From an uncultured Candidatus Saccharibacteria bacterium (GTDB lineage Bacteria > Patescibacteriota > Saccharimonadia > Saccharimonadales > SZUA-47), in assembly GCA_964536485.1 (NCBI GenBank), contig CAZHXX010000006.1, forward strand, positions 6,777 to 70,776: a stretch of 64,000 nucleotides of DNA. The letters are read 5' to 3'. Positions within the stretch are counted from its first letter, which is position 1, and each line of letters opens with the position of its first letter. Shown here in pieces: positions 1 to 64,000 of this stretch. Under the pieces are notes generated by a model. That model was not told where the DNA came from. It saw only the letters and a list, made by a program, of their open reading frames with translations, and ran no database searches. The position numbers were made by a program, and so were the translations under genes.

Positions 1-36
1 AAAGAGCCTCGCCAGCGGATAAGGTATACTGAGACT

Positions 37-606
37 ATGCCTGATGAACAAACCCGAAGTTATCTTGCGACCATACTCACAAACATCCATGCGTATATTG
101 ATGATGCAACCAACGTGAGCGAGCTCAACCAAAAAATAGTCAATGCACCATTTTTGGACAAGCTTTACGCGACCTCGCTCGACCTCGGTATTGTGGTGCT
201 TTTGCGGGTGAACGAGCACGAAAAAATGATTGATCGCATTGCGCTGTCGGATACGAGCCTTGCCCGTGAAGCGGTGCGTGCTTCTGCAAAACCATTTAAA
301 GAGATTAGAATTCCGCTTGAAGCAAAAGGCAACATTATCGCTGAAGCTATTGCGGAGCACCGGTCTTTTGCGACCGAAGATTGGCAATCGCTCTTCACGC
401 CCGTGCTCACGAGTTCAGAAGCGCGTCGTAACCAGACAAGCGCTGGTATTGAGTGTAGTGTGGTCTACCCGCTGGATACTGTCCCTTCCGGGGCGCTTAT
501 TTTTAGTTTTTATCAACCTGAGCTGAACCTCACGCAAGCTCATCAAGATTTTATTGTCGCATTTACTGACATGGTGAGTGCAAGGCTACGCGACTTTTTG
601 CAGTAA
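37..606 (+). CDS. hypothetical protein (possible GAF-like sensory fold, guess only)
   Basis: 189-aa ORF from track; no diagnostic motif recognised; 21-nt convergent overlap with next ORF. Confidence 0.4.
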   Translation: MPDEQTRSYLATILTNIHAYIDDATNVSELNQKIVNAPFLDKLYATSLDLGIVVLLRVNEHEKMIDRIALSDTSLAREAVRASAKPFKEIRIPLEAKGNIIAEAIAEHRSFATEDWQSLFTPVLTSSEARRNQTSAGIECSVVYPLDTVPSGALIFSFYQPELNLTQAHQDFIVAFTDMVSARLRDFLQ

Positions 607-1785
607 TGTAAGCAGTGGCCCTTCGGGGCGAATTTCTTGGCACGTACCGTCCCTAAATCTAGCGACAAGTTGCTGACCTTTGTCTGGATTTTCTCGATCG
701 AAGAGGACAAGCGCCGTCGACCACTCTGTCCATTGCTGTGCAAACTCTATCTGATCTATCGGGTGTTCATCTTTGCGTACTTTTCTCACCTGTGTGATTG
801 CGTCGAGAATGAGCTGGTAACGAGCGGTGTCTTGCATATTATCGAAGGTCTGACGACGACGCTCCGGGCTGAGCATATAGTGGACAAAGAATGCCGTTGC
901 TATGTCTGCCGAGTAGTCACCTGGTACCATCTGTATGTCGTAAACTTTGCGCGTGTCTAACCGTTCAGCACCACGGAGACCGGGAGCACTTATGTCTGCA
1001 AGTGAAAAGTGTATAGAGTCATTGCTGTCGCGCTCTTGGGTAAATAGACGACGCTGTTTTTTTCTGCGCTGGTCAATAAGCTCAACTGGGAGCTGGCAGG
1101 CTTTTCCCCACTTGCTGGCAAGCGGATCGTGCGGATGGAAGAGATCTATGCCGTACGATTCATCAAACGTCCGCCTTCTCGCTTTTTGGAACACCCCGCG
1201 AAGCACAGATTTTTCTGACGCAGACCCGCTGTGTAATTTTGGCAAAGGCGGAAGACGCTTGGAGTCGAGTGGAAATTCGCCAGACATAAAGAGGCTTTCT
1301 AGCGCGAGACCGGTGTTTGAGCCACAACCAAGGTCAACGTGGCGAAACGGCTGTTCATCTGCTTCCGCAAGAATTCCGGCAAGCAGAAGTGAGGTGTGGT
1401 AACGCGTTGGTTTAGAGGTAACAGGATTTAGGTAGACATGACTTATCTCGTACTCACCACGGTAGTAAGGCGACGCGTGTACGTCTGTGAGCAATCTTGC
1501 CCAATCTTCTTGGGATGGATAACCAGAGCGGAGATCTGGGTCAATTTCAAGTAAAGCACCTTGGGCCAGATAACGTTTGAGTCGAACTGAGTGCCCGGGG
1601 GAAAACGGGCCCATTGCGCGCCTTTTGTCTGAAATGTCAGCTATCCACTGAGCAAAGTCGTGGTTTGTTTGCATGAGCTCAGCATATGCGCCAGAAAGTC
1701 CTGCGCTATGGGGGTCGGTCGCGAGCAAATCGACAGACTCGCGACGAAATTCTTGAAATTCTGGTTGTGTGTCAACGTGTGTCAT
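586..1785 (-). CDS. hypothetical protein with class-I SAM-methyltransferase-like motif
   Basis: 399-aa ORF; 'HVDLGCGSNTG' resembles SAM-binding motif I. Confidence 0.45.
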   Translation of the reverse strand: MTHVDTQPEFQEFRRESVDLLATDPHSAGLSGAYAELMQTNHDFAQWIADISDKRRAMGPFSPGHSVRLKRYLAQGALLEIDPDLRSGYPSQEDWARLLTDVHASPYYRGEYEISHVYLNPVTSKPTRYHTSLLLAGILAEADEQPFRHVDLGCGSNTGLALESLFMSGEFPLDSKRLPPLPKLHSGSASEKSVLRGVFQKARRRTFDESYGIDLFHPHDPLASKWGKACQLPVELIDQRRKKQRRLFTQERDSNDSIHFSLADISAPGLRGAERLDTRKVYDIQMVPGDYSADIATAFFVHYMLSPERRRQTFDNMQDTARYQLILDAITQVRKVRKDEHPIDQIEFAQQWTEWSTALVLFDRENPDKGQQLVARFRDGTCQEIRPEGPLLTLLQKVA

Positions 1786-1818
1786 ATTTGTCCTTCTGCC
1801 AATAAGAAGGAACGGTAA

Positions 1819-2190
1819 TTAATCTGAGAGCATATCATGGACAAGTTTGGTTAATTCTCGGGGAGATGCCCACGCTTTAAGCACATATTTTTCGGCTCCG
1901 AGCTCGTAGGCTTGTTGTATCTCGTTATCTGCGTCGAGGTTACTGAACACGACAATTTTGACGGTTGGATGATGCGTAAGTTTTTTGTAATTCTGCAAAA
2001 ATTCAATCCCGCTCATCTTTGGCATACGTAAATCGAGCAAGATAAGGTCTGGCTCCAGCTCTTTTGTTATGTCGAGTGCTTCTTGGCCGTCGTGAGCGAG
2101 AGTAATGTCATAACCTGCACTCTGAAGCACCATCTCATACGCCTCTAAGAGGACTATCTCGTCTTCAACGATAAGTATTTTTTTAGCCAT
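1819..2190 (-). CDS. single-domain response regulator (CheY-like receiver)
   Basis: Track ORF trimmed to ATG at 2190 ('MAKKILIVEDE...'); receiver motifs 'ILIVEDE', 'DLILLDLRMPKMSG', 'KIVVFSN...A...GA..YVLK'; 123 aa. Confidence 0.85.
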   Translation of the reverse strand: MAKKILIVEDEIVLLEAYEMVLQSAGYDITLAHDGQEALDITKELEPDLILLDLRMPKMSGIEFLQNYKKLTHHPTVKIVVFSNLDADNEIQQAYELGAEKYVLKAWASPRELTKLVHDMLSD

Positions 2191-2260
2191 AGTAGTAAGT
2201 GTATATAAAAGATAACGAAATTGCGTGTAATATTTCTTACAAAAGATTTGCCGTAAGGGC

Positions 2261-2665
2261 TTAGTTGCCGAGGCGAAGTGCTCGCTTTGTGTAGCTGTTC
2301 CATAGGTGAGAAATATAGCCGTGTTCGGCTTGGCGAACCTGCTCGCTCTGATGTTCTGGTCTTTTGCTCCGAATAGCAAATTGAATCGCAAGACCCGCAA
2401 CCAGACGCATTGCGCTTTCTGATGTTCGGCGCCGCGCAATTGTCTCTGGTGTGAGCAGACGTTTGTCCAGCTTTTTACGTCGACGTGTAGCTTTTTCTGT
2501 AGGGACAACGTTTGTGGTATCTGCGCTGTCATCTTTTTGCGTTAGGCTTAGCTTTTCTTGGAGCGTGGGAGGTTTTACCCCTGGTGGAGCCAACGGAGGT
2601 TTTTCTGTAGGCATAAACGGATCAACGGGCGGTGGTGGAGGCGGTGGTGGCATTTCGGGGAGCAT
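2261..2665 (-). CDS. hypothetical proline-rich protein
   Basis: 134-aa ORF, N-terminal PPPPPPPP run, AAAGG Shine-Dalgarno ~8 nt upstream of ATG at 2665. Confidence 0.45.
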   Translation of the reverse strand: MLPEMPPPPPPPPVDPFMPTEKPPLAPPGVKPPTLQEKLSLTQKDDSADTTNVVPTEKATRRRKKLDKRLLTPETIARRRTSESAMRLVAGLAIQFAIRSKRPEHQSEQVRQAEHGYISHLWNSYTKRALRLGN

Positions 2666-2711
2666 ATGGTACCTTTCTAGGGTTATAAAATGTAAGTTTT
2701 GCCCAGAGGAG

Positions 2712-2787
2712 TATAAGTAAGTGTCTTATTCAGAAACGTACACTGGATAAAATGATGAATCCAAGCGCTGAATGACACTTACTTATA
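2712..2787. repeat. long inverted repeat / hairpin (14-bp perfect arms, extendable to ~20 bp)
   Basis: TATAAGTAAGTGTC (2712-2725) is the exact reverse complement of GACACTTACTTATA (2774-2787); a further ATTCAG/CTGAAT pairing lies inside. Confidence 0.7.
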
Positions 2788-3135
2788 CTATGTGACGTGC
2801 CCCACTCTCTTGGGACATAGCGCCAGCCGGGAGTATTGCACGACTGGCTTGTTGCATCATAGGATGAAGTAGTAACTACTCACTATGAATTTTCTTACAG
2901 TTCTTATTGCTCCGTCTCTTGTTCGTCATCGTCTTCTTGGGTAAAGTTTTGGAAATTGTCGCGCATTGTTTGAACACTCCTTTCCGCACATATCGTGCAA
3001 ATGTAGTGTAGAAACTAATAGGAGTTTCTGGCAGTAAGTAATTTCACTCATAAACTTTAGCTCGTATAAAAACTTACAGCGTGCTGACCCGGAGGTGGGT
3101 ATGCTGTAACAACTATGTAAATGTGGAGAGTTTTT

Positions 3136-3300
3136 ATGAATAAGTCAGAAGACAAGAAAAAAGAAACACGCGGTTTTGCGTCGATGGACAAAGAAAGACA
3201 GAAAGAGATTGCCAGTAAAGGTGGCAAAGCCAGTGGTGGCAATTTTAAGAATAACCCAGTACGAGCAAAAGAAGCTGGCAGAAAAGGTGGTAAAAGCTAG
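3136..3300 (+). CDS. KGG-repeat general stress protein (YciG/con-10-like), 54 aa, absent from the ORF track
   Basis: Own translation: MNKSEDKKKETRGFASMDKERQKEIASKGGKASGGNFKNNPVRAKEAGRKGGKS*; two KGG motifs; GGAGAG SD upstream. Confidence 0.7.
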   Translation: MNKSEDKKKETRGFASMDKERQKEIASKGGKASGGNFKNNPVRAKEAGRKGGKS

Positions 3301-3384
3301 CCAAATATAGTCACGTTCACAGCTTAACTTATTGATTTTGGCATAGCACTGTTAGCTTGTCGCAATCTGTGCAATACTTAGCGT

Positions 3385-4545
3385 ATGCACTTTGCTCAAA
3401 AAATAGGGCTATGGTTATCGAAACTTCTTATGCACGCTGGTCTCGTGCTAATTGTTGCATCGCTTTCAGTCATTTTTCTCTTTGGTGAAAAGCAAGCGCT
3501 AAAAGACGTCTTGATAGAATCTGGTGTCTATAGTTCGTTTGTTGATTCAGTTTTGGTAGACAACGCAAAAACGTCAAGCAATCAGCTATCAAGCTTGCCC
3601 TTGCAGGACCCAGAAATCCAGAAGATTGCGAAACAAGCTTTTTCTCCCACGGCACTGAAAAATGCTACAGAGTCGTTTGTCGATAGACTCTACGACTGGC
3701 TTAATGGAAGCGCCGATAGTTTAACATTCAGTATTGAGCTTAATCCTCAGAAAGAAGTGTTTATTGAACAAGTCAGTACCTATGGAGCAAATAGACTGGT
3801 AGGCCTACCTCCCTGCTCGGAAAATGAAGTTCAGAATACGACTATTTTTGCACTACAATGTCGGCCGGAAAACGTTCCGCTGGAATTTATAAAACAGCAG
3901 GTTCACGATGATCTGGAGGCCTCAGAATTTCTCAAAGATATTCGGTTCACTGAAGCTGACTTACCTAAGACAAAAAGTGGCGCCTACATCCATCAAGAGC
4001 TAGCATTCGTTCCACCGCTTTTGCGAGCGTTGCGCACATCTGTGTGGACATTCTTAGTTGTTTTTGTGCTGGCGTCACTGCTGTTTATTCTCATGCGGAA
4101 GCCTCTGCGAAGGGGCGTCAAACTTTATGGGCGCGACCTGCTCTCAAACGGAGCTACTTTGCTTGGGGCAACTATTGTGTTTGGTTTTGTGCTCCCAAAG
4201 CTCACCAACGGCTTTAACATACAAGGGAATGAGACGGTGACGCTCATGAATAAAGTCAGCGACACGTACCTGCGTCATTTTGACATTCTTATTATAAATA
4301 TTTCTCTACAAGTTGTGGCTTGCGGACTAATTATTGTAATGCTCGAGAAGCTCAGTCGGCCACAAAGTAAGTACAGCCACTTGCAAAAGAAAACTGGGCT
4401 TACGACGAGCTATGAACGGTCTAAAGTGGTGATCGGTAAAGTTATCCATAAGCCCATGCCACCAGTGCAGACAAGTGAAGGTTTGAAGCGCAAGAAAAGA
4501 ACATCGCGCACTCCCAAAAAATATCGTAAAATTGGGTTAGAGTAG
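3385..4545 (+). CDS. hypothetical membrane protein
   Basis: 386-aa ORF; N-terminal TM segment and C-terminal cluster of hydrophobic helices; basic tail. Confidence 0.6.
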   Translation: MHFAQKIGLWLSKLLMHAGLVLIVASLSVIFLFGEKQALKDVLIESGVYSSFVDSVLVDNAKTSSNQLSSLPLQDPEIQKIAKQAFSPTALKNATESFVDRLYDWLNGSADSLTFSIELNPQKEVFIEQVSTYGANRLVGLPPCSENEVQNTTIFALQCRPENVPLEFIKQQVHDDLEASEFLKDIRFTEADLPKTKSGAYIHQELAFVPPLLRALRTSVWTFLVVFVLASLLFILMRKPLRRGVKLYGRDLLSNGATLLGATIVFGFVLPKLTNGFNIQGNETVTLMNKVSDTYLRHFDILIINISLQVVACGLIIVMLEKLSRPQSKYSHLQKKTGLTTSYERSKVVIGKVIHKPMPPVQTSEGLKRKKRTSRTPKKYRKIGLE

Positions 4546-4571
4546 CAAGAGTATAACTTGAAGGAGTATCT

Positions 4572-5213
4572 ATGAAAATTGCAGTGATTGGGTCTGGAGA
4601 GGTGGGTCAAGCGCTTGCTCGAGGACTTGTTGAAGAGGGTCACAGTGTCATGATTGGGACCCGTGATACGAGTAAAAAAGATTTAAAATGGACCAAAAAC
4701 CACGATAAAGAAAAACTTCAAGTTGGGTCCTTTGCACAGGCAGCTGATTTTGGCGAAATGGCAATATTGGCAGTGGCATGGCATGCAACGGAGAACGTAC
4801 TTGCTATTGTACGCCCTGAACTTTCTGGAAAAATTGTTATTGATGTGACTAATCCCCTGCTCTTTTCTGAAGATGAAGCACCTCAGCTTGCAATAGGCCA
4901 CAATATGAGCGCAGGTGAGATGGTACAGCAAACGCTCACGGATAGTCATGTCGTCAAGACGCTCAATACAGTCAGCTATCGTCATATGGTCCGGCCTGAA
5001 TTTAAGGGAGGTACTCCTACGATGTTTATGTGTGGCAACAATACGTCGGCCAAAACGCATGTTAAAGAGTTGCTCACCAGCCTTGGGTGGAAAGATATTC
5101 AAGACATTGGTACGATTGAAAAAAGCCGTTTACTTGAACCACTCTGTTTGTTGTGGGTTGAGTATGGTGTGGTAAACGACACCTGGGATCATGCTTTTTC
5201 AGTTATTCGTTAG
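4572..5213 (+). CDS. NADP-dependent oxidoreductase (F420-dependent NADP reductase / ProC-like Rossmann family)
   Basis: N-terminal 'MKIAVIGSGEVGQALARGL' dinucleotide-binding motif; 213 aa; GGAG SD upstream. Confidence 0.7.
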   Translation: MKIAVIGSGEVGQALARGLVEEGHSVMIGTRDTSKKDLKWTKNHDKEKLQVGSFAQAADFGEMAILAVAWHATENVLAIVRPELSGKIVIDVTNPLLFSEDEAPQLAIGHNMSAGEMVQQTLTDSHVVKTLNTVSYRHMVRPEFKGGTPTMFMCGNNTSAKTHVKELLTSLGWKDIQDIGTIEKSRLLEPLCLLWVEYGVVNDTWDHAFSVIR

Positions 5214-5421
5214 ATGAGCTTCTAGGATGAACTGCTTCTTGTTTTTTGCTGTTCCGAAGTGAGCTAGAAACTGTGTAGCGGTAGACGGCGTACAAAATAA
5301 GAGATGTTGCGACAACAAGTAAACATCCAAGTGCAGGGTTGGTCTGTAGCCAATGAATAATTGAGCTGTTTGACGCATGAGGTTGTGATGTGATGTGGGC
5401 GCTGTGTAGCATAGAGTGCAC
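5203..5421 (-). CDS. small hypothetical membrane protein
   Basis: 72-aa ORF with one hydrophobic helix; start abuts stop of upstream 235-aa membrane ORF. Confidence 0.35.
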   Translation of the reverse strand: MHSMLHSAHITSQPHASNSSIIHWLQTNPALGCLLVVATSLILYAVYRYTVSSSLRNSKKQEAVHPRSSSNE

Positions 5422-6128
5422 TATTTACCTTTCTTTTTAGAATTGTGTGACAATGTCTTGAACGTCAGGAACGTAGCAAAGATAACGGCGAACCCGCACA
5501 TAACCGACGGGAGATTACTGTCTGCTCCACCGTGTGCGTCATAGGTTGAAAAGAACATAGAGGGCAAAATAAACGATAAGTAGCCATAGCCTAACGATTG
5601 CAGTGCGTAGCGATCTGTCTTAACTTTGGTTTTTTCTGCAAAGAAAAAGGTAATGCACATAGCGATGAACATAAGCGCGTCATAAAAGAAGTAATACGGC
5701 ACTTCATACATGTCAGGAATATGGAATATGACGTAATTGCCACTGCACACTGAGCCCCTCAGCGCGCTTGCAAACACAAAAACACCAATCCACACCACTG
5801 CTAGCAGGTAGGCTACTGGTACTAGAAACGATATTTTTTTCTTTGCCAATACATAAACAAGATGCAGTCCAAAAACAGGAAGTAAGGTAATTGCACAGAA
5901 ACCAATTTTTGCCCAGACAGCCCCGCTTATCCCCCACGCTTCGCATATGCCGTATTCAGCAAGCTGAAATGTCGCCAGACAAACCAACATTAAAAGGACG
6001 AGGGTAGTTGCTGTTTTACGTACCTTAGTGAGAAAGATATAGACAAAATAAGAAAGTTCAATAATGCAGGTTGCAATCATCACCGGTGGCGAAAAACACA
6101 TAAAGACGTTTTGTTTGAACTTCATCAT
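5421..6128 (-). CDS. polytopic membrane protein, unknown function
   Basis: 235-aa ORF, ~7 hydrophobic segments. Confidence 0.6.
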   Translation of the reverse strand: MMKFKQNVFMCFSPPVMIATCIIELSYFVYIFLTKVRKTATTLVLLMLVCLATFQLAEYGICEAWGISGAVWAKIGFCAITLLPVFGLHLVYVLAKKKISFLVPVAYLLAVVWIGVFVFASALRGSVCSGNYVIFHIPDMYEVPYYFFYDALMFIAMCITFFFAEKTKVKTDRYALQSLGYGYLSFILPSMFFSTYDAHGGADSNLPSVMCGFAVIFATFLTFKTLSHNSKKKGK

Positions 6129-6157
6129 CCAATGGTAACGGATGGTGCGGTAAAATA

Positions 6158-6538
6158 CTACTGCTTTTCTCGAGGCATGTTTTTAGCGTGGTGAATTTGC
6201 TGGTGATCAAGGCCGAAAAAGTGAGCAACTTCGTGCCACAGCGTCTCTTTTATCTGGGCTTTAAGTGCCTTTGGCTCGGTAAAAAGCTCCATCATAGGAT
6301 GCCTAAATATAGTGATCCTGTCTGGAGGGAGACTTAATGTTGCGCCACCGCGCTTGGGCAATGGCACTCCTTCATAAAGACCGTAGAGTGCATTGCAGGA
6401 ACGCAAGCCTAGGTGCTGTCTTTGAGCTGGCGTTGGCTCGTCCTCAACGATAATCGCCACATGCTTCATTTTTTCTCGATATTTTGTAGGAATAGCATCG
6501 ATTGCTTCGGTGACATATTGTTCAAAAAGCTGGTCCAT
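6158..6538 (-). CDS. zincin-like metallopeptidase family protein (DUF1025-type)
   Basis: 'LWHEVAHFFGLDH' HExxH-type motif at C-terminus of a 126-aa protein. Confidence 0.75.
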   Translation of the reverse strand: MDQLFEQYVTEAIDAIPTKYREKMKHVAIIVEDEPTPAQRQHLGLRSCNALYGLYEGVPLPKRGGATLSLPPDRITIFRHPMMELFTEPKALKAQIKETLWHEVAHFFGLDHQQIHHAKNMPREKQ

Positions 6539-6640
6539 ACTAAGTATTGTACAGGCACATCATGAAATATTTTAGTAAATACTTAAATTTAAAAATGACT
6601 ATTTTTCAATCCTTCCTATGATGCGGTACACTTAGAGCAT

Positions 6641-7534
6641 ATGCGCGTTGTAGAACCTCATCACTACCACACTCCTACTGCGAAGAAATCATCCTCTAAG
6701 AAGACTCGTGTGCTCACGATTTTGTTGGCATTTGTACTCCTTGGAGCTGGTGGATTTTTTGCAAAAAAAGAGTTTTTTGGCAAAAAAGCGAGTGTCAACG
6801 CAGAAGTTCAGTCGCCGAGCCCGGTTCCTGAACAGCCTGTTGCCCAAACACCAGAGCCTGCGCCTGTCGACACTGTTAAGGATACACTGCGGCAGTTTTC
6901 TCCGAATGAATTTCGGCTTTTTTATGACAACTTAAACCAGCCAAATCTTGAGCCAGTTGCAAACCCTCCTTCAATAAGTGGCAACGACACCGCAGATGCG
7001 CGAATACGAGACATAGCCGAAGGACGTGGCTATAAACTTCGTCATTCTCCTCTCGATGTGACGCTATTTGTTTCTGTTGACGGGCAAAGGCTCCAGAGCG
7101 ATGCTGCTCAAGCATGGCTGAAGCTTAAAGCAAGAGCATCGAGTGCTGGTCATTCGATGAGCCTTGTGTCGGGCTATCGCTCAGTCAATGATCAGCGAGA
7201 ACTCTTTCTTGGCCGGCTTTCTGCAACAGGGGCTACTATTCCAGAAGTTGCCAACGGTCAGGCGGATGCAAAAGTCAACCAAGTACTTATCACCTCGTCT
7301 ATCCCAGGGTATTCAAAACACCATACGGGCTACACGATGGACCTGCAATGTGCTGGCTATGGGTTTGAAGATTTTAAAAACTCTCCATGCCATGACTGGC
7401 TGTCTGCCGATAACTTCAAAGTCGCCAAAGAAGTCGGGTTTATTCCAAGCTATCCAGATGGTGCCGATGCACAAGGCCCCGACCCAGAAGCTTGGGAATA
7501 CGTCTATGTGGGCACTGAGCTTCTTTACGAATAG
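6641..7534 (+). CDS. D-alanyl-D-alanine carboxypeptidase, VanY/M15 family, membrane-anchored
   Basis: N-terminal TM; 'SGYRSVNDQRELF' and 'YSKHHTGYTMDL' match the VanY SxHxxGxAxD-type zinc site. Confidence 0.8.
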   Translation: MRVVEPHHYHTPTAKKSSSKKTRVLTILLAFVLLGAGGFFAKKEFFGKKASVNAEVQSPSPVPEQPVAQTPEPAPVDTVKDTLRQFSPNEFRLFYDNLNQPNLEPVANPPSISGNDTADARIRDIAEGRGYKLRHSPLDVTLFVSVDGQRLQSDAAQAWLKLKARASSAGHSMSLVSGYRSVNDQRELFLGRLSATGATIPEVANGQADAKVNQVLITSSIPGYSKHHTGYTMDLQCAGYGFEDFKNSPCHDWLSADNFKVAKEVGFIPSYPDGADAQGPDPEAWEYVYVGTELLYE

Positions 7535-7597
7535 TTCTTCCCTCTGGTAAAAAAAGTGCTTTTGCGGTACGCTTTATCGTAAGTAGAACACATTATT

Positions 7598-8548
7598 ATG
7601 GAACATGTTGCAAAAAAGCTGGATGACATGCAAGCGTTCATTCAGCCTCTCAATATTAACGGCCTCCGTGGCCGTATGTTGCGCTTGAAATCAAGCAAAC
7701 ATCCGGACCGCGAAGTGTTGATGGTGTACGGTCATCATTCCAGTATTGAGCGTATGTATGGCCTGGCAGAAGTTTTTCAGGACTATGGCAATGTGACGAT
7801 GCCTGATTTACCGGGGTTTGGTGGTATGGACAGTTATCATCGCATTGGGGTGAAACCATCAATCGACAGCCTTGCCGATTATCTTGCAACGTTTGTGAAG
7901 TTAAAATATCGCAAAAAGAAAGTAACAATTGTCGCAATGTCACTTGGCTTTGCCGTTACTACTCGCATGCTACAGCGCTATCCAGAACTCCAAAAGAAAG
8001 TAACGCTTCTCGTGAGCCTTGTCGGTTTTACGCGAGCTGATGATACTATTTTGCCAAAGAAAATGATGTACACCTACAAGGCGCTCGCTCATATTTTTCG
8101 TCGTCGGGTAGCGTCAATGTTTTTTTACAACTTGATTCTGCACCCTTCTGTTATTAGAACTTTTTATGCCAAGACACCCAACGCACGCAAGAAATTTGAC
8201 CATCTGAGCAGAGACGACAAGCGTCGAGCACTGGATTTTGAGGTGGTCTTGTGGCGTGATAACGATGTGCGTACTTATATGGACATGATTTTAGAAATGA
8301 TGATGCTCGATAACTGCAACAAACAAGTTAATGTGCCGGTGCATCATGTTGGAGTGGACGGCGACCAATATTTTGATAATGCGGTCGTAGAGCAACACAT
8401 GCGCGTTATATTCAGCACCTACTCTCAGTCGATGGCTGTACTGCCAAACCATGCGCCAAGCATTGTTGCCACTAAAGAAGAAGCTGCTCCTTTTGTGCCC
8501 AAGAAATTAAAAAAGGCGCTGCAAGAAGCGTACGAGGCGAAAAAATGA
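7598..8548 (+). CDS. alpha/beta-fold hydrolase
   Basis: 'VLMVYGHHSS' oxyanion region, 'DLPGFGGMD', nucleophile elbow 'AMSLG'. Confidence 0.65.
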   Translation: MEHVAKKLDDMQAFIQPLNINGLRGRMLRLKSSKHPDREVLMVYGHHSSIERMYGLAEVFQDYGNVTMPDLPGFGGMDSYHRIGVKPSIDSLADYLATFVKLKYRKKKVTIVAMSLGFAVTTRMLQRYPELQKKVTLLVSLVGFTRADDTILPKKMMYTYKALAHIFRRRVASMFFYNLILHPSVIRTFYAKTPNARKKFDHLSRDDKRRALDFEVVLWRDNDVRTYMDMILEMMMLDNCNKQVNVPVHHVGVDGDQYFDNAVVEQHMRVIFSTYSQSMAVLPNHAPSIVATKEEAAPFVPKKLKKALQEAYEAKK

Positions 8549-9660
8549 AAATAGGTATTGTCTGCCCCTACAACATCTTCAAACCAGGAGGCGTCCAGGA
8601 GCACGTACAATACCAGGCAGCAGAACTTCGCAAGCGAGGCCATGACGTCACGATAATAACTCCTCGTCCTCGTGGTCACGAAAATGAGCCGACCCCAACT
8701 GGAGTTGTGTTTGTTGGCGGTTCGGCCCGAATCAAAACGCCAAGTGCAACCAGCGGAGATGTCTCGGTTACGATTGATGTTGATGCTGTTGACGAAGAGC
8801 TTGCAAAGGGTTATGACGTTATTCATGTGCACGAACCGGCTATCCCATTGCTTGCCAGACAGCTTCTTCCAAGAGTAAATTGCTTGCGCGTCGGCACCTA
8901 TCACGCCGCGCTTCCAGGCAATGCGCTTGGACGTTCACTCATACGTTCTTACCGGGCGTACTTTAAATCCATTATGCCCTATATTGATGTAATTACTGCG
9001 GTAAGCCCTGCAGCAATCGGCTATATCGAGAATCTGGTGGAGCCAGATGCGATAACATATATTCCCAACGGTATTTCTCTTGAAAAGATGCAGGCACCTG
9101 TTGGTTCAAAGCGCAACCGCAAGCAGATATTCTTTATTGGGAGACTCGAAAAGCGTAAGGGTGCTCTCTATACTATCAAAGCGTTTGAGATTCTTAAAAA
9201 AAGAGACCCAGAATTAGAGCTGTGTATTGGTGGCGATGGCCCCTTGCGAGACAACCTGAAAGCATATGTTGATAAAAACGATATTCAAGATGTTAAGTTT
9301 ATGGGCTTTCTGACCGACGAAGAGAAGTTCCATTATATGAGCACCTGCGGGGTCTACACCTCTCCTGCCCTCTACGGGGAGAGTTTTGGGATCGTTTTGG
9401 CTGAAGCAATGGCGTTTGGTGCGCCAACCGTCGCTCACAAAAACGAAGGCTACGAATGGGTGATGCAAGGTACCGGCAGGCTGTCACTTGTCGATGTACA
9501 TGACATCGAAGCTTACGCTGACCGTTTGCAATTAATGCTCGAAGACGATGAACTGCGTAATGCGTGGCAGAACTGGGCAAAAACCTATGTGAAGCAGTTT
9601 GACTACGCCCGCGTCGTTGACCAGTACGAAGCCCTCTACAACCAGCACTTGAAAAACTAA
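8545..9660 (+). CDS. GT4 family glycosyltransferase (PimA-like)
   Basis: 'MKIGIVCPY...PGGVQEHV' N-terminus, C-terminal 'ESFGIVLAEAMAFGAP' EX7E region; ATGA overlap with the previous gene. Confidence 0.85.
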   Translation: MKIGIVCPYNIFKPGGVQEHVQYQAAELRKRGHDVTIITPRPRGHENEPTPTGVVFVGGSARIKTPSATSGDVSVTIDVDAVDEELAKGYDVIHVHEPAIPLLARQLLPRVNCLRVGTYHAALPGNALGRSLIRSYRAYFKSIMPYIDVITAVSPAAIGYIENLVEPDAITYIPNGISLEKMQAPVGSKRNRKQIFFIGRLEKRKGALYTIKAFEILKKRDPELELCIGGDGPLRDNLKAYVDKNDIQDVKFMGFLTDEEKFHYMSTCGVYTSPALYGESFGIVLAEAMAFGAPTVAHKNEGYEWVMQGTGRLSLVDVHDIEAYADRLQLMLEDDELRNAWQNWAKTYVKQFDYARVVDQYEALYNQHLKN

Positions 9661-10614
9661 TTAACCCAGCAAGCTCCAGGCATAGGCACGTAATGTTTCA
9701 CGCATTGCACCTTCACGGGCATGAGAACTCGGAACAAGGTGCAAATGGGCTGACGGCCCAATTTTTTCTGCAACATATTTTGCCGTCATTGGCGGGCAGA
9801 CAAAATCATAGCTTCCCTGCACGATAGTAGTTGGGATAGTTGCCAGCGTCGAAAGCGAGTTCTCAAAATATCCTTCCGGGATGAAGCAGCTATGCGTAAA
9901 ATAATGAAGCGATAAAATTGTCCCAGAAAGCTCGTCCAATGAAAGAGCTTGCGTGCTCTCAAGCTGGTTTGAGTAGAAGTCACTATCCATGCTTATGAGT
10001 GCGGGCTCTATTTTCATAAAAGATACAAGATGGCTTAATCTGTCTTCTTCCGTGCGTGAGCTATCAAGAATGACCGAGCTGTAGTATGCAAGGCAGTCTC
10101 CGCGCTTGTCCTCTGGCACTGGCGAAGCATAGTGTTCCCACGCTTCTACCGCAAAGTCTTTCATACCTCCGTTAAATAAGTAATCATTCTCTTCTTTTGT
10201 CCCAAGATAGGTACCTCCAAGCAGTAGTTTTGATACCGATGAAGGGTACTTAGTGGCATAATAAAGTGCCAGTGTTGATCCCCATGAGTAGCCAAAAAGG
10301 TGTGTGCGCGAGACGCCAAGATGTGCTTTTAGCTTATTAATATCTTCAACTAAATCATCAATCGTGTTGTGTGCCAGAAAATCCGTAGCAGTACTTAGCC
10401 CGCATCCTCTTTGGTCAAAGAATATGACATGGTGTTTTGTAGGATCAAAGATATTTTTGTGTTTATTTTTTGTGTGGCTTCCTGGCCCGCCATGAAGCGA
10501 TAAGATTGGTGTTGTGTCTTTATTTCCCCACTCTTGGTAGTAGATTTCATGGCCATCACCAACTGCGAGAAGGCCACTTTTTATGGTAAATTGATCGTCT
10601 TGCATGCTATGCAC
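9661..10614 (-). CDS. pip: proline iminopeptidase
   Basis: 'HGGPGS', 'FDQRGCGLS', 'GYSWGSTLAL' motifs typical of the prolyl aminopeptidase S33 family. Confidence 0.85.
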   Translation of the reverse strand: MHSMQDDQFTIKSGLLAVGDGHEIYYQEWGNKDTTPILSLHGGPGSHTKNKHKNIFDPTKHHVIFFDQRGCGLSTATDFLAHNTIDDLVEDINKLKAHLGVSRTHLFGYSWGSTLALYYATKYPSSVSKLLLGGTYLGTKEENDYLFNGGMKDFAVEAWEHYASPVPEDKRGDCLAYYSSVILDSSRTEEDRLSHLVSFMKIEPALISMDSDFYSNQLESTQALSLDELSGTILSLHYFTHSCFIPEGYFENSLSTLATIPTTIVQGSYDFVCPPMTAKYVAEKIGPSAHLHLVPSSHAREGAMRETLRAYAWSLLG

Positions 10615-10650
10615 TATAAACTACCACGTAAAAACGGTAAACTACCTATA

Positions 10651-11754
10651 ATGAAAATAGCTTACGTACTCGATGATACGCTTGATAAAACCGACGGTGT
10701 TCAGCAAGCAGTCTTAACGATCGCTCGGTATATGGCTAGCCTCGGCCATGACGTTCACTACATAGTTCCCGAAACTCACCGCACCGATCTGCCAAATGTG
10801 CACGTTATTTCACGCTACATCCAGATGAAGTTCAACGGCAACTCTGTCCGTACACCGTTGCCTGCCCCGCGGCGTACGATAAAAAAGCTACTTCTTCAGG
10901 AAAAATTTGACGTGCTTCATGTGCAAATGCCGTATAGTCCAGTACTCGCAGGTCGAGTGGTCCGCCTGGCACCGGCATCAACTGTAATTGTTGGAACTTT
11001 TCATATTCTTCCCTATAACGCTTTTGCTCGAATTGGGACGCGTCTCCTTGGCTTCTGGTTGCGCGAAAACCTAAAAAAATTTACTCGCTTTTATGCGGTA
11101 TCAGAACCGGCGCGAGTATTTATGGCGCAGACATGTGGCGTTGATGGAAAAGTGCTCGGCAACCCCCTGAATTATCAGTTTTTTCACTCGTTTGCTAGGA
11201 GCAAAGAGACACAGCCAGGCAAAAAGTCGACACTCGTCTACGTTGGTAGGTTTGACGTGCGCAAAGGGGTGCTTCAGCTCATAAAAGCCTATGAGGCTAT
11301 GGCTGAGCGCGAACAGTGCGAGCTGATAATGTGCGGTAAAGGTCCTCTGCTAGACGAAGCCGTCGCATATGCGCAAGAAAAAGCACTCTCAATTCAGTTT
11401 CCAGGCTTTGTGAGTGAAGAAGAAAAGGCAACCTACCTCGCCAATGCAGACATTGCTGTATTCCCTTCACTAAGTGGCGAGAGCTTTGGTATCGTCCTGA
11501 CGGAAGCGATGGCCTCAGGAGCAGGGATTACCCTTGGCGGGAACAATCCAGGCTATGCGAGCGTGTTGTCTCACTGGCCAGAAACCCTGTTAGACCCAAG
11601 CAACATAAAAGTTTTTGCGCAGAAGCTTGACTACTTTGTTCGCAATACAGCATCACGGCGAGAAATTGGTGATGCACAGCACACCTATGTAAAAGAATTT
11701 GACATCGCTGTGATAGCAAAGCACCTTCTAGAAGAGGGGTATGTTAAAAAATAG
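10651..11754 (+). CDS. GT4 family glycosyltransferase
   Basis: Track ORF trimmed to ATG 10651 ('MKIAYVLDDTLDKTDGVQQ...'); 'ESFGIVLTEAMASGA' EX7E region. Confidence 0.85.
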   Translation: MKIAYVLDDTLDKTDGVQQAVLTIARYMASLGHDVHYIVPETHRTDLPNVHVISRYIQMKFNGNSVRTPLPAPRRTIKKLLLQEKFDVLHVQMPYSPVLAGRVVRLAPASTVIVGTFHILPYNAFARIGTRLLGFWLRENLKKFTRFYAVSEPARVFMAQTCGVDGKVLGNPLNYQFFHSFARSKETQPGKKSTLVYVGRFDVRKGVLQLIKAYEAMAEREQCELIMCGKGPLLDEAVAYAQEKALSIQFPGFVSEEEKATYLANADIAVFPSLSGESFGIVLTEAMASGAGITLGGNNPGYASVLSHWPETLLDPSNIKVFAQKLDYFVRNTASRREIGDAQHTYVKEFDIAVIAKHLLEEGYVKK

Positions 11755-11801
11755 CTATAAGCAACTTGCGAAATCTTAGCTAAAAGTTCATACTAATAAC
11801 C

Positions 11802-12884
11802 ATGTTAGGGCGAACAAAAAAAACAGAAGTAGAGATTACTATTTCGAACCGCACAATCTTGCGGGTTATACTCATTATACTTGGGACCGTCATTGGGCTT
11901 CGTTTTATGGAGAGCATTGTGCACCCACTCACACTTATCTTTGTTTCATTCTTTTTGGCGCTTGCCATTAACCCCATCGTCACACGCCTATCTTCTATGC
12001 TAAAAAGCCGTAGTAGAGTTCGTGCTACCGCACTTGCCTACACTGCAGTGGTAAGCGTGTTAATCGCCTTTATTGTGCTCATAATTCCGCCACTCATAAA
12101 TCAGACAACAGAATTTATTAGAGAAGTACCAACAACGCTTTCAGAAGTAAAGACCAGTGACAGTAGCCTCGGGCGCTTTATACGCCGTTACAACCTAGAG
12201 GTGCAAGTCCAGAACTTTGCTAGTGATTGGACGCGCAATCTCGGTGATGTGCAGGGTCCAGTGCTTACCACTGCAAACCGTATATTTGCGAACGTTATCT
12301 CCATCATCACTGTTCTGGTGCTCACTTTTATGATGCTTATAGAAGGGCCAAGATGGATGAAGGAAATATGGAAACATGTACCTGCGCGACGGCGAGCGCA
12401 TGACCAAGATATTGCCCGCCAGATGTATAAAGTGGTGACAAGTTACGTCAACGGACAAGTACTGGTAGCTTCTATCGGTGCAGTGTTTGCCATGGTCGCT
12501 CTCATTATAGCCTCCACCATCGTTGGTGTTTCTATCAATGCAGTCGCGTTAGCCGGCATCATATTTATGTTCGCACTTATTCCAAGTATCGGTACTATTC
12601 TTGGTTCACTGCTTGTTGCGCTCTTTTGCCTGTTTGCGAGTCCGCTCCTAGCAGGTGTTATGATCGTATACTTTATTATCTACCAGCAGATAGAAAACGC
12701 TACTATTCAGCCAATGATACAGTCGAGAGGCAATGAATTGACGCCTATGCTTGTGTTCATCGCTGCAATTTTAGGTATTGGTCTTGGTGGTGTGCTGGGT
12801 GGATTTGTCGCCATCCCACTTGCTGGCTGTATCAAGATTTTGTTTGATGACTGGGTCGAAGAACGCGAAGTCCCTGCCAAATAG
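11802..12884 (+). CDS. AI-2E family transporter (PerM/UPF0118)
   Basis: 360-aa polytopic protein with the typical 'YVNGQ...' and C-terminal 'P..QP.I.....L.P..V' pattern. Confidence 0.75.
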   Translation: MLGRTKKTEVEITISNRTILRVILIILGTVIGLRFMESIVHPLTLIFVSFFLALAINPIVTRLSSMLKSRSRVRATALAYTAVVSVLIAFIVLIIPPLINQTTEFIREVPTTLSEVKTSDSSLGRFIRRYNLEVQVQNFASDWTRNLGDVQGPVLTTANRIFANVISIITVLVLTFMMLIEGPRWMKEIWKHVPARRRAHDQDIARQMYKVVTSYVNGQVLVASIGAVFAMVALIIASTIVGVSINAVALAGIIFMFALIPSIGTILGSLLVALFCLFASPLLAGVMIVYFIIYQQIENATIQPMIQSRGNELTPMLVFIAAILGIGLGGVLGGFVAIPLAGCIKILFDDWVEEREVPAK

Positions 12885-12888
12885 CTGG

Positions 12889-14289
12889 TTAGATTCTATA
12901 CCACACTTGCCCATGCTGAGCATCTCTTAACCCTATTCCCTGTTTTTCAAGCAGGTCACGTATTTCATCAGACGTTACCCAGTCCTTGTTTGAACGAGCC
13001 GAGCGACGGTTTTCTAGCAATTCCTTTTGTTCATCAGATATATCCTCTATCTCTGAAAGATGCAACCCAAGTAATGAATCTACCTCAGCTACAAACGTAC
13101 TAAACAGAGGAATTTCTTCTTGTGACATTCCGTTTTCAACGAGATCAAGGACCTCGTCAACATAAGAGACTGCCTCCGGAGTTGATAGGTTATTAGATAA
13201 ATAAGCCTTTAATTCTCTTGGGGCTTCTTGAAGAGCAGTTTTCAGAGTTGTGTCAATTGTTGCCGGTTGGTACTTTAGTGCAACGACGCTTTCCCACTTT
13301 TTTAGCCGATTCTGCGAAGCTTCAAGGTTTTCCCAGGTAAAATTGCCCTCTGTCGTGTAGTGCTTGCTCAAGACAAAAAGTTTATACGCATCAAGCTCAA
13401 AGCCTCTGTCTAAAATATCTTGTAAGGTATAGACATTACCGAGACTTTTGCTCATCTTACCACCGTCAACTTTAAGGTGGTTATTGTGCACCCATACTTG
13501 CGCAAATTGCTTGCCCGTGAGTGCTTCTGTTTGGGCAATCTCATTTGTATGATGCACTGGAATATGGTCAACTCCACCAGTATGAATATCTATCTGGTCG
13601 CCAAGATTTTCGCGCGCGATAACAGAACACTCTAGGTGCCAGCCAGGAAAACCAACGCCCCAGGGGCTCTGCCACTCCATATCCCGCTGCTGTCCTACGG
13701 GACTAAACTTCCACAGTGCAAAATCAGTAGGATTTTTCTTGCCTCCTATATCAACGCGCGCACCTGCTTGCAGGCCTTCTATATCAAGCCGCGCGAGCTT
13801 CCCGTAATCATTAAGCTTGCTTGTATCAAAATAGACACCCTCGCCTTCAATCGTGTACGTGTAGCCTTTCTTTTCTAACTCAACGACAAATGCAATCTGC
13901 TCTTCAATACATGATGTAGCACGCACAAGTTTCTCTGGCTTTGTCAGCCCGAGCAGCTCATAGGCTTCGTGCTGGGCAATAGCAATGTATTTTTCGGCAA
14001 CATCCCACGCAGTCACGCCTTCACGTCGGGCGCCCTTTTCCATTTTGTCTTCGCCAGCATCGTCGTCGCTTACCAAGTGGCCGACGTCGGTATAATTTTC
14101 TACGTGTGTGACAGTGTAGCCCTCTGCGCGCAAAGTCCGAACCAGCACATCCCAATAGATATATGGCACCCAGTTTCCGATATGAGGCTGGCCATATACC
14201 GTGAGACCACACGTGTAGAGCGTGACGTTATTTCTGTCTAAAGGCTTTAGCTCTTCAATACTACGTGACAGCGTATTGTAAAGTTTCAT
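12889..14289 (-). CDS. cysS: cysteine--tRNA ligase
   Basis: 'HIGN' (HIGH) and 'KMSKSLGN' class-I signatures; 'MKLYNTLSR' N-terminus. Confidence 0.95.
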   Translation of the reverse strand: MKLYNTLSRSIEELKPLDRNNVTLYTCGLTVYGQPHIGNWVPYIYWDVLVRTLRAEGYTVTHVENYTDVGHLVSDDDAGEDKMEKGARREGVTAWDVAEKYIAIAQHEAYELLGLTKPEKLVRATSCIEEQIAFVVELEKKGYTYTIEGEGVYFDTSKLNDYGKLARLDIEGLQAGARVDIGGKKNPTDFALWKFSPVGQQRDMEWQSPWGVGFPGWHLECSVIARENLGDQIDIHTGGVDHIPVHHTNEIAQTEALTGKQFAQVWVHNNHLKVDGGKMSKSLGNVYTLQDILDRGFELDAYKLFVLSKHYTTEGNFTWENLEASQNRLKKWESVVALKYQPATIDTTLKTALQEAPRELKAYLSNNLSTPEAVSYVDEVLDLVENGMSQEEIPLFSTFVAEVDSLLGLHLSEIEDISDEQKELLENRRSARSNKDWVTSDEIRDLLEKQGIGLRDAQHGQVWYRI

Positions 14290-15290
14290 GCTGTATTCTC
14301 CGCAAGAGCGTCGAGTAATTCTCGAGCTTTTTGGTCAACCTCTGCTCGAAGTTCGTCAATGTTTCTTGGCTTTAAGATTTTAAACCCAGAGGCATAAGGA
14401 TGTCCCCCGCCTCCAAAAGCTGTCGCAAGGTCTGAAGCAATCGCTCGCTCAAAATTGCAACGAATTTTCGCCGTTATCTTGCCGTCTTTGTATACTTTGT
14501 AGGCTATCGCTATATCAACGCCCACGACCAATCGCATATCATCCATCACAAGCATAGAGGGGTTATACAGTGCACTGTAGCGTTCAATCTCGTCCCAAGG
14601 AATCACGACGCTAGCGATGCGTCCACTCTCATCAAAACTGACTCGTTCTAGCAAACTGCCTTTGTAGCCAAGCAACTCAGGTTCTTTTCGCATTAGTTCA
14701 CGGCGTGCTTGCTCCAGTTTAGGGATGCTCACTCCTCGTTCAATAAGATCTGCCACAATCCGGAAACTCTCTGGTGTGCTTGCTTCTGTCGTAAGCCCAA
14801 GACTGTCGCTCATGATAGAGACGCACATCATTTCACAGGCATCAACAGGTAATGGCCACTCCAGCTCGCTCGCAATTCTATGAATAATCTCACTTGTAGC
14901 TACCGCTTCCTCTACGTAGCTAAGCGACGCATAAGATAGTCCAGCCGTCTCGGTGTGATGATCAATAACAACAAGTGGCTTTGTCTTAAGCCAAGCAAGC
15001 GTTCCGTTGCGCTCATAATATTCAAAGAGCGACTCCGTGCTGGAATCCACCACAATGCTCATATCGCTGTCTCGCGGAATGTCCTTGCCAACTCTATCCC
15101 ATCCACCGAGGTAATGAAGGTGTTGTGGCATATCAACCGCGCACACAAGACTGACTCGTTTGCCCATCTCATTTAAAATCGCTTCAAGAGCTAGAGAGCT
15201 TCCCAGGGAATCTCCGTCTGGATTGTCGGCCTGCACCACGGTAATATGTGAGGCGCTTTCAAGTAGTTTTTGGAGTTCTTCGTACTTCAT
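14286..15290 (-). CDS. DHH-family phosphoesterase (NrnA-like oligoribonuclease/pAp phosphatase)
   Basis: 'DNPDGDSLGS', 'IDHH', 'GGGHPYASG' DHH/DHHA1 motifs; ATGA overlap with cysS. Confidence 0.85.
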   Translation of the reverse strand: MKYEELQKLLESASHITVVQADNPDGDSLGSSLALEAILNEMGKRVSLVCAVDMPQHLHYLGGWDRVGKDIPRDSDMSIVVDSSTESLFEYYERNGTLAWLKTKPLVVIDHHTETAGLSYASLSYVEEAVATSEIIHRIASELEWPLPVDACEMMCVSIMSDSLGLTTEASTPESFRIVADLIERGVSIPKLEQARRELMRKEPELLGYKGSLLERVSFDESGRIASVVIPWDEIERYSALYNPSMLVMDDMRLVVGVDIAIAYKVYKDGKITAKIRCNFERAIASDLATAFGGGGHPYASGFKILKPRNIDELRAEVDQKARELLDALAENTA

Positions 15291-15314
15291 CTATGAGTGC
15301 CAGTATAACACTTC

Positions 15315-15920
15315 TCACAAACTTTGGCGCCCTTCAAGTGCACGCCCCAAAGTGATTTGGTCAGCGTATTCAAGGTCAACACCAATAGGAAGCCCGCGGG
15401 CAAGCCGTGTAATAGTAACTCCAGCGTTCTGGAGCTCTTTCTGTACATAGAGCGCTGTTGTTTCGCCTTCGACGCTGGCATTTGTCGCGAGTATTATCTC
15501 AGTAACAGCATCTTGCTTAATCCGCTTTTTCAGCTCGGGAATATGAAGTTGCTCAGGTCCAATGCCGTCAATTGGAGAAATAAGCCCCCCAAGGACATGG
15601 TAAGTTCCTCTGTAGAGGCTGGTTTTTTCGAGCGCCAAAATGTCAAACGCATCCGCCACAAGAGCGATGATGGTTTTATCACGTGCTGGGTCACTATAGA
15701 GTCGCGATACCTCCTCGTCGGCATTGATAAGCGCAAATGTCACCGGGCAATACGCAACGCCACTATGGACTGCATCAAGAGCCTGTGCTAGTTTTGCCGA
15801 TTTTGTCCGGTCACTTTTTAGCAAAAAATAGGCATAGCGTTCGGCACTACGTGGTCCAACGCCAGGAAGTTGTCCGAGTGCTTCAATAAGGTCTTGGAGT
15901 GCTTTTGGCAGGGTCGACAA
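15315..15920 (-). CDS. recR: recombination protein RecR (zinc-finger cysteines degenerate)
   Basis: 'LPGVGPRSAERYAYFLL' HhH, Toprim 'ILATNASVEGETTALY'; only 1 of the 4 usual Cys retained. Confidence 0.9.
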   Translation of the reverse strand: MSTLPKALQDLIEALGQLPGVGPRSAERYAYFLLKSDRTKSAKLAQALDAVHSGVAYCPVTFALINADEEVSRLYSDPARDKTIIALVADAFDILALEKTSLYRGTYHVLGGLISPIDGIGPEQLHIPELKKRIKQDAVTEIILATNASVEGETTALYVQKELQNAGVTITRLARGLPIGVDLEYADQITLGRALEGRQSL

Positions 15921-15935
15921 AGTAGTCTTTACTCC

Positions 15936-16229
15936 TTAAAGCCCAAGGTTACCGAGTGCGCCCATCATAGGTTGCATCTTTTCGGCAGCAAGTTTCTGGC
16001 TTTGCGAAATAGCAGCTTTCACCGCTTCTTCAACCCATCGCTCAAGTTGTCCAATGTCATCGGTGTCTACAGAATCAGCGTCGATGTGCACTGCTTTAAT
16101 TTTCATCTCACCGTTAATCTCAATTTTTACTGCACCGTCACCTGCTTCGACTTCAATAATCTCTTTTTGCAATTCTTTCTGTATTTTGCGCATCTTCATG
16201 ACCATTTTGGCTTGATCGAATCGACTCAT
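15936..16229 (-). CDS. ybaB: YbaB/EbfC nucleoid-associated protein
   Basis: 97 aa; 'KMRKIQKELQKE...VEAGDGAVKIEINGEMKI' typical; classic dnaX-ybaB-recR neighbourhood (here with dnaB and a membrane gene between). Confidence 0.9.
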   Translation of the reverse strand: MSRFDQAKMVMKMRKIQKELQKEIIEVEAGDGAVKIEINGEMKIKAVHIDADSVDTDDIGQLERWVEEAVKAAISQSQKLAAEKMQPMMGALGNLGL

Positions 16230-16267
16230 GAATGTAGTTCTCCTTAGTTTATCTTTATTGTAGCAGT

Positions 16268-17476
16268 CTAGGGTCGACTATCAAGTATTCGACTCTCGCT
16301 ATACACTGCACGAGTTTCTGGTGTTTGTGGCCACACAACAAAAAACCGCGTAAGCTGGTAGTAGCTACTAAAGAGGACAGTGGTAGTCAGGAGCACCACG
16401 CTAAAACTTCTTGCCACAGGATTGCGTGGAAAGATGCTTCCCCATTCATCAAGCAGATATTCAATTCCAGCAGCAATGACACTGCACGCAAAAGGGAGCA
16501 AAAACACTATCGCAGTGATTGGCGAGCCGAGAGCACCTAAGACGCATCCAACCAAGGCACTCCCTATCATGACCCGAGTGCGATCAAGCCGAAACTTCTG
16601 CCGGTAAGCATGAAGTCCTATGAGGAACAAGAATCCGCTTGCCAGATCAAACACCGGAAGTCGCGCAATGGTCAGGTGTGGCTCAACAGGCATGCGGTAG
16701 ATAAATGCAGATGGAACACGTAAAATGTTCCGCCCAATCGCCGAAACGTCGAGATTTGCTGGTAATAAGAGCCATTCTCGGAAGACGCTAAAGTCCAGCA
16801 CAAAACTTCGTATAAGGGGCAAAAGTGCTATGAGTGCTACGAGTAGTCCCGCCAGAACGGCTTGGCGTTTGACGTTTTTGAAAAATACTTTAATCCTGTT
16901 TCCGTACACCAATGCAAGGATACTGACAAACCACGGAGCTCCCGGCACATACAGCGTAAGCCCGAGACTCACAAACACAATAAAAGGGATGAATTTATTA
17001 GACTTACCGTGAAGTTGCCACAGCAGAATACTAGCAAAAATGTAAAAACTCATGAGAGAAATGAGCGGTGTTCCATAACGGCTGACTGCGAGCACCACTG
17101 AGTTTGTCGCAAAAATAAAAGTCGTCAGGAGCGATGCTTTAAAAGTGTGCCAGTGACGCAAGGCATAGAACATAGCCACGATAGTAGAAATATAAAACAC
17201 GAAGCTTACAACCCGGATCATACGGACATTTGGTGTCACACTTGTTGCCAAAAATGATGCGACTTTATACGGGGCATTTAGCGGGTTTTCTAGAATGTTT
17301 TTAATGCTTTGCATCTGTGATGCGTTCAAGCGTTCAGTCACAGAAGCTTCCGCGGGGAGCGACGTGACAAAGGTGAGCACTGTTAGCAGTAGAGCGCATA
17401 TGACGAGAATATAAATTGTTTCTCTTTGCCAGAGGCTACGCATGAGCCATTGAAGTTGTAACCCTATTTTTTTCAC
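16268..17476 (-). CDS. polytopic membrane protein (possible GT-C-fold glycosyltransferase, weak)
   Basis: 402 aa, >=10 hydrophobic segments; no catalytic motif recognised. Confidence 0.55.
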   Translation of the reverse strand: MKKIGLQLQWLMRSLWQRETIYILVICALLLTVLTFVTSLPAEASVTERLNASQMQSIKNILENPLNAPYKVASFLATSVTPNVRMIRVVSFVFYISTIVAMFYALRHWHTFKASLLTTFIFATNSVVLAVSRYGTPLISLMSFYIFASILLWQLHGKSNKFIPFIVFVSLGLTLYVPGAPWFVSILALVYGNRIKVFFKNVKRQAVLAGLLVALIALLPLIRSFVLDFSVFREWLLLPANLDVSAIGRNILRVPSAFIYRMPVEPHLTIARLPVFDLASGFLFLIGLHAYRQKFRLDRTRVMIGSALVGCVLGALGSPITAIVFLLPFACSVIAAGIEYLLDEWGSIFPRNPVARSFSVVLLTTTVLFSSYYQLTRFFVVWPQTPETRAVYSESRILDSRP

Positions 17477-17525
17477 TGGATTTTATTATAACAGACCAAC
17501 GTTTTTGGTGCGCGTAAGTCAGGCG

Positions 17526-18884
17526 CTACGAATCAAAATCTGGGGTTGAGTGTTTTGTATCGAGACTTTTAATCTTCTGTCGGTCACGGTCAAAGTATAG
17601 CTCTACTTTCCCGGTTGGCCCGTTACGATGCTTCCGTATCAATACGTCCATAATGTTTGGCCGGTCACTCTCTTGGTTATAGTAATCTTCACGATAAATA
17701 AAGGCCACAACGTCAGCATCCTGCTCAATAGATCCTGACTCACGCAGGTCTGAAAGCTGAGGTATCTGAGGTGAGCGCGATTCAACAGAACGGCTCAGCT
17801 GACTCAATGCCAAAATAGGCACGTTAAGCTCACGTGCAATACTCTTAAGACCACGAGAAATCTCCGAAATTTCCTGGACACGGTTGTCGGTACCGCCAAA
17901 CTTTGCGCCACCACTCATAAGCTGAAGGTAGTCAACCACAATCAGCCCTAGCTCATGTTTGTGCGCTTCTCGGCGAGCTTTGGTACGGAGCTCGCTTACC
18001 GTAATACCTGGCGTGTCATCAATATAAAATTTTGCCTCAGACAGCGTTCCCATCGCTTGGCCGATTTTTTCAAAGTCAGAGTCAGAAAGATTGCCGGTGC
18101 GCAAATTCCATGAATTCACTCCTGCTTCGCTGGCAAGCAGACGGTCAACCAACTGCTCCTTGCTCATTTCAAGGCTAAACATTAGGACAGACAAGCCAGA
18201 GCTTATCGCCACATTTTGCGCAAGGTTAAGTGACAGCGCTGTTTTTCCCATTGAAGGTCGTGCAGCCAAAATTAGTAAGTCACTGCGCTGAAACCCAGCC
18301 AGCAAGTTGTCGAGGTCTTTATAGCCTGTCGGTACGCCACGCAATGCACCTTTGTCTTTGTGCAACCCGTCAAGACGCTCAAAACTGTCCGCCAGGATAT
18401 CTTCCATACTAATAATGTCGTTTTTGACATGGCGTTGCGATACTTCAAACAGCTTTGTCTCTGCTTCTTCTACAAGTTCTGCAATCGTCCGCTTTTCGTC
18501 AAAACCAATCTGCGCAATCTCGTTACTCGCTGCAATAAGACGTCGTCGGATAGATTTGGTGGCCACAATACCCGCATACTGCTCTGCATGAGTTGCCGTA
18601 GGGACGGTGTTGGTCAGTTGGGTAAGGTACGCCGCACCACCCACTTCACGTAATACGCCCTCTGCTTTCAGCTCTTCACTGAGTGTAATGATATCTATCG
18701 GCGAGCCCTGCTCGTACAGGCGTGTACAAGCTTCATAGATATGACGGTGACGCTCATCATAAAAGTCTATTGGTCGGATAAGGTCCGCTACTTTCACGAT
18801 AGCGTCGGGATCAATCAAAATAGAGCCCAGGAGGCTCGCCTCAACATCGACTGACTGTGGTTGTTCTTTTTTGCCCTCGTCCAT
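17526..18884 (-). CDS. dnaB: replicative DNA helicase DnaB
   Basis: Walker A 'ARPSMGKTA', 'VVDYLQLM', 'ALSQLSR', 'IEQDADVV' motifs. Confidence 0.95.
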   Translation of the reverse strand: MDEGKKEQPQSVDVEASLLGSILIDPDAIVKVADLIRPIDFYDERHRHIYEACTRLYEQGSPIDIITLSEELKAEGVLREVGGAAYLTQLTNTVPTATHAEQYAGIVATKSIRRRLIAASNEIAQIGFDEKRTIAELVEEAETKLFEVSQRHVKNDIISMEDILADSFERLDGLHKDKGALRGVPTGYKDLDNLLAGFQRSDLLILAARPSMGKTALSLNLAQNVAISSGLSVLMFSLEMSKEQLVDRLLASEAGVNSWNLRTGNLSDSDFEKIGQAMGTLSEAKFYIDDTPGITVSELRTKARREAHKHELGLIVVDYLQLMSGGAKFGGTDNRVQEISEISRGLKSIARELNVPILALSQLSRSVESRSPQIPQLSDLRESGSIEQDADVVAFIYREDYYNQESDRPNIMDVLIRKHRNGPTGKVELYFDRDRQKIKSLDTKHSTPDFDS

Positions 18885-18886
18885 AG

Positions 18887-20422
18887 CTATGATTCTAGCA
18901 GTTCGGCGCCACCAAAAATATTGCTTACGCTAGAAATAATTGAAGTATCCGGAGAAGGCGTAGGTTCCTCCGTGGGCACAGGCTCTTTTGGCTGTTTGCT
19001 CACCGTCTTGGTCAAGAAGTGTGTAAGACCAAAATGTGTTGCCAAGAAGTCGCGCACAATGGCAGTGTTCTTAGGTGTATCAACTTGCTTCTTATGAAAT
19101 CCAAAGCCAAATTGTAGTTCTAATCCATCATCGTTCATGACTGGCACGGCCATACGCAAGACGCCGTAAAGAGTGTTGTTGTCCCTTTTTAGCGCGTGCA
19201 ACATTTCGCTCCACTGTTCTTTAGAAAAGGCCACCACTTCCCTCTTTGGGAGCTTTTTTGTTGCTTGCGCTTCAGCCGGAACGTCTGCTTTAGCTACGGG
19301 TGGCTCCTTTATAGTTTTGTCTTCAGAAGCCTCAGACGGAGCTGGTTTCTCAGGTTCGGATTTAGTTTCGGGAACTTCCTTTTTAGGCTTTGGAGAGGTA
19401 GGCTCTTTCGTTGCGAGTTGTGTCGGTGCTGGAACGCTCTCCATCGCGAGCGAGTCTAGCAATGCAACTTCAACCCCAAGATAGTCGCCTGTAGAAAGCG
19501 TGAGAGGCAAAAGACCTTTAAGGAGTTTTAAGGCCTGCTCATGGGACAGACCCAATGTACCTGCACTTAGGCGAGTTCGTATCGCCTCACTCACCGAGCG
19601 AGCAATTCTGCCAGAGTCTACTCCTTGCTCACGAAGTAGTCGCACCGACTCAAAAACAGAGCTTACATCATTTGCCTCAACCGCATGAATGCATTTTTCA
19701 ATCAACACATCGTCAGGTAAGCCAAGCAGAAGCCGTACTTCTTTTTCTGTCACTGCGTCTGTTGCGATCCCAGCAAGCTGGTCAAGCATACTAATGCTGT
19801 CCCGGAAGCTTCCACGCCCATGTTCACCCAGCAGGTGTAGCGCTTCGTCAGTTATGGTAATCCCCTCTTTTTTCGCAATTTCCTTGAGGTGCGCTACCGC
19901 ATTCCCCGGCTCAATAGGTTTAAACGTAAAGCGTTGAGTTCGGCTGATAATGGTGTCTGGTACTTTATGAGATTCAGTAGTCGCAAGGATAAAGATAGCG
20001 TGAGCCGGCGGTTCCTCAAGCGTCTTAAGCAACGCATTAAATGCCTCACGCGTGAGCATATGAACCTCGTCAATGATATAGACCTTATACTTTGCACTTG
20101 TTGGCGCAATATGCACCTTGTCACGCAAATCTCTTATCTCATCTATACGCCGGTTGCTGGCCGCATCAATCTCAATAATATCTAAATGTGTGGCTTCCTC
20201 GTCATACGGCAGGTCGTTTATCGCATAGGCAAGTATTCTTGCAATCGAAGTTTTCCCTACGCCCCGCGGGCCGGTAAACAAGTAGGCGTGCGAGAGTTTT
20301 CCTTTTTTTAAGGCATTTTTAAGCGTGCCGGTAATGTGTTCTTGACCAACAATCTCGTCAAAACTCTTCGAACGATATTTTCGGTATAATGCTTTCCCCA
20401 TGGCTTTCTTATTATGAAGCAT
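18887..20422 (-). CDS. dnaX: DNA polymerase III subunit gamma/tau
   Basis: 'GPRGVGKTS' Walker A, 'IIDEVHML', 'SRTQRF' sensor; Lys/Glu/Pro-rich linker. Confidence 0.95.
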   Translation of the reverse strand: MLHNKKAMGKALYRKYRSKSFDEIVGQEHITGTLKNALKKGKLSHAYLFTGPRGVGKTSIARILAYAINDLPYDEEATHLDIIEIDAASNRRIDEIRDLRDKVHIAPTSAKYKVYIIDEVHMLTREAFNALLKTLEEPPAHAIFILATTESHKVPDTIISRTQRFTFKPIEPGNAVAHLKEIAKKEGITITDEALHLLGEHGRGSFRDSISMLDQLAGIATDAVTEKEVRLLLGLPDDVLIEKCIHAVEANDVSSVFESVRLLREQGVDSGRIARSVSEAIRTRLSAGTLGLSHEQALKLLKGLLPLTLSTGDYLGVEVALLDSLAMESVPAPTQLATKEPTSPKPKKEVPETKSEPEKPAPSEASEDKTIKEPPVAKADVPAEAQATKKLPKREVVAFSKEQWSEMLHALKRDNNTLYGVLRMAVPVMNDDGLELQFGFGFHKKQVDTPKNTAIVRDFLATHFGLTHFLTKTVSKQPKEPVPTEEPTPSPDTSIISSVSNIFGGAELLES

Positions 20423-20463
20423 GAGACATAAAAAGCGGAAGTTTTAATCTACAACAATGAGCC

Positions 20464-21033
20464 CTAACGCACGTAATTAATAGCAACTAGTGGCAGAGAA
20501 GATGCTCTGTCAAAGTAGATTACTTCAGCTGTGCAGGAGACGTACTCAGCTGTGACCGAGCCCAAAAATGATCGTCTCTCAGACCCGACTACAGGTAGTC
20601 GTGTATCTATACTAAAATCATTTTTAAGAACTCTTGTCTCATTAAATTCTTTGAAGGTTCCTTGCAAAACCTTACCTGTAGATAAAGGGCGAGCATAGTG
20701 TGACTTAAAAGGACTACCGTTTACTGCTTTTAGTTCAACACTCCGCCCTTTAAATACTCGCGTCCCTTCTTTGCTCAAGCCATGAAATTTATCAAATAGC
20801 TGATCTTGTAAAAGTAGTCGTTCTTCTGCTATTTCAGATAACTGCGGATAAGCCATAACTCTATATTTCTCTAGTTTCTCTGGAGACAAGTCTCTTGGTG
20901 AAAATACGGCCTTCTCTATCTCTCGAAGCTCTGCCCTCGCAACATCTAATTGTTGTCCTATGAATTCGCGTTCATTAAGGAACTGCATGAAATCATAAGA
21001 CATATCTTCAGGACTAGGGGAAAAACTACTCAT
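20464..21033 (-). CDS. hypothetical protein
   Basis: 189-aa ORF, no recognised motif. Confidence 0.5.
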   Translation of the reverse strand: MSSFSPSPEDMSYDFMQFLNEREFIGQQLDVARAELREIEKAVFSPRDLSPEKLEKYRVMAYPQLSEIAEERLLLQDQLFDKFHGLSKEGTRVFKGRSVELKAVNGSPFKSHYARPLSTGKVLQGTFKEFNETRVLKNDFSIDTRLPVVGSERRSFLGSVTAEYVSCTAEVIYFDRASSLPLVAINYVR

Positions 21034-21072
21034 TACTATAAATTATAGAATAATAAAGATAAATAGTAAATA

Positions 21073-21660
21073 CTATTGTCTGGTATACTCAAGTAAGTAG
21101 CAATTCCCGCATAAACTCTCATAGGTCACTTCATTCTCACCATCTATGGCCACCTGCGAGCCGTCAAAAACATATTCCCCGTTCACCTTGCGCCCAACAA
21201 ACAACGCCTTCTTTCCACAGCGACAAATAGTTTTTAGCTCTTCTAGACTGTGCGCGAGTTCAAACAGTCTTCTACTTCCAGGAAATAAGTTTCGCTGAAA
21301 ATCTGTTCTCAGCCCAAAACAAAGCACAGGAATGTCGTCCATCACTGCCAGCTCAAAGAGTTCATCAATATGTATCGCAGAAAGAAATTGTGCCTCATCC
21401 ACGAGGATGCAATCAATTTTCTCAACGTCTTTATGCCACTGCATAATCTCTGTGCGCAAGTTTAAGCCGTCTTCAGCAAGGATATCTACTTTTCGCTCAA
21501 TCCCAATACGTGCCACAATGTGCTGGGCACCTTTTGTGTCGAGCTTTGGCTTTAGCAACAAGACATGCATACCTCGCTCTTCATAATTATGCGCAACTTG
21601 TAGGAGAGCCGTGCTCTTCCCACTGTTCATTGCCCCATACCTGAAATACAACTTCGCCAT
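21073..21660 (-). CDS. tdk: thymidine kinase
   Basis: 'GAMNSGKST' P-loop, 'VDEAQF', C-terminal zinc site 'CRCGKK...CGNCY'. Confidence 0.95.
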   Translation of the reverse strand: MAKLYFRYGAMNSGKSTALLQVAHNYEERGMHVLLLKPKLDTKGAQHIVARIGIERKVDILAEDGLNLRTEIMQWHKDVEKIDCILVDEAQFLSAIHIDELFELAVMDDIPVLCFGLRTDFQRNLFPGSRRLFELAHSLEELKTICRCGKKALFVGRKVNGEYVFDGSQVAIDGENEVTYESLCGNCYLLEYTRQ

Positions 21661-21814
21661 ATGATTAGAGTATAGATTATTGATGTTTGATTTTTGCTTA
21701 AAAAACTATAATAACAACAAAAGTTGTTCATCAATATAAATAAGAAAGATTACTTAAATAGAAAACCGTAACTTAAAAGACTGTCGTACCAAAAAGAGCT
21801 AGCCTCTCAATAAT

Positions 21815-21877
21815 CGACCATCGACCATCGACCATCGACCATCGACCATCGACCATCGACCATCGACCATCGACCAT
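21815..21877. repeat. perfect heptanucleotide tandem repeat (CGACCAT)x9
   Basis: 63 nt of uninterrupted CGACCAT units, flanked on both sides by CAATAAT. Confidence 0.95.
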
Positions 21878-21896
21878 CAATAATCAAACATCAATT

Positions 21897-22409
21897 TTAT
21901 AGTGCTGCTTCGAGCGCTGCCCATTCGGCATCAACAGATTCGTCTTCAGGGACGTTAATGCTGACTTGGTCACCCGGTTTTGCCTTAAAGTAAGTAACAC
22001 TGGCAAGTAGTACCCGGTACTCTTTTTTGCCCACAGCAACGAAGTAATGACCTTCTTTCTGCTCAAGCGCTCCAACAAGCTGTTTACGCGGAATAGGTCC
22101 AATCTGCTTGTACATAAACGAGCCATCCTCAGCGATAGAAAGTTTTAGTATGTCACCTTGCACAAGTTTAGATTTACTTGCATAGTTCGCAGGCACTGGG
22201 TAAGTTTTGCCGTCCCCGCCAACCATATTTTGGCCGTCAAAAACGCCTTCAATAACTTTCCCAATATTTTCTTCTTTTACTGTGGCGGTTACTGTAGGGT
22301 CGTCACCAACTAGGCTTATAAGCAACTCTTTTGCCGCAGCCAAAGATGTCTCGGCTTCTTCTATTAGTAACTTTAATCGTTTCGCTTGTTTGTCTGGTAG
22401 ATCTGGCAT
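21897..22409 (-). CDS. hypothetical protein
   Basis: 170-aa ORF, coherent composition, no recognised motif. Confidence 0.6.
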   Translation of the reverse strand: MPDLPDKQAKRLKLLIEEAETSLAAAKELLISLVGDDPTVTATVKEENIGKVIEGVFDGQNMVGGDGKTYPVPANYASKSKLVQGDILKLSIAEDGSFMYKQIGPIPRKQLVGALEQKEGHYFVAVGKKEYRVLLASVTYFKAKPGDQVSINVPEDESVDAEWAALEAAL

Positions 22410-22565
22410 CTCGCACTGCCCTCTCTTTACTCTTTTGTCTCTCTTTTTAATACAAAGTTCACCCTCACCTTACCACGAGAAGTAATGCATGTCAAAAAAT
22501 CAACAGGAATATTTCATAAATCTGTGGATAAAGTCGAAAAGGAGGACGTGTAGCAAGAAGATTTA

Positions 22566-23045
22566 TTAAAGGTTTTTTAGAAGCACAAAGCCAGCACCGC
22601 GCATTGCTTGCACATATGGTGAAATGTTTTCACCTAGTTTTCTCCGGAGATTTGACATGTGAGTGCTAACGGTTGTCTTGGTCGCCACTCCGTCCCAAAC
22701 CTCATCAATGAGTCTTTGCCTTTCGCAAACAGTTCCCTCCGACAAAGCAAGAGTAAGAAGTAGCCCATTTTCTCTTCTCGTAAGAATTTCGCCCCTATCT
22801 TCCCGAGGCATTAAACACTGCCGTAATGCAGGCGTAAACAATAAACCGCCTTCAGCGAGGGTAAATACCTCTTCTGGGTAGCCTACGGCGTCAGGAGATA
22901 GTGGATGACGACCGATCAAAGTTGCCTCGAGCGGAAGCTGAGCAAGAGCGCGTATAGTTTCCCCCACCGTCGCGCCTGGCCGAATTTCAACAGGAAACCT
23001 TTGAAATCCAATTCCGTACTCTAGCCTACTATTAATCATCTCCAA
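22566..23045 (-). CDS. winged-helix transcriptional regulator (OmpR/PhoB-type DNA-binding domain, no receiver)
   Basis: C-terminal 'LTRRENGLLLTLA...V..R..L...VW.........V..HMSNLRRKLG...I...RG.GF.L'. Confidence 0.7.
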   Translation of the reverse strand: MEMINSRLEYGIGFQRFPVEIRPGATVGETIRALAQLPLEATLIGRHPLSPDAVGYPEEVFTLAEGGLLFTPALRQCLMPREDRGEILTRRENGLLLTLALSEGTVCERQRLIDEVWDGVATKTTVSTHMSNLRRKLGENISPYVQAMRGAGFVLLKNL

Positions 23046-23072
23046 ATTATAGAATAAAATTGCTTAAAATAC

Positions 23073-23107
23073 AAAGAGAGCCCCTGTTTTCACTAAAGGC
23101 TCTCTTT
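23073..23107 (-). terminator. rho-independent terminator after rplL
   Basis: 10-bp stem AAAGAGAGCC/GGCTCTCTTT followed on the minus strand by GTATTTT. Confidence 0.6.
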
Positions 23108-23123
23108 CGTAAAATCGCTATAA

Positions 23124-23501
23124 TTACGCGAGTTCTACAGTTGCACCAGCATCTTCCAATGCCTTCTTTGCAGCTTCAGCGTCTTCCTTCTTTGCCTTTT
23201 CCAAGACAGTCTTAGGAGCGCCGTCAACGATAGCCTTAGCTTCGCCAAGACCTAGTCCGGTAACATCTTTAACAGCCTTGATAACTGCTACTTTCTGTGC
23301 ACCCGCATCCTTCAAGACAACATCGTATTCGCTCTTAGCTTCTTCAGCTGGAGCGTCGCCGCCTGCAGCAGGACCAGCAACAGCAACTGCAGTAGCAGCT
23401 GGCTCAATGCCGTATTCTTCTTTTAGGATTGTTTGTAGTTCGTTAACCTCTAGAACGGTCAAACCGACTAGTTGTTCTGCAAATTTTTTCAAATCAGCCA
23501 T
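23124..23501 (-). CDS. rplL: 50S ribosomal protein L7/L12
   Basis: 125 aa; '[11 protein letters not shown]...', Ala-rich hinge, '[24 protein letters not shown]'. Confidence 0.95.
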
Positions 23502-23528
23502 GGGTATAGTTCCTTTATTATTACTTAA

Positions 23529-24050
23529 TTAGTTAGCTTTTGCAGCAACTGCGTCAAGCAGCCCATGCAAATTGCCTTTTAGACCGCTCATGACACCATT
23601 GACTGGTGATTTCAACGTATTGATAACGGTTGCAATCATAACCTCGCGTGACGGAAGTACAGCTAAAGCTTTTACCTCTTCAGCACTCATCATTTTGCCG
23701 GTTGCATCAAATGCAGCCACAAATTCAAGTTGCTTCTCTGTCTTTGCAAGCTCATGAATAACCTGAGCAGGTGCGACCTCGTCAGTACCGTTGAAGGCGT
23801 ACATAAGCATACCTTGCAAAGCACTGGTGTCGGCTTCTTTGTGTGAGTCGCTTGCTGCAAAGGCTTTTTCAACCAAGCGGTTTTTGACCACTTTTACGAC
23901 AGTGCCGTTTTCTTCTGCTTTTCGGCGAAGTTCTTGCAATGCAGCGACGGTTGTACCTTCGTACTTCACGACAACAGTCATCTTAGCGTTGCCGAGTAAC
24001 TCAACAAGCTCTTTGACGATTTCATTTTTCTTATCTTTAGTAAGAGCCAC
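23529..24050 (-). CDS. rplJ: 50S ribosomal protein L10
   Basis: 173 aa, 'MALTKDKKNEIV..L...', immediately upstream of rplL. Confidence 0.95.
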   Translation of the reverse strand: MALTKDKKNEIVKELVELLGNAKMTVVVKYEGTTVAALQELRRKAEENGTVVKVVKNRLVEKAFAASDSHKEADTSALQGMLMYAFNGTDEVAPAQVIHELAKTEKQLEFVAAFDATGKMMSAEEVKALAVLPSREVMIATVINTLKSPVNGVMSGLKGNLHGLLDAVAAKAN

Positions 24051-24121
24051 GGATTAGTCCTTTCGTTAGCGTCTTATTTATCAGTCGTATCGACCATTTA
24101 ACTGACTTGTTACCGAGAATT

Positions 24122-24151
24122 AAAAAACGTCTCTCGATTACTCGTGAGACG
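24122..24151 (-). terminator. terminator/attenuator hairpin in the rplJ leader
   Basis: CGTCTC/GAGACG stem (plus 3 inner bp) followed on the minus strand by TTTTTT; lies between the 148-aa ORF and rplJ. Confidence 0.5.
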
Positions 24152-24298
24152 CATTCTTATGCTCAAAAACAATATTTTCATATCGCCTCGACGGCACGAT
24201 TAAGTGATTTCTCACAGCCGTTGTCTACGGTAACTAAGTCAGTATATCATTCTCTCTGTTAATTGTCTAGCCAAGAGGCAACAAGATAATTATTCTGT

Positions 24299-24745
24299 TC
24301 AAGGGGTCAATCCCTTTAACTCATTAAAATCTATCAAAAATGGTGCATCTGGGACAAGTACCCTACCAACCGGTTTTAGTCCCAACTGTTTTCCTGATTC
24401 AGGCTTTGCTTCTTCGGCGATCCCGAAATAGCTTCGCATTCCATCCACAAAATCGAGTTGCGCATTCACTAATCTTTGTAAATGTTCTACAAACTGGCCG
24501 TCTTCTTGATGCTCTAATTGCCCAACAACATATCTATTTATCGCAATCTCACTCGCACGCCGTACACGCTCAAAACGTCCTAACGGTGTTGTTACGTCAT
24601 AAGCCTCTAGTGCATCTCTCTCTTCGTCAGTTATTGGCGTAAGTCTGTTTTCAGGTGGCTTTCCGCCAAAGTATGCATTATCAGGAGGGGTTTTTATTGA
24701 CCTTCCCTGTTCTTGAATAGTACTAATTCTATCGCCGTAACTCAT
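24299..24745 (-). CDS. hypothetical protein
   Basis: 148-aa ORF; GGAGAT SD-like sequence upstream of ATG. Confidence 0.55.
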   Translation of the reverse strand: MSYGDRISTIQEQGRSIKTPPDNAYFGGKPPENRLTPITDEERDALEAYDVTTPLGRFERVRRASEIAINRYVVGQLEHQEDGQFVEHLQRLVNAQLDFVDGMRSYFGIAEEAKPESGKQLGLKPVGRVLVPDAPFLIDFNELKGLTP

Positions 24746-25157
24746 AAATTATCTCCTTTAAAATTAAAAACTTCCCCAGTTGGAAGTCTTCTTTGTTTTA
24801 GAGCTGTGATCGTCAGCGTTTTTTAAACGCGAGACTCCAACCGTGCAACGCACAGCTCCTGGAGACTGAGGAGGAGGTGTTGTCGATTGTTCATCCGTTT
24901 ATAGTAGCTTATATACATAAATAACACAAATTTATAAATACCCTAAAAAAGTGATACAGTAATCAACTGTCTTTACCGGCACAGTTCAGGCCATACGTTG
25001 AAATGCTATCTTCGTTAAGTACGAAAGCCAGTCAAAAACATGCTACTTACCTATCCACCGCTATGTTTTCCTCTCGCTGTCAATACGCATTGCGACGGCT
25101 CCATAGTAGTACCTTAGTCTAACTTCGTCGCAGAGTCTCAGAGCCATTACGTAGATA

Positions 25158-25186
25158 TTGACAAAACAGTATAAACTGTGATATTA
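25158..25186 (+). promoter_or_regulatory. sigma70-like promoter giving a near-leaderless mRNA
   Basis: TTGACA (25158-63), 17 nt, ATATTA (25181-86), 9 nt, ATG 25196; no SD. Confidence 0.5.
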
Positions 25187-25195
25187 TATATAATA

Positions 25196-26677
25196 ATGAG
25201 TAACTTTGACCCTTTAGCTGAGCGGTGGGAGCTTCTGCAACGTCAGCCCGAGATCGTGTTGCCTGAACAACTTGGTTTGACTTCAGACAATCCAGCACTG
25301 TTCGCAGTACAAGACTTTTCTTTGCGCGTGCACGAACCCCGAGCTCTTGATCATCCTCTAAGAGTTGCAAAAATTCTTCATGACTTTGCTGGTACTATGC
25401 TTCCACAAGAAGCGTTTGAAGCAACATTACTTCACGACGTGGTCGAGCGAGCTGAAGCAAAAGAGGGTTTGCAAACAAAAAATGCCAAACAAGTATTACT
25501 CGGGTACTTTGATGGAATGAAAGGCGAAGAAGACAAAAGTATCTACGTCTCATCTCTTCTAGCAGATATGAGCCTGGTCGAAGAAGCCGCTGAAACATAC
25601 CGAACAGCAGAAAACGAAGATCCTCATCTTAAAGAAATTCTAAGTGGTAACACAACAGATCAAGCCATTAAAGTTCAGCACTGGATGGAGAAAAGCAGAG
25701 TTATTAATGTTGAAACGATGCATGAGTTGCTTGAACAAGTAAACCTCGAATCGGTACTCATTAAAGCAGCAGAACTTCTCGACAACCTTACTTATGTTCC
25801 ACCAAAAGACCGCTCACTTATTCAAGACATCTTTGAAGCGGAGTCTTTTTATGCTCCGTTGTGTGAAATTCTCGGCTTTGACGGTCTTTCTATGGCACTG
25901 CGTGATGCTGCTGCTCGTAATAGATCTGAAAAATCCGGAAATACGCTTATACAAGCACAGGCGCTTGAGATGCGAGATAACGTGATTGATGCTGGCTCAA
26001 TTGATTCAGTTGTTGAAGCTATTTTTGGAGACAATGCGCTCACAGCACCAGTACTTGGACAACTATCTGACCACGGCGTACGCATTGACGAAGTTATCGC
26101 CTCATTAAATGGCGCAGAATTAGCGGGGGTTGCTCGCGTCAAGAGTGTTGGGTCGCTTGCCCTAAAACTTGCTAGAGGCGCAGGCGAGCGTCCAATGGAT
26201 ATTGTTGGCATGACGTTTGTAGCAAATGATGTTACAGAAGCAAGTATCTTCTTCCATGCATTACTTGCACGCTTAAAAAATATTGATGTAGCTCAGCTTC
26301 AGCCCGCACCATCTCGTAAAGAAGCGGTACACATAAGAGGTGACAGCTCTTATATCTCCGAGTATACAAAACATATGGATCCAGACATAGAAGTGGACGA
26401 AAAACCCGAAGAGCCTGGTGCTTATCAAGTCGCCAAAGTCACGGCCCTATTTTTTGGAGTCATACCTGTCGAAATTCAAGTACAGACGAAAGATGACCGT
26501 AAAAATGGTCGTATAGGCACGGCTTCACATACGACATTTAAAGACGGAGGCACTGGTCTACGCACAGAATTACTTGGCTCAATCTATGACAGAAAACGAC
26601 GTCTTGCAAGAGATAGAATTAATGTTAACGGTCAGTCAATTGCACGTGGGCTCACATTACTACAAGGTTTGCGCTAA
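25196..26677 (+). CDS. divergent RelA/SpoT-homologue (HD domain plus (p)ppGpp-synthetase-like nucleotidyltransferase domain, no TGS/ACT)
   Basis: Track ORF trimmed to ATG 25196; 'DHPLRVAKIL', 'ATLLHDVVERAE' (HD present, ED replaced by ER); 'ARVKSVGSLALKLAR', 'DIVGMTF', 'VEIQVQT...G.ASHTTFK'. Confidence 0.7.
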   Translation: MSNFDPLAERWELLQRQPEIVLPEQLGLTSDNPALFAVQDFSLRVHEPRALDHPLRVAKILHDFAGTMLPQEAFEATLLHDVVERAEAKEGLQTKNAKQVLLGYFDGMKGEEDKSIYVSSLLADMSLVEEAAETYRTAENEDPHLKEILSGNTTDQAIKVQHWMEKSRVINVETMHELLEQVNLESVLIKAAELLDNLTYVPPKDRSLIQDIFEAESFYAPLCEILGFDGLSMALRDAAARNRSEKSGNTLIQAQALEMRDNVIDAGSIDSVVEAIFGDNALTAPVLGQLSDHGVRIDEVIASLNGAELAGVARVKSVGSLALKLARGAGERPMDIVGMTFVANDVTEASIFFHALLARLKNIDVAQLQPAPSRKEAVHIRGDSSYISEYTKHMDPDIEVDEKPEEPGAYQVAKVTALFFGVIPVEIQVQTKDDRKNGRIGTASHTTFKDGGTGLRTELLGSIYDRKRRLARDRINVNGQSIARGLTLLQGLR

Positions 26678-26723
26678 AAATAGTTTATTCCAATACTGGC
26701 AAGTACTCTTTTCTTAAAATAGT

Positions 26724-27967
26724 TTAAGCAGTCGTCAATGTTGTTGCCGGGATCGAAAAGTCTCTTCGTAGATTTTCTACAAGCTCAGGAAGCGTGCTGT
26801 CCTTAAAAGTAGTAAGTGGCTCGGCACGACGCCAATCAACATGCGGATATTTTTCTCTGTCGCCATCTCGCTCTACCATGCCTCTCACGCTCGCGAGTAT
26901 CTGTCTACCGTAGCGTCTTCCGCGACTATCATTAGCGTAGGCATTGCTACGGTCTCGCCCATCGTTTATTCGTGCACTGATGACGCCATTTCCAAATATA
27001 TTATTCGCAAGTATATCTTGCTTTTTTCTATACTTCGCAAGCCGGGCATTAAACTGCTCAGCAGACTCGCCTTCTTTTTGCCGGGGCTCAGGGAGCCTGT
27101 CTATTTGGTAATTATGGTAGCTGTCTCCGGCCGGTTTGACAATTGCTGAAAGAAAGTTACTTACGAGTCGTGCAACATACTCTTCGTAGGTGTGCATCCA
27201 GGGCTGACCCTTTTCGTGCGTCATCAGCCTTGTTGCGTTTGCCACATATGCTGGTAGCGTCCCACGAAGACCTGCTTTTTGAAGCAATGTTTTTATAACT
27301 AAAGGAGAAATAACCTGTATATTTTCGTCGAGCGAGTAGTGGTCGGTGTGCTTTACCCAATCTTCAACAGAATCATGCATCAAGCACGTGGCAAGCAAGG
27401 CAGCAACTTCCTTTTTTGGGACACGCACACTCCCTTCCTGTGCTCGTTTTATGGCCTCGTAGAGAATTGCCGTCGCTTCAAGCGGATGTTGACTAAAAGG
27501 CGTTGCAGCATCTTTTTTCTATATTTGCCAGCCACAGACACTTCACAAGTTCGCCACGAAGCTTGCATAACCTGTGCTTCCCATTCCGCCTCTGTATCCA
27601 CAACAGAGAAAAGTGATTGAGTCATCGCTACAGCTCGTCGAGCGGGGACTAACAATCGTTCTCTTGTAGAAGCTGGGAGCAAACGATGTTCTATCCCTAT
27701 AGGTAATGTCTGGTCATAACTTGTATAAGCGCTCCCGTTGTCAACTACCACTATCGCATCAACACCATCGGCTAAAATACAATCTACAAGCAGTTGTGCC
27801 GGCTCAAGCTTAAGCTCTTCTGCCAGTGATTCTACGAAAGAATACCTGACATTGTGCAGGTACTCTCGCATATCTCCATTACGGGATCGACGTGAAGGAT
27901 CGTATAAATGGAATACCGTATTTTGTGCAAGCGAAGCGCCGACAACACCAGTTTCAAATAGTTGCAA
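26724..27967 (-). CDS. HD-domain (p)ppGpp-hydrolase-family protein interrupted by a -1 frame change at A_AAA_AAG
   Basis: My translation upstream of the track ORF 26724..27428 gives 'KKDAATPFSQHPLEATAILYE...LLATCLMHDSVEDW...VKPAGDSYHN' (complete RSH-type HD motif set) with no start codon. It joins the 172-aa ORF 27449..27967 by a -1 shift at 27512-27518. Confidence 0.6.
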
Positions 27968-28031
27968 ACAAAACTCCCAATACTTTTAACTACACTATAA
28001 CAATTTGTGCTTTAATGCAACCTACTGTTGT

Positions 28032-30359
28032 TTATAATCGACTCAACTTAAACTGCGTGTACCGCTCAGCGGCCAATCGGGTCAGTTCTGGGTCTTCGTC
28101 TTCGTTTACAAACTTCATAGCTTCACCCAAAAGTGGGTGCTTGCTGGCAAGTACCTCGTGCATTTCACGTACTAATTTACGGTAGCCCGGGTGGCCATGT
28201 GGCGTGGTGCGGAGTTCGTGGAAGTGGAAGGCTTGGCGAGCATTATAGGTAATCTTCCAGCGCATTTTATGCCCGAGTAAGGTTGCGTATTGGGCCTCTT
28301 TTTCGTAGCCAGCAGCTACTAAAATGCTGTGGAGTTTAAGGCTCATATCAAAACAATGCTGGAATTGTTCGGTAAGGCCAGCTCGGTCCACAAGCTCGGG
28401 GACATCATAGCCGTAACGTGGGGTCAAATCTTGCCAGGTTAGGTCGTCAACCAAGCGGTGTCTTTGCAAATCTCTAAAAATACCATAATCACACACCAAG
28501 TCCCAGCTGTAGTGAGCTTTTTCAAGCGCTCTACCTGGTTTGTGTCGTCTGTTGAGGCGCTCACCCATATAAGCGTGAAACACTTCAGCCTTTTCATCAT
28601 ACGACCATGTTTCAACCGCGCTCTGTATTTCGCGTAAGCTCATGGTGCTGTGTTCGTACAGCATGTCAGCCACCAAATCGAGCTCATTCTTTGGCCAGTA
28701 GCTGACGAGGTCGACAGCTTTCTGGCTCGATGAATTCATAGACGGTAACATAGTGTCGGCAAGTTGTTTCACCGCATCGCGTGTATTTGCTCGGTAGGCA
28801 ATGTTCGCACCACCCCGTTCCGGCTTGTCGGCTCTCTCTAAGAAAGTTGGCATAACCTTACGAGATTCACGCAACAGTTTTTCACCAGTCTCGCGCGCTT
28901 CTGGGAGCTCGTCCGCTAGCAAGTGCATAATCAGGCTTTCAAGAGCCTGTCCAGAGGCAAAAATTCCCACAGTAGCCTTTGTTGATACAGGCAACACTGC
29001 CCGAACAGCATCGCATGCTTGGGCCCGAGTTGCTCCTTGCCACGCAATATCCCGCTCAGCTTTTGGCGTGGTTGACTCTGCACGCACAAAGTCGGTGAGT
29101 TTGTGCACCATATCAGAGTAGGTATCAAAAATCTGGTCGGTAATGTCTACATACATTTTCTTTGTCTTGTCGTCAAAATGTTGCGGCACCACATAGCGGT
29201 AAGCACCATTTTCATCACGCTGGTCAAAGTAAATGTAGCGCGTTGACTGCTCAAGATAGGCAGCCAGTCGTCCCCATTCAAGCTTTTTGGTAAGCAAATT
29301 GCTCGCTCCTTCCACCACGACATGTTGCCCGACGAGCTGCTGGACAGAATCGTCCCCATAAGCAGTAATAACTCTTTGCAAGAGCTTTTCGTCTTTTCGT
29401 GTTGCCGCCCCAGCAAACTCATCCAAAATAGTAATGCGCATGTCATCTGCACGCCTACTCAAACGAGCCATAGCAGCCGCAATCGTAATCGGGCTCATCT
29501 TGTCGCTAAAAGCATACACATTGCCTTCGGTATCGGTTACGGACTCAGACAGGTACTGCTTGCCCGCCTCAGTCATGACAGTTTGGCCGTCTTTATTTTT
29601 TGCCACGTATGGTTCATGTATATCAACACCGCGGGTAACCGTCCCTTTTTCAGCTGAACCTGCCGGTGGCAGAAGTGGCTCTATGTCACCCCATAAGAGT
29701 TCATGCACTTGTTCCACAGTAAGCAAGTTTTTGTTACGCACACAGTCGATTCGTATAAAATCCTTCGGAAACAGTGCACACAAATCATCATACACATCAA
29801 CAGATCGGCGTAAGTGGTCCGCGTCGGCCTCATGAATATCGCTCGAACGTTCAGGGTTCTGGCTCGCTCGCTCGTCAAGCAGTCGTTTACTGGTTTCCGC
29901 ATCAACTCGCAACACAAAGCTTGCAGTAGGTCGTGGGATGGCAAGCATCTGGTATTCGAGGTTATCGAGCCAGATAAAGTATCCACGTCGCTCTTCAGGG
30001 TGCGCAAATTTTGTGCCTTGATGTGCCATATTGCTTCCAGTAAAGCGGTTTGCCAGCACTATCTTTCCTTCAAGTAATGAGCGTTGAATCGCCTCACGCG
30101 CAGAGAAGCGGTCTAGTGCATAAAAGACGCTTGCCGTGTAAGGCCCTACTTGGTCAGCCTGCCCATAGTTGCCTTTCAAATATTCGCGCACATAAAAGCT
30201 TGAATCCAAATCATATTGTGGAAAATCAAAGGTGACGACATCATAACCCTCGCTTGCTAGTCGCTTTGCAAGCTTTTGGAACTGCGTCGTCTTACCCGAA
30301 GCATCAGTTCCTTCTATGACAAAAAACCGCCCACTCGTATTATGCTGCTTCACTGGCAA
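28032..30359 (-). CDS. fusion protein: thymidylate kinase plus tandem-domain FAD-dependent thymidylate synthase (ThyX-like)
   Basis: N-term 'FFVIEGTDASGKTTQF', 'LDRF' (Tmk). Then two ThyX-like repeats: 'GDDSVQQL..QHVVVEGASNLL...EQSTRY' and 'YSWDLVCDYGIFRDLQRHRLV...TPRY'. Confidence 0.8.
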   Translation of the reverse strand: MPVKQHNTSGRFFVIEGTDASGKTTQFQKLAKRLASEGYDVVTFDFPQYDLDSSFYVREYLKGNYGQADQVGPYTASVFYALDRFSAREAIQRSLLEGKIVLANRFTGSNMAHQGTKFAHPEERRGYFIWLDNLEYQMLAIPRPTASFVLRVDAETSKRLLDERASQNPERSSDIHEADADHLRRSVDVYDDLCALFPKDFIRIDCVRNKNLLTVEQVHELLWGDIEPLLPPAGSAEKGTVTRGVDIHEPYVAKNKDGQTVMTEAGKQYLSESVTDTEGNVYAFSDKMSPITIAAAMARLSRRADDMRITILDEFAGAATRKDEKLLQRVITAYGDDSVQQLVGQHVVVEGASNLLTKKLEWGRLAAYLEQSTRYIYFDQRDENGAYRYVVPQHFDDKTKKMYVDITDQIFDTYSDMVHKLTDFVRAESTTPKAERDIAWQGATRAQACDAVRAVLPVSTKATVGIFASGQALESLIMHLLADELPEARETGEKLLRESRKVMPTFLERADKPERGGANIAYRANTRDAVKQLADTMLPSMNSSSQKAVDLVSYWPKNELDLVADMLYEHSTMSLREIQSAVETWSYDEKAEVFHAYMGERLNRRHKPGRALEKAHYSWDLVCDYGIFRDLQRHRLVDDLTWQDLTPRYGYDVPELVDRAGLTEQFQHCFDMSLKLHSILVAAGYEKEAQYATLLGHKMRWKITYNARQAFHFHELRTTPHGHPGYRKLVREMHEVLASKHPLLGEAMKFVNEDEDPELTRLAAERYTQFKLSRL

Positions 30360-31167
30360 ATAGCTCCTCTCTTGATATATCGTAGCTTCTACAAATTTGG
30401 CCTACTGCTGTTTGACTAATGTGGGTTACTCTCTCAGCATCGAGTAGCCAGCTTGAAACTCTTTCAATAATTGGAAAATGTCTTCCCACAACACGTCGTG
30501 CCATCAATCGCGACTGGGATCTTTCAGTGTCGGTGAGGCCATCAGTTTCAAAAGCCGCAGTTGCTGCACGCAAGCCACTGTGTAAATAGCCTATTCTCTC
30601 GCCAATATCCCATACTCTAGCAAGATATCGTTGAGATGCTTGCTCGCTCGTAAATAAATCCACAAACCTAAAATACCTACGAGTACCCTCAGAGTCTCCG
30701 TACATCTCTCTATGAATTGCCTTCCACAGCGCTTGCTCCTGCTCTTTGTTCTCGGCCGTATTCTGTCTATGAGGTACATCGCGATCGGTATTTTGAGTTC
30801 GAGCATGCTCTCCTTCATGATCGTCGTGTTGAACGTGATAAGCAACATAATGATCGCCAACTCCATTATCAAAAAGCGTACTTTTAGACGCGAGTTGCGC
30901 TGTCACTAATGGAATTGCGACGGTGCGCGCTTGGTATGACCCGTGCGCGACGGGGTCTACGTCTGGTCCAAAAAACTCTGCAAACTTTTCAAGATCTGGC
31001 CACCAGTAGGTTGAAAAGCGTGGCTTTAATGCTCTCTGCGCATCAGCGTAAGGTGAATCTAAAAATTTTGCGCGCAAATCATCAATTGAATATACTCCCC
31101 CATAAACTTGGAGTTCACGCTCTAAGGGATGGTCAACGGGTGCATTTTCAAAACTTCGGCTCATCAT
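30340..31167 (-). CDS. hypothetical protein (operon member, unknown function)
   Basis: 275-aa ORF overlapping dcd (4 nt) and tmk-thyX (20 nt). Confidence 0.6.
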   Translation of the reverse strand: MMSRSFENAPVDHPLERELQVYGGVYSIDDLRAKFLDSPYADAQRALKPRFSTYWWPDLEKFAEFFGPDVDPVAHGSYQARTVAIPLVTAQLASKSTLFDNGVGDHYVAYHVQHDDHEGEHARTQNTDRDVPHRQNTAENKEQEQALWKAIHREMYGDSEGTRRYFRFVDLFTSEQASQRYLARVWDIGERIGYLHSGLRAATAAFETDGLTDTERSQSRLMARRVVGRHFPIIERVSSWLLDAERVTHISQTAVGQICRSYDISREELFASEAA

Positions 31168-31916
31168 AATGGCAATGGTTTCCTTCTCGAATCTTTATAT
31201 CCGCGCGGCAACATGTGTTCTGGACGCCATTCCTGCATCAATTTCGGCAAATCTGCGTCAGTCCCTGTCTGGTATTTGCCGCTAATCTTCTTATACTGTC
31301 CCTCAACTGGACCAGTGTGATAAAACACAATTTGTGCAATTCGCTCGCCCACAGGCAATACCACGCTATGGTGCTGGTTCATGTTATAAATCTCCATCGT
31401 CCAGCGGTTGATGTAGCCTGGGTCGCCCCAGCCTGCATCAAGACACACCGCCACACCGTTTCGGCCCCAAGTGCTACGTGCTTGCATGGTGCTAGTTCCG
31501 GGTGCCTTTATGCCAATAAACTCATGCGTATGCGCCAGAATGCGCTCACCCGGGGCGAGTACAATGATGGGCTGGTCGGCAGGTATGCCCGCAAACAGTT
31601 TTCGGCCGTTCGCCTCTGCCCACAATTCATGCGTTTCCGCAGAAAATGGCCCATCAAAATATTTATGTACATCACCCTCGTCAAAAGGATTATAAAAGCC
31701 TCCATTGGTATTACGCTCAGTTCGGAAATACCAATGTCCAAGCGTTACGTCAACGCTACTCCCAGCAATATGTTCTTCAATATAGGGATGAAACACAATA
31801 TGACCGCGCTCTATTGCGGCTTTTATCTGTGTATTGCTGTACACGCCAGCAGTATCTGCCCCTTGGGTTGGTGGCATCTGTGGTGGCATGAAAGCTTGCG
31901 AGCTCCCCTCATCCAT
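31164..31916 (-). CDS. dcd: dCTP deaminase family protein (dcd/dut superfamily) with N-terminal extension
   Basis: 'IKAAIERGHIVFHPY...IAGSSVDVTLG', 'GWGDPGY.N.WT.EI.N' typical of dCTP deaminases; 250 aa. Confidence 0.8.
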   Translation of the reverse strand: MDEGSSQAFMPPQMPPTQGADTAGVYSNTQIKAAIERGHIVFHPYIEEHIAGSSVDVTLGHWYFRTERNTNGGFYNPFDEGDVHKYFDGPFSAETHELWAEANGRKLFAGIPADQPIIVLAPGERILAHTHEFIGIKAPGTSTMQARSTWGRNGVAVCLDAGWGDPGYINRWTMEIYNMNQHHSVVLPVGERIAQIVFYHTGPVEGQYKKISGKYQTGTDADLPKLMQEWRPEHMLPRGYKDSRRKPLPL

Positions 31917-31982
31917 AGCTCTTAGTGTAGAGGCAGAGACTTGTCAACATCAAGCATAAGTGGTAAAAAAACGAAGTAGTTT

Positions 31983-32462
31983 TTACATATGGTGGGTATA
32001 AATCCACTCACAAATATCCAGAACAGACCCATCAAGAACTTCATCGGCAAACATCTTCCGGATTTCTTCAATCGTAAACCACCCAATTTGTGCCGACTCA
32101 CCCTTTGCTGGCTGTAGCTTCTCAGCCTTTGACTTAATAATATACGGCATGTCGATGTGCTTATGTGGTGTATCGCCGTAGTTGTAGATGATAACACTGA
32201 AGGGGCTAGGAATAACTCTGGCTGTCCGTGGCGAAGGACCCTTAGCCGTTTCCAGAATCTCATACTCTCCTGGCTGTAAGCCAGCTTCTTCTGCTAGCTC
32301 ACGCGCGAGCGCCTCCATAGGCTCTTCATCGAGTTCTATATGGCCTCCAAGTTGGTTCCAAAACCCCAGTTTCTTATGAAAATGCAAGCAAAACTTCTTC
32401 TCTGTCGGGTGCAAGATAAAGAAGCTTACCGTAAAATCATACAGCTCGTGGATATGCGCCAT
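31983..32462 (-). CDS. NUDIX hydrolase
   Basis: Perfect Nudix box 'GGHIELDEEPMEALARELAEEAGL' (GX5EX7REUXEEXGU). Confidence 0.85.
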   Translation of the reverse strand: MAHIHELYDFTVSFFILHPTEKKFCLHFHKKLGFWNQLGGHIELDEEPMEALARELAEEAGLQPGEYEILETAKGPSPRTARVIPSPFSVIIYNYGDTPHKHIDMPYIIKSKAEKLQPAKGESAQIGWFTIEEIRKMFADEVLDGSVLDICEWIYTHHM

Positions 32463-32685
32463 AGTATTCTCCTGGTTCGTATCTTCTCATATAAAGTCCA
32501 AGCACAATGTTTGTCTCTACTGCCAGCCTATTGTCAGGCATCTCTGAGGCTTGCGCGTACAAAAGTTCTTGAGCATCAGCTAATGGCACCCAAACACCCT
32601 CTCCTCTAAAATAATTAAAATTACGTTTTAAGGTGTAGTCCTCAGACGGATGCCTAGGCCGTACAAACATAGGGATGGACGTCAC
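32437..32685 (-). CDS. hypothetical ORF; same frame as the upstream 125-aa ORF, separated by one TAA
   Basis: 82-aa ORF with GTG start; see finding on the in-frame stop. Confidence 0.35.
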   Translation of the reverse strand: MTSIPMFVRPRHPSEDYTLKRNFNYFRGEGVWVPLADAQELLYAQASEMPDNRLAVETNIVLGLYMRRYEPGEYYGAYPRAV

Positions 32686-32724
32686 ATTTACTGTCTGAGT
32701 TGGGGTATCTGCTGCATAGGATTT

Positions 32725-33102
32725 TTAGACGCCAACTGGTCGTATGTATGCACCTCCAACCCCTGCGCTAGTATCTTGCCGGAACATGCGTTCTCTCATG
32801 TGGCGTTTCACGAGTGCGCTAAGTGTTTGGTCAGGAAACACACCATCTCTCTTTACTGCAGGGAGTGTTATGCAGGCATTAGGACTAGGGTCTTTAGAAG
32901 TACGTATATCATGCAATAGTATACGCTTTGTTCTTTTCGTAGTGCCATCATCTCTGTCGGTCGCAACCACCACAAGAGGTAGTCTCAGACGGTGTTTTCT
33001 GCGTGGTAGCGCAGAAGCTCCCTCTTCGGCAACTTGTTGAAATCTCATAAGCAATTCTTCGCCGCCGTGTTGTGGTAATACTTCAAACTCAGTCATAAGC
33101 AA
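32725..33102 (-). CDS. hypothetical protein, degenerate Nudix-like (weak)
   Basis: 125 aa; 'LPAVKRDGVFPDQTLSALVKRHMRERMF' loosely resembles a degraded Nudix box. Confidence 0.45.
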   Translation of the reverse strand: MLMTEFEVLPQHGGEELLMRFQQVAEEGASALPRRKHRLRLPLVVVATDRDDGTTKRTKRILLHDIRTSKDPSPNACITLPAVKRDGVFPDQTLSALVKRHMRERMFRQDTSAGVGGAYIRPVGV

Positions 33103-33114
33103 AGTATACAGTAT

Positions 33115-33675
33115 CTAAGGGCGCGCTCGCCGCAAAAGACATGGGACTAGCACACTTAGAATGATATGGTCTAATTCAGCTTCGGGGGACCCAATACCAC
33201 TTGCAAGCGTCCTCGCCTCGTCGAGGTTTACCCATTGAGTGCCTCTTTTTTCACCCGCAGGTCCAATTGCACTTTCTAAAGCCCTATCGTCAGAAGTAGC
33301 GTTCATAAAAACTCCCATTGGTAGGTGCAAAGTTCTCACAGGCTGTTCTCTACCAGTGACATCAGCAGTCCGAAGATGTCGAGCAGATTCAGTATCAATC
33401 GGCGTTTTTCTTCCACCCTTGAAGGTGTACTTAGCAACCACTCCAGGTATCTGAGAAATATCTCTCAGATTTGTTGTCGGCCATCGAGGGAACTCTTCAT
33501 AAGGGAGCCCAAGTCTTCCAGTAGCTTCATCTGGCATGAGTGCCACTTGGTCATCAAGCGACACAAAAGCTACTGGTACTCGGAGCACCTGTTTCTGGCC
33601 AGCAAAGTCAGGCATACGTGTATGCTCGGAAATCACAACCTCAACTGGCTTTTTAGCCTCATCAATGGCAAACAT
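33115..33675 (-). CDS. hypothetical protein
   Basis: 186-aa ORF starting 18 nt after the rplA stop. Confidence 0.55.
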   Translation of the reverse strand: MFAIDEAKKPVEVVISEHTRMPDFAGQKQVLRVPVAFVSLDDQVALMPDEATGRLGLPYEEFPRWPTTNLRDISQIPGVVAKYTFKGGRKTPIDTESARHLRTADVTGREQPVRTLHLPMGVFMNATSDDRALESAIGPAGEKRGTQWVNLDEARTLASGIGSPEAELDHIILSVLVPCLLRRARP

Positions 33676-33693
33676 AATGGGTGTGTCTAATGC

Positions 33694-34683
33694 TTACAGT
33701 TCAGAGTTTGCAATCTTCACGCTTGGGCCCATAGAGGTTGAAGCATAAAGAGAGATAACGTAGTTGCCCTTGATAGACGCAGGCTTAGCAGCTTTTACTG
33801 CAGTAAACACTGCTTCAACGTTTTGCATAAGTTTATCAGTGCCAAAGCTTACTTTTCCAACGCTCAAGTGCACAATACCACTTTCGTCAACGCGGAGTTC
33901 AACTTTACCAGCCTTAGATTGTTCAATAGCCTTTGCAACGTCTTTAGTGACTGTACCGCTCTTAGGGTTTGGCATAAGGCCTTTTGGCCCAAGAAGTCGT
34001 GCATATTTACCAAGTTTTGGCATGACAGCAGGAGTTGCTACAAGCACATCAAAGTTTACAATGCCTTTTTCAAGCTGTTGCAAGAACTCATCAGCACCAG
34101 CAATGTCGGCACCAGCCTTTTTTGCAACTGCAACATCATCTGCTTCACCAAAGACAGCGACTTTTACATCACGTCCGGTTCCAGCAGGCAGTACAATGTT
34201 CTCACGGATATTTTGGTCGGCATACTTAGGGTCAACACCAAGGCGTAGGTGTAGCTCAACACTGCTGTCAAACTTAGTCGTAGCTGTTTTTGCAGCCAGT
34301 TCAATAGCATCGCGAGTTGAATATTCTTTGCCCTTCTCAACAAGTTCACTTGCTTTTCGGAGCTTCTTACCAGCTCGCTCCAAGCGTGAACGTGCAGGTT
34401 TTTGTGCAGGCTTCTGGATATGTACAGCTTCTTCATTTGCTTCTGCTTTGCGTTCTTCTTTCGCTGCTTTTTCTTCAGCTTCTGCAAGTGCTTTTGCACT
34501 TCTCTTGCCTGCTTTAGCAACAACTGCCTCGTGCTCTTCAGTAGGAAGTGCTTCTTTGTCGTGCTTTTTTGGTTCTGCAGCTGCAATAGCTTCACGGAGC
34601 TCTGCCATCGTGTTATTTGAGTTGACGTGCTCAATGCCAAGAGACTGAGCTTTTTTGATTAAATCGGCCTTTGTTTCAGCCAT
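33694..34683 (-). CDS. rplA: 50S ribosomal protein L1 with ~100-aa N-terminal extension
   Basis: Start moved to ATG 34683 (GGAAGGA SD 7 nt upstream); L1 core begins near 'AGKKLRKASELVEKGKEY...KFDSSVELHLRLGVDPKYADQNIR..IVLPAGTG'. Confidence 0.9.
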   Translation of the reverse strand: MAETKADLIKKAQSLGIEHVNSNNTMAELREAIAAAEPKKHDKEALPTEEHEAVVAKAGKRSAKALAEAEEKAAKEERKAEANEEAVHIQKPAQKPARSRLERAGKKLRKASELVEKGKEYSTRDAIELAAKTATTKFDSSVELHLRLGVDPKYADQNIRENIVLPAGTGRDVKVAVFGEADDVAVAKKAGADIAGADEFLQQLEKGIVNFDVLVATPAVMPKLGKYARLLGPKGLMPNPKSGTVTKDVAKAIEQSKAGKVELRVDESGIVHLSVGKVSFGTDKLMQNVEAVFTAVKAAKPASIKGNYVISLYASTSMGPSVKIANSEL

Positions 34684-34753
34684 GATTGTGTCCTTCCGTG
34701 GTGCAAACGCTGGAGTTTTCTCAACAGCTCCCACAAATTAATAATTAGTACAT

Positions 34754-34782
34754 ATTATAACACGACCGCTCCCCAAAGTGAA
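34754..34782 (-). promoter_or_regulatory. sigma70-like promoter dedicated to rplA
   Basis: Minus strand TTCACT, 17 nt, TATAAT; ~65-nt leader to ATG 34683. Confidence 0.5.
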
Positions 34783-34826
34783 GACCATCTCTCGATAATG
34801 CGCTTGTCTATAGAGCATGGCTACGT

Positions 34827-35195
34827 CTAACCATTTTGTGCAGAATTCTTGAGTAATTCTGTAATATTTTGTGCTATTTCTCGCTCTCGTTTCAACTGCT
34901 CTGGTGGGTATTCGCGTGATACAAATTTTTCTGCATTAGGATCAACTCTTCGGTTTGCTCGGTATAGCTTTCCATAGCCAACCGCATCTATGGTTGCTTC
35001 TGTTGCAGGAGCGACTCGTTGGGTTGCTTGTACCGTAGTCACAGCGACGCTGTTCTGTTCTAAAGCCGAAGCCCCTTCTTGTATATCCGTATTGGAGAAA
35101 TTTTGGGTAACCCAATTTATAGCCTGACGCGCAGTAGAAATTAAACGCTCCAGCCGACTATCAGCTGGAGCGTTAAAAAGAGTTTCAAGACTCAT
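34827..35195 (-). CDS. hypothetical protein inserted between rplK and rplA
   Basis: 122-aa ORF starting 5 nt after the rplK stop. Confidence 0.55.
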   Translation of the reverse strand: MSLETLFNAPADSRLERLISTARQAINWVTQNFSNTDIQEGASALEQNSVAVTTVQATQRVAPATEATIDAVGYGKLYRANRRVDPNAEKFVSREYPPEQLKREREIAQNITELLKNSAQNG

Positions 35196-35200
35196 TATGA

Positions 35201-35632
35201 CTATTGTTCGATTTCAACGCCCATGCTTCGAGCGGTGCCTGCCACCATTTTCTTTACAGACTCGATGCGGTTAGTGTTCATATCGGCAGCTTTTTCTTCT
35301 GCAATCTGTTGCAACTGTGCCTGAGTAAGCTTCTTAGAAACTTTCTCTTTGTTTGGCACGCCAGAACCTTTTGGCACACCAAGAGCCTTCAAAATACGTA
35401 CGTCAGTAGGAGTACTAATAGTTCTCCATGACATGGTGCGGTCTTCGTGAATAAAGATATGAACAGTGATGTCCTGTCCCATGCGGTCTTTGGTTTGTTC
35501 GTTAAATGGGGTGATGAAATCCATCATGTTTACCCCGTATTGTCCAAGGGTAGAACCAACTGGAGGTGCAGCAGATGCTTGTCCTGCTTTTAGTTTCATT
35601 TTTAGTGATGCTTTGATTGGTTTTCCGGCCAT
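35201..35632 (-). CDS. rplK: 50S ribosomal protein L11
   Basis: Track ORF trimmed to ATG 35632: 'MAGKPIKASLKMKLKAGQASAAPPVGSTLGQYGVNMMDF'. Confidence 0.95.
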   Translation of the reverse strand: MAGKPIKASLKMKLKAGQASAAPPVGSTLGQYGVNMMDFITPFNEQTKDRMGQDITVHIFIHEDRTMSWRTISTPTDVRILKALGVPKGSGVPNKEKVSKKLTQAQLQQIAEEKAADMNTNRIESVKKMVAGTARSMGVEIEQ

Positions 35633-35864
35633 AATATTCCGCTTCGCTATTTGAGGACAACCTACGGTTTTCCTCAACGCGCGGGAGAGTCGAATAAATC
35701 GTCTCTTCCGGCTGCTCTTTTCCCTAAGCTGCAAGAGCTACAGGCGAAGCATCCTTTCGATGTCTAAAATTAATAATTGTAAATTGTGTTTGAAGCGTAA
35801 TTTACAAGTGCGTAACTAAACAAATTATACTACAAATCAGATATAAATAAAAGAGCTATCTATA

Positions 35865-36240
35865 TCAACTGACTGCGTGATTGTTACAAACACCAGGACT
35901 CTCATCCACGACGTTTAAGCCATGAATACCCATGCCTCTCAGTAAGAAAGAGGTAGATTCAATAGGATGTGTAGTATCACCAGGCAAAACGCATGCACCA
36001 AGTGGGAGTACTAGATCAGCGTCAATGTCCCTAAAGAGTCTCTGAACATAAGCTAGATTAGCACTTCCTGATTGCCAATACACATCTGTTGGGAACTAAT
36101 CTATTGTGGTTATTTTTAAACCAAGAGCAAGTAAAACAGCTCCATAATAGGGCACATCTATCTGGGGTCGTAATCTTGGGTACTGCTCAAGAGTTATAAT
36201 ATGAGCAGGAGCTCTCCTCCCAACGCTTAATCCTGCAACT
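35865..36240 (-). pseudogene. possible gene remnant (no start codon, internal TAG)
   Basis: Own translation: ...HPVAGLSVGRRAPAHIITLEQYPRLRPQIDVPYYGAVLLALGLKITTID*FPTDVYWQSGSANLAY...; protein-like composition but interrupted. Confidence 0.3.
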
Positions 36241-36269
36241 GGATGTTAGAGCGACTCAGACAAGGCTTC

Positions 36270-36812
36270 TTACGCCTTCTTTACCTGCAAGCCATCAAGC
36301 TCAACTGGTGTTTCACGTCCAAACATGTTGACCAAAACTTTAAGCTTGCCCTTAGCCGGGTCAATTTCGTTAATAGTTCCGTCAAAGCCCTTGAACGGGC
36401 CGTCAATGATGTTGACCACTTCACCAATAGTAAAGTCAATCTTGTGCTTAGGATCTTCCTTGCCCATTCGTTTCATAATCTTTTCAATTTCGTCTTCTTC
36501 AACTGGGCTTGGGTCGTTTCCAGAGCCAACAAAGCCGGTGACAGATGGTGTGTTGCGCACGATGTACCAAGCATCTTCGCTCAATTTCATCTGTACAAGC
36601 ACATAGCCCTGGAAGATTTTCTTCTCAACAACTTTTCGCTTGCCGTTCTTAATCTCAATCATCTTTTCTTTTGGCACCAATACCTGAAATATCTTATCCT
36701 TCATATCAAGCGACTCGGCACGCTGGCGGATAGACTCAGCTACCTTTTCCTCGTAGCCACTGTAGGTGTGGATTGCGTACCATTGTTTACTTGCGTCGTA
36801 GCGTTTGCTCAT
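36270..36812 (-). CDS. nusG: transcription termination/antitermination factor NusG
   Basis: 'WYAIHTYSGYEEKV', KOW 'GEVVNIIDGPFKGFDGTINEID'. Confidence 0.95.
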   Translation of the reverse strand: MSKRYDASKQWYAIHTYSGYEEKVAESIRQRAESLDMKDKIFQVLVPKEKMIEIKNGKRKVVEKKIFQGYVLVQMKLSEDAWYIVRNTPSVTGFVGSGNDPSPVEEDEIEKIMKRMGKEDPKHKIDFTIGEVVNIIDGPFKGFDGTINEIDPAKGKLKVLVNMFGRETPVELDGLQVKKA

Positions 36813-36829
36813 AATTCTCTCTTCTCTCC

Positions 36830-37222
36830 TTATAAAATAACGTCTCTAAATAACTTATCGAGGCCAAAGTCCAAAAGTGCGATAGCAAGTCCTAGTCCAA
36901 GCGCAAAGATGTAGACAGCAAATACAAGCTTCCAAGTTTCCTTGCGTCCTGGCCAAGACACTTGTTTTAACTCCTGCCATGCTTTCACAAAATAAGAAGG
37001 AGTGATTCGACGACTCTTAGAGAAAAAGCCGGGTGTTTCTTTCTGAGGGAGTACATGGTATTCGGTTTTCAGTGCAGTGCGAATTTTCCCTACTGGGCGT
37101 GCAGCAGTCTCTGCCACTTTTCGAATCCGTTTTGGTTTGTCATGCGCCTCAGCAGCCTTCTGATTCCGCTGACGAAACGTCGTTTTGGTCTTTTTTACTG
37201 ATTCTTCTTTCTTCTTTGCCAT
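36830..37222 (-). CDS. secE: preprotein translocase subunit SecE (with basic N-terminal extension)
   Basis: C-terminal 'FVKAWQELKQVSWPGRKETWKLVFAVYIFALGLGLAIALLD'; AGGAGG SD. Confidence 0.85.
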   Translation of the reverse strand: MAKKKEESVKKTKTTFRQRNQKAAEAHDKPKRIRKVAETAARPVGKIRTALKTEYHVLPQKETPGFFSKSRRITPSYFVKAWQELKQVSWPGRKETWKLVFAVYIFALGLGLAIALLDFGLDKLFRDVIL

Positions 37223-37242
37223 CTGTTCTAGCCTCCTAAAAC

Positions 37243-37270
37243 TAAAAAAGTCTACGATAAAACGTAGACT
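37243..37270 (-). terminator. terminator-like hairpin directly upstream of the secE RBS
   Basis: 8-bp stem 37249-37256/37263-37270, then a T-run (5-6 nt) on the minus strand; no minus-strand gene upstream. Confidence 0.4.
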
Positions 37271-37381
37271 GCGAACAAAGTCAAGTATAGCGTACCTCAG
37301 AAGAACAAGTCAAGATAACAACATAAAAGTGCGCTTCTTGTCCCTATTGTGCCCCTGCCGGTTCTGCTATAGTTATGTGTA

Positions 37382-38860
37382 ATGAACGCGGTTATGTATA
37401 CCATCTTCGTGCTTTCGCTCTTAGCTGAGTTGGCGCTTATCATCCGTCCGCCACAAGCAAAAGTGGCAAAAAGTATCTTCGCCGGTCTCAGTAGTATTCT
37501 CATCGGCTTTAGCGCTTCTAGTCTGCTTGTTACTCGCCCAAGCATCGCTACGCTACTGTGTAGTGCGGTGGGTTTTGCACGGCTTATCAACCCTTTGCGC
37601 ATTGCAGAAGCTCGTATGCACCCAAACGAACTCAAGCGTCGCACGCTGAGAACGTTCATAACACTAGCGCCTGTATCCACCGCACTCTATCTCTATACAA
37701 TCTTCTTGGACAAAAATGTGGCCATTTCACTTTATATATACCTCATCCTTCAGCTAGTGCTCGCTCTTGCCCTCGCCTCGTCGGTCCTTGTTGCTCGCAC
37801 ACTCCACCGCTATCGTCAGGACAAAACGCTCTCAGGCTCTCTGCCAACAGTTTCTGTGTGCGTCCCTGCCCGTAACGAAACAGCCGACTTGCCCGGATGT
37901 ATAGAGTCAATACTGGCAAGCACCTACCCAAAGTTAGAAATTATAGTGCTAGACGACTGTTCACATGACAAAACCCCCGAAGTTATCAAAAAATACGCTC
38001 ACGACGGTGTTCGCTTTGTAAACGGCAAAGAGCCCCGTGAAGATTGGCTTGCCAAAAATGCCGCCTACGACAGGCTAGCAGACGAAGCACGTGGCGATAT
38101 TCTTCTTTTTGTTGGTGTCGACGTGCGTATGGAGCCAAACACTATCAACGAGCTTGTTCGTCAGATGGACGGCGACGACATGCTATCGCTGTTACCTAAG
38201 CGTTACGCAGAGTCTGAAGGAGCATTTTTTATTCAGCCAATTCGTTATTGGTGGGAGTTAGGGCTTTGGCGCTTCGTTTTTCAGCACCCACCTGTTTTAA
38301 GCACCTGTTGGATGATACGTCGCAGGACACTCGAGCGACTTGGCACCTTTGAAAGTGTCAAAAAAGCTGTCGAGCCAGAAGCAATCTTTGCTCGCAAACT
38401 GCTCAAAGAAAAGAGCTACGCGTTTCTTGTCGCAAACAATACCGTCGGACTCACAAGTAGAAAGAGCCCAAGAGACCAATACCTTACCGCTCTTCGTAAG
38501 CGTTACTCGCAAGTCCATCGTCGTCCAGAAAGCGCGCTCATTGCGCTAGGAGTCGAGCTCTTTGTGTTCGTACTTCCCTGGGTAATCGCAGTCTATGCGT
38601 TTTCACAGCACCTTCCGGCTGTGTTTATTTTTTCACTTCTTCATATTGTCATCGTGGCCTTTGCCAATGCAGAAGTCTACAAGCTGGCGCTACAACGCTT
38701 GTGGCCTCTTGGGTTTGTTAGTGCACCTCTTCTCGCCCTTACCGATGTCGTGCTTATGACACGCTCTCTCTACGCATACGAATTCGGGAAAGTCATCTGG
38801 AAAGAGCGAAATATCTGCCTCCCACTCCTCACCGTCGAGAAATCATTGCCAAAATTATAG
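37382..38860 (+). CDS. membrane-bound GT2 family glycosyltransferase
   Basis: 'VSVCVPARNE...LEIIVLDDCSHDKT' GT-A DxD region flanked by N- and C-terminal TM helices. Confidence 0.85.
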   Translation: MNAVMYTIFVLSLLAELALIIRPPQAKVAKSIFAGLSSILIGFSASSLLVTRPSIATLLCSAVGFARLINPLRIAEARMHPNELKRRTLRTFITLAPVSTALYLYTIFLDKNVAISLYIYLILQLVLALALASSVLVARTLHRYRQDKTLSGSLPTVSVCVPARNETADLPGCIESILASTYPKLEIIVLDDCSHDKTPEVIKKYAHDGVRFVNGKEPREDWLAKNAAYDRLADEARGDILLFVGVDVRMEPNTINELVRQMDGDDMLSLLPKRYAESEGAFFIQPIRYWWELGLWRFVFQHPPVLSTCWMIRRRTLERLGTFESVKKAVEPEAIFARKLLKEKSYAFLVANNTVGLTSRKSPRDQYLTALRKRYSQVHRRPESALIALGVELFVFVLPWVIAVYAFSQHLPAVFIFSLLHIVIVAFANAEVYKLALQRLWPLGFVSAPLLALTDVVLMTRSLYAYEFGKVIWKERNICLPLLTVEKSLPKL

Positions 38861-38882
38861 AATTGTAGTATTCTATAGCGCT

Positions 38883-39212
38883 ATGTCACGTATAGATATT
38901 CACGTTCCAGTTGATGTGCGCGAACAGCACGAACAATTCCAGGAAGGAGTTCATGTCGGGCTTGTTTCAGGCTTCCTCACCGTCATAAATGCTGTCGTGC
39001 TTAAATCTAATGATTTTCAGATAGGCTTTAGTAACCCAGCCGAAATAGCTACAACAGCACTAAGCACGACATTATCTTTAGCAACACTCGCAGGTGCATG
39101 CAGATCGGCACGTGCGTTTATCGGGGTACAACGCTTTAAAAACCTTCAAGCAGAACAGCAGTACACTCAGTCCTTCGTCTCAACTGACGCATTAATGACT
39201 GAAAACGTATAA
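38883..39212 (+). CDS. small hypothetical membrane protein (2 predicted TM)
   Basis: 109-aa ORF; no SD; TTGCCA-17-TATTCT-8-ATG arrangement. Confidence 0.5.
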   Translation: MSRIDIHVPVDVREQHEQFQEGVHVGLVSGFLTVINAVVLKSNDFQIGFSNPAEIATTALSTTLSLATLAGACRSARAFIGVQRFKNLQAEQQYTQSFVSTDALMTENV

Positions 39213-39248
39213 ATTCTTAGCTAAAAAACAAAAGTCATAAGGAAAAAG

Positions 39249-39277
39249 TTGACTAAAATACCTAACTATGATATACT
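39249..39277 (+). promoter_or_regulatory. sigma70-like promoter for a leaderless mRNA
   Basis: TTGACT (39249-54), 17 nt, TATACT (39272-77), 7 nt, ATG 39285. Confidence 0.6.
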
Positions 39278-39284
39278 ATATAGT

Positions 39285-39557
39285 ATGTATTCATTTATAC
39301 AAGAGCAGAATGAATCTCTCATAAATCAGCCAGAACAGGATACGATGTTGGTTCGTAATAGACGTGTCGTCGCAGGAATTGGGTTCCTGGCAGCAGGTAT
39401 TTGCGAACTTATGCGTTTCTTTGACGTAGGAAAGACTATCCCAGACGGTACTAGTGCTATAGAAACTATAGGGTCCACAGCACAATTTGCTCTTGAGTGT
39501 GCTATCATAGGTGTATCGTTAGCTGTTCTAAACAAAAACCACCCAAAGCAACCATAA
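39285..39557 (+). CDS. small hypothetical membrane protein (2 predicted TM)
   Basis: Track ORF (TTG at 39249 is actually the -35 box) trimmed to ATG 39285, 'MYSFIQEQ...'. Confidence 0.5.
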   Translation: MYSFIQEQNESLINQPEQDTMLVRNRRVVAGIGFLAAGICELMRFFDVGKTIPDGTSAIETIGSTAQFALECAIIGVSLAVLNKNHPKQP

Positions 39558-39651
39558 CTTACAATAGAATGCTTACTTGACGGCTGGAAGGAAGATTAAG
39601 AAGGTTATGTCTTGGCACAGCTCAGCATCGATAAGGCATAGTATTTAAAAG

Positions 39652-39680
39652 TAGACAGCATTATAAAATAGTGATATAAT
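39652..39680 (+). promoter_or_regulatory. sigma70-like promoter for a leaderless mRNA
   Basis: TAGACA (39652-57), 17 nt, TATAAT (39675-80), 7 nt, ATG 39688. Confidence 0.6.
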
Positions 39681-39687
39681 AAATTTT

Positions 39688-40050
39688 ATGAATACCCCAC
39701 TTTCACCTGAAGCAGAAACGCAAGAAGCATCATTAACCATTGATGATGCTATACGACACCATCAAACTGAGGCTAAAAAAAGCCGTAAATTTAAAGTGAT
39801 GAACTACCTTGCTGCTTCATCTTTTGGTACTTCCATAGTTGCGCCCATTGTTTATAAGTTAGAAAATGATTTTAGCTTTCAAGCAAAAGATGTAATCCTC
39901 TACGCGGTCAGTGGAGTTTTTGCAAGTTTTTTTGTCGCTCGTGCTAATAGTCACAGTTCGGACGCTAAATTGCACGAACAGGTTGCTGCAGGATTAATTG
40001 TTCAGCAAACTCTTGCAAACCAACAGCTACAAGTACCACCTGTACAGTAG
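39688..40050 (+). CDS. small hypothetical membrane protein (2 predicted TM)
   Basis: 120-aa ORF. Confidence 0.5.
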   Translation: MNTPLSPEAETQEASLTIDDAIRHHQTEAKKSRKFKVMNYLAASSFGTSIVAPIVYKLENDFSFQAKDVILYAVSGVFASFFVARANSHSSDAKLHEQVAAGLIVQQTLANQQLQVPPVQ

Positions 40051-40063
40051 AGTCCCTGCTTAA

Positions 40064-41176
40064 TTACTTCAGATTTGGGAAGAAAATAGTGAAGGTAGAG
40101 CCTTTGCTCAGCTCTGATTCTGCATGTATTTCTGCATGAGCAAGCTGTGCGAGCTTTCGCGTCACATGCAAGCCAAGTCCGGTGCCGTTTTGTTGGCGTG
40201 TGCGGTAATCTTCAGAACGGAAAAACTTATCAAAGACTCGGGCCAGGTCACCCTTGCTAATTCCAATCCCTGTGTCAGACACGGCAAACTGCACGCCATT
40301 TTTCATTTGTTTGGCATGAATCGTCACACTTCCCGCTTCTGTGTACTTTATGGCGTTGGTAATAAAATTCTGCATTATCTCCTGAACGTAGAGTTTAGAG
40401 CTGTGCAAGAGCTCTAGCGTTGGGTCAAGCTCTGTTTTAAGCTCCAAGCCTTTCTTCTGAGCGTCTGGTTCGTACATTGCCTGCAAGGATTCAACAAAAT
40501 CGTGTGCATTTATATCCTCAAGATTTTCTTCCAGCACTCCACGTTCTGCTCGAGAAAGAGTTGAGAGGTCGTTTATCATATCTTCTAGATACAAAGCCTG
40601 TTTGTGTGCGTTTTCGAGAGCTTCTTTTATCTTTTCAATATCGCCAGTCTTTTCAGCCAAAAAGAGCGCGTTCCCTACAGCCCCCTCGGTAATCGCTACC
40701 GGAGTGCGTAGCTCGTGGCTGATAACGCTAATAAATTCATCGCGTTCTTCTTCAAGCGACTTTTCTCGTGTAATATCACGAATGATAATCACAAACCCGC
40801 TGTCGCCTTTTTTGCCGTAGCCCAAATGCACAGGAGAAACGCTCAGGTAGAGACTCGCCACACTACTGTCGTTGTAGCGAATTTTGTAATCACGGCTGAT
40901 GAGTTGTATTTTCGCACCAAGAACAATGCTTCGTGTATCAAGCGGGTCGCCATTTTCGTTGGTGAGTTTGAGTACCTTTTCAATCGGGTCACCCTTCTGG
41001 ATAGCGTTCACATCGAGAACGTCCAATGCCGCCGCGTTATAGAGTGCAATTGCCCCATTCATATCCGTGGCGATAACACCGTCAGACATGCTGTTAATCA
41101 AACTCTCAAGTCGCTGGTGTTCAAGCTGGGCATCTGCCACTGCTTGCTTTGTCATTTTGGGAATTTTTGTTGCCAT
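40064..41176 (-). CDS. cytoplasmic sensor histidine kinase (PAS plus HisKA plus HATPase_c)
   Basis: H-box 'FISVISHELRTPV', N-box 'QNFITNAIKYT', 'SDTGIGI', 'GTGLGL'. Confidence 0.85.
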   Translation of the reverse strand: MATKIPKMTKQAVADAQLEHQRLESLINSMSDGVIATDMNGAIALYNAAALDVLDVNAIQKGDPIEKVLKLTNENGDPLDTRSIVLGAKIQLISRDYKIRYNDSSVASLYLSVSPVHLGYGKKGDSGFVIIIRDITREKSLEEERDEFISVISHELRTPVAITEGAVGNALFLAEKTGDIEKIKEALENAHKQALYLEDMINDLSTLSRAERGVLEENLEDINAHDFVESLQAMYEPDAQKKGLELKTELDPTLELLHSSKLYVQEIMQNFITNAIKYTEAGSVTIHAKQMKNGVQFAVSDTGIGISKGDLARVFDKFFRSEDYRTRQQNGTGLGLHVTRKLAQLAHAEIHAESELSKGSTFTIFFPNLK

Positions 41177-41314
41177 TAGCTGTATTGTAGCATGATTCGA
41201 TAATAGATGATTGATGTTAGAAAATCGTAAAAAGGAAGCAGATGTAACTCTTTAAACCCCCTACTTTCTGTGCCAAAATGCATCGAGCGTCAAAAGTCGC
41301 TACTCACACATCAC

Positions 41315-42010
41315 CTAAACAACACTGGTTTGCTTCGTTTTTAATATTTTTCGAGCATTCTTGTAGGTAGGATAGAGTTTTTCAACAAGCTCCCAAAAAG
41401 ACGGCTGATGATGGTGATGAAGTGTATGCGCCAGTTCGTGACAGATAACGTAGTCAATGAGCTCCCACTCAAGCTGTATGAGATACGAATTAAAACTGAG
41501 GTTGTTTCTGTTGTCGCAAGCCCCCCACCGGCTTTTGAGTTTCTTTATTGTCACGCTTGCACAGCCAATCCCACTTTTTTCACTTATCATAGCCACGCGT
41601 TGTGGGATAAGTCGCTCCGCTTCCGAAAGTAGGGCTTTTTCGCAGGCTTTTCGCAGTGTTTTCTGCGCTTCGGTACTACTTGCCCTCACTCCCTCCGGTA
41701 GGGTCACGCGTATTTCTGTATCGGTCACTTTTGTATGTGAGCGAGTGCTAGAGCCCTGTATCACCAACAAGCGGTGATTTTTCCCGATGTGCTGTCCACT
41801 TGTAAGTATGTTGACAGGCTTTATGTGTTCAAGAATCCAGTCTCGTTTTTGCAGGACGAACCGCTTCGCAAGCATTTCAGGAATGCCATAGGGGACGCTC
41901 ACCCGCAACGTCCCATCACCTTTCATAGACAAGCGAATACTGCGTGTTCCTTTACGTTTTGCAAACACGATAGGGACATCAATTCCGTCAATAACAACAT
42001 GTTTCTGCAT
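41315..42010 (-). CDS. YgjP-like (DUF45) zinc metallopeptidase
   Basis: 'SRWGACD..NNLSFN..L......IDYVICHELAHTLHHHH'. Confidence 0.8.
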   Translation of the reverse strand: MQKHVVIDGIDVPIVFAKRKGTRSIRLSMKGDGTLRVSVPYGIPEMLAKRFVLQKRDWILEHIKPVNILTSGQHIGKNHRLLVIQGSSTRSHTKVTDTEIRVTLPEGVRASSTEAQKTLRKACEKALLSEAERLIPQRVAMISEKSGIGCASVTIKKLKSRWGACDNRNNLSFNSYLIQLEWELIDYVICHELAHTLHHHHQPSFWELVEKLYPTYKNARKILKTKQTSVV

Positions 42011-42053
42011 AGACTAATAATACAGGCGCAGGGGTGATTATAACGTGTAAGAC

Positions 42054-42716
42054 TTAGCGGATATTGATATTGCGTCGTGACATATCAACACGACCTTGAA
42101 GCGTATTGCGTGGCACAAGATTCACGAGCCCCGGCATAGCTACTTTGTCTTGGGCCTGAATCGTCTGAATATATCCAAGTTCCATTAACTTCTTAAAGAA
42201 AGACGTTTGCTGGCTTGGGTACGTATGGCGCCCACTCACTACAACATAATCTTCAGTAGACTCTGGGTGTTGCATATGAGTAATGTAGCGCTTAAACATA
42301 TCGTAGCTGTATTCCATGGCATACTTGTCGTCTGCCTTGCGTCGGTCACGCTTCTGGGTACGGTCATAAGCCGTCTCTGCATCCATCTGGAACCACACAG
42401 TTATCGTCTTGGCACCTTTCTTGCGGGCCATTTCGCGGAGTTGTGCACGCGTACTTTTGCGCATCGCATTGGTGTCATAAATAACATTAATACCCGCAGA
42501 CAAAAATTCTTCGCTCATATACTGCATCAGTTGCGTTACAATGCCATTCTCTTGGCGGTCATAACGAGGCTCTTCAAACAGTTCAAAACGGATTTTATCA
42601 CCATGCACATGAGCACATGCCAAATTTTCTGAGAGGTTTCGTGCAAAGTGTGTTTTCCCTGCACCAGGAAACCCATACAAGAGAATAAACAGGGGTTTGT
42701 TAGTCTGCACTTTCAT
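42054..42716 (-). CDS. P-loop kinase/ATPase (zeta-toxin/AAA_33-like)
   Basis: 'LFILLYGFPGAGKTHFARNL' Walker A; ~220 aa. Confidence 0.6.
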   Translation of the reverse strand: MKVQTNKPLFILLYGFPGAGKTHFARNLSENLACAHVHGDKIRFELFEEPRYDRQENGIVTQLMQYMSEEFLSAGINVIYDTNAMRKSTRAQLREMARKKGAKTITVWFQMDAETAYDRTQKRDRRKADDKYAMEYSYDMFKRYITHMQHPESTEDYVVVSGRHTYPSQQTSFFKKLMELGYIQTIQAQDKVAMPGLVNLVPRNTLQGRVDMSRRNINIR

Positions 42717-42749
42717 GTCTATTAGTTATAACAGATACAACCCTATGTT

Positions 42750-43170
42750 TCAATCATTGTCACTGACATTATTGTGCTGGCTCCTTGCAAGCACGGCAAA
42801 TACGCTATTAGTCCAGCCAAAGCCCGTTTGCGAGGGGTAGACACCGCTCAGTGGAGGTCTCGTTGGGCTAACGACATTATATTTTCCCAGAAATGTCCCA
42901 TGGGCAAGAAACCACTCCAAGTTTGTTTTGATCCACTTTTCAGAGATACGTTTGGCGACATCATGGTATCCATAGTTTCGCAAACCAGTAATAACAATAT
43001 AATGCAGTGGCGCCCATCCGTTAGGGTAAGCCCACTAACGTCCCGCTATCTTCCGTTACTCGTCTACGCAACGTGTCCCAATAAGTATCAATGTAGCTTA
43101 GCGCGCGCTGGATATTTTCTGCCGTGGCAGATTCGTAAGGCTTTTTGTAGAGAGAAGGTAGCTTTGGCAT
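42750..43170 (-). pseudogene. trehalase (GH37) remnant with the catalytic core deleted
   Basis: Own translation: the N-fragment 'MPKLPSLY...ALSYIDTYWDTLRRRVTEDSGTLVGLP*' runs straight (with a +1 frame change) into the C-fragment 'PNGWAPLHYIVITGLRNYGYHD...GKYNV...QTGFGWTNSV'. Confidence 0.75.
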
Positions 43171-43229
43171 ACTATAGTACTCTATCAAAACTATTCTTTA
43201 GTGTGTGTAGAATTTTGTACAGACGTGCG

Positions 43230-43826
43230 CTACCAGTGCATGGCATCGTCTATATCGCTTTGCACTTGCCGAATCGCCTCGTCAACTTCCTGTCCATCGG
43301 CCACCCTGTCTTCAACTTGTTCGGCAAAGTTATGTTGTTGGGCAATGTTCGTGTTGTTTTGAAGCTCTTTCATTTGCTCTCCAAGCAAATCACACAGTCT
43401 CTTAACCAAATTGAGCTTTTTGATGTCTTCACCAGCTTGTTTTGCATTGTCCATATAGTCTATAGCGCTCTGATTCATCACCAGCATCTGTTGAATGGTC
43501 TCAACCTTATAAGGGTCATCTGCAGGGTGAGACTGTAGCGCTTTAAGCGTAGAGAATCTTGTCTCAGACGCATCAAGGTAGGCGTTCGCCTTATCGACGT
43601 CAGTTTTTGCGTGCCTAATCTTCTGGCTTTCTAAGAGCCTGCCTAGCGGATCTTTTTCTAGGCTGTAGCGTAGTGACGTTTTGTGTACCACTACCGCGCT
43701 GAGAGCTGTCAAGCTCACCACAACAAGGACAGCCACAAATGCCGAGCGGAACGGATGACTAGTAATAGCGTGTAAAAAGGCAAGGTGTTTCTTTTTGGGG
43801 CTCTTTTCTGCGGATTCAGTACTCAT
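43230..43826 (-). CDS. hypothetical membrane-anchored protein
   Basis: 198 aa, N-terminal TM, helical remainder. Confidence 0.55.
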   Translation of the reverse strand: MSTESAEKSPKKKHLAFLHAITSHPFRSAFVAVLVVVSLTALSAVVVHKTSLRYSLEKDPLGRLLESQKIRHAKTDVDKANAYLDASETRFSTLKALQSHPADDPYKVETIQQMLVMNQSAIDYMDNAKQAGEDIKKLNLVKRLCDLLGEQMKELQNNTNIAQQHNFAEQVEDRVADGQEVDEAIRQVQSDIDDAMHW

Positions 43827-43953
43827 CTCACATCACTTTCGTATTACGTCTATGACTTTAAGTATACGCCCTGCTAAATACTTTTTAAAAGCTCATCATT
43901 CAAGCAATAAAGCTCGTGATTATTTTGTCATAAAATGCTATAATAAAATTCTT

Positions 43954-44451
43954 ATGAGCCTCGATTACTTACCAGAATCGTTAGAAAGAGCAAAGCCAGT
44001 GACCTGTGATAACTGTGCTACTTGTTGCAAGGCCGGTCGTTTCATTATCGGTTTAACAGATGCAGAGGTAAAAGAGTTAGAAGCTAAGGGAGCTCTTCTA
44101 ACGCCTCAAGGAAGGAAAAAGAGGCACATTCTTCTGGGAGTAGTAAGTCGCCGAGCCGCTACTGAGATCCGCCAAGACTACGTAATGGCCAATGACTGTC
44201 CGAATCTAGTTGACGATAGGTGTGTCGTGTACGGTCAAGAGTCGCCAGTACGTCCTGGTGCATGCCAAGAGTTTACACCTGGATCCATAAACTGTCTGGA
44301 AGCAAGATTCAAAGAAGGTATCGGAGACGTCGAAGATTATTACTTACCTCTCATTGATAGCGGGCAAGACTCGCCAGAAGGCCAACTTGCAATCTACAAA
44401 AGCCTTGTAGCTTATCGAGCCCAGCAACAGGCCGGAACAAAAGTAGCTTAA
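43954..44451 (+). CDS. YkgJ-type cysteine-cluster (CxxCxxCC) protein
   Basis: Track ORF trimmed to ATG 43954; 'CDNCATCCKAG', later 'CPNLVDDRCVVYGQ..RPGACQEF'. Confidence 0.6.
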   Translation: MSLDYLPESLERAKPVTCDNCATCCKAGRFIIGLTDAEVKELEAKGALLTPQGRKKRHILLGVVSRRAATEIRQDYVMANDCPNLVDDRCVVYGQESPVRPGACQEFTPGSINCLEARFKEGIGDVEDYYLPLIDSGQDSPEGQLAIYKSLVAYRAQQQAGTKVA

Positions 44452-44475
44452 TCACAGAGCGCAACAACTGTGCAC

Positions 44476-44967
44476 TTACCACAAATGAAATGGTATCGGT
44501 ACCAAGTCTGTGAGCCATTGCTTCGGGCAATCGTCAGAATATATCTTTGCAACCGTTTCAACACCCTCGCCAAGCGGTGAATTTTTCTGAAGTTCAATAT
44601 AGTAGTCGCATTGAGAAAAAGCCTCGCCGGCTTTCGGTTCAACTATATGGTAAAAATAGTTGCTGTCAGAAGAAGTCCTAAATTCCTCGCGCAATGTATC
44701 TCCGTTAATGAGTTCGTCAAGGCTTGTTCCCCACGAAGGCAAAGAGGCCTTATCTTCTTTGTAGGTACGAGCAATAGTTTTTGCATCAGCACGGAAGTCG
44801 CTGAGTAGCGCTTTGTTTCTTTGTTCAAAAATAATGTGCCCAACAACCCCAGGAAGCAAAAAGAGTAAATAGACCGCCAAAAGAACGAGTGTTGCTATCC
44901 CAAAGCCTTTCACGTATCTGTTTTTGCCAAAATATGTCCCTTTTCCTTGTGCGTTTGACTTGCTCAT
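44476..44967 (-). CDS. hypothetical membrane-anchored protein
   Basis: 163 aa, one TM; ATGA overlap with the upstream gene. Confidence 0.55.
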   Translation of the reverse strand: MSKSNAQGKGTYFGKNRYVKGFGIATLVLLAVYLLFLLPGVVGHIIFEQRNKALLSDFRADAKTIARTYKEDKASLPSWGTSLDELINGDTLREEFRTSSDSNYFYHIVEPKAGEAFSQCDYYIELQKNSPLGEGVETVAKIYSDDCPKQWLTDLVPIPFHLW

Positions 44968-45959
44968 TGGATAAAAGCCCCTATCTTTAAAGCATCATGC
45001 GTGTCTAGCCAACGATAAGGACAATGTGTGCAGGTGTCAATAATTTGGTCAGAGCTATTGTAGGCCAGAAGCTCCATGGTGTTTCCGCACGATGGGCATT
45101 GCAGGGCCTGAGTTCTCTCCGGCGCCACACCAGTATCTGCCAAGTTCAGCTTCAGCTTATTATTTCTAAGGTCGTTAAGGTTTTTGCCACTCAGCAGTAT
45201 TCCGTCATTGTTTGGGCATGCAAAATGCGTTCCTATATTCTTCATGCTTTCATGACACAGAGGGCACAATAAATCATTTCGTACATCAGTCCCATAGCTC
45301 GCAGCGAGTTGTTGCTCCTGCTTGGTTAATGGAATTTCTATAGACGGTCGTATCTCTTTAATAAAGTTAGGCAGTATAGTCTTAAACTCAGGTGCGCTTA
45401 CCGTCTGCACAAAATAGAGCTCATTGCCCAGAATCTCCCAGCTATACGCTCGGCAGAACTGCACGGTATAACTCATTGCCTTCGGGTCGAGCACATATCT
45501 CGATTGGGTTTGTTGGCCCCTTTCTGCATAGAGAGCAAAGTATGTCTCATAGTCTCCCTCAAGATGGACTTTCTCCATGATACTTCGTATATTCGCAGGA
45601 TTAAGTTGGGTCGTGTCGCTATCCTTTGGTATTCCCAGCAAATGCACCTTTGTCGCAAACGGTAACTGGACACGATATATAAGCGTGCTAGCATCATTTG
45701 TTGCAAAGGCGCCATAAGAAAAGTTCTCAAGCGTCCCAGATTTTAAGTTCAAAAGCTCTTTTCCTTCAGTGTAATAAGAAAGAAGCACCGATGTATCGGC
45801 AAGTGTTATGCCTCTCTTTTTTCTGCTATATTTGAGAAAAACATCAACAACTTTTGCAATAATTATGATGATCGAATAAGTAGCAAGCATCGGAACGCTG
45901 AGCAGTGTCGTAGAAATACTTCTGGCAAAAATCATTACAAGTATAGTAGTACGAAACAA
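44964..45959 (-). CDS. hypothetical membrane protein with two C-terminal zinc-ribbon-like motifs
   Basis: 'CPLCHESMKNIGTHFACPNNDG' and 'CPSCGNTMELL...CTHCPYRW'. Confidence 0.55.
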   Translation of the reverse strand: MFRTTILVMIFARSISTTLLSVPMLATYSIIIIIAKVVDVFLKYSRKKRGITLADTSVLLSYYTEGKELLNLKSGTLENFSYGAFATNDASTLIYRVQLPFATKVHLLGIPKDSDTTQLNPANIRSIMEKVHLEGDYETYFALYAERGQQTQSRYVLDPKAMSYTVQFCRAYSWEILGNELYFVQTVSAPEFKTILPNFIKEIRPSIEIPLTKQEQQLAASYGTDVRNDLLCPLCHESMKNIGTHFACPNNDGILLSGKNLNDLRNNKLKLNLADTGVAPERTQALQCPSCGNTMELLAYNSSDQIIDTCTHCPYRWLDTHDALKIGAFIQ

Positions 45960-46159
45960 GACAACTTACAATCAAGCTTACACCTATACAAAAGAACCTG
46001 CTTAGGAATATTCTATAGCATAAGCATGGGCTCAGCCACTTTACGGGAGAGCGATGAGAAGTTCCGTGGCCCACTTCAAGGCTAAATTTTATAAGAATTT
46101 TTTGTCGGTATTGCCAAAAAACATTTTAAAACCACAGCAAATATGTTTATATTAAGCCA

Positions 46160-46474
46160 ATGTTTAGACGCAAACCCGACCCAAGACAGCCAAGACGAAC
46201 TACTCGCCCTGTAGACCCCAACGCTATAGTACTTGAAGGCATAGGTGGCGATGTACACATCGCTGGCCCAGACAAAAGTAAGACCCAAGCCAATTTCTTG
46301 CGTCTTCTCCATGGCTTACCCCTACTTGGTACAGAAGAGTACGATGAAAGCGCACAGCCTCCCAACACGGTACCTCCCCATATAACCATCGAGTCAACTG
46401 TTGAGGGAGGCGGACCACATCGTATCACAGTGTTCCCTTTTATCCGCCCAAACAGAAACCCAACCCAGGACTAG
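46160..46474 (+). CDS. hypothetical protein
   Basis: 104-aa ORF; TTTAAA-17-TATATT-6-ATG leaderless-type arrangement; competing antisense ORFs exist. Confidence 0.35.
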   Translation: MFRRKPDPRQPRRTTRPVDPNAIVLEGIGGDVHIAGPDKSKTQANFLRLLHGLPLLGTEEYDESAQPPNTVPPHITIESTVEGGGPHRITVFPFIRPNRNPTQD

Positions 46475-46534
46475 CTACTAAATTAGGACAAAATACTGCA
46501 AATAGGTTTAAAATTTTGCCTGGTGTTCAAGCGG

Positions 46535-47341
46535 TTACGCTCTCGGAAGATTATTTCGTCGTTGCTCCTCTTCCCTAACGAGGTGTTGTGTTTCTTCGAT
46601 GATTTTTTCATCTTGCGTGTCATAAGCTTCGTCCTCTATACCGCCACCACCCATCGCCGCTGGTTTAGGATAAAGGTTGTAGGCCAACGCAATAGCAACT
46701 GTTGCAGTTTTCACGTCTCCACGTTTCAACGCTTCAGCAGGTATAAAATCTATGTAATTGTCCCATCGCATTCGTTCCATGTCTTTATCCTCGATGCCTG
46801 AAGTTTCAGGATTTGGGACAAGCTCCTGGACAAGCTCAAGCGCTCTTTTTGGCCCCCCATCTGTAGCACAAGTTTTTCTTACGAGCCCTCTTAGTGCTCG
46901 CTGGTAGCCAGAATTATCAAGAGTTTCAAAATTGGTTCGATTTCTAATCATTGCCTCAGCTTCTTCAAGTCTACCAGCTTCTATGAGACCTCTTAGTATA
47001 TGGAGGTCCATATCGTAAGTAGGGCTTTCAACCCGTGTGAAGAAATCTTTTGCAACTTCAATCTGGCCTAGTCCTACCGCTTTTATACCCAACCACGCCA
47101 TAGGGCCATTCTTATCTGGGCCAAACGGAGTCTCTCTGATTATCGGGTCACTGGCCAATACCTCAGCTTCATTCCATAAAGAAAGTCTTGCAGCGAGCCC
47201 AACGAATTTTACTGCTTTTAGACCTTGTTCTTCGGGAGTGTGTTCTGCGATGAGCGTCCAGTAGTGCTCAGGGCCAAAGGCGCCTCCTTCTATAAGATGG
47301 TCAACAATAGAGTCTCTTGCAACACGTATGTTCATTGTCAT
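46535..47341 (-). CDS. hypothetical protein (helical-repeat-like)
   Basis: 268-aa ORF. Confidence 0.6.
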   Translation of the reverse strand: MTMNIRVARDSIVDHLIEGGAFGPEHYWTLIAEHTPEEQGLKAVKFVGLAARLSLWNEAEVLASDPIIRETPFGPDKNGPMAWLGIKAVGLGQIEVAKDFFTRVESPTYDMDLHILRGLIEAGRLEEAEAMIRNRTNFETLDNSGYQRALRGLVRKTCATDGGPKRALELVQELVPNPETSGIEDKDMERMRWDNYIDFIPAEALKRGDVKTATVAIALAYNLYPKPAAMGGGGIEDEAYDTQDEKIIEETQHLVREEEQRRNNLPRA

Positions 47342-47665
47342 CCAGTACCTCCCAAAAATCTATCCTTGATACGTCACTTGTATCATTCTTTTTAAGCTTA
47401 CTAAGCTTGGCGTAACTTCAATCCTTTATCTATGGTAAGTTATGCACTCTTTACTTGTTAATAGAAACATATTGAATTAAATTATTGCAACTTTATCTAA
47501 ATTAAGCAAAATCTTCACGAGTGAATAAGTGCGCAACTGGTAACCAGAAATTAATCCCTGCTTCTCGTAACCCTCTCAGTAAAAACTCTCTATCAGTAAG
47601 TTTTTACGTCATATAATGTAATTAGTATGTTTACAAGACTTATATAATGCAAGTTATTGTTACTA

Positions 47666-48046
47666 CTAACTTCTCAACGACAAACTTAATCTTGCGAAGA
47701 ACTCTATAGTTGCTACTATGCCGCCATACGCAATCTCAATTGCTTTTCCTTGCTCTACGCTTCCGTCGTCTGCATATGAAATACCAAGTAGCCTTGAAAG
47801 CTCCATGATCTCTTCGGGCATACCAGGCACCCCAAATAAGGCCGTACATCCAATTGGCGCGCTTAAATTCTCAAACGCAAAGCTAAGCGTCTCAAATACT
47901 TCACGAACCTCTTCAATACTAGGCTGTCTGAGCCCAAAAACTTCGCTAAATGTCGGATCCTGCTCATTTCCTGCCATAACCTCGAGTATCTCACAAGAAA
48001 GTTCTATTGCAAGCATAAGCACACAAGTATATCTACTGAAATGCAC
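47666..48046 (-). CDS. hypothetical protein
   Basis: 126-aa ORF. Confidence 0.45.
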   Translation of the reverse strand: MHFSRYTCVLMLAIELSCEILEVMAGNEQDPTFSEVFGLRQPSIEEVREVFETLSFAFENLSAPIGCTALFGVPGMPEEIMELSRLLGISYADDGSVEQGKAIEIAYGGIVATIEFFARLSLSLRS

Positions 48047-48082
48047 AATTGAATTCAGATAAAATGCTGATACTATGTTGTT

Positions 48083-48418
48083 ATGGTTAAAAAATCAAAA
48101 ATTACTCAACGACAGAAAGAAAACATAGTACTTCTTGTAGCTAGTGTCGCTTTCTCTGCAGGATTGATATACGTTTCAACACAAGACCCAAATCAACTTG
48201 CTTTAGCGTTCTGGACAGTCGCTGGCGCTATCGTTCTTTTACGTTATGCCGAAAATCGTACAGAAGAAACTCCTAAAAAAGGAGCTAAAAGCTCAAAAGC
48301 AAAAAACAATAGGACAGACTTTAGACTTTCAAAACTTCTGACAAAGATTCTGTTGGGGTGTTTGTTACTTTTTGGAATATGGGCAACAGCTGGAATTATC
48401 ATTTTTGTCACACAGTAA
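48083..48418 (+). CDS. small hypothetical membrane protein
   Basis: 111 aa, 3 hydrophobic segments; TTGAAT-16-TACTAT-6-ATG. Confidence 0.5.
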   Translation: MVKKSKITQRQKENIVLLVASVAFSAGLIYVSTQDPNQLALAFWTVAGAIVLLRYAENRTEETPKKGAKSSKAKNNRTDFRLSKLLTKILLGCLLLFGIWATAGIIIFVTQ

Positions 48419-48526
48419 CGAGACCCTAGCTTCTTATGTAGCCTTCTCTTCCAGTATTAAACTAATAAAGGCTTCTACAATTAAGTAATTTTAGACGCCT
48501 TTGAAATTTACAATTACAACTGTTAG

Positions 48527-49075
48527 TTAAAGTGAGGCCTCTAGGCAAGGATCTGGCATAGCTTGTGGTTGCACCGTATAGCCACATGTATCATCAAGAA
48601 CTATACGGCCAAGCTCTAACTCATTTCTAGATTCAAGGTATTCTATATCATCAATCAACTCGGGTAGTGTACAAACACGATTTATAGTGCCGACTGCACT
48701 TAAAGAGAAGGCTATGCTGAATCGATGAGTTAGTTTTCCCGGCGAAAAGCAAACTACATTTTCACCCAGAAAAACTTCTACGCTACGTGGCCGTAACTCC
48801 GTAGCACAGGAGCCGTCACCCAATCTCACTTCAGAGAGCGTGACGCTATTGCCGTTGCTTAGTTCTATCACTCGGCTGTCGCTACAGTCCGGAGGTGCTT
48901 CGTTCACACGCCTACCTAAGCTGTTGTCAGAGTTTCCTGAGTCATCTGAATTATGGGCTGTTACAGAAAATAATAATACTGCTAAACTGGCAACAGGTAT
49001 AGCGCGTCTCCCCAAGAATGCTAGCTTATCCCGCAGTCTTTCTTCGTCGCTTCTGTTTTTTAGTTTTTCCGCCAT
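48527..49075 (-). CDS. hypothetical secreted/anchored protein
   Basis: 182 aa, N-terminal hydrophobic segment 'AIPVASLAVLLFSVTA'. Confidence 0.55.
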   Translation of the reverse strand: MAEKLKNRSDEERLRDKLAFLGRRAIPVASLAVLLFSVTAHNSDDSGNSDNSLGRRVNEAPPDCSDSRVIELSNGNSVTLSEVRLGDGSCATELRPRSVEVFLGENVVCFSPGKLTHRFSIAFSLSAVGTINRVCTLPELIDDIEYLESRNELELGRIVLDDTCGYTVQPQAMPDPCLEASL

Positions 49076-49274
49076 GCAACAAATGTAACATGCCAGCTGA
49101 ATACTTTATAAGTTAATTATTATAAAAAACATATTTTTAATACAGATTAAACTTATATCAGCCAAAACCAGGCAATTCTTTTGTGCAAGTTCAAACTAAA
49201 GAACTATAAAAGAGACCTATTAAAGCGCTGCAATTTTTTCTCTTGCTGGGGCTTTCCCAGGTTTTTTTCTAGCT

Positions 49275-49787
49275 TTAAGTTAAATCTCGTGTTTCTTGTG
49301 CAAGCACAAGCACTGGGTCTGCCTGAGCAATGAGCTTGTTAACTATAAAGCCCAAAGCCGGCGCAACTTCCATATATGACTTAACGCATTGTTGCTGTCT
49401 AGAGCCTTCAATGGTGACATCTGGCCATAGGTTTGCTTCCGAGATTGACAGAAAAGATATTTCAAGCGGGTTTCTGAAGGGTGACATAGCTGTGAATATT
49501 GTTTTTGCGTCATCTCCTGGAGCTTCCTTGAGTATGCCCATCGACTCTTTACCTCTCGAAGTGTCAGGGTTAACCCAAACTACACTTCTTTCAGCAGGCT
49601 TTTTAGCCTGCGCGGGCAGAAGCGACTCTATCAGTGCGTCAAGTACCATCGGTGCGTGTGACATAGCAGTATCTAAGCGGGGCCGAAACAAATACATTTC
49701 TTCTAAAAACTCCGCAGGAGTATTCCGATGCTCAATATAAGGTGTATCCAGCCGTCTTACCAAAGCTTTAGGTGTTCTCTTAAACAT
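49275..49787 (-). CDS. hypothetical protein
   Basis: 170-aa ORF. Confidence 0.55.
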   Translation of the reverse strand: MFKRTPKALVRRLDTPYIEHRNTPAEFLEEMYLFRPRLDTAMSHAPMVLDALIESLLPAQAKKPAERSVVWVNPDTSRGKESMGILKEAPGDDAKTIFTAMSPFRNPLEISFLSISEANLWPDVTIEGSRQQQCVKSYMEVAPALGFIVNKLIAQADPVLVLAQETRDLT

Positions 49788-49971
49788 GCACTAATATGTA
49801 TCATTCGCGTGAGTGATACGCAAGCAGTAGCGTATTGTATCGTCGTTAATTACATAAGTTCGTCACGCATATTCACTCGACAACCTGCAAGCACGCTCGC
49901 TCAGCCAAGCAAGGATTCCTCAATATGCCACCGGCGTGTCTCGCCCATCGGTTCAAGTCCTGCGGCTACAG

Positions 49972-50003
49972 TCAAAATAAAAAGCCCAGATAAAACTGGA
50001 CTT
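49972..50003 (-). terminator. rho-independent terminator after tRNA-Trp
   Basis: 8-bp stem 49982-49989/49996-50003; its single non-Watson-Crick pair is G.U only on the minus strand; followed by TTTATTTT. Confidence 0.6.
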
Positions 50004-50010
50004 CTTATTT

Positions 50011-50086
50011 TGGCAGGAGTGACAGGACTTGAACCTGCAACCAACGGTTTTGGAGACCGCTACTCTACCAATTGAGCTACACTCCT
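50011..50086 (-). tRNA. trpT: tRNA-Trp (anticodon CCA), CCA-3' encoded
   Basis: Hand-folded cloverleaf: acceptor AGGAGTG/CACTCCT, D arm GCTC/GAGT, anticodon arm GCGGT-CTCCAAA-ACCGT, T arm GCAGG-TTCAAGT-CCTGT, 76 nt. Confidence 0.9.
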
Positions 50087-50211
50087 ATGAAACACTTTGT
50101 TAATAATACCAGGTTCAAGCCAGGACTTGCGCCTTATTTGCTCCTCGAAGTGCAAGCACTCTCGTCGGCCAAGCTTGGAAAACTCAGAAGTTCACAGAAC
50201 TTCTTCGCCAG

Positions 50212-50262
50212 TGCAACCAACGGTTTTGGAGACCGCTACTCTACCAATTGAGCTACACTCCT
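50212..50262 (-). pseudogene. truncated tRNA-Trp copy (positions 1-51 only)
   Basis: 53-nt block 50212-50264 identical to 50036-50088; T-arm 3' half and acceptor 3' strand missing; followed by hairpin 50186-50204 plus TTTT. Confidence 0.85.
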
Positions 50263-50430
50263 ATAGCAATGCTTAATTATAACTTATAAGGTTCAAATCT
50301 GACAGGAATTGTGTCTTGGTAGCCCAAGACCGCTACTCTGGCAAGCTTTGCCTGCCCACAGAACTTTCATGTATGAAACAAGTTTCATCCTAAAAGGTTC
50401 TCTTGCGAAATGCGCTAATGGCATTTCTCA

Positions 50431-50448
50431 CAATTGAGCTACACTCCT
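50431..50448 (-). pseudogene. tRNA-Trp fragment (positions 1-18), with a second piece (positions 21-33) at 50327-50339
   Basis: 21-nt block 50431-50451 identical to 50069-50089; 13-nt block 50327-50339 identical to 50054-50066. Confidence 0.7.
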
Positions 50449-50535
50449 ATGGTTCGACACATTATACCTTAAAACTATTAATTTCTGTAGCTCCTCGTTC
50501 AGAAAACACAGCCACCTTCTGATACACTAAAGGCA

Positions 50536-51240
50536 ATGAAAATCACTGTTTGTTCGTGGAATATTCTTAACGACGGCTATGTGCCAAAACATTTTCCCCA
50601 GGCAGAACGCTTGCCAAGAATGATAGAAGAAATACGCAACGTCGTGTCGGGCAAAAAAAACGTCACGCTCTTTCTCTGTGAAGTCATAGACCCAGAGCAC
50701 TTTGACCAAATCGCCAAAGCAACGGGGCTCCATGTTGCTGGGAAACCCGTCTATTACCGCGGTGGACAAAAAGAATATTGTGGCTTCTTGGTAAGCAAAT
50801 CACTAAAAAACAGCGCAAAACAAGTTCAAAAAGTAATTGGCGACGGCAACCACAACTCAATCATGCTTTTAAAACTTGGCGACAAAACAATTGCTGGCAT
50901 GCATCTCCCGGTAAAAGTTCTCAAAGAATGGACATCACGTAAAAACCACGTCGTCAGTATGCTCACCCAAGACACCGACATCTTCTCCGGCGACTTCAAC
51001 GCCACCTTCTTTTTCCCTCTTCGTTGGCGCATCAGGCGTGCTGGCTACAAAGAAGCGCATGCAAGCTTTCGCCCGCCCTTTCCGTTTCCTACCTACCGTG
51101 GCAAGAACTTGCCGTGGTGGCTCCCGGTCATATCAATAGACGCAATTTTCTATAAACCCTCGGTAAATGTTTCCGACTTCGGTCACTCGCTCAACCCAGG
51201 CTCAGACCATCCACTCATCTGGGCAGACTGCGAGCTCTAA
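50536..51240 (+). CDS. endonuclease/exonuclease/phosphatase (EEP) family protein
   Basis: 'ITVCSWNILN' N-terminus and 'GSDHPLIWADCEL' C-terminus. Confidence 0.8.
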   Translation: MKITVCSWNILNDGYVPKHFPQAERLPRMIEEIRNVVSGKKNVTLFLCEVIDPEHFDQIAKATGLHVAGKPVYYRGGQKEYCGFLVSKSLKNSAKQVQKVIGDGNHNSIMLLKLGDKTIAGMHLPVKVLKEWTSRKNHVVSMLTQDTDIFSGDFNATFFFPLRWRIRRAGYKEAHASFRPPFPFPTYRGKNLPWWLPVISIDAIFYKPSVNVSDFGHSLNPGSDHPLIWADCEL

Positions 51241-51722
51241 TGCTACATATTGTAGGACACTTGCTTTTTGCCCTCGGACTGCTTCGCTGGTTAACGTGGG
51301 AATATAAGAAGTCTTTTGAGCGAACTAAATATGTTATCTGGCTTTTTCTTACCTTATTCTTTGCAATCCTTGGTCTATTGCTTTCAGAGTTATCTACGAG
51401 TGGTTTAGGAATAGGCAATTTCTTAATGCACGCTGTTGGTGGTGGCGTGGCCACGGCCTGCACCTACGAATATCTTAGGAGAAACCTCGGCTTAAAGCTC
51501 AGCTGGCGCGTTGAACTTGCCTTTTTCTTTATGTTCGTGAGCGCTTTTGGTGTGCTTAATGAGCTACTAGAATATGTTGCAGAACTTAGCGGTTACGGCA
51601 TATTTAGTCTCGACAGCCAAGATACATGGCGCGATTTTGTTGCCAATTCAAGTGGCGCATTCGTTGCTCTGCTGGGTATCTATGTACAAAGAGCTTTATC
51701 TGGAAAGGATAGTAAAAAATGA
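51240..51722 (+). CDS. hypothetical membrane protein
   Basis: 160 aa, 4-5 hydrophobic segments; overlaps neighbours. Confidence 0.55.
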   Translation: MLHIVGHLLFALGLLRWLTWEYKKSFERTKYVIWLFLTLFFAILGLLLSELSTSGLGIGNFLMHAVGGGVATACTYEYLRRNLGLKLSWRVELAFFFMFVSAFGVLNELLEYVAELSGYGIFSLDSQDTWRDFVANSSGAFVALLGIYVQRALSGKDSKK

Positions 51723-52309
51723 AAATACTTCTCGCTTCGCAGTCACCACGCAGGAAAGAACTGCTCGCAATGATGGGGCTTCAGTTTGAAGCAGTCCCAA
51801 GTGACTTCGACGAGTACTTTGATGATGCCCGTAGTCCGGAGGAAGTAGTAAAAGAACTAGGTCTTGGCAAAGCCCGTGCTGTAGCTACTCAGCACCCAGG
51901 TACAATCGTGATAGGGAGCGACCTTATGGTTGTGCTAGACGGGAAACAGTTGGGCAAGCCAGAAACCGAGGCAGAAGCTATCAAGATGTTGCAAAACTTC
52001 AGCAACCGCACACACGAAATCATTACTTCAGTCGCAGTGGTGCATAAAGACTCAGGCTATGAGAAAGTGCTCACCGAAACGTCATACGTTACTTTTGACG
52101 AGCTCCCAGAAAGTACTATTCTCGAATACGTCGCAACCGGCAACCCCTACGACAAAGGTGGAGCTTACGCTATCCAAAACCCACTAATCAAACCACACGT
52201 CACCATAGAAGGCCGTATAGATACCGTCCTCGGCCTCCCCACAAATCTCGTCGCTAAACTTCTCGCTGATTTTGGCTTTAATCTGGAATCGGTTGACACA
52301 ACTAATTAG
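51719..52309 (+). CDS. maf: Maf-like nucleoside triphosphate pyrophosphatase
   Basis: 'ILLASQSPRRKELL', 'IGSDLMVVLDG...GKP', 'GAYAIQ'. Confidence 0.9.
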   Translation: MKILLASQSPRRKELLAMMGLQFEAVPSDFDEYFDDARSPEEVVKELGLGKARAVATQHPGTIVIGSDLMVVLDGKQLGKPETEAEAIKMLQNFSNRTHEIITSVAVVHKDSGYEKVLTETSYVTFDELPESTILEYVATGNPYDKGGAYAIQNPLIKPHVTIEGRIDTVLGLPTNLVAKLLADFGFNLESVDTTN

Positions 52310-52384
52310 TCGTAATGCTCAAAAATTATCTTATCTGTACCTTTTCAGAATACTGACAGGTAGAACATCTTCTCGATGAGAACG

Positions 52385-52957
52385 TTAAATATTTCTTGAT
52401 TCTCTTGTGTCATAGTATATTGGGCTGTCCGTGACGATATTCTTATAGAGAAAATTACCGTTTCTCTCACGCCTGGCAACTCGAATCGCTGTACTTAGAC
52501 TACTTAGCGCGACATCCTTTGCGAATAAACCAAATTTACGTTCTTTTAACACCTGTTTCTCTCCGTCGGTGACCGCTACGGGTCTTCCTGCAAGATAAGA
52601 CATCCAGTCTGTCAAAGTAGCCTCTTCATAGGATCTTACTTTTGCAGCTACCGCTGACTCAAATTTTGGCTGACCCTCTACCACTGTAAGAATCTTAGTA
52701 TCGGTAACTTCGCCCGTCTGGAGTAGTGTCGTCCCGGTTAAATTACCCATCGCTTCAACAACATCTTCTCTTCTTATCCCAGGGTATCTACCTGAAGCAT
52801 CGGTTTCAATTGGTATCGTTACAGACACATCGGTGCTATCTAGGCCTAGCAATCTTCTCCCAATAAAACCGCCTGCTAATAATGTTCTTCCGTTAAAGCC
52901 TGTTAAATCGCTTATATCGTCGCGCGGAGTAATTTCATCACTAAAAAAATCTGACAT
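52385..52957 (-). CDS. hypothetical protein
   Basis: 190-aa ORF. Confidence 0.5.
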   Translation of the reverse strand: MSDFFSDEITPRDDISDLTGFNGRTLLAGGFIGRRLLGLDSTDVSVTIPIETDASGRYPGIRREDVVEAMGNLTGTTLLQTGEVTDTKILTVVEGQPKFESAVAAKVRSYEEATLTDWMSYLAGRPVAVTDGEKQVLKERKFGLFAKDVALSSLSTAIRVARRERNGNFLYKNIVTDSPIYYDTRESRNI

Positions 52958-53072
52958 AATTACTCATTATACAATATTTTAATTTTAAAGTAAATGCGCT
53001 TTTCTCTTCGACTTCTTACCATAACTTATAAGTAGGTATGTTACTATACGTGATAAGTAATCGGGAGTTTAT

Positions 53073-53420
53073 ATGGGTGATTTAAGTGAAAGCCAGCAAG
53101 AAAGACTTACAATTATTGAAGGTCATGTTGATGTGGGAGCACTTTCTCTACCCGATGCCGATGTCTATGCACTGTTAGCAGGCACCGACGCATCACGTGA
53201 TGTTGTACGAGCGACCTTTGAATTTCATGGTGTACTTGCAGGGGCTAGGGTCGCACTAGAATCAGACCTTGAGGCTATTGAAATAGCCGAAAAAATGGAA
53301 GCAGCAAACTTGGCAGAAAGTTGCGGCGACATATCAGATGTTACAGATTTAAAATTAACCTTAAAGGCTATGGCCCAGACATACAAAACTGCGCGAAGCA
53401 AAGTTCCTATCAGAGAGTAG
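53073..53420 (+). CDS. hypothetical acidic protein
   Basis: 115-aa ORF with GGGAG SD 7 nt upstream. Confidence 0.45.
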   Translation: MGDLSESQQERLTIIEGHVDVGALSLPDADVYALLAGTDASRDVVRATFEFHGVLAGARVALESDLEAIEIAEKMEAANLAESCGDISDVTDLKLTLKAMAQTYKTARSKVPIRE

Positions 53421-53728
53421 TTTTTTAGTATTCACGAACTCAAAAAACTGAAAAATCAATCTTTTCTAAATTCCGCCCGCGGTCTATACTTATACATAAG
53501 TTGTGTGAGGGCTTTCATCGGCGACGATTAATTCCTCCTCGCAGACTCTATCGCATTTGTAGCCATCTGCCTATCTTTTAGCCGGATGCCTACTTCAAGC
53601 AAGCTAGCTATATATCGTTGACAGTGTGAGCGTTAAACTGATCAAAAAAGATGCAATAAACAGATTGACGTCTACTTTTTTGCACCCTTTGACTCTCTTT
53701 ATAAAGCTAAATCTTGAGGTAGAATACT

Positions 53729-53944
53729 ATGAAAATTTATTACTTTGGCGAACTTATCGAAGACACAAACGAGACAAAGAATGACACAAAAAAATCACAA
53801 GAAATAGCCCAGCTTGCGTTGAATCTTGGCGAACAAGAGCCTGCAGAAGAACCGAAGAAGACGGGGATGGAGTCTATCGGCGATATTCTGAAAGATCTTG
53901 ATCTAAACATCGACATCTACCGCCCCCTCCAGCTCTCTAACTAA
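53729..53944 (+). CDS. small hypothetical acidic protein
   Basis: 71-aa ORF, GAGG SD ~10 nt upstream. Confidence 0.35.
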   Translation: MKIYYFGELIEDTNETKNDTKKSQEIAQLALNLGEQEPAEEPKKTGMESIGDILKDLDLNIDIYRPLQLSN

Positions 53945-54013
53945 CCCGCCTCTGCTCCTTAAAATTTATATATTTTGCTTATGGCTAGCATGAGCCATGC
54001 ACTAGAAGGACGA

Positions 54014-54488
54014 TGCCTGCCCTTTACCCAGCCTTACTTTTGCCTGCAGGTGCAAAAGTAAGCAAAAACCCCGCAGCCTACAATAAGAACATGATTGCCA
54101 TACAGAGAAATGACAGCGTTCCTTGCGGAACACAAGCGGTCAAAAGTAGTTATTAAATAAGAAGACTTTTGACTAGTCCTCGGAAATGATTCGTTGTCAT
54201 TTCTCTGTATGGCATCAGTCTTATTGTTAAAGGCTGGTTAGGCTACAGTAGCTCTGTAGCTAGTCAGCACCGCAAGAAAACCGATGGTCTCAGCTAAAGA
54301 TTCTATTGAATCACTTCCGAGGACTAGCCGAGTTACTCTACTTTAGTAACTAACGAGGCCGCTCGCCGTTCCGCAGGAACGATAGAATCTTTAGCTGAGC
54401 CAATAGTGCTTTTCTTGCATGTTGCGGACTTTTTGCATACTTTTGAGACTGCAGTCAAAAGTATGGCGTGGGGTAAAAGGGGCTGGCA
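54014..54488. ncRNA. candidate large ornate structured RNA (unclassified); strand undetermined
   Basis: No ORF >=60 aa in 53945-54594. Closing helix 54014-54032/54466-54488 encloses two 11-bp hairpins, two ~165-nt rods with perfect 18-bp and 16-bp cores, and a 7-bp hairpin (details in findings). Confidence 0.6.
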
Positions 54489-54651
54489 CTAGCCCCTCAG
54501 AGCTTTTTGACTGTCAAAAAATAAGAGCCGTCTGTCGCGCGAAAAGCCACATTAAGAGTCGAAGACTCTTTCAAAAATACGGCTAAAGAAGGCATTGGAA
54601 AGCAAAAATATATTTAAAGAATTTAATAAAACTAGAAAAGGAATCTATCTT

Positions 54652-54933
54652 ATGCGTGAAGGACTACACGAACCCGTCTCCGTTCTCTCAATCTACTCAG
54701 AAAAAGTAAAAATCTTTAAGCCCGCCATACTCACCTGGCACGGCATCGACTACCGTCTCGGCAAGGTCGACTTCTACCACAAAACAAAAAAGGGTTTTAC
54801 CACCCTGCATCACTTCTCAATCTCAGCCAAAGACGAATCCGTCTACTTCAAGCTTCTCTTTGACGCCAGCACGCTCAACTGGACGCTAGAAGAATATCAA
54901 ATGGCCGGAGAAACTCAGGCTCACTATGGGTAA
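54652..54933 (+). CDS. hypothetical protein
   Basis: Track ORF (TTG 54595) probably starts at ATG 54652 (AAAGGA upstream); 93 aa. Confidence 0.45.
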   Translation: MREGLHEPVSVLSIYSEKVKIFKPAILTWHGIDYRLGKVDFYHKTKKGFTTLHHFSISAKDESVYFKLLFDASTLNWTLEEYQMAGETQAHYG

Positions 54934-55015
54934 ATTACCTCCATAGTCCTTGAGCACTTATACAGTTAGCATTTTTCTTAGCGCAGTAGTAAATTAAATT
55001 TAGGTAGAAGTAACC

Positions 55016-55423
55016 ATGTATAAAACTTCAGTTACAAGAAATCCAGGAACGTCCTATGGGGAACTTATGAAAAGTGCTCGTAAGACTTTTCATAGAATTC
55101 AGAAGATGACACCTCGTAGGCAGGCCTATATAAGATCTGCTTACTTTAAAAAGAATAAGGTTTTTGTAACGCTTTTCTGGCATCATCTTGCTCAGAAGCA
55201 CCCTGCGGAGCAGGCAAAAAGGCTAAAGTTCTACGATGCGGCGATTGAGCTCATAAGACATACATCTCAGACTCCAGAGACAATTTTTGATAAAGGTAAC
55301 CTGGAGATACTATTGCATCGTTTTCAGGGAGAAACAAAAGAGGGCTTCAAGTTCAGTGTACAGATAAAAGAGCAAAAAAGAACCGGAAGAAAAGACTTCA
55401 TGTCGGTATTTCCCAAAAAATAA
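55016..55423 (+). CDS. hypothetical basic protein
   Basis: 135-aa ORF, no motif I can name with confidence. Confidence 0.5.
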   Translation: MYKTSVTRNPGTSYGELMKSARKTFHRIQKMTPRRQAYIRSAYFKKNKVFVTLFWHHLAQKHPAEQAKRLKFYDAAIELIRHTSQTPETIFDKGNLEILLHRFQGETKEGFKFSVQIKEQKRTGRKDFMSVFPKK

Positions 55424-55545
55424 AGAACTCCCGCTGATGTGGCGTTGAAACCACGGTGCCGGAGATCTTGTTTAAATAGTAGCAAATCATATGCACATTG
55501 TCAATCTGCCTATGGTTAAGCTGATGGAAACCTGTAAATAATAAA

Positions 55546-55803
55546 CTATATTTCTAAAACCGCAGGAACAAACGTCCCAGCAAGAAGAGCTTCACGGTTG
55601 CTCTTCATTACACAGGCGCCACTTTCGTTTGCAATAGAACCAAAGAGGCCACTTTGTATGGTGCGGAGACAGCCCGGGATGCGACACGTCGTATTTTTGC
55701 CAGCAGGCGGCATTGGCGCTGTTTCAGCACAAGGAACTACTTCGGTAGGCAAGATTTCTACTGACTCAGGGGAAGCTTGTCTTACGAAAACTGGAGTATT
55801 CAT
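55546..55803 (-). CDS. hypothetical 85-aa Cys-containing protein, leaderless
   Basis: ATG 55803 lies 8 nt downstream of a perfect consensus promoter. Confidence 0.4.
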   Translation of the reverse strand: MNTPVFVRQASPESVEILPTEVVPCAETAPMPPAGKNTTCRIPGCLRTIQSGLFGSIANESGACVMKSNREALLAGTFVPAVLEI

Positions 55804-55811
55804 AATATTAT

Positions 55812-55840
55812 ATTATAACAAATTATGAACAATATGTCAA
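55812..55840 (-). promoter_or_regulatory. perfect consensus sigma70 promoter (TTGACA-17-TATAAT)
   Basis: Minus strand: TTGACA (55840-55835), tattgttcataatttgt (17 nt), TATAAT (55817-55812), 8 nt, ATG. Confidence 0.65.
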
Positions 55841-56178
55841 TACACTCATCTGTTTTAGGGCCTTGTCTACAGCATCGTCTTGAAACTGATGAATCATGGT
55901 TTGAAAATGACCGAATCATTGCCGAGGACCAGTCCGGCTACTCCTTTTCAGTAACTAGCCGGATCGCTTGCGTCCCGAGATCGTGTTACCTTTCACACAC
56001 AAGCAATCTTGTATTGCTTGCTGTCGGAAAGGTTGCTTGTCGGGCACGGTCAGTTTTGAGCCATGTTCAATCATGTTTTCAAGAGGGCTGCGGCTCTTTT
56101 GCTAACTTTTCCAGCTGCTGGGAAAAGTTAGTCCTGGGTCAAGGGACGAAGTCGCCCTTGCAGAAAAGGCCTTTATGA
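55825..56178 (+). CDS. doubtful ORF (117 aa) versus structured leader upstream of the Y-family polymerase
   Basis: Ends in an ATGA overlap with the polymerase start (coupling-like), but Cys/Ser-rich junk-like composition and 4 strong hairpins inside. Confidence 0.25.
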   Translation: MNNMSIHSSVLGPCLQHRLETDESWFENDRIIAEDQSGYSFSVTSRIACVPRSCYLSHTSNLVLLAVGKVACRARSVLSHVQSCFQEGCGSFANFSSCWEKLVLGQGTKSPLQKRPL

Positions 56179-57737
56179 ACAATCTTCCGCTCAACAAACA
56201 ACTTCCCTATACGATGCACATCGACCTCAATTCGTGTTTTGCTATTATCGAGCAACAAGCAAATCGGCTTTTGCGAGGCAAACCAGTCGGCATCGCCGCC
56301 TATGACACGCCCAGAGGCTTCGTACTTGCAGCCAGCTATGAAGCTAAAGCCAAGGGGGTGAAGCTTGGGGTAAACGTAGAGCAGTCGCGAGCATTGTGCC
56401 CAGGGATCATCATTCTTACGCCTGACCCCGCTAAATATCGTGAAGCCCACAAACGCTTCAAAGAGTTATTGCTAGAGTACACGCCAAATGTAGTGCCAAA
56501 GAGCATCGATGAGTTCGTATTAGACATGAGCTCTTCACCAGAGCTCAGAAGAGTGAAGGATGAATTACGGATGAAGAACAACACCCCCGCAGCATCTCAT
56601 AACTCATCATTCATAACTCGTCACTCAGAGCCCCCTCAACTATCAACTGTCGATCCTCAAGCCTCAGAATCAGACCGGCTTCTTCACAACGAGGCCATGA
56701 AATTAATTGGCCTAAGTATGAAGGCGAAGATTCGTGAGCGTCTCGGCGAATGGGTGACGGTCAACGTAGGGATTAGCACTAATCGCTTCTTGGCTAAATA
56801 TGCCGCCGGCTTTGGCAAGCCAGACGGCATGACACTCATCGACCATACTAACCTTAGAGATTACTACCGATGTCGCACGCCTCAGACTTGTGCTAGTTTT
56901 AATTCTGCTCAAAAGCCGGTCGATCGCTGTGAGTCGTGCGGGGGGATGAAGTTGGTGGACTTGCCAGGTATCAACGTCCGTTACCGAGCCCGACTCCGCA
57001 TGGCTCAGATTTATACCCCGCTCGACTTCCTAGAGGCTGACCTAAACGTATTACGTAAGCAAGTATTTAAAAGCATCGTGGGCTACTATTGGTATCTGCG
57101 CCTTCGTGGGCATGAAATAGACAAAGTAGAATTTAGTCGCAAAAGTATTGGGCACCAGTACGCCCTAAGCGACAAAACTACTGATATGGAGAAGCTGGAG
57201 CGTTTACTCCTGAAATTGTGTGAAAAAACCGGCCGGCGCTTGCGTAAAAACAACCTCTACGCTCTGGGCATCCATCTTTACCTTGGTTTTGTATCTGACT
57301 ATCCGTCGTGGGATGGCCCTGCCAGTTTTGAAAATATGCAAAATATTCGCTCATGGCATCATGGTCATAAGGTAGATCATCGCCTCTACTCAACCTCCGA
57401 CATATACGAAGCAGCCAAAAAACTCCTGCATCAAGCAGAGATACCTAACCGTGTAAAAATTATGTCCGTCCATGTCTTTGAGCTTCGCGATTGGGATCCA
57501 GAGCAGCTCACCATCTTTGATATAGAAAAACCTGTTGAAGCAGACAGTGGGACAAAGCATCGTTTGCAAACGGTCGCCACAGGTATACGAAGTGTCGGCT
57601 CCCGCAAGCGCGTCTCAGACGCCGTAGATGCTATTAATAATCGTTACGGTGAGTTTGTAGTTACTCCTGCAGCCATGATGGACATGTCCAGCGAAATCCT
57701 CGACCGCATCGCCTTCGGCCAAGTCAAAGATATGTAA
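56175..57737 (+). CDS. Y-family DNA polymerase, UmuC/ImpB-like, with insertions
   Basis: 'MHIDLNSCFAIIEQ' (DxN as in UmuC 'CDVNAFYASCE'), 'KPVGIAAYD..GFVLAASYEAKAKGVKLG', 'SIDEFVLDMS' catalytic DE. Confidence 0.85.
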   Translation: MNNLPLNKQLPYTMHIDLNSCFAIIEQQANRLLRGKPVGIAAYDTPRGFVLAASYEAKAKGVKLGVNVEQSRALCPGIIILTPDPAKYREAHKRFKELLLEYTPNVVPKSIDEFVLDMSSSPELRRVKDELRMKNNTPAASHNSSFITRHSEPPQLSTVDPQASESDRLLHNEAMKLIGLSMKAKIRERLGEWVTVNVGISTNRFLAKYAAGFGKPDGMTLIDHTNLRDYYRCRTPQTCASFNSAQKPVDRCESCGGMKLVDLPGINVRYRARLRMAQIYTPLDFLEADLNVLRKQVFKSIVGYYWYLRLRGHEIDKVEFSRKSIGHQYALSDKTTDMEKLERLLLKLCEKTGRRLRKNNLYALGIHLYLGFVSDYPSWDGPASFENMQNIRSWHHGHKVDHRLYSTSDIYEAAKKLLHQAEIPNRVKIMSVHVFELRDWDPEQLTIFDIEKPVEADSGTKHRLQTVATGIRSVGSRKRVSDAVDAINNRYGEFVVTPAAMMDMSSEILDRIAFGQVKDM

Positions 57738-57765
57738 AATAGGAGGTAAGAGGTAAAGAAAAAGG

Positions 57766-58314
57766 CTACAATAGAGAGAACTTTCGATAAAAAGAACGAA
57801 CTAATGGTTCCCCATCTTGGATATCTGCAGAGCGATGGAGTAGTAACCCGGCATCACCTCTTGCAATGGTAAAGGGTTCCAGCTGTTCGAGAAAAGTAAC
57901 CTCAATGTCAAGACCCGCTCGGACAATTCCTCCTCTTCTGCAAGCCTCCTCTACCCACTCTGTTCCGAGATGGCGGTCTAAATAATTGGCTGGCTTATCC
58001 TCAATATATAGATGATTATACTCTGGTATTTTTTCGTAATTAACCACAACTCCAGCAACAAAAGGTGGAGTAGAGCTAGCAGCAAGTTCTACGATGAAGC
58101 AACCCGGACTATTCTCGTCTGTATGCCAACAACGAGCAGACGAAGATCTAAAAGTATTCCTAGAGAGGCGATCAGCAGTCTCACGAAACACATTGGGGTG
58201 TCCCTTTGAATTTAGCGCAATTCTTGTGAGCATCAAGCTCTTAATTTCTTCAGTTGCAGGCTCAATAGTAGGTTGTGGAAAGACAATGGTATAATTTATT
58301 TTATCAATACCCAT
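57766..58314 (-). CDS. hypothetical protein (possibly GNAT-like, weak)
   Basis: 182-aa ORF; 'YLDRHLGTEWVEEACRRGG' vaguely resembles GNAT motif A. Confidence 0.45.
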   Translation of the reverse strand: MGIDKINYTIVFPQPTIEPATEEIKSLMLTRIALNSKGHPNVFRETADRLSRNTFRSSSARCWHTDENSPGCFIVELAASSTPPFVAGVVVNYEKIPEYNHLYIEDKPANYLDRHLGTEWVEEACRRGGIVRAGLDIEVTFLEQLEPFTIARGDAGLLLHRSADIQDGEPLVRSFYRKFSLL

Positions 58315-58322
58315 AACATTAA

Positions 58323-60134
58323 TTATTTTGCAGCGCGTTTGCGCTTGTTGTGGTCAAGTTCTCGCTTGCGTAGGCGCAAGTTCTTAGGAGTCACTTCAAG
58401 GAGTTCATCATTCTCAATAAAATCAAGGCACTGCTCGAGACTCATGATCGTATGAGGGGTAAGCTGAACAACACCGTCAGAACTCTTACTTCGCATGTTT
58501 GTGAGGTGCTTTTCTTTGCAGATGTTCACTTCAAGGTCATCTTGCCTTTGGTTCAAGCCCACGACTTGCCCTGCATAGATTTGCTCACCCGGGCCAACAT
58601 ACAAAATACCTCGTTCCCATGCATTTTCAAGTGCATAAGGCGTGCTTACACCGGCTTCCCAAGCAATCAAAACCCCATTTCTAATCTGTTCTAGCGCAGT
58701 ACCAACCGGCGCATAGCTATCCAGTAGCGTGTTCATGATTACAGTACCTTTTGTGGCGGTAAGCAAGATGTTGCGGGCGCCCAAAAGTGAACGAGTAGGC
58801 AATTTATATACGAGCTTAGTTACACCTTTGTTACTGCTAAATTGGTCAATCAACTCAGCTCGTCGCTTGCCAAATTCCATCTGAATTGCTCCAACGTGTT
58901 CTGCTGGCACTTCTACGATAACTTCTTCAATCGGTTCTACTTCAACGCCATTTTCAACATGCGTAACCACTTGTGGGCGTCCTACTTCAAACTCGAACCC
59001 CTCACGTCGCATAGTTTCAATCAGTACAGATAGGTGTAATTCGCCACGTCCAGCAACAAGAAATCCAATTCCTTCTTCTTCAACACGGAGTCCAACGTTC
59101 GTTTCAAGTTCTTGTTTGAGGCGGTCACTAATCTGACGGCTCGTCGTAAACTCACCTTCCTTACCCTTTAGTGGGCTGGTGTTTGGCCCAAGATAGATTT
59201 TGAGCGTCGGTGCTTCAACTTCGATTCGTGGCAAGCTTTCTGGTGCATCAGCATCGGCAATAGTATCGCCAATTTGGCTATCAGAAATGCCAGAAACAGA
59301 GACGATGTCTCCTGCGCTAGCTGAATCTATCTCGATAAACTGCAAGCCAACAGTTCTATAAATGCGGTCAATTTTTCCCTTCTTGCTGCCATTTTCTTGA
59401 CACAGTACAACCGGTTGACCCTTCTTTACTGTGCCACGCTCAACGCGCCCAACAGAATACTTTCCTTGGAAAGAGTCATAACGCAGTGCAGAAACAAGAA
59501 GCTGGAATGTTCCTTCGCTTGAGACTTGAGGTGCAGAAATGTCGTTGATAATCGCATCAAAGATAGGCGTGAGGTCGGCATCTGCGGTTGCGTCAGCCGG
59601 TACGCTTTCCCAAGCCTTTGCTTCCCTTCCAATCGCGTAGTAAGTTGGGTAATGAAGCTGATCTTCATGAATTGCAAGTTCCAAGAATAGGTCTGCAAGC
59701 TCATCCTCAACTTCTCCAAGCCGTCGAGCAGGCTTATCTATCTTATTTATCACCACAATTGGTTTTAGACCTAAGCCAAGCGCTTTGCTCAAAACAAACT
59801 TCGTTTGTGGCATCGGGCCTTCTTGAGCATCAACAACCAAAATAACACCGTCAGCCATGCGAAGTGTTCTTTCTACCTCACCACTAAAGTCAGCGTGCCC
59901 CGGTGTGTCGATAATATTAATTCGGAAACCTTGGTAGTCAACAGCAGTAATCTTAGCGGTAATCGTAATACCACGTTCGCGCTCCTGGTCGCCACTGTCC
60001 ATGATGAGCTCTTGGCCCATCTCTGCTTGGTTATCACGAAATGTCTGCGACTGTTTTAAAAGCCCGTCAACCAGGGTAGTTTTGCCATGATCAACGTGAG
60101 CGATAATGGCTATATTTCTAATCTTATCTTGCAT
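58323..60134 (-). CDS. typA: translational GTPase TypA/BipA
   Basis: '[19 protein letters not shown]', 'DTPGHADF', 'NKID'; 603 aa. Confidence 0.95.
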
Positions 60135-60393
60135 GAATAGTTCCGTTTCTTCATTAAAAAATCTGGGAATTACAGCCCAGATAGTAATTTATGTATATTT
60201 TAGCACATTTCAATAAAAAATACACCTCTCATTGTACTTGTGCTTGTTTCGCATAAGCACTATACTTAAATGTGTATGTCGTATAAGGGTTCGCAGAACC
60301 AGTTCTATGCTCTATGTATATCGAATTGTTCAGCCACCCGAAGAAATCGAAGTAGAGACCAAACGCATAAAATCAAAACGAGGGTGTAACTAT

Positions 60394-61605
60394 ATGAAGG
60401 TGTTAATGCTGGGATGGGAACTACCGCCACATCATGCGGGTGGCATGGGTATTGCTTGCTACCAGATGTGCCAAGGGTTGTCAGCCCAAGGTATAGACAT
60501 TGAATTTATCCTTCCCTACACCGCCGAATTTAATATCCCTTTCATGAAGGTAACGCCAGCACATCATCAAAGTGTTGACCATATCAAATTTGCGGGTGGT
60601 GTCTACGACACTGCTTCCTACGGGATTACTCAAACGCACACTATTGTTGGCCAACTAGATTTGCGTCAACAACATGATTTATATGCTCATAACGTCGCAA
60701 AAATTGCGAGTTCAACAGAGTTTGACATCATCCATGCGCACGATTGGCTCACCTTCAAAGCCGCGATTCTAGCCAAGCAAGTATCCGGAAAGCCGTTGAT
60801 TGCGCACGTTCATGCAACACAGTTTGACCAATCTGCTGGTGGTCACGGCAACCCAGAAGTGAGAGAAATAGAATACGCAGCGCTCATGATGGCAGACCAG
60901 GTGTTTGCCGTCAGTCAATACACCAAGGACGTTATAGTCAGAGAATACGGCATTAACCCGGATAAAATCCATGTCGTCCACAACTCAATGGATATAAGCT
61001 ACGACATCGATGAGACATACAACCTTCACCGTTATCTCGAAAAAATGAAGGCACATGGCTATAAAGTAGTGGTAAACGCAGGCCGTAAAACGATTCAAAA
61101 AGGCCTCACACAGCTCCTCGAATCTGCAAAAAAAGTCGTCGAGAAAGATAATAAAGTGTTGTTTTTGCTTGCAGGAGGTGGCGAGCAAGAAGAAGAACTC
61201 ATGATGCTCGCCGCTCAGTATGGTATTTCGCAGAATGTTATCTTTGAAGGCTGGATGAACGGAACGGGTAAGCCATGGCGAGATACCTTCCGTATTGCAG
61301 ATGTGTTTATTATGCCCAGTGTGAGCGAGCCATTCGGTCTCGTAGCACTAGAAGCGATAGGTTATGGTGCACCAGTAATTGTCTCTAAGCAGTCTGGTGT
61401 TAGCGAAGTATTGCGTAATGCCTATAAAGTAGATTTCTGGGACACAGATCAAATGGCAGATATGATTTTGTCACTTTGTCAGCATCCGTCACTCGCCAGA
61501 ACAATGTGGCAAGAAAGCTACAAAGAGTACGAACAGCAGTCATGGGAAAAATCAGTTGGCATCATGAAGCACCGCTACCACCATGCAGTTGGAGTAGCCG
61601 TATGA
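60394..61605 (+). CDS. GT-B glycosyltransferase, glycogen/alpha-glucan-synthase-like (GT4)
   Basis: Track ORF trimmed to ATG 60394 (GAGGG SD): 'MKVLMLGWELPPHHAGGMG'; 'SEPFGLVALEAIGYGAP'. Confidence 0.8.
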   Translation: MKVLMLGWELPPHHAGGMGIACYQMCQGLSAQGIDIEFILPYTAEFNIPFMKVTPAHHQSVDHIKFAGGVYDTASYGITQTHTIVGQLDLRQQHDLYAHNVAKIASSTEFDIIHAHDWLTFKAAILAKQVSGKPLIAHVHATQFDQSAGGHGNPEVREIEYAALMMADQVFAVSQYTKDVIVREYGINPDKIHVVHNSMDISYDIDETYNLHRYLEKMKAHGYKVVVNAGRKTIQKGLTQLLESAKKVVEKDNKVLFLLAGGGEQEEELMMLAAQYGISQNVIFEGWMNGTGKPWRDTFRIADVFIMPSVSEPFGLVALEAIGYGAPVIVSKQSGVSEVLRNAYKVDFWDTDQMADMILSLCQHPSLARTMWQESYKEYEQQSWEKSVGIMKHRYHHAVGVAV

Positions 61606-62831
61606 GTAAGTCGGTCGTCTTATACTTACATGCCCACCAGCCGTGGCGCGTCAAGCCTTACTCAATATTTAACGCAGGCCACGACCACCAGTACTTCAAT
61701 GACGAAACAGAGTACAAAGACACCAATAACCGCTTTATCATAGACAAAGTTGCTGAAAAATCTTATATCCCAACAAACACAGTGCTCAAAGAACTTCTGC
61801 TAAAGCATCCTGAGTTCAAAATTAGTCTCTCTATCACAGGCACTTTAATAGAGCAACTTGAAATGTGGCGTCCAGATGTCTTGCAGTCATTCAAAGAAAT
61901 CGTTGCAACCGGCAAAGTTGAGATTGTTGCAGAAACGTACTACCACAGCCTCGCGTTTTTCTACTCGCGTGCCGAATTCGTCAAACAGGTTGCTATGCAT
62001 GCAAACAAAGTCCGTGAAGTTTTTGGTGTCAGTCCTACCGCCTTCCGCAACACCGAGTTAAGTTACAATAACGACCTCGCATATTGGGCAGACGAAGCCG
62101 GCTACAAGGCTATCATTACAGAGGGATGGGATCCGATTCTTGGCTGGCGTTCACCAAACTACGTCTACCGTCCTTCTTACACTGAAAATATCCGTTTACT
62201 CATGAAGAACTATCGTTTGAGTGACGATGTTGCATTCCGTTTCTCCGACAAGAACTGGTCAGAGTGGCCACTCACCACAGAAAAATATTGCCAGTGGCTC
62301 AACGAAACCGAAGTAAACGGCGATGTTATTAACCTCTTTATGGACTATGAGACCTTTGGTGAACACCAATGGGCAGACACCGGTATTTTTGACTTCCTTC
62401 GTGCTTTTCCAAACGAATGGCTAAAGGGCGATGGCCACGATTTCAAGACTATCACCGAGGCAGCAGAAGCCTACGAAGCAAAGGATTATGTTGACGTTCC
62501 GCAAACAATCACGTGGGCTGACACTGAGCGTGACTTGACAGCTTGGTTAGGTAACCCAATGCAACATGACGCAATACTGGGGCTCTACGCGCTTGAAAAG
62601 AAGATGATAGAAAGCGACGATTCGTCACTTGTTGGAGATTGGCGAAAACTGCAAACAAGCGACCATTTTTATTACATGTGCACAAAATGGTTCTCAGACG
62701 GCGATGTACACGCATATTTTAGCCCGTATACATCGCCTTACGAGGCATTCCGTTATTTTATGAATGCATGGAGAGACGTACAATCAAGATTACTATCATC
62801 AGGTGGGGGTGAAGAATGGCGCGAAGTGTAA
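61602..62831 (+). CDS. GH57 family glycoside hydrolase (alpha-amylase/branching-enzyme type)
   Basis: ATGA overlap start; 'LYLHAHQPWR' GH57 signature, 'ETFGEH'. Confidence 0.85.
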   Translation: MSKSVVLYLHAHQPWRVKPYSIFNAGHDHQYFNDETEYKDTNNRFIIDKVAEKSYIPTNTVLKELLLKHPEFKISLSITGTLIEQLEMWRPDVLQSFKEIVATGKVEIVAETYYHSLAFFYSRAEFVKQVAMHANKVREVFGVSPTAFRNTELSYNNDLAYWADEAGYKAIITEGWDPILGWRSPNYVYRPSYTENIRLLMKNYRLSDDVAFRFSDKNWSEWPLTTEKYCQWLNETEVNGDVINLFMDYETFGEHQWADTGIFDFLRAFPNEWLKGDGHDFKTITEAAEAYEAKDYVDVPQTITWADTERDLTAWLGNPMQHDAILGLYALEKKMIESDDSSLVGDWRKLQTSDHFYYMCTKWFSDGDVHAYFSPYTSPYEAFRYFMNAWRDVQSRLLSSGGGEEWREV

Positions 62832-64000
62832 TTTTAGGAAATTCGGGTCTGACAGTTGGCCTCGACGAGCATGGGTTTGTCCATGATTTTTATTATCCTT
62901 ACGTTGGGTTAGAGAACCTTACCACCTCACGCATGCAGCCACACCATGTCGGTGTTTGGGTGGACGGAGCCTTTAGCTGGCTCGATGATGGGAGCTGGAG
63001 TGGTATTGTCGACTTCGAAGACAAAAAGCTTATAAGTACCATTGCCCTTCACAACGAAAGCCTAGGTCTTCGCTTGCACATAAGTGATTTTGTTGATGCA
63101 AATCATGACATCTTTGCTCGAGAACTTACCTTCACCAATCTAAAAGACACGGCACGAGATGTGCGCGTATTCTTTCATCAAGTCTTTCAGATAAGCGCGC
63201 TTGGGAGAGCCGATACAGTCATGTATGTCCCAGAAGGCCCGTACATGCTTGACTATAAAGGACGCTGTAGCATTCTCGCCTACGCAGAGACACAAGACGG
63301 CACCCCGTTTGACCAATATGCCGCAGGTAATGCTGGTATAGAAGGCAAAGAAGGTACCTTTAGGGATGCAGAGGACGGCGAACTCTCGATGTCAGCCGTA
63401 GAGCATGGTGGCGTAGACTCAACGATTCGGGTAATGACATCCTTAGCACCACAAGAAAGTACCGTCGTTCGCTACTGGCTCGCGATATCTGACAGTCAGT
63501 CACGCCTCGAAAAAATGCATGAACTTATGGTCGACGGTGGGTTTGCACGCCGTAAGCACGCCACGGCGCAACACTGGCACGACTGGCTAGAAATAAGCGC
63601 GTCAAAGCTCAATACGCTTCCAGATGACTATGCAATTGCCGTCCGTAAATCGCTCATGGTGATTAAAGCACACACAGACGAACACGGTGGAATCATTGCA
63701 TCGTGTGACTCATCTATCTATAACTATGGCCGTGACTATTACAGCTATGTCTGGCCGAGAGACGGCGCATACGTTATGTGGCCTCTTATTAAGCTTGGCT
63801 ATGAGCACGAGCCCAAAGCATTCTTTAATTTTTGTCGCAGTATCATTACTCCAGACGGTTATTTGATGCACAAATACCAGCCAGATAGAGCGATAGGAAG
63901 TACCTGGCACCCACTTGTTCACGGAAAGCGCAAAGAACTAGCTATTCAAGAGGACGAAACCGCAATAGTCGTCTTCATGATGGCAGAATACTACCTAAAA
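62816..64000 (+). CDS. GH15 family glycoside hydrolase (glucoamylase-related), 3'-truncated by the window end
   Basis: Not in the track (no stop in the window). Own translation from ATG 62816: 'MARSVILGNSGLTVGLDEHGF...YSYVWPRDGAYV...IQEDETA', open to 64000. Confidence 0.8.
   Translation, partial: MARSVILGNSGLTVGLDEHGFVHDFYYPYVGLENLTTSRMQPHHVGVWVDGAFSWLDDGSWSGIVDFEDKKLISTIALHNESLGLRLHISDFVDANHDIFARELTFTNLKDTARDVRVFFHQVFQISALGRADTVMYVPEGPYMLDYKGRCSILAYAETQDGTPFDQYAAGNAGIEGKEGTFRDAEDGELSMSAVEHGGVDSTIRVMTSLAPQESTVVRYWLAISDSQSRLEKMHELMVDGGFARRKHATAQHWHDWLEISASKLNTLPDDYAIAVRKSLMVIKAHTDEHGGIIASCDSSIYNYGRDYYSYVWPRDGAYVMWPLIKLGYEHEPKAFFNFCRSIITPDGYLMHKYQPDRAIGSTWHPLVHGKRKELAIQEDETAIVVFMMAEYYLK

Follow-up and report, generated by a model that had tools for sequence, protein, structure and literature searches.

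A single-base lesion, rather than programmed frameshifting, very probably splits a Rel/SpoT-type hydrolase gene in a Candidatus Saccharibacteria contig

In a 64,000-nucleotide stretch of contig CAZHXX010000006.1, from an uncultured Candidatus Saccharibacteria bacterium (the whole stretch is called the window here), a gene for a putative HD-domain hydrolase changes reading frame at the heptamer A_AAA_AAG. Is this a site of programmed -1 frameshifting, or a broken gene? A preliminary description made from the sequence alone had left three options: a programmed shift, a genuine frameshift pseudogene, or an assembly error in the run of As. The last two survive our analysis and the first does not. 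The split is very probably an ordinary single-base lesion, by mutation or assembly error, in one gene for a 414-aa hydrolase.

All features of the split gene lie on the minus strand (Table 1). The TTG start of the upstream 0-frame ORF aligns with the ATG of two homologues, P0002 and P0003, and the ORF encodes hydrolase residues 1-153, which comprise an N-terminal extension, the first helix of the HD domain and Arg150. At the break it reads ...GGC AAA TAT AGA AAA AAG ATG CTG... and runs on through a 20-codon out-of-frame tail, MLQRLLVNIRLKRRQFSTRP, to a TAA. At the lesion, within 27505..27525, the contig reads AGAAAAAAGATG. Right after the TAG that limits it upstream, the -1 frame reads AAA AAA GAT GCT GCA... 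and meets no stop for 262 codons, until the one at 26724..26726. The frame change at the heptamer was thus correctly described at the outset, as were the lack of an upstream start in the -1 frame and the identity of the codon at 27428, a GTG. A -1 slip, or the restoration of one base, would join the two parts into a protein of 414 aa, slightly shorter than the ~420 aa first proposed. We considered a two-piece enzyme with translation restarting at this GTG, but rejected it, as the C-terminal piece would lack H161 and the helix of residues 160-179 and is unlikely to form an active enzyme.

Table 1. Features of the split hydrolase gene and its surroundings (positions in the window).
Feature	Position	Strand	Details
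Upstream 0-frame ORF	27967..27449	-	172 aa; TTG start 27967; stop TAA 27451..27449, 20 codons past AAG
Shine-Dalgarno-like GGGAG	27978..27974	-	6 nt 5' of the TTG start; read directly from the sequence
A_AAA_AAG heptamer	27518..27512	-	X_XXY_YYZ register (AGA AAA AAG); site of 1-nt gap against L001
TAG in -1 frame	27521..27519	-	directly 5' of the heptamer; upstream limit of the downstream frame
Downstream -1-frame part	27511..26724	-	residues 154-414; H161 (HP), H198-D199 (HD), E202-D203 (ED), K278/D282/H285/N286, C-terminal extension
First possible restart codon in -1 frame (GTG)	27428..27426	-	first ATG/GTG/TTG in that frame
Convergent RelA-like protein	25178..26677	+	499 aa, very divergent; synthetase-type EIQVQT motif; degenerate HD motifs HDVVER, KAAELLDN
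Thymidylate kinase-ThyX fusion	28032..30359	-	775 aa; thymidylate kinase N-terminal; Pfam Thy1 in two stretches; upstream neighbour
Variable segment of ~4 kb	24050..28032		three genes: hydrolase, RelA-like, 148-aa ORF 24299..24745 without family match

The protein is not easily recognised. Pfam and NCBIfam scans of the 414-aa fusion and of the 172-aa ORF gave no match, nor did a PADLOC scan, and the window protein did not pass the Pfam gathering threshold for HD_4 or HD. Even among 28 family members, HD was matched in only three (best E=0.01) and HD_4 in one (E=0.034). Because Pfam and NCBIfam miss the window protein itself, its identity as a hydrolase had to come from a family profile and a structure model. 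Only five relatives were found in 5.8 billion protein clusters, four of them single ORFs of 377-409 aa that cover 92-99% of the fusion, at 74% identity for P0001 and 57-58% for P0002, P0003 and P0004. When 1.84 billion representatives were searched exhaustively with a profile, about 20 further, distant full-length proteins (263-442 aa) came to light, which also span the break site. Searched with the family alignment, the JGI metagenomes gave one extra locus, and the GTDB species genomes and IMG/VR gave no match.

In the resulting 28-sequence alignment H161, H198, D199, E202, K278 and N286 are invariant, R150 is nearly so, and D203 and D282 are conserved. The motif series, G..R..G.PY..HP / HD..ED / K..D..HN, aligns to the same motifs of Thermus thermophilus Rel and MESH1. 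The 28-sequence profile matched T. thermophilus Rel in the PDB (7ohg/6s2t, E=3.2e-9), followed by RelA (8fr8, 7e-8) and MESH1 (3nr1, 6e-5), the HD match starting at about residue 117-132 of the fusion; a smaller 6-sequence profile found no match in the PDB. Aligned by hhalign with what we take to be the human MESH1 sequence, the family profile gave a probability of 96.4% (E=1.2e-9), and deposited MESH1 chains were matched independently in the PDB profile search. From the deeper alignment AlphaFold (AF2) produced a model in which the fusion forms one compact chain (mean pLDDT 92.6, pTM 0.92); with only 6 sequences the model was unusable (mean pLDDT 46.5). Its best Foldseek neighbours in the PDB were Pseudomonas aeruginosa SAH (6z3o/6yvc, probability 1.00, TM 0.65 normalised to the target) and then MESH1, with modest E-values (0.02) because only the core aligns. 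The HD core also matched PHROG 990, 'metal-dependent phosphohydrolase' (E=8.9e-8), a phage family whose profile length, 374, is close to the size of the window family. A tblastn search found no match in 50,697 phage records, however, and the locus, unlike the phage proteins, is chromosomal, between thyX and the rplJ-rplL operon.

Profile and model together indicate that a single gene occupies the locus, encoding a stand-alone HD phosphohydrolase of 414 aa, of the Rel/SpoT type (SAH/MESH1-like), with an N-terminal extension of ~130 aa and a C-terminal extension. This agrees with the RelA/SpoT-type assignment originally made from the motifs. The repaired protein may be a (p)ppGpp/(p)ppApp pyrophosphohydrolase. 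It has R..G.PY..HP, HD..ED and K..D..HN in common with SAH and MESH1 (P. aeruginosa SAH, 6YVC/6Z3O; human MESH1, 3NR1/5VXA) and with the hydrolase domain of long Rel/SpoT proteins. It is about twice as long as SAH and MESH1 (~180 aa), however, and its two extensions and its inserts are all packed into the one compact model. The family appears to be a previously unannotated group of extended SAH/MESH1-like hydrolases, comprising the Saccharibacteria members and a few dozen other metagenomic proteins.

The position of the break within this protein matters. The HD domain had been thought complete in the -1 frame. The motifs from H161 onwards are indeed there, but the first HD helix and Arg150 belong to the upstream 0-frame ORF. 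The frame change therefore falls within the catalytic fold: it lies in the loop that leads into the HP helix, after the near-invariant R150 of the R..G.PY..HP motif and ahead of the invariant H161. The proposed contrast between an N-domain product and an N-domain-HD fusion does not hold, as the break is not at a domain border.

The orthologues bear on the nature of the break. The 414-aa fusion is colinear with every homologue, and its alignment with P0001 has no gap across the junction (...VSVAGKFRKNDAATPFSQHPLEATA... against ...VSVAGKYRKK/DAATPFSQHPLEATA..., the slash marking the junction). Intact relatives are single ORFs in all seven cases, which include P0001-P0004 and the genes of L004 and L006. 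At DNA level the site reads CGT AAG AAT GAC GCT in L001, CGT CAA GAT in L002, CGC AAG GAC in L003, and CGT CAA GAC in both L004 and L056. The heptamer is absent from all five of these closest orthologues, each of which runs in one frame. MAFFT placed a single-base gap in the window sequence against L001 (CGT AAG AAT GAC GCT against AGA AAA AA- GAT GCT). In the nearest lineages (P0001, L055, P0007 and P0008) the residues at the site are R-K-N-D. Intact single-frame orthologues without the heptamer are what the preliminary description itself had named as evidence against a programmed shift.

One further member of the family is also split. In L055 (3487..4720; ENA ERZ28573518 scaffold_12781) the gene is divided into ORFs of 150 aa and 239 aa because 8 nt are deleted 12 codons upstream of the position of the window lesion. 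This deletion is unrelated to that lesion, gives a +1-type shift and involves no slippery site. By chance, two lesions would be expected to lie this close in about 6% of cases. We considered whether their proximity could be a sign of a selected split and rejected this, taking it as coincidence or local mutability.

The alignments point to the loss of one nucleotide at codon 153/154, which would throw the catalytic core out of frame. Given the ancestral R-K-N-D, the lost base would most parsimoniously be the T or C of an Asn codon following the A6 run; alternatively, it could be one A of an A7 run. The undeleted site would then read AGAAAAAA[T/A]GATG. Whether AGA AAA AAT/AAC lost its final base or AGA AAA AAA lost one A, the outcome is necessarily AGA AAA AAG AT. 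Because base loss in a Lys-rich A-tract leaves such a heptamer automatically, the fact that the gene is split exactly at A_AAA_AAG is no evidence of programming. The heptamer is a by-product of the base loss and no evolved recoding signal, and the A-tract makes indels, whether biological or technical, more likely at this site. The case is a caution for searches for recoding and carries no weight as a recoding candidate.

Most ribosomes would make the truncated 172-aa product, which would probably be useless. The heptamer is in exact register and the -1 frame opens there, which counts against a simple lesion to the extent that translation could mechanistically deliver some full-length protein. 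With no stimulator to help it, spontaneous -1 slippage at the heptamer would probably yield at most a trace of it, because in E. coli reporters such unaided heptamers reach at most about ten-fold over a background of ~0.05% (PMC4066793).

Is the base missing from the organism or only from the contig? A real and recent deletion seems to us the best single answer, a little better than an even chance overall, and within the non-programmed reading it is somewhat likelier than a consensus or assembly error. The downstream frame is 64-65% identical to the outgroups, as is the intact P0001 (64-69%), and it keeps all invariant residues. Because it shows no decay, the lesion must be recent or artefactual. 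That its 262 codons are so perfectly kept also counts to some degree against an ordinary lesion. In the deposited contig, one base by or in the A-run may have been dropped while the organism's gene is intact; we regard this as a substantial but lesser possibility, with all remaining readings together clearly improbable. The missing base lies in or beside an A6/A7 homopolymer, the source is a single MAG contig and the downstream frame, with no excess divergence, is flawless, all of which would fit such an error. Set against this, a comparison with ORFs of 56 related loci was possible for ~20.7 kb of the window, and the only frame break there is the one in this gene. The other candidate split ORF pairs in the window are separate complete genes, and the overlap of ORFs 60232/61476 is between a complete GT4 gene and a separate, complete GH57 gene. 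The assembly is thus not indel-prone. Parsimony from R-K-N-D also argues that the non-A third base of the Asn codon was lost, which would not be a homopolymer miscall, and real lesions do occur in the family, as the 8-nt deletion in L055 shows.

In the public record the two fragments are called separately as hypothetical proteins, P0009, whose 140 aa take in the out-of-frame tail, and P0006, of 218 aa. A cluster look-up traced both to one and the same 73,566-bp NCBI contig, so the deposited assembly itself carries the lesion. Exact look-ups of the window ORFs and of P0006 and P0009 gave no contig.

The thymidylate kinase-ThyX fusion upstream is conserved in 50 Saccharibacteria species loci at 44-85% identity, the relatives all being Candidatus Saccharibacteria/Saccharimonadales MAGs. 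Just downstream of the hydrolase segment the window has an L10 leader and rplJ-rplL. Between thyX and rplJ, related Saccharibacteria are variable: in most of the loci (L005-L054) rplJ follows within a few kb of thyX with no hydrolase or RelA-like homologue, and among the 50 species loci only L006 has a homologue of the hydrolase (36% identity). The remaining loci of the hydrolase family (L001-L004, L055 and L056) are short metagenome contigs. The gene is accessory, and it is loss-prone, since nearly all of the 50 related species loci are without it and the L055 copy has an independent deletion of its own.

The convergent RelA-like neighbour has weak Pfam matches to HD_4 and RelA_SpoT, and its homologue in L007 passes the RelA_SpoT gathering score. 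E. coli RelA is hydrolase-dead; the HD motifs of the neighbour resemble it, and from its sequence its hydrolase site appears degenerate. A RelA-like gene lies beside the hydrolase in L001 and L006 as well, but in none of the other loci; in L007 it is present alone. The two genes may form a synthetase/hydrolase pair encoded separately in Saccharibacteria, a pairing that bears on alarmone handling in these reduced bacteria, both on whether it takes place and on the means. Losing the hydrolase beside a RelA-like synthetase might be deleterious, and this potential cost tells against a plain inactivating mutation; it would speak either for an assembly error or for leaky expression under selection.

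In the second of these readings the deletion is real but tolerated, a strong down-regulating allele from which spontaneous -1 slippage supplies low but sufficient hydrolase. We think this improbable. A_AAA_AAG is the best and most shift-prone -1 motif in bacteria, the downstream frame is intact, and with a neighbour that seems hydrolase-dead some hydrolase could be needed. Compensatory frameshifting after indels has also been documented in small-genome organisms (PMC5009743). Yet slippage without stimulators would stay under the low E. coli ceiling given above, an intact downstream frame is equally explained by a recent lesion, and the hydrolase gene is dispensable, because many related Saccharibacteria lack it. 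A more specific version, which we hold to be a shade less probable still, is that the deletion has been kept as an 'attenuator' allele, with a slippage trickle of the only active alarmone hydrolase opposing the adjacent hydrolase-dead RelA-like synthetase. If true, this lesion would have reset alarmone homeostasis in an ultra-small epibiont.

The poly(A) indels of Buchnera and Blochmannia (PMC5009743) are a close documented parallel, each an A-tract indel in a small-genome, host-dependent bacterium with an intact downstream frame. Those runs are of at least 9-10 As, however, with 12-50% of transcripts corrected (PMC5009743), whereas the window has only A6 and no sign of efficient correction. 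Transcriptional slippage was rejected for the same reason, since to be efficient it needs runs of about nine or more (PMC5009743).

Programmed frameshifting of the dnaX type, in which a 172-aa product and the 414-aa trans-frame hydrolase would both be made deliberately and at a fixed ratio, is very unlikely. A canonical A_AAA_AAG does stand in register with the upstream frame, as AGA AAA AAG, with the -1 frame opening exactly there and the 0 frame stopping 20 codons later. The heptamer and its X_XXY_YYZ register are identical to those of E. coli dnaX (tau/gamma), as first noted. The likeness ends there. The dnaX signal is conserved and is flanked on its 5' side, at ~10 nt, by an internal Shine-Dalgarno sequence and on its 3' side, a few nucleotides away, by a strong stem-loop; the window site has neither stimulator, and its orthologues lack both the heptamer (in the five read as DNA) and the two-frame layout, the L006 homologue too being a single ORF. 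The downstream stem suggested by the preliminary description was looked for in folds of 40, 60, 87 and 100 nt, none of which exceeded dinucleotide shuffles in stability (z = 0.0 to +1.1). There is no GGAGG-like run in the 30 nt 5' of the heptamer (GAAGTGTCTGTGGCTGGCAAATATAG), and no Rfam frameshift element was matched even at E<=1. In dnaX the shift gives the shorter product, whereas here it would be needed for the only functional one; the short product would be truncated after the first helix of the catalytic domain and carry 20 junk residues.

The heptamer is also frequent in ordinary genes of the window. Across 57 other ORFs, with 16,463 codons in all, there are eight in-register copies of A_AAA_AAG where codon usage would predict ~3.5, so the motif is not rare, nor is it avoided. 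It occurs twice more inside the hydrolase gene itself, at 27417 and 27027. The second of these belongs to a 15-nt string, AAA TAT AGA AAA AAG (K-Y-R-K-K), found on the minus strand both at the lesion (27518..27512) and in the C-terminal extension (27027..27021); this repeat is probably a coincidence in a Lys-rich protein.

A phase-variable switch, in which slipped-strand changes between A7 and A6 toggle the hydrolase on and off and the MAG consensus caught the OFF state, is just as unlikely as programming: the lesion is at an A-tract, and contingency loci would be plausible in Saccharibacteria, which are host-associated epibionts with small genomes, but a tract of A6-A7 is on the short side for a contingency locus, the window has 89 A/T runs of six and 17 of seven with no other broken genes, the relatives have no A-tract at the site, and parsimony favours a lost non-A base.

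Two observations concern other parts of the window. The window is densely coding except at 53950..54590, where ~0.6 kb has no ORF longer than 55 aa and no Rfam match (E<=0.1). On the minus strand at 50145..50262, beside tRNA-Trp (50011..50086), there is a weak Rfam tRNA match of 118 nt that scores 31.2 bits, just over the gathering score. ARAGORN, including its intron search, called no tRNA there; the element could be an interrupted or degenerate tRNA.

Follow-up and report, generated by a model that had tools for sequence, protein, structure and literature searches.

What kind of element occupies positions 54014-54488 of the 64-kb window (the whole stretch of DNA that was analysed), where an initial annotation had described one almost fully paired structure of ~475 nt and proposed a single large RNA of the OLE, ROOL and GOLLD class? 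In the Saccharibacteria, as in other CPR bacteria, genomes are tiny and gene regulation is almost uncharted. The segment is indeed free of coding capacity, with no ORF of at least 60 aa anywhere in 53945-54594, and the helices that had been traced by eye are all present where they were placed. Hairpins Hb (54033-54043/54052-54062) and Hk (54436-54446/54455-54465) are perfect 11-bp inverted repeats, the arms of rod D1 (54074-54118/54192-54236, 45 nt) are complementary at 78% and those of rod D2 (54284-54306/54382-54404, 23 nt) at 91%. The only other place in the window that holds the 18-mer of 54098-54115 is 54195-54212, where its reverse complement stands. Folding of 54000-54500 gave an MFE of -226.2 kcal/mol (z -15.95) on the plus strand and of -233.2 kcal/mol (z -16.75) on the minus strand, and none of 100 shuffles folded as stably as the native sequence, so that the extraordinary structure (z about -16 on both strands) was upheld. 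The outer closing pairing P1 is likewise part of the MFE structure.

Rods D1 and D2 are homologous in reverse complement (54173-54192 and 54308-54327, for instance, are 95% complementary), so that the closed global shape is the outcome of an inverted duplication. The segment 54014-54488 is a head-to-head inverted pair of paralogous units of ~250 nt, uA on the minus strand (54006-54250) and uB on the plus strand (54252-54496). Both P1 and the pairing and similarity of Hb and Hk result from the homology of the two unit tails; thus, of the P1-closed five-way junction proposed earlier, the P1 helix stands, while its interpretation as the base of one junction RNA is not supported.

Every unit follows the same plan, namely one long quasi-continuous rod of ~55-60 bp, a hairpin H2 (UACUUUUG...CAAAAGUA) and H3, a small hairpin whose sequence varies. 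From 5' to 3' on the minus strand, uA consists of the 5' flank CUGUAGC, the rod (D1, 54074-54236), H2 (Hb, 54033-54062) and H3 (AAGGGCAGGCAUCGUCCUU, 54006-54024); it was delineated by a match to CM R1 at 54027-54233(-) with 204.9 bits, by folds and by inverted repeats I1 and I5. The same order is found in uB, with its 5' flank, rod (D2, ~54268-54430), H2 (Hk, 54436-54465) and H3 (GGGGCUGGCACUAGCCCC, 54479-54496, kept as GGGGGCUGGCACUAGCCCCC in the homologous loci L027 and L028), and here the CM R1 match at 54265-54471(+) with 190.1 bits was accompanied by inverted repeats I2 and I6 and the fold of H3. The conserved 5' flanks (CUGUAGC) of both units jointly build the central hairpin, to which no strand is assigned (54242-54260, GCTACAG-TAGCT-CTGTAGC, from sequence and fold). 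An AGTAGCT-centred spacer lies likewise between the members of the further head-to-head pairs, which were found in L084, L023 and L010. In head-to-head pairs the two 5' ends are 31-65 nt apart. A third unit, u2 (55850-56174, plus strand), was recovered with nhmmer and with a CM match at 55870-56137(+) of 128.1 bits, and folds with z -6.7. It comprises a 5' flank with GGGCCUU (55858-55864), a rod with one apical hairpin extended by 65 nt, H2 (56102-56131) and H3 (56141-56159).

The rod arms of uA, uB and u2 are mutually unrelated in sequence, yet each arm complements its own partner, with unbroken helices of 18 bp in uA and 16 bp in uB inside the ~55-60-bp rods, which exceed the 20 bp of near-continuous dsRNA expected of a leader processed by RNase III. 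Arms are the least conserved part of the unit and internal loops the most conserved one. Near the apex the rod carries conserved asymmetric internal loops (CGAAUCAyU / CCGAGGAC ... CGCUUGCGUyCCGCAGGmAC), and the apical motif GAAUCAUUUCCGAGGACUAG of uA (54173-54192, minus strand; conserved according to inverted repeat I3 with 95% complementarity, the motif scan and alignments) has its counterparts at 54308-54327(+) in uB and 55912-55931(+) in u2. H3 is a hairpin in nearly all units, each time of unrelated sequence.

This ~250-nt unit was previously undescribed and represents a novel family of structured non-coding elements. In the Rfam scan of the window the gathering score was reached solely by tRNA and the L10 leader, and Rfam 15 searched with 53900-54660 returned at best 12-17 bits (E 2.5-7.4), all from unrelated families; nothing at E <= 1 was obtained for the homologous loci L027, L084, L046, L029 and L001. 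Hence the earlier expectation of absence from Rfam holds both for the window region and for the homologous loci. Searches of phage and plasmid collections with blastn gave zero matches to the element, and L004, the sole match of the motif scan of viral contigs, was rejected as a chance similarity within a coding sequence. Short ORFs inside the element were also looked up for contigs with its interior or its other orientation, and none are on record.

Homologues permitted an assessment of whether the pairing is preserved. In the family alignment 90.8% of 825 cells are paired, compared with 38-45% in slid controls, and double changes occur at 43 of the 54 pairs; compensatory cells number 206 against 33-55 in controls, and not one of 500 shuffles attained the observed values of pairing or compensation. 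Comparisons of orthologues, which are independent of CM fitting, gave the same picture: pairing is retained at all nine changed pairs between uB and its L084(-) orthologue, and uB and L046 differ by 12 double compensatory changes. The substitutions compensate the helices of the unit.

The alignment also carries a strand signal. G.U cells outnumber A.C cells by 58:19 (~3:1) in the unit's own sense, one-sided changes between orthologues are of the WC<->GU type in 20 cases and of the WC<->AC type in five (p = 0.002), and in 12 of 17 units the sense strand folds with the lower MFE (Wilcoxon p = 0.013), the antisense fold being slightly more stable for uA, uB, L084 and L027u1. Distal units are antisense to the adjoining genes, yet their G.U signature is of the sense type. 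The view that all pairs are Watson-Crick has to be corrected, since three G.U pairs are present in uA and four in uB among the 54, each in the unit's own sense. The related statement that the strand could not be assigned is right for this locus taken alone, where sense and antisense MFE of uA and uB are near equal; the family as a whole does carry a strand signal.

Distribution of the units was followed across ~578 kb of Saccharibacteria loci and the 64-kb window. It comprises about 20 units in about 12 lineages, all within ~1.5 kb of a conserved gene pair, p93-dinB, so that the unit is tied to this locus in one subclade of the Saccharibacteria; the window has three units within 2.2 kb and zero elsewhere in its 64 kb. 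Numerous copies throughout the genome, which had been named as the mark of a MITE-like repeat, were accordingly not encountered, and the copies in ~578 kb all lie at p93/dinB. The p93 gene (54652-54933, plus strand, identified by tblastn synteny), whose start lies 156 nt 3' of uB, codes for a conserved 93-aa all-beta protein (AF2 model pLDDT 88.6) and accompanies the polymerase gene as its partner throughout Saccharibacteria. None of its 119 homologue clusters is named, and searches of Pfam, PHROGs, NCBIfam, PDB sequences and Foldseek gave no match. The gene 3' of u2 (56175-57737, plus strand) codes for a Y-family DNA polymerase of the DinB/IMS type (520 aa; Pfam IMS 5.4e-31, IMS_C 2.2e-14) that has homologues at 22 loci of Saccharibacteria MAGs. 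The neighbouring genes (Maf, TypA, DinB) indicate a chromosomal setting, and no recombinase, transposase or invertase was present among ~30 annotated neighbours (ORFs from 40 to 63 kb).

Placement relative to these genes is regular. In the window, L084, L027/L028, L046, L029 and L023 a distance of 45-160 nt separates a unit from the p93 ATG downstream of it. In the window, L027, L010, L011, L022 and L092 units adjoin the start codon of dinB, the u2-type units ending 25-50 nt ahead of it. Solitary units precede p93 or dinB in L028, L046, L029 and L011, as u2 does in the window. Thirteen of the 15 gene-proximal units are in sense (p = 0.004), the exceptions being L092(-) and L051(-), and lone minus units stand ahead of p93 in L092 and in the p93-dinB interval in L051 and L020; the divergent units L022B and L051 were recognised by eye and folding. 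Presence is patchy: L083, with a p93 of 95% identity, lacks a unit in front of dinB, many loci are devoid of units, and the ancestral arrangement has p93 and dinB adjacent. It should be added that u2 and a unit at another position in L027/L028 have apical domains of 95-97% identity, suggestive of conversion.

A compensated secondary structure in sense position directly 5' of a gene is what a cis-regulatory leader presents, and the reading that we prefer, to which we give not quite an even chance, is that the unit is a structured leader RNA module of a new kind that acts in cis at the translesion-polymerase locus. In u2, H3 is followed by the SD AAAAGG (56164-56169) directly before the dinB-like ATG at 56175, with no room for a promoter between the unit and the ATG. 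As u2-type units reach the SD and ATG, they must either belong to the dinB mRNA or harbour its promoter. The u2/dinB promoter probably lies in the AT-rich divergent region 55777-55845 (TTGTCT-18-CATAAT, 9/12), as judged by consensus match only; by the same measure, 55812-55840 on the minus strand holds a perfect sigma-70-type match (TTGACA-17-TATAAT with TG) directed away from u2. Within 54014-54488 the promoter scan gave no site of at least 9/12, weak matches being visible by eye only; a conserved promoter 5' of the units was not seen, and the 31-65-nt gap between head-to-head 5' ends held nothing convincing. Between H3 of uB and the p93 start a terminator-like hairpin, AAGAGUCGAAGACUCUU followed by UCAAAAAU (54554-54571, plus strand), was read from the sequence; it is tentative, being absent from the output of the consensus scan. 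The units showed neither a consistent U-tract after H3 nor a canonical platform of the terminator or antiterminator type.

Under the leader reading, the gene-proximal unit would be transcribed in sense within a 5' leader, that of p93 for uB and that of dinB for u2, and would act in cis on expression of the damage-tolerance gene. The folded leader may keep its 5' flank against the ribosome-binding region, a pairing seen for u2 (-17 kcal/mol, z -2.3) and, through different sequences in each case, for L011u and L022B (z -2.3 to -2.7 for the three). Such pairing is absent from L027u2, L010u and all p93-type units, and a universal SD sequestration, present in only three of 11 units, was rejected. 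The long rod with its conserved apical loops might be the site where a trans factor alters the fate of the mRNA; a dsRNA nuclease of the RNase III type would be one candidate, a protein or ligand that binds the apical loops another. The opposite, distal copy would stem from inverted duplication, rendering the ~450-nt segment prone to inversion, 'ornate' in appearance and self-closing.

In E. coli adhE, rnc and pnp and in phage lambda N, translation or stability is governed by a 5' leader with a long hairpin that RNase III processes. The units resemble these leaders in having an extended double-stranded stem in the putative 5' UTR right before the ribosome-binding site, in a 5' strand that may occlude the SD (u2, L011u, L022B) and in compensatory changes that preserve the structure. 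They differ in the much longer rod (~55-60 bp), the conserved asymmetric apical loops, the two extra hairpins and the inverted duplication, and cleavage by RNase III is hypothetical here. In any case, a strongly covarying ~250-nt element is tied to a translesion-polymerase gene and its uncharacterised, universally co-located 93-aa partner, and the units offer a concrete, testable handle on the control of mutagenic DNA synthesis in these episymbionts. With them, the few large structured non-coding elements of bacteria that have no known function gain one more family.

Could the units instead be local palindromic DNA repeats (MITE-, REP- or ERIC-like, or recombination-prone inverted repeats) with no RNA function? 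We consider this unlikely, at about one chance in a handful. It would make them selfish or neutral hairpin DNA that duplicates, inverts and is lost in the plastic p71-p93-dinB spacers, with the pairing maintained by cruciform- or hairpin-templated repair or by inter-arm gene conversion. Occurrence in both orientations, several copies per locus and patchiness among near relatives suit such a repeat, as do the assembly breaks or N-gaps that are frequent at the units, the nearly all Watson-Crick stems of uA and uB with no MFE strand preference, and the near-identity of the u2 apical domain to the differently placed L027/L028 unit. The sister genome L084 points the same way: ~54025-54478 of the window aligns with it at ~93% as reverse complement and only weakly in direct sense, so that between the two genomes the entire pair is flipped and the halves are swapped, with the units intact and a sense unit facing p93 in both orientations. 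ERIC, Correia/NEMIS, REPIN/BIME and BOX elements are similarly imperfect palindromes of probably transcribed spacers, in either orientation, of strain-variable occurrence and troublesome in assembly. These, however, have tens to hundreds of dispersed copies and conserved terminal repeats, whereas the units keep to a single locus, show no dispersed copies in the 64-kb window or the ~578 kb of related loci and no conserved TIR or REP core; their arms, the would-be TIRs, are unconserved but compensated and their loops conserved. A dsDNA palindrome should lack such an asymmetry as the excess of G.U over A.C (3:1, and 20:5 in orthologue changes), and the sense bias of gene-proximal copies, the lack of transposase or recombinase genes among the ~30 neighbours and the empty phage and plasmid searches speak against a mobile repeat as well.

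Somewhat less probable again is that each ~250-nt unit is an sRNA gene of its own, giving a trans-acting transcript (rod and H2, with H3 as 3' end), possibly a protein-binding RNA with a logic like that of 6S or Y RNAs, whose paralogues stand in either orientation around damage-tolerance genes. Plus and minus units both bear the sense-type G.U signature, lone minus units exist, the paralogues of one locus can have near-identical apical domains with different rods, and H3 would serve as a stable 3' hairpin, terminator-like in L027/L028 (GGGGGCUGGCACUAGCCCCC followed by AUUUGU). The U-tract after H3 is nevertheless inconsistent, u2-type units run directly into the dinB SD and ATG, no conserved promoter lies upstream, with head-to-head 5' ends only 31-65 nt apart, and Rfam gave no 6S, Y RNA or other match.

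A bolder form of the leader reading, which we hold to be doubtful and a little less probable than separate sRNA genes, is that the units are a new class of sensory leader RNA, in which a large riboswitch-like or factor-gated rod would control the error-prone Y-family polymerase and p93 at the RNA level with no repressor, and the inverted copy would make the region invertible, lineages or subpopulations swapping which paralogous sensor faces the operon. The fimS and Bacteroides invertons are comparable in that a segment (~450 bp here) bounded by inverted repeats lies directly 5' of genes and exists in both orientations in close genomes. In contrast to them, the inverted repeats here are entire structured units, a flip yields an equivalent architecture, no invertase is nearby and no asymmetric internal promoter of at least 9/12 is present, and the flip was seen between genomes.

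The proposal of one ~475-nt 'ornate' RNA (54014-54488) with a P1-closed multi-helix junction, as in OLE, ROOL or GOLLD, appears very unlikely now. If p71 and p93 are co-transcribed, one RNA would span the region and fold as described (z about -16), head-to-head pairs recur in L084, L023 and L010, and the fold of L084 also shows an outer closing pairing. Against this, conserved units are solitary in L028, L046, L029, L011 and in u2, the halves are homologous inverted copies, and the G.U pairs of each half lie in its own sense, so that one half would always be antisense within any single transcript; the L084 flip swaps the halves, and the outer pairings differ among L084, L023 and L010. With OLE, ROOL, GOLLD and raiA the element shares an unusually large size, a high degree of structure, a narrow phylogenetic range and an unknown function. 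Unlike them, it has a simple rod and two hairpins per ~250-nt unit in place of a multi-domain junction, takes a cis position at gene starts, owes its 475 nt to inverted duplication and has no covariance-model match among the Rfam large-RNA families even at E <= 10. That class is characterised by one conserved RNA of more than 400 nt with covarying long-range helices, and the conserved entity here is ~250 nt. An apparently 'ornate' giant RNA can thus prove to be a smaller module duplicated in inverted orientation.

Least probable of all is an element active as ssDNA, folding in an exposed strand (stalled forks, gaps, incoming DNA) and then serving the neighbouring translesion polymerase as a promoter hairpin or a signal for priming, with the inverted pair ensuring a functional hairpin on either strand: it would account for the otherwise unexplained inverted pairs and the linkage to a DNA-damage-tolerance gene, and the long imperfect hairpin of suitable size with its strand-specific, G.T-tolerant signature recalls the 200-330-nt imperfect hairpins, conserved loop motifs and strand-specific function of Frpo, ssi and ssoA, but these belong to plasmid or phage contexts and bear -35/-10 or RSB/CS-6 motifs, none of which was seen in the units (for -35/-10, in rods and centre by scan and by eye), the surroundings are chromosomal with no plasmid leading region, template-strand logic predicts the orientation opposite to that before dinB, and a chromosomal ssDNA promoter or priming element is to our knowledge without precedent.

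Modules of this kind systematically break metagenome assemblies and draw spurious ORF calls. One such call, 'orf117' (55825-56178), overlaps u2 and was rejected as a gene, its homologues being confined to identical contigs and the ORF being uncalled in L001. A simple two-orientation polymorphism was considered for the Logan contig ends at 54041 and 54477 and set aside, the fit by De Bruijn-graph logic being inexact. A pseudoknot in which the H2 loop pairs with the 5' flank CUGUAGC fits uA, uB and L028 but fails in u2, L010 and L046, and was dropped. Furthermore, H2 loops contain a 6-nt palindrome in eight of 16 units against 2.5 expected; kissing-loop dimerisation is not claimed, as a 2-nt bulge with a 2-3-bp extension and a UGCA-type tetraloop provides the simpler account.

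The initial annotation proposed a single large, ornate RNA of ~475 nt at 54014-54488, within an interval (53945-54594) free of ORFs of at least 60 aa. The interval is as reported, every helix traced in it was found at its coordinates, and the ORF-free, highly structured region is hereby confirmed. Hairpins Hb and Hk are each perfect over 11 bp; the arms of rod D1 (45 nt) and rod D2 (23 nt) show 78% and 91% complementarity, respectively, and the 18-mer at 54098-54115 recurs solely as its own reverse complement at 54195-54212. On the plus strand, 54000-54500 had a minimum free energy (MFE) of -226.2 kcal/mol (z -15.95), and on the minus strand one of -233.2 kcal/mol (z -16.75), with no shuffled sequence near the native value on either strand. 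Rfam 15 gave no match to the structured region, either at gathering thresholds or at E <= 10.

The element possesses a two-fold pseudo-symmetry that had been left uninterpreted: towards their apices, D1 and D2 are mutual reverse complements (54173-54192 vs 54308-54327, 95%), and Hb and Hk have nearly the same sequence. A third related copy in the window, at ~55850-56175, was detected with nhmmer using the element against fetched homologous loci, and alignment of the three copies resolved a single ~250-nt unit present three times, as uA (54006-54250, minus), uB (54252-54496, plus) and u2 (55850-56174, plus). In its own sense, the unit consists of a short 5' flank (CUGUAGC), a long rod with a conserved upper part (CGAAUCAyU, CCGAGGACyAGyC, an apical hairpin and CGCUUGCGUyCCGCAGGmAC), a linker (GCUGCGGnnUUUUUGC), hairpin H2 (yUACUUUUG-loop-CAAAAGUAr; Hb in uA, Hk in uB) and, 3' of it, a small hairpin, H3, which keeps the hairpin form in almost all units with sequences unrelated between them. 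The rod arms are the least conserved part of the unit and the internal loops the most. P1 represents the pairing of two homologous unit tails, and the central 7-bp hairpin is the two 5' flanks paired.

The apical domain of u2 (55905-55977) is 95-97% identical to those at L027 637-709 and L028 3266-3331, while the rods differ; the latter belong to the p93-upstream unit of another species, and u2 itself precedes dinB. Such similarity points to concerted evolution between units or, alternatively, to very strong apical constraint. The 117-aa ORF at 55825-56178 (plus), which overlaps u2 and runs with its stop codon into the dinB start, is almost certainly spurious: it has no homologues, and gene calling on an independent contig left it out.

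A covariance model derived from eight units recognised only uA, uB and u2 in the 64-kb window, two units each in L027, L023, L010, L084 and L092, and one each in L028, L046, L029, L011, L020 and L022, with a partial one in L085; these counts are not phylogenetically independent, several lineages being represented by near-identical contigs. Divergent units in L022 and L051-53 were recognised through folding and motif. In the ~578 kb of sequence searched, no copy lies further than ~1.5 kb from p93 or dinB. In an alignment of 16 sequences fitted to the model, standard pairs occupied 90.8% of 825 cells (38-45% with partners slid), both sides had changed in 43 of 54 pairs, and compensatory cells numbered 206 against 33-55 in slid controls; none of 500 shuffles reached these values. 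Unambiguous orthologues repeat this picture: between uB and the minus unit of L084 all nine changed pairs remain paired (three double changes, six Watson-Crick to G.U exchanges or the reverse), and uB and its L046 orthologue differ by 12 double compensatory changes.

In the unit's own sense, there are 58 G.U pairs against 19 A.C mismatches, and one-sided changes between orthologues gave 20 G.U and five A.C (p = 0.002). The MFE was lower in sense for 12/17 units (Wilcoxon p = 0.013), and minus- and plus-oriented units have the sense-type G.U signature in common. The earlier caution that the strand cannot be assigned holds for this locus alone, because uA, uB and their closest relatives have about equal MFE on both strands.

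The structured region is surrounded by chromosomal genes, including Maf (51719-52309), dinB (56175-57737; Y-family polymerase, domains IMS and IMS_C) and TypA (58323-60134, minus); no recombinase gene occurs among the annotated neighbours. By its polymerase homologues (best identity 75%), the window belongs to Candidatus Saccharibacteria. Gene order at the locus, p71-p93-(variable)-dinB-typA, is kept in 22 loci from genomes and 56 from metagenomes. The p93 gene (54652-54933, plus) encodes a 93-aa all-beta protein (AF2 pLDDT 88.6) without a match in Pfam, NCBIfam, PHROG or PDB, and stands directly 5' of the polymerase gene in essentially all fetched Saccharibacteria loci, frequently with only 1-40 nt between them; p93 represents a conserved, uncharacterised polymerase partner. 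The two genes adjoin each other in distant relatives (1-40 nt gap), and in the window's subclade the spacers of the p71-p93-dinB locus are enlarged and variable.

The p93-dinB spacer (54934-56174 in the window; L005-L092) is a plasticity hot spot, with small ORFs differing by lineage (p135, a 92-153-aa minus-strand gene, a 69-aa gene or, in L022, a putative membrane protein) and, in some cases, units. A perfect sigma-70 consensus (TTGACA-17-TATAAT with TG; 55812-55840, minus) is directed away from u2 and faces an 85-aa ORF (55546-55803, minus) with homologues in identical contigs only; a transcript from this predicted promoter would, if unterminated, be antisense to p135 and p93.

In the window, L027, L010, L011, L022 and L092, units directly adjoin the start of dinB, and there the Shine-Dalgarno sequence (SD) and ATG follow directly 3' of H3, as in u2, which runs up to the dinB ATG; such a unit therefore lies in the dinB mRNA leader or contains the dinB promoter. 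Others lie 45-160 nt upstream of the p93 start (window, L084, L027/L028, L046, L029, L023). Gene-proximal units are in sense in 13/15 cases (p = 0.004), the exceptions being L092(-) upstream of p93 and L051(-) upstream of dinB. Head-to-head (-,+) pairs occur in the window, L084, L023 and L010, and in L022 and L092 a gene is flanked by two inverted copies. Pairing of the 5' flank with the SD region was found in u2, L011u and L022B, with different sequences in each (z -2.3 to -2.7), and was absent from the remaining units examined. Units are patchily distributed: many relatives lack one before dinB, among them L083 (p93 identity 95%).

L084, a relative with 95% identical p93, holds the orthologous pair, with the uB orthologue distal and minus and the uA orthologue facing p93. 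It matches window ~54025-54478 at ~93% as reverse complement and its flanks align directly; therefore the whole two-unit segment has been flipped between the two genomes. Independent assemblies terminate within or beside units: Logan contigs end at 54041 and start at 54477, L006 has 100 N (9010-9109) at the site of the unit in its twin L028, and several contigs begin within a unit or 100-380 nt upstream of p93 (breaks or gaps: starts of L001/L002, L005, L014, L083 and L085-L087; end of L003; L006). These breaks may reflect either orientation polymorphism or hairpin-related coverage loss. The family is probably under-represented in MAGs, because metagenome assemblies repeatedly break or gap exactly at units.

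Comparative sequence evidence leads us to favour, tentatively, a new module of structured RNA at the p93/dinB locus that may act in cis from 5' leaders. This reading draws on selection on the structure in the sense strand, on restriction to this locus and, in several lineages, on a fixed place immediately next to the dinB start. Most plausibly, translation or stability would be controlled via the long rod and the flank-SD helix, with a gating factor perhaps acting on the rod or the conserved apical loops; the nearest functional precedent is that of RNase III-dependent leaders (adhE, rnc, pnp). An inverted duplicate beside a functional copy would generate the 475-nt object as a by-product, which, on read-through of the operon from p71, would still take on much the shape initially drawn within the mRNA. 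The leader model is weakest in that it leaves minus-oriented copies unexplained. The unit falls outside every Rfam family, and a literature search revealed no structured element described for dinB or Saccharibacteria; in kind, we would place it among structured RNA elements of the cis-acting leader or intergenic type, with an unusual modular, invertible organisation.

Two orientations, patchiness, inversion and near-perfect Watson-Crick stems would also suit a local palindromic DNA repeat, which we consider unlikely: a transposable repeat would keep its rod arms, yet these have diverged most. Neither the copy number nor the conserved ends of dispersed palindromic repeats were found in the loci searched, and with invertons the pair shares only inverted repeats and two orientations, with no invertase among the annotated neighbours and no asymmetric promoter within the pair. 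Independent sRNA genes, a somewhat more doubtful reading, would accommodate H3 and the sense-type signature of minus units. A single large RNA is very improbable, the 475-nt object being better read as an inverted duplicate of a ~250-nt unit with three copies in the window, and a hairpin active as ssDNA is the least credible reading.

Elsewhere in the window, a ribosomal protein L10 leader (RF00557, 62.2 bits; 24113-24248, minus) occupies its expected position upstream of rplJ. Adjoining tRNA-Trp (50011-50086), a 118-nt Rfam tRNA match of only 31.2 bits (50145-50262, minus), where ARAGORN called no tRNA, could represent a tRNA that is interrupted or carries an intron, such as have been described for Patescibacteria (PMC13011429).

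Follow-up and report, generated by a model that had tools for sequence, protein, structure and literature searches.

A head-to-head inverted pair of structured units, most likely RNA-forming, in a Y-family polymerase operon of Saccharibacteria

A stretch of 64,000 nucleotides from an uncultured Candidatus Saccharibacteria bacterium (hereafter the window, meaning this whole stretch) carries, at 54003-54498, what is very probably a head-to-head inverted pair made of two diverged copies of one structured element of ~250 nucleotides. The hairpins and the 13-base complement that an earlier note had flagged in this region can be understood as arising because the two copies sit head-to-head on opposite strands. 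On balance, the best explanation overall is that this inverted pair of a structured unit includes a cis-acting RNA of the operon that encodes a Y-family DNA polymerase. There is also a general lesson to be drawn, which is that internal "covariation" and long "tertiary" complements within a single sequence can be two opposite-strand copies. The features involved are listed in Table 1.

Table 1. Coordinates of genes, units and parts of units in the window.
Feature	Coordinates	Strand	Description
p71	53729..53944	+	First gene of the conserved p71-p93-polymerase operon (tblastn synteny)
Unit A (el1-)	54003..54260	-	Complete copy; corresponds to Hb plus D1 of the earlier note
Hb	54033-54062	-	CTTACTTTTGC-ctgcaggt-GCAAAAGTAAG; H3 (3' hairpin) of unit A; 11-bp arms, 8-nt loop
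Unit A apical domain	54098..54212	-	P3 stem, 54195-54212 with 54098-54115
Unit A P5 and core2	54117-54139	-	
Unit A P4 hairpin	54140-54172	-	TCAAAAGT...ACTTTTGA
Core1 of unit A	54173..54192	-	GAATCATTTCCGAGGACTAG on the minus strand; holds the 13-mer 54173-54185; fits the pattern GARTCAYTNNCGAGGACNNG
Central palindromic hairpin	54241..54260		GGCTACAG-tagc-TCTGTAGC; the 5' ends of units A and B meet here
Unit B (el1+)	54241..54498	+	Complete copy; corresponds to D2 plus Hk; sense, upstream of the p93 gene
Unit B apical domain	54287..54399	+	P3 stem, 54287-54306 with 54382-54399
Core1 of unit B	54308..54327	+	GAATCACTTCCGAGGACTAG; holds the 13-mer 54315-54327
Unit B P4 hairpin	54328-54358	+	
Unit B P5 and core2	54359-54381	+	
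Hk	54436-54465	+	CATACTTTTGA-gactgcag-TCAAAAGTATG; H3 (3' hairpin) of unit B
p93	54652..54933	+	Conserved 93-aa all-beta orphan protein, encoded beside the polymerase
Unit C (el2)	55860..56160	+	Third copy; extra hairpin inserted at 55980-56042; H3 at 56103-56130
Y-family (translesion) DNA polymerase	56175..57737	+	520 aa; Pfam IMS 5.4e-31, IMS_C 2.2e-14

The conserved motif GARTCAYTNNCGAGGACNNG emerged from a comparison of loci and was then scanned through metagenome contigs, and an nhmmer profile of the unit was built from 13 units. This profile matches unit A at 54247-54003 on the minus strand (174.4 bits, E 4.8e-52), unit B at 54260-54499 on the plus strand (155.5 bits) and unit C at 55860-56162 on the plus strand (143.4 bits). 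A covariance model, CM R1, likewise matches 54071-54239 on the minus strand (141.8 bits), 54262-54427 on the plus strand (123.7 bits) and unit C (72.9 bits). The alignments are small, at 13-17 related sequences, and the E-values of covariance models built on them are rough. CM R1 spans 169 positions and includes just 15 pairs; because MAFFT mis-registered the P3 stem in it, P3 was analysed instance by instance and covariation was counted on a separate alignment, A2.

Several observations argue that the two "domains" proposed previously, D1 and D2, are one unit on opposite strands rather than parts of one two-domain RNA. The minus-strand copy aligns successfully to the unit model, a point on which the architecture hinged. 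Taken each in its own sense, units A and B are 75% identical, and each folds well alone, unit A on the minus strand with z = -9.0 and unit B with z = -7.0; the central hairpin is predicted in the single-unit folds of both. The reverse complement of D1 contains every feature of D2 in unchanged order, namely a closing stem, the motif (core1), a hairpin and CCGCTTG-GTTCCGCA-GGAACG (core2), followed by the closing stem again, GGCTGCGGGGTTTTTGC, the 11-bp hairpin and GCTGGGTAAAGGGC. Since D1, read on the minus strand, is a full copy of the unit in D2, the long complement between them is the conserved junction motif core1 in two orientations. In unit B, most positions of core1 correspond to invariant columns in alignments A2-A4.

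All of the strings listed in the earlier note are present at their coordinates, and their recurrence and the compensatory changes in the stems are borne out; what was built on them in the way of kissing loops, tertiary pairing and multimers is not. Each copy has one 3' hairpin (H3), represented by Hb in one and by Hk in the other; both have perfect 11-bp arms and 8-nt loops, and the stems differ at two pairs, T:A to A:T and C:G to A:T, each a compensatory change. The earlier view of Hb and Hk as paralogous hairpins with selection on their pairing is strengthened by 13 homologous units, in which 95% of H3 cells are paired and both sides have changed in 8 of 11 pairs. The recurrences of TCAAAAGT (at 54140 and 54455) and ACTTTTGA (at 54165 and 54439), of which Hb has G/C variants, are the arms of H3 and the P4 stem of unit A, whose sequence type is also present in the L043 and L125 units. 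The 13-mer CTAGTCCTCGGAA (54173-54185) and TTCCGAGGACTAG (54315-54327) are reverse complements at every position, and exact copies occur at just these two sites in the 64 kb, compared to ~0.002 exact hits expected by arithmetic. The complement is also longer than the 13 nucleotides first described, spanning 20 nt at 95% with one mismatch (54173-54192 with 54308-54327).

Homologous loci bear directly on the proposal that this complement serves as a tertiary or pseudoknot pairing between D1 and D2. No partner for the 13-mer occurs within +-600 nt in 14 solo units. Partners are found just in the window, L125 and L189, each of which has a second, inverted copy of the unit, and the offset is always -135/-136. 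In L189, the two copies of the 13-mer differ at one position, which leaves a complement of 12/13 and no compensation. Loop-loop kissing through CUGCAG fares similarly. The hexamer occupies both loops in the window (54044-54049 and 54449-54454), where CTGCAG occurs 15 times in 64 kb, about the random expectation and with no enrichment. Even the orthologue of Hk in L189 no longer has the palindrome: its loop is GACTGTAG, with CTGTAG instead of CTGCAG. CTGCAG is carried by the H3 loops of el1+, el1-, L125- and L189+, and the other H3 loops include ACCTGTAG, ACCTGCTG, CTCAAT, CGGA, CGGT, CTGACT and CTGC. A palindromic hexamer is present in 6 of the 17 scorable H3 loops, and 4 of these 6 are close relatives. 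With 13-mers and loop palindromes neither conserved nor co-varying among homologues, and with solo units that have no 13-mer partner, kissing loops, tertiary pairing and multimerisation through either element are left without comparative support.

At least ~20 units were recovered from Saccharibacteria/Saccharimonadales genomes and metagenome contigs. Each runs in the same order, from a rod (P1-P2-P3) and a multi-helix junction through the variable hairpin P4 and the small hairpin P5 to a U-rich tract, H3 and a short G+C hairpin. The junction carries near-invariant unpaired nucleotides (GARUCAYU, GA, ACNAG, CCG, GUYCCGCA and ACG), and its most conserved motif, core1, reads GARUCAYUNNCGAGGACNNG. 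P5 has a stem of variable length closed by a CUUG- or GAAA-type loop; these are tetraloops typical of RNA. RNAalifold applied to 13 units gives 42 pairs, 30 of which show compensatory changes. In these 13 units, 87.6% of the cells are paired, compared to 66.0% in shuffled and 39.5-53.9% in slid controls, and the covariation score is 0.548, compared to 0.176 in shuffled alignments (0 of 500 reach the observed value) and 0.085-0.172 in slid controls.

The P3 closing stem offers another view of the same constraint. Its sequence is wholly different from unit to unit and its pairing is always kept; across 17 units, the 313 positions comprise 268 Watson-Crick pairs, 32 G·U pairs, 6 A·C pairs and 7 other mismatches. 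The excess of G·U over A·C implies that the structure forms on the strand that carries core1, and not in duplex DNA. An internal G·U also recurs inside H3 in four independent units (L007, L009, L099 and L109), and minus-strand copies keep their G·U pairs in their own sense. Strong covariation together with this strand-specific G·U excess indicates that the fold is real and single-stranded. Judged by these comparative patterns, the fold of the unit is conserved, covarying and specific to one strand, and hence forms in a single-stranded nucleic acid, which is most likely RNA.

This conserved and complex fold, itself well supported, matches no catalogued family in Rfam 15 and has no counterpart in the literature searched. 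A search of the whole window against Rfam 15 at gathering score gave no match to the unit, and the families without a match include ROOL, GOLLD, OLE, HEARO, raiA, group I and II introns and self-cleaving ribozymes. Relaxing the threshold to E<=10 yielded nothing relevant in 53300-55000 or 55000-56300, and the units of L125, L043, L099, L189 and L002 gave nothing at E<=1. No description of the unit was found in the literature on structured RNAs of Saccharibacteria and CPR bacteria or on umuC/dinB motifs. Mobile and viral sequences were also searched: el1 has no blastn match in phage and plasmid records, and a pattern scan of viral contigs returned 45 chance hits and zero units confirmed by covariance model. 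Two other candidates were set aside. A fourth copy at 55424-55805 shows no similarity to the unit and has a weak fold (z = -1.9). An attenuator-like switch using a distal P1 partner, GGCUGGGU, was rejected, as this distal partner is missing from many units; the proximal partner alone covaries (L107, L109 and L099).

The inverted pair lies between the small genes p71 and p93, with p135 and the polymerase gene downstream. The p93 family comprises 119 homologous clusters, among which the sole organism name is Candidatus Saccharibacteria. The AlphaFold model of p93 has a mean pLDDT of 89.5; Foldseek found no match to it in the PDB with E<=0.001, nor did Pfam find any for the protein, and without a PDB fold match p93 gives no functional clue. 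Pfam searches of the neighbouring small open reading frames gave nothing besides the polymerase and an EEP nuclease. The comparison included 20 related genome loci, the named ones being Saccharibacteria/Saccharimonadales MAGs, and the conserved gene order is maf - p71 - p93 - polymerase - typA. Several lineages have p71, p93 and the polymerase gene in a compact operon with 3-4 nt between genes and no element, and thus the 700-nt gap in the window appears to be a derived insertion. Most Saccharibacteria have the compact operon without any unit, which indicates that the unit is dispensable. An intron or target duplication, suggested by ATGAACAAT at 55825 and at the polymerase start, was rejected; the upstream copy of ATGAACAAT is within a conserved divergent-promoter box and is present at the empty site L191 too. 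A ribosomal L10 leader is also present in the window.

Units are found upstream of p93 or the polymerase gene in the window, L007, L009, L016, L018, L189 and L190. In L107, a sense unit lies 49 nt upstream of an operon for a UmuD-like S24 peptidase and UmuC; among relatives of this operon, L195 has an antisense unit in the corresponding intergenic gap and three others have none. A search with UmuD recovered L195 as the sole umuDC-adjacent unit, where it is antisense to umuDC. Units flank nrdR in L043, which belongs to Saccharibacteria by its cluster names (one of them, L043b, follows nrdR), and other units occur after rnhA (L060), after an IrrE-like gene (L109) and near rpsJ/rplC (L095). About 10 copies are sense and upstream of p93, the polymerase gene, umuDC or nrdR, in a sample partly biased to p93 loci. 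Four copies are antisense, of which three are in pairs and one, L195, is solo, and several copies have no downstream gene. The minus-strand copies el1-, L189-, L016- and L125- have no sense gene downstream. The ~150 kb of sequence flanking the 20 genome loci yielded no further unit, nor did the remaining ~62 kb of the window, whose three copies, 60-75% identical to one another, all fall within 2.2 kb.

The arrangement of these units differs even between close relatives, and presence, absence and orientation are all polymorphic. In L189, whose p93 is 95% identical, the whole of el1 is inverted between collinear flanks: window positions 54036-54472 match L189 positions 712-270 with 84.4% identity in reverse over 450 nt, compared to 67% in the forward direction. 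The two orientations were seen between strains rather than within one population. The flanking DNA is 89% identical and the orthologous el1 copies 84%; conservation between the two does not extend to the DNA immediately beside el1. Compared between the window and L189, unit B, read in its own sense, has one double compensatory change plus two that form wobble pairs. The p93 of L190 and L188 is identical to that of L189, but the unit upstream of it is another one, with an el2-like P4. A sense unit beside p93 has thus been kept through three rearranged alleles (the window, L189 and L190/L188). Logan contigs from two sequencing runs of the strain in the window stop at 54041 and restart at 54477, which fits population heterogeneity or assembly trouble. 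These break points (54041/54042 and 54476/54477) are not symmetric in the repeats, so they are no proof of inversion.

We consider it about an even question whether the unit acts as a cis-acting RNA within the p71-p93-polymerase transcript. The units would be insertions between the cistrons of an otherwise compact translesion polymerase operon, where each, as a leader or an intercistronic element, might tune the translation, processing or stability of the downstream p93 or polymerase message. The minus-strand partner could then be a duplicated copy, retained by the same selection or by gene conversion. This proposal is favoured because the units concentrate at the polymerase locus, with none in ~200 kb of other sequence examined, because most are sense and end tens of nucleotides before a start codon, because the sense copy survives rearrangements, and because the paralogues are old and maintained by compensatory evolution. 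Many loci were fetched through p93, however, which makes the link between unit and polymerase partly a matter of ascertainment bias. Other observations count against a cis-acting RNA, including the minus-strand copies with no sense gene downstream, the antisense position of L195 relative to umuDC, the units found after nrdR, after rnhA, by the IrrE-like gene and near rpsJ/rplC, and the dispensability of the unit in the many Saccharibacteria with compact, unit-free operons.

There are clear parallels between the unit and cis-regulatory leaders or riboswitch-like motifs such as the L10 leader and orphan riboswitch candidates. Like them, it combines a multi-helix junction, near-invariant unpaired nucleotides and covarying helices, usually lies in the sense orientation tens of nucleotides upstream of a start codon, and has recurring neighbours (Y-family polymerase operons, umuDC and nrdR). 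Unlike them, it has no Rfam 15 match and no expression platform or ligand that can be named, and its copies can also be antisense, form inverted pairs or follow genes; its length of ~250 nt exceeds that of most aptamers. Unit C ends 15 nt before the ATG of the polymerase gene, and its 5' flank can pair with the AAGG Shine-Dalgarno region. A comparison across units, made partly by eye, revealed no conserved promoter, terminator, SD-sequestering helix or expression platform.

A broader proposal, rather unlikely as it stands, is that the unit represents an unrecorded class of complex-folded regulatory RNA in Saccharibacteria/CPR bacteria that would control translesion polymerase operons and other genes for DNA damage or dNTP supply (umuDC, nrdR and rnhA). 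It might be an RNA counterpart of the SOS operator, or sense a damage-related signal as a riboswitch, and the head-to-head pair would be a module that tolerates flipping, with one sense copy always facing the downstream gene. CPR bacteria are poorly studied, and we know of almost no regulatory RNAs from them. The unit lies within an operon that encodes an unusual Y-family polymerase together with orphan partner proteins. Should it control this operon, translesion synthesis would have its first associated RNA element, and the unit would provide a handle on how mutagenesis is regulated in these reduced genomes.

The main rival to a cis-acting RNA is an intergenic repeat comparable to ERIC, REPIN, Correia or MITE elements, selfish, recombinogenic or mobile in nature, which would tend to land in or persist at intercistronic sites, whose fold would serve its own propagation and whose inverted pair would be a REPIN-like doublet. 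We regard this as unlikely overall, but several observations speak for it. The units are derived insertions into a compact operon, their presence differs between species, and both orientations and inverted doublets recur (in the window, L189, L125 and L016). The wholly inverted el1 of L189, the strains in which an identical p93 follows a completely different upstream unit, and the Logan contig breaks at both el1 boundaries all favour such a repeat, and contexts were varied among unbiased metagenome matches. The intergenic repeats ERIC/IRU, REP/BIME, REPIN doublets, Correia elements and BOX/RUP are transcribed within operons. The unit is like them in lying between cistrons in either orientation, in being present or absent in relatives, and in having inverted doublets, strong hairpin potential and the character of a rearrangement hot spot.

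Against such a repeat, Pfam searches of the neighbouring open reading frames revealed no transposase or recombinase (nor was a RAYT seen), and neither a target-site duplication nor a terminal inverted repeat could be made out, with occupied and empty sites aligning poorly. Known repeats of this kind are high in copy number and similar to one another within a genome, whereas the window has three clustered copies, with zero in its other 62 kb, and not many dispersed, near-identical ones. The 60-75% identity between copies, and the 84% between L189 orthologues compared to 89% in the flanks, indicate that the units are old and vertically kept, with no recent burst. The invariant junction and the compensatory changes in covarying helices, conserved over divergent lineages, set the unit apart from these repeats and would be unusual for MITEs. 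Furthermore, the viral contigs and the phage and plasmid records searched hold no copies.

Two further explanations are less likely; neither promoters for the units, nor a recombinase, nor a promoter inside the segment turned up. The first, which we consider improbable, is that the unit is a stand-alone small RNA gene that acts in trans on the polymerase, its mRNA or a partner protein, so that its orientation would be free and its paralogous copies would cluster beside the genes served. Such a gene would accommodate the occurrence of units in both orientations and also downstream of genes (L043b and L060), the own-sense G·U pairs of minus-strand copies, and the short G+C hairpin followed by U residues at the end of some units, such as those of L125. 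However, this terminal hairpin lacks a consistent U tract, there are no promoter-like sites upstream of the units in the window, and a head-to-head pair would place the promoter of each unit inside its partner. Several units also end 12-50 nt ahead of a start codon, as a leader would.

The second is that el1 is an invertible DNA segment, with Hb and Hk as inverted recombinase sites of the lox/FRT/dif kind and its flipping as a switch for p93 and the polymerase. The geometry fits, as Hb and Hk offer 11-8-11 sites with inverted 11-bp arms and 8-bp spacers that share CTGCAG, and lox and FRT sites have a comparable inverted-arm geometry. Like the segments of invertons, el1 is bounded by inverted repeats and occurs in both orientations among related strains, and the assembly graph breaks at both of its ends in two sequencing runs. 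Nonetheless, this switch is very improbable. The arms covary as a hairpin, with compensatory changes and strand-specific G·U pairs that would be irrelevant to a duplex binding site, and the spacer, or loop, varies from 4 to 8 nt between units. Pfam identified no recombinase gene in the neighbourhood, no promoter-like site lies within 54000-54500, and the asymmetric break points and the unconserved immediate flanks of el1 also count against it. Since both orientations give p93 an equivalent sense unit, flipping would switch nothing obvious.

The earlier note's model of one large two-domain RNA, with CUGCAG loops that kiss in cis or between molecules and a 13-nt apex pairing that acts as a pseudoknot or forms multimers in trans, is hardly credible: complementary sequences do exist, and plus-strand read-through could pair antisense unit A with unit B, but solo units that lack the 13-mer partner, the loss of the loop palindrome in the closest orthologue and most homologues, and "domains" that each fold alone on their own strand appear, on sequence comparison, largely to refute it. 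ROOL, GOLLD, OLE and the HIV-1 DIS resemble the unit in having a complex fold and, in some copies, a palindromic loop hexamer; they differ in that the covariance models for ROOL, GOLLD and OLE miss the unit, its loop palindromy is unconserved and its two-domain symmetry comes from opposite-strand copies. The region as a whole (53960-54540) folds with z = -12.2 on the plus strand and z = -13.7 on the minus strand, relative to shuffles, and in its minimum-free-energy fold a long-range helix between Hb and Hk replaces the two separate hairpins.

A conserved box (TATAACAAATTATGAA...GTCAATA) lies just 5' of el2, the third copy of the ~250-nt structured RNA unit, and is also kept in the related loci L007, L010 and L191. 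In the window, a 117-codon ORF begins in this box, crosses all of el2 and overlaps the start of the Y-family polymerase gene as ATGA. At L191, where el2 is absent, a 13-codon upstream ORF runs from the same box and ends in the same ATGA overlap. This arrangement suggests that a leader ORF is translationally coupled to the polymerase. A sigma-70 promoter with perfect consensus (TTGACA-17-TATAAT, with TG) also faces leftward from the box and would direct transcription of a ~380-nt window-specific region. This region has weak structure (z = -1.9) and contains an 85-aa ORF, for which a homologue was not found among related loci.

In Saccharibacteria the p93 gene always adjoins that of an unusual Y-family polymerase, and p93 is confidently predicted to be a six-stranded all-beta protein (pLDDT 89.5). 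No relative of p93 was found in PDB or Pfam, and the protein is a candidate accessory factor. The non-coding region 5' of p71, another small gene of the operon, is conserved with L208, a distant lineage carrying a compact operon, in the stretches ..TTGTAGCC..CTACTTCAAGCAAGCTAG..TTGACAGTGTGAGCGTTAAACTG.. The region probably represents either the promoter/operator of the operon or a further RNA.

Logan contigs (public assemblies) from two runs of the window's own strain end or start exactly at 54041/54042 and 54476/54477, one break on each side of el1, the head-to-head inverted pair of units. Elsewhere, the metagenome contig L095 has two inverted unit copies, both weak, on either side of rpsJ and a set of unrelated genes (VanY-like, metalloprotease-like) that occupies 4.5 kb between rpsJ and rplC. 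At L099, a unit lies ~120 nt from a LOOT RNA on the opposite strand.

Coordinates of the features discussed (window positions unless a locus is named)
Feature	Position	Strand	Support
L10 leader (Rfam RF00557)	24113-24248	-	62.2 bits
tRNA-Trp 5'-part copies	50011-50449; starts 50449, 50262, 50086	-	
Complete tRNA-Trp	50011-50086	-	
Region 5' of p71	53540-53650; L208 ~1370-1590		
p93 gene	54652-54933		
Window-specific region	55424-55805		
Sigma-70 promoter	55812-55840	-	
117-codon ORF	55825-56178		
13-codon upstream ORF	L191 ~739-780		
Polymerase gene	56175-57737		
Inverted unit copies	L095 564-5600		
LOOT RNA (Rfam RF03000)	L099 342-453	+	74.5 bits

The ribosomal protein L10 leader in the window is an ordinary one. 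A separate observation concerns tRNA-Trp, whose 5' part (ATAGGAGTGTAGCTCAATTG..., first ~20-52 nt) is tandemly triplicated. A TATAAT-like box precedes all three copies. The last one alone forms a complete tRNA, and the middle copy diverges past the T-arm 5' strand. Serial integration may have left these copies behind as remnants, or they could be tRNA-like chimeric transcripts.
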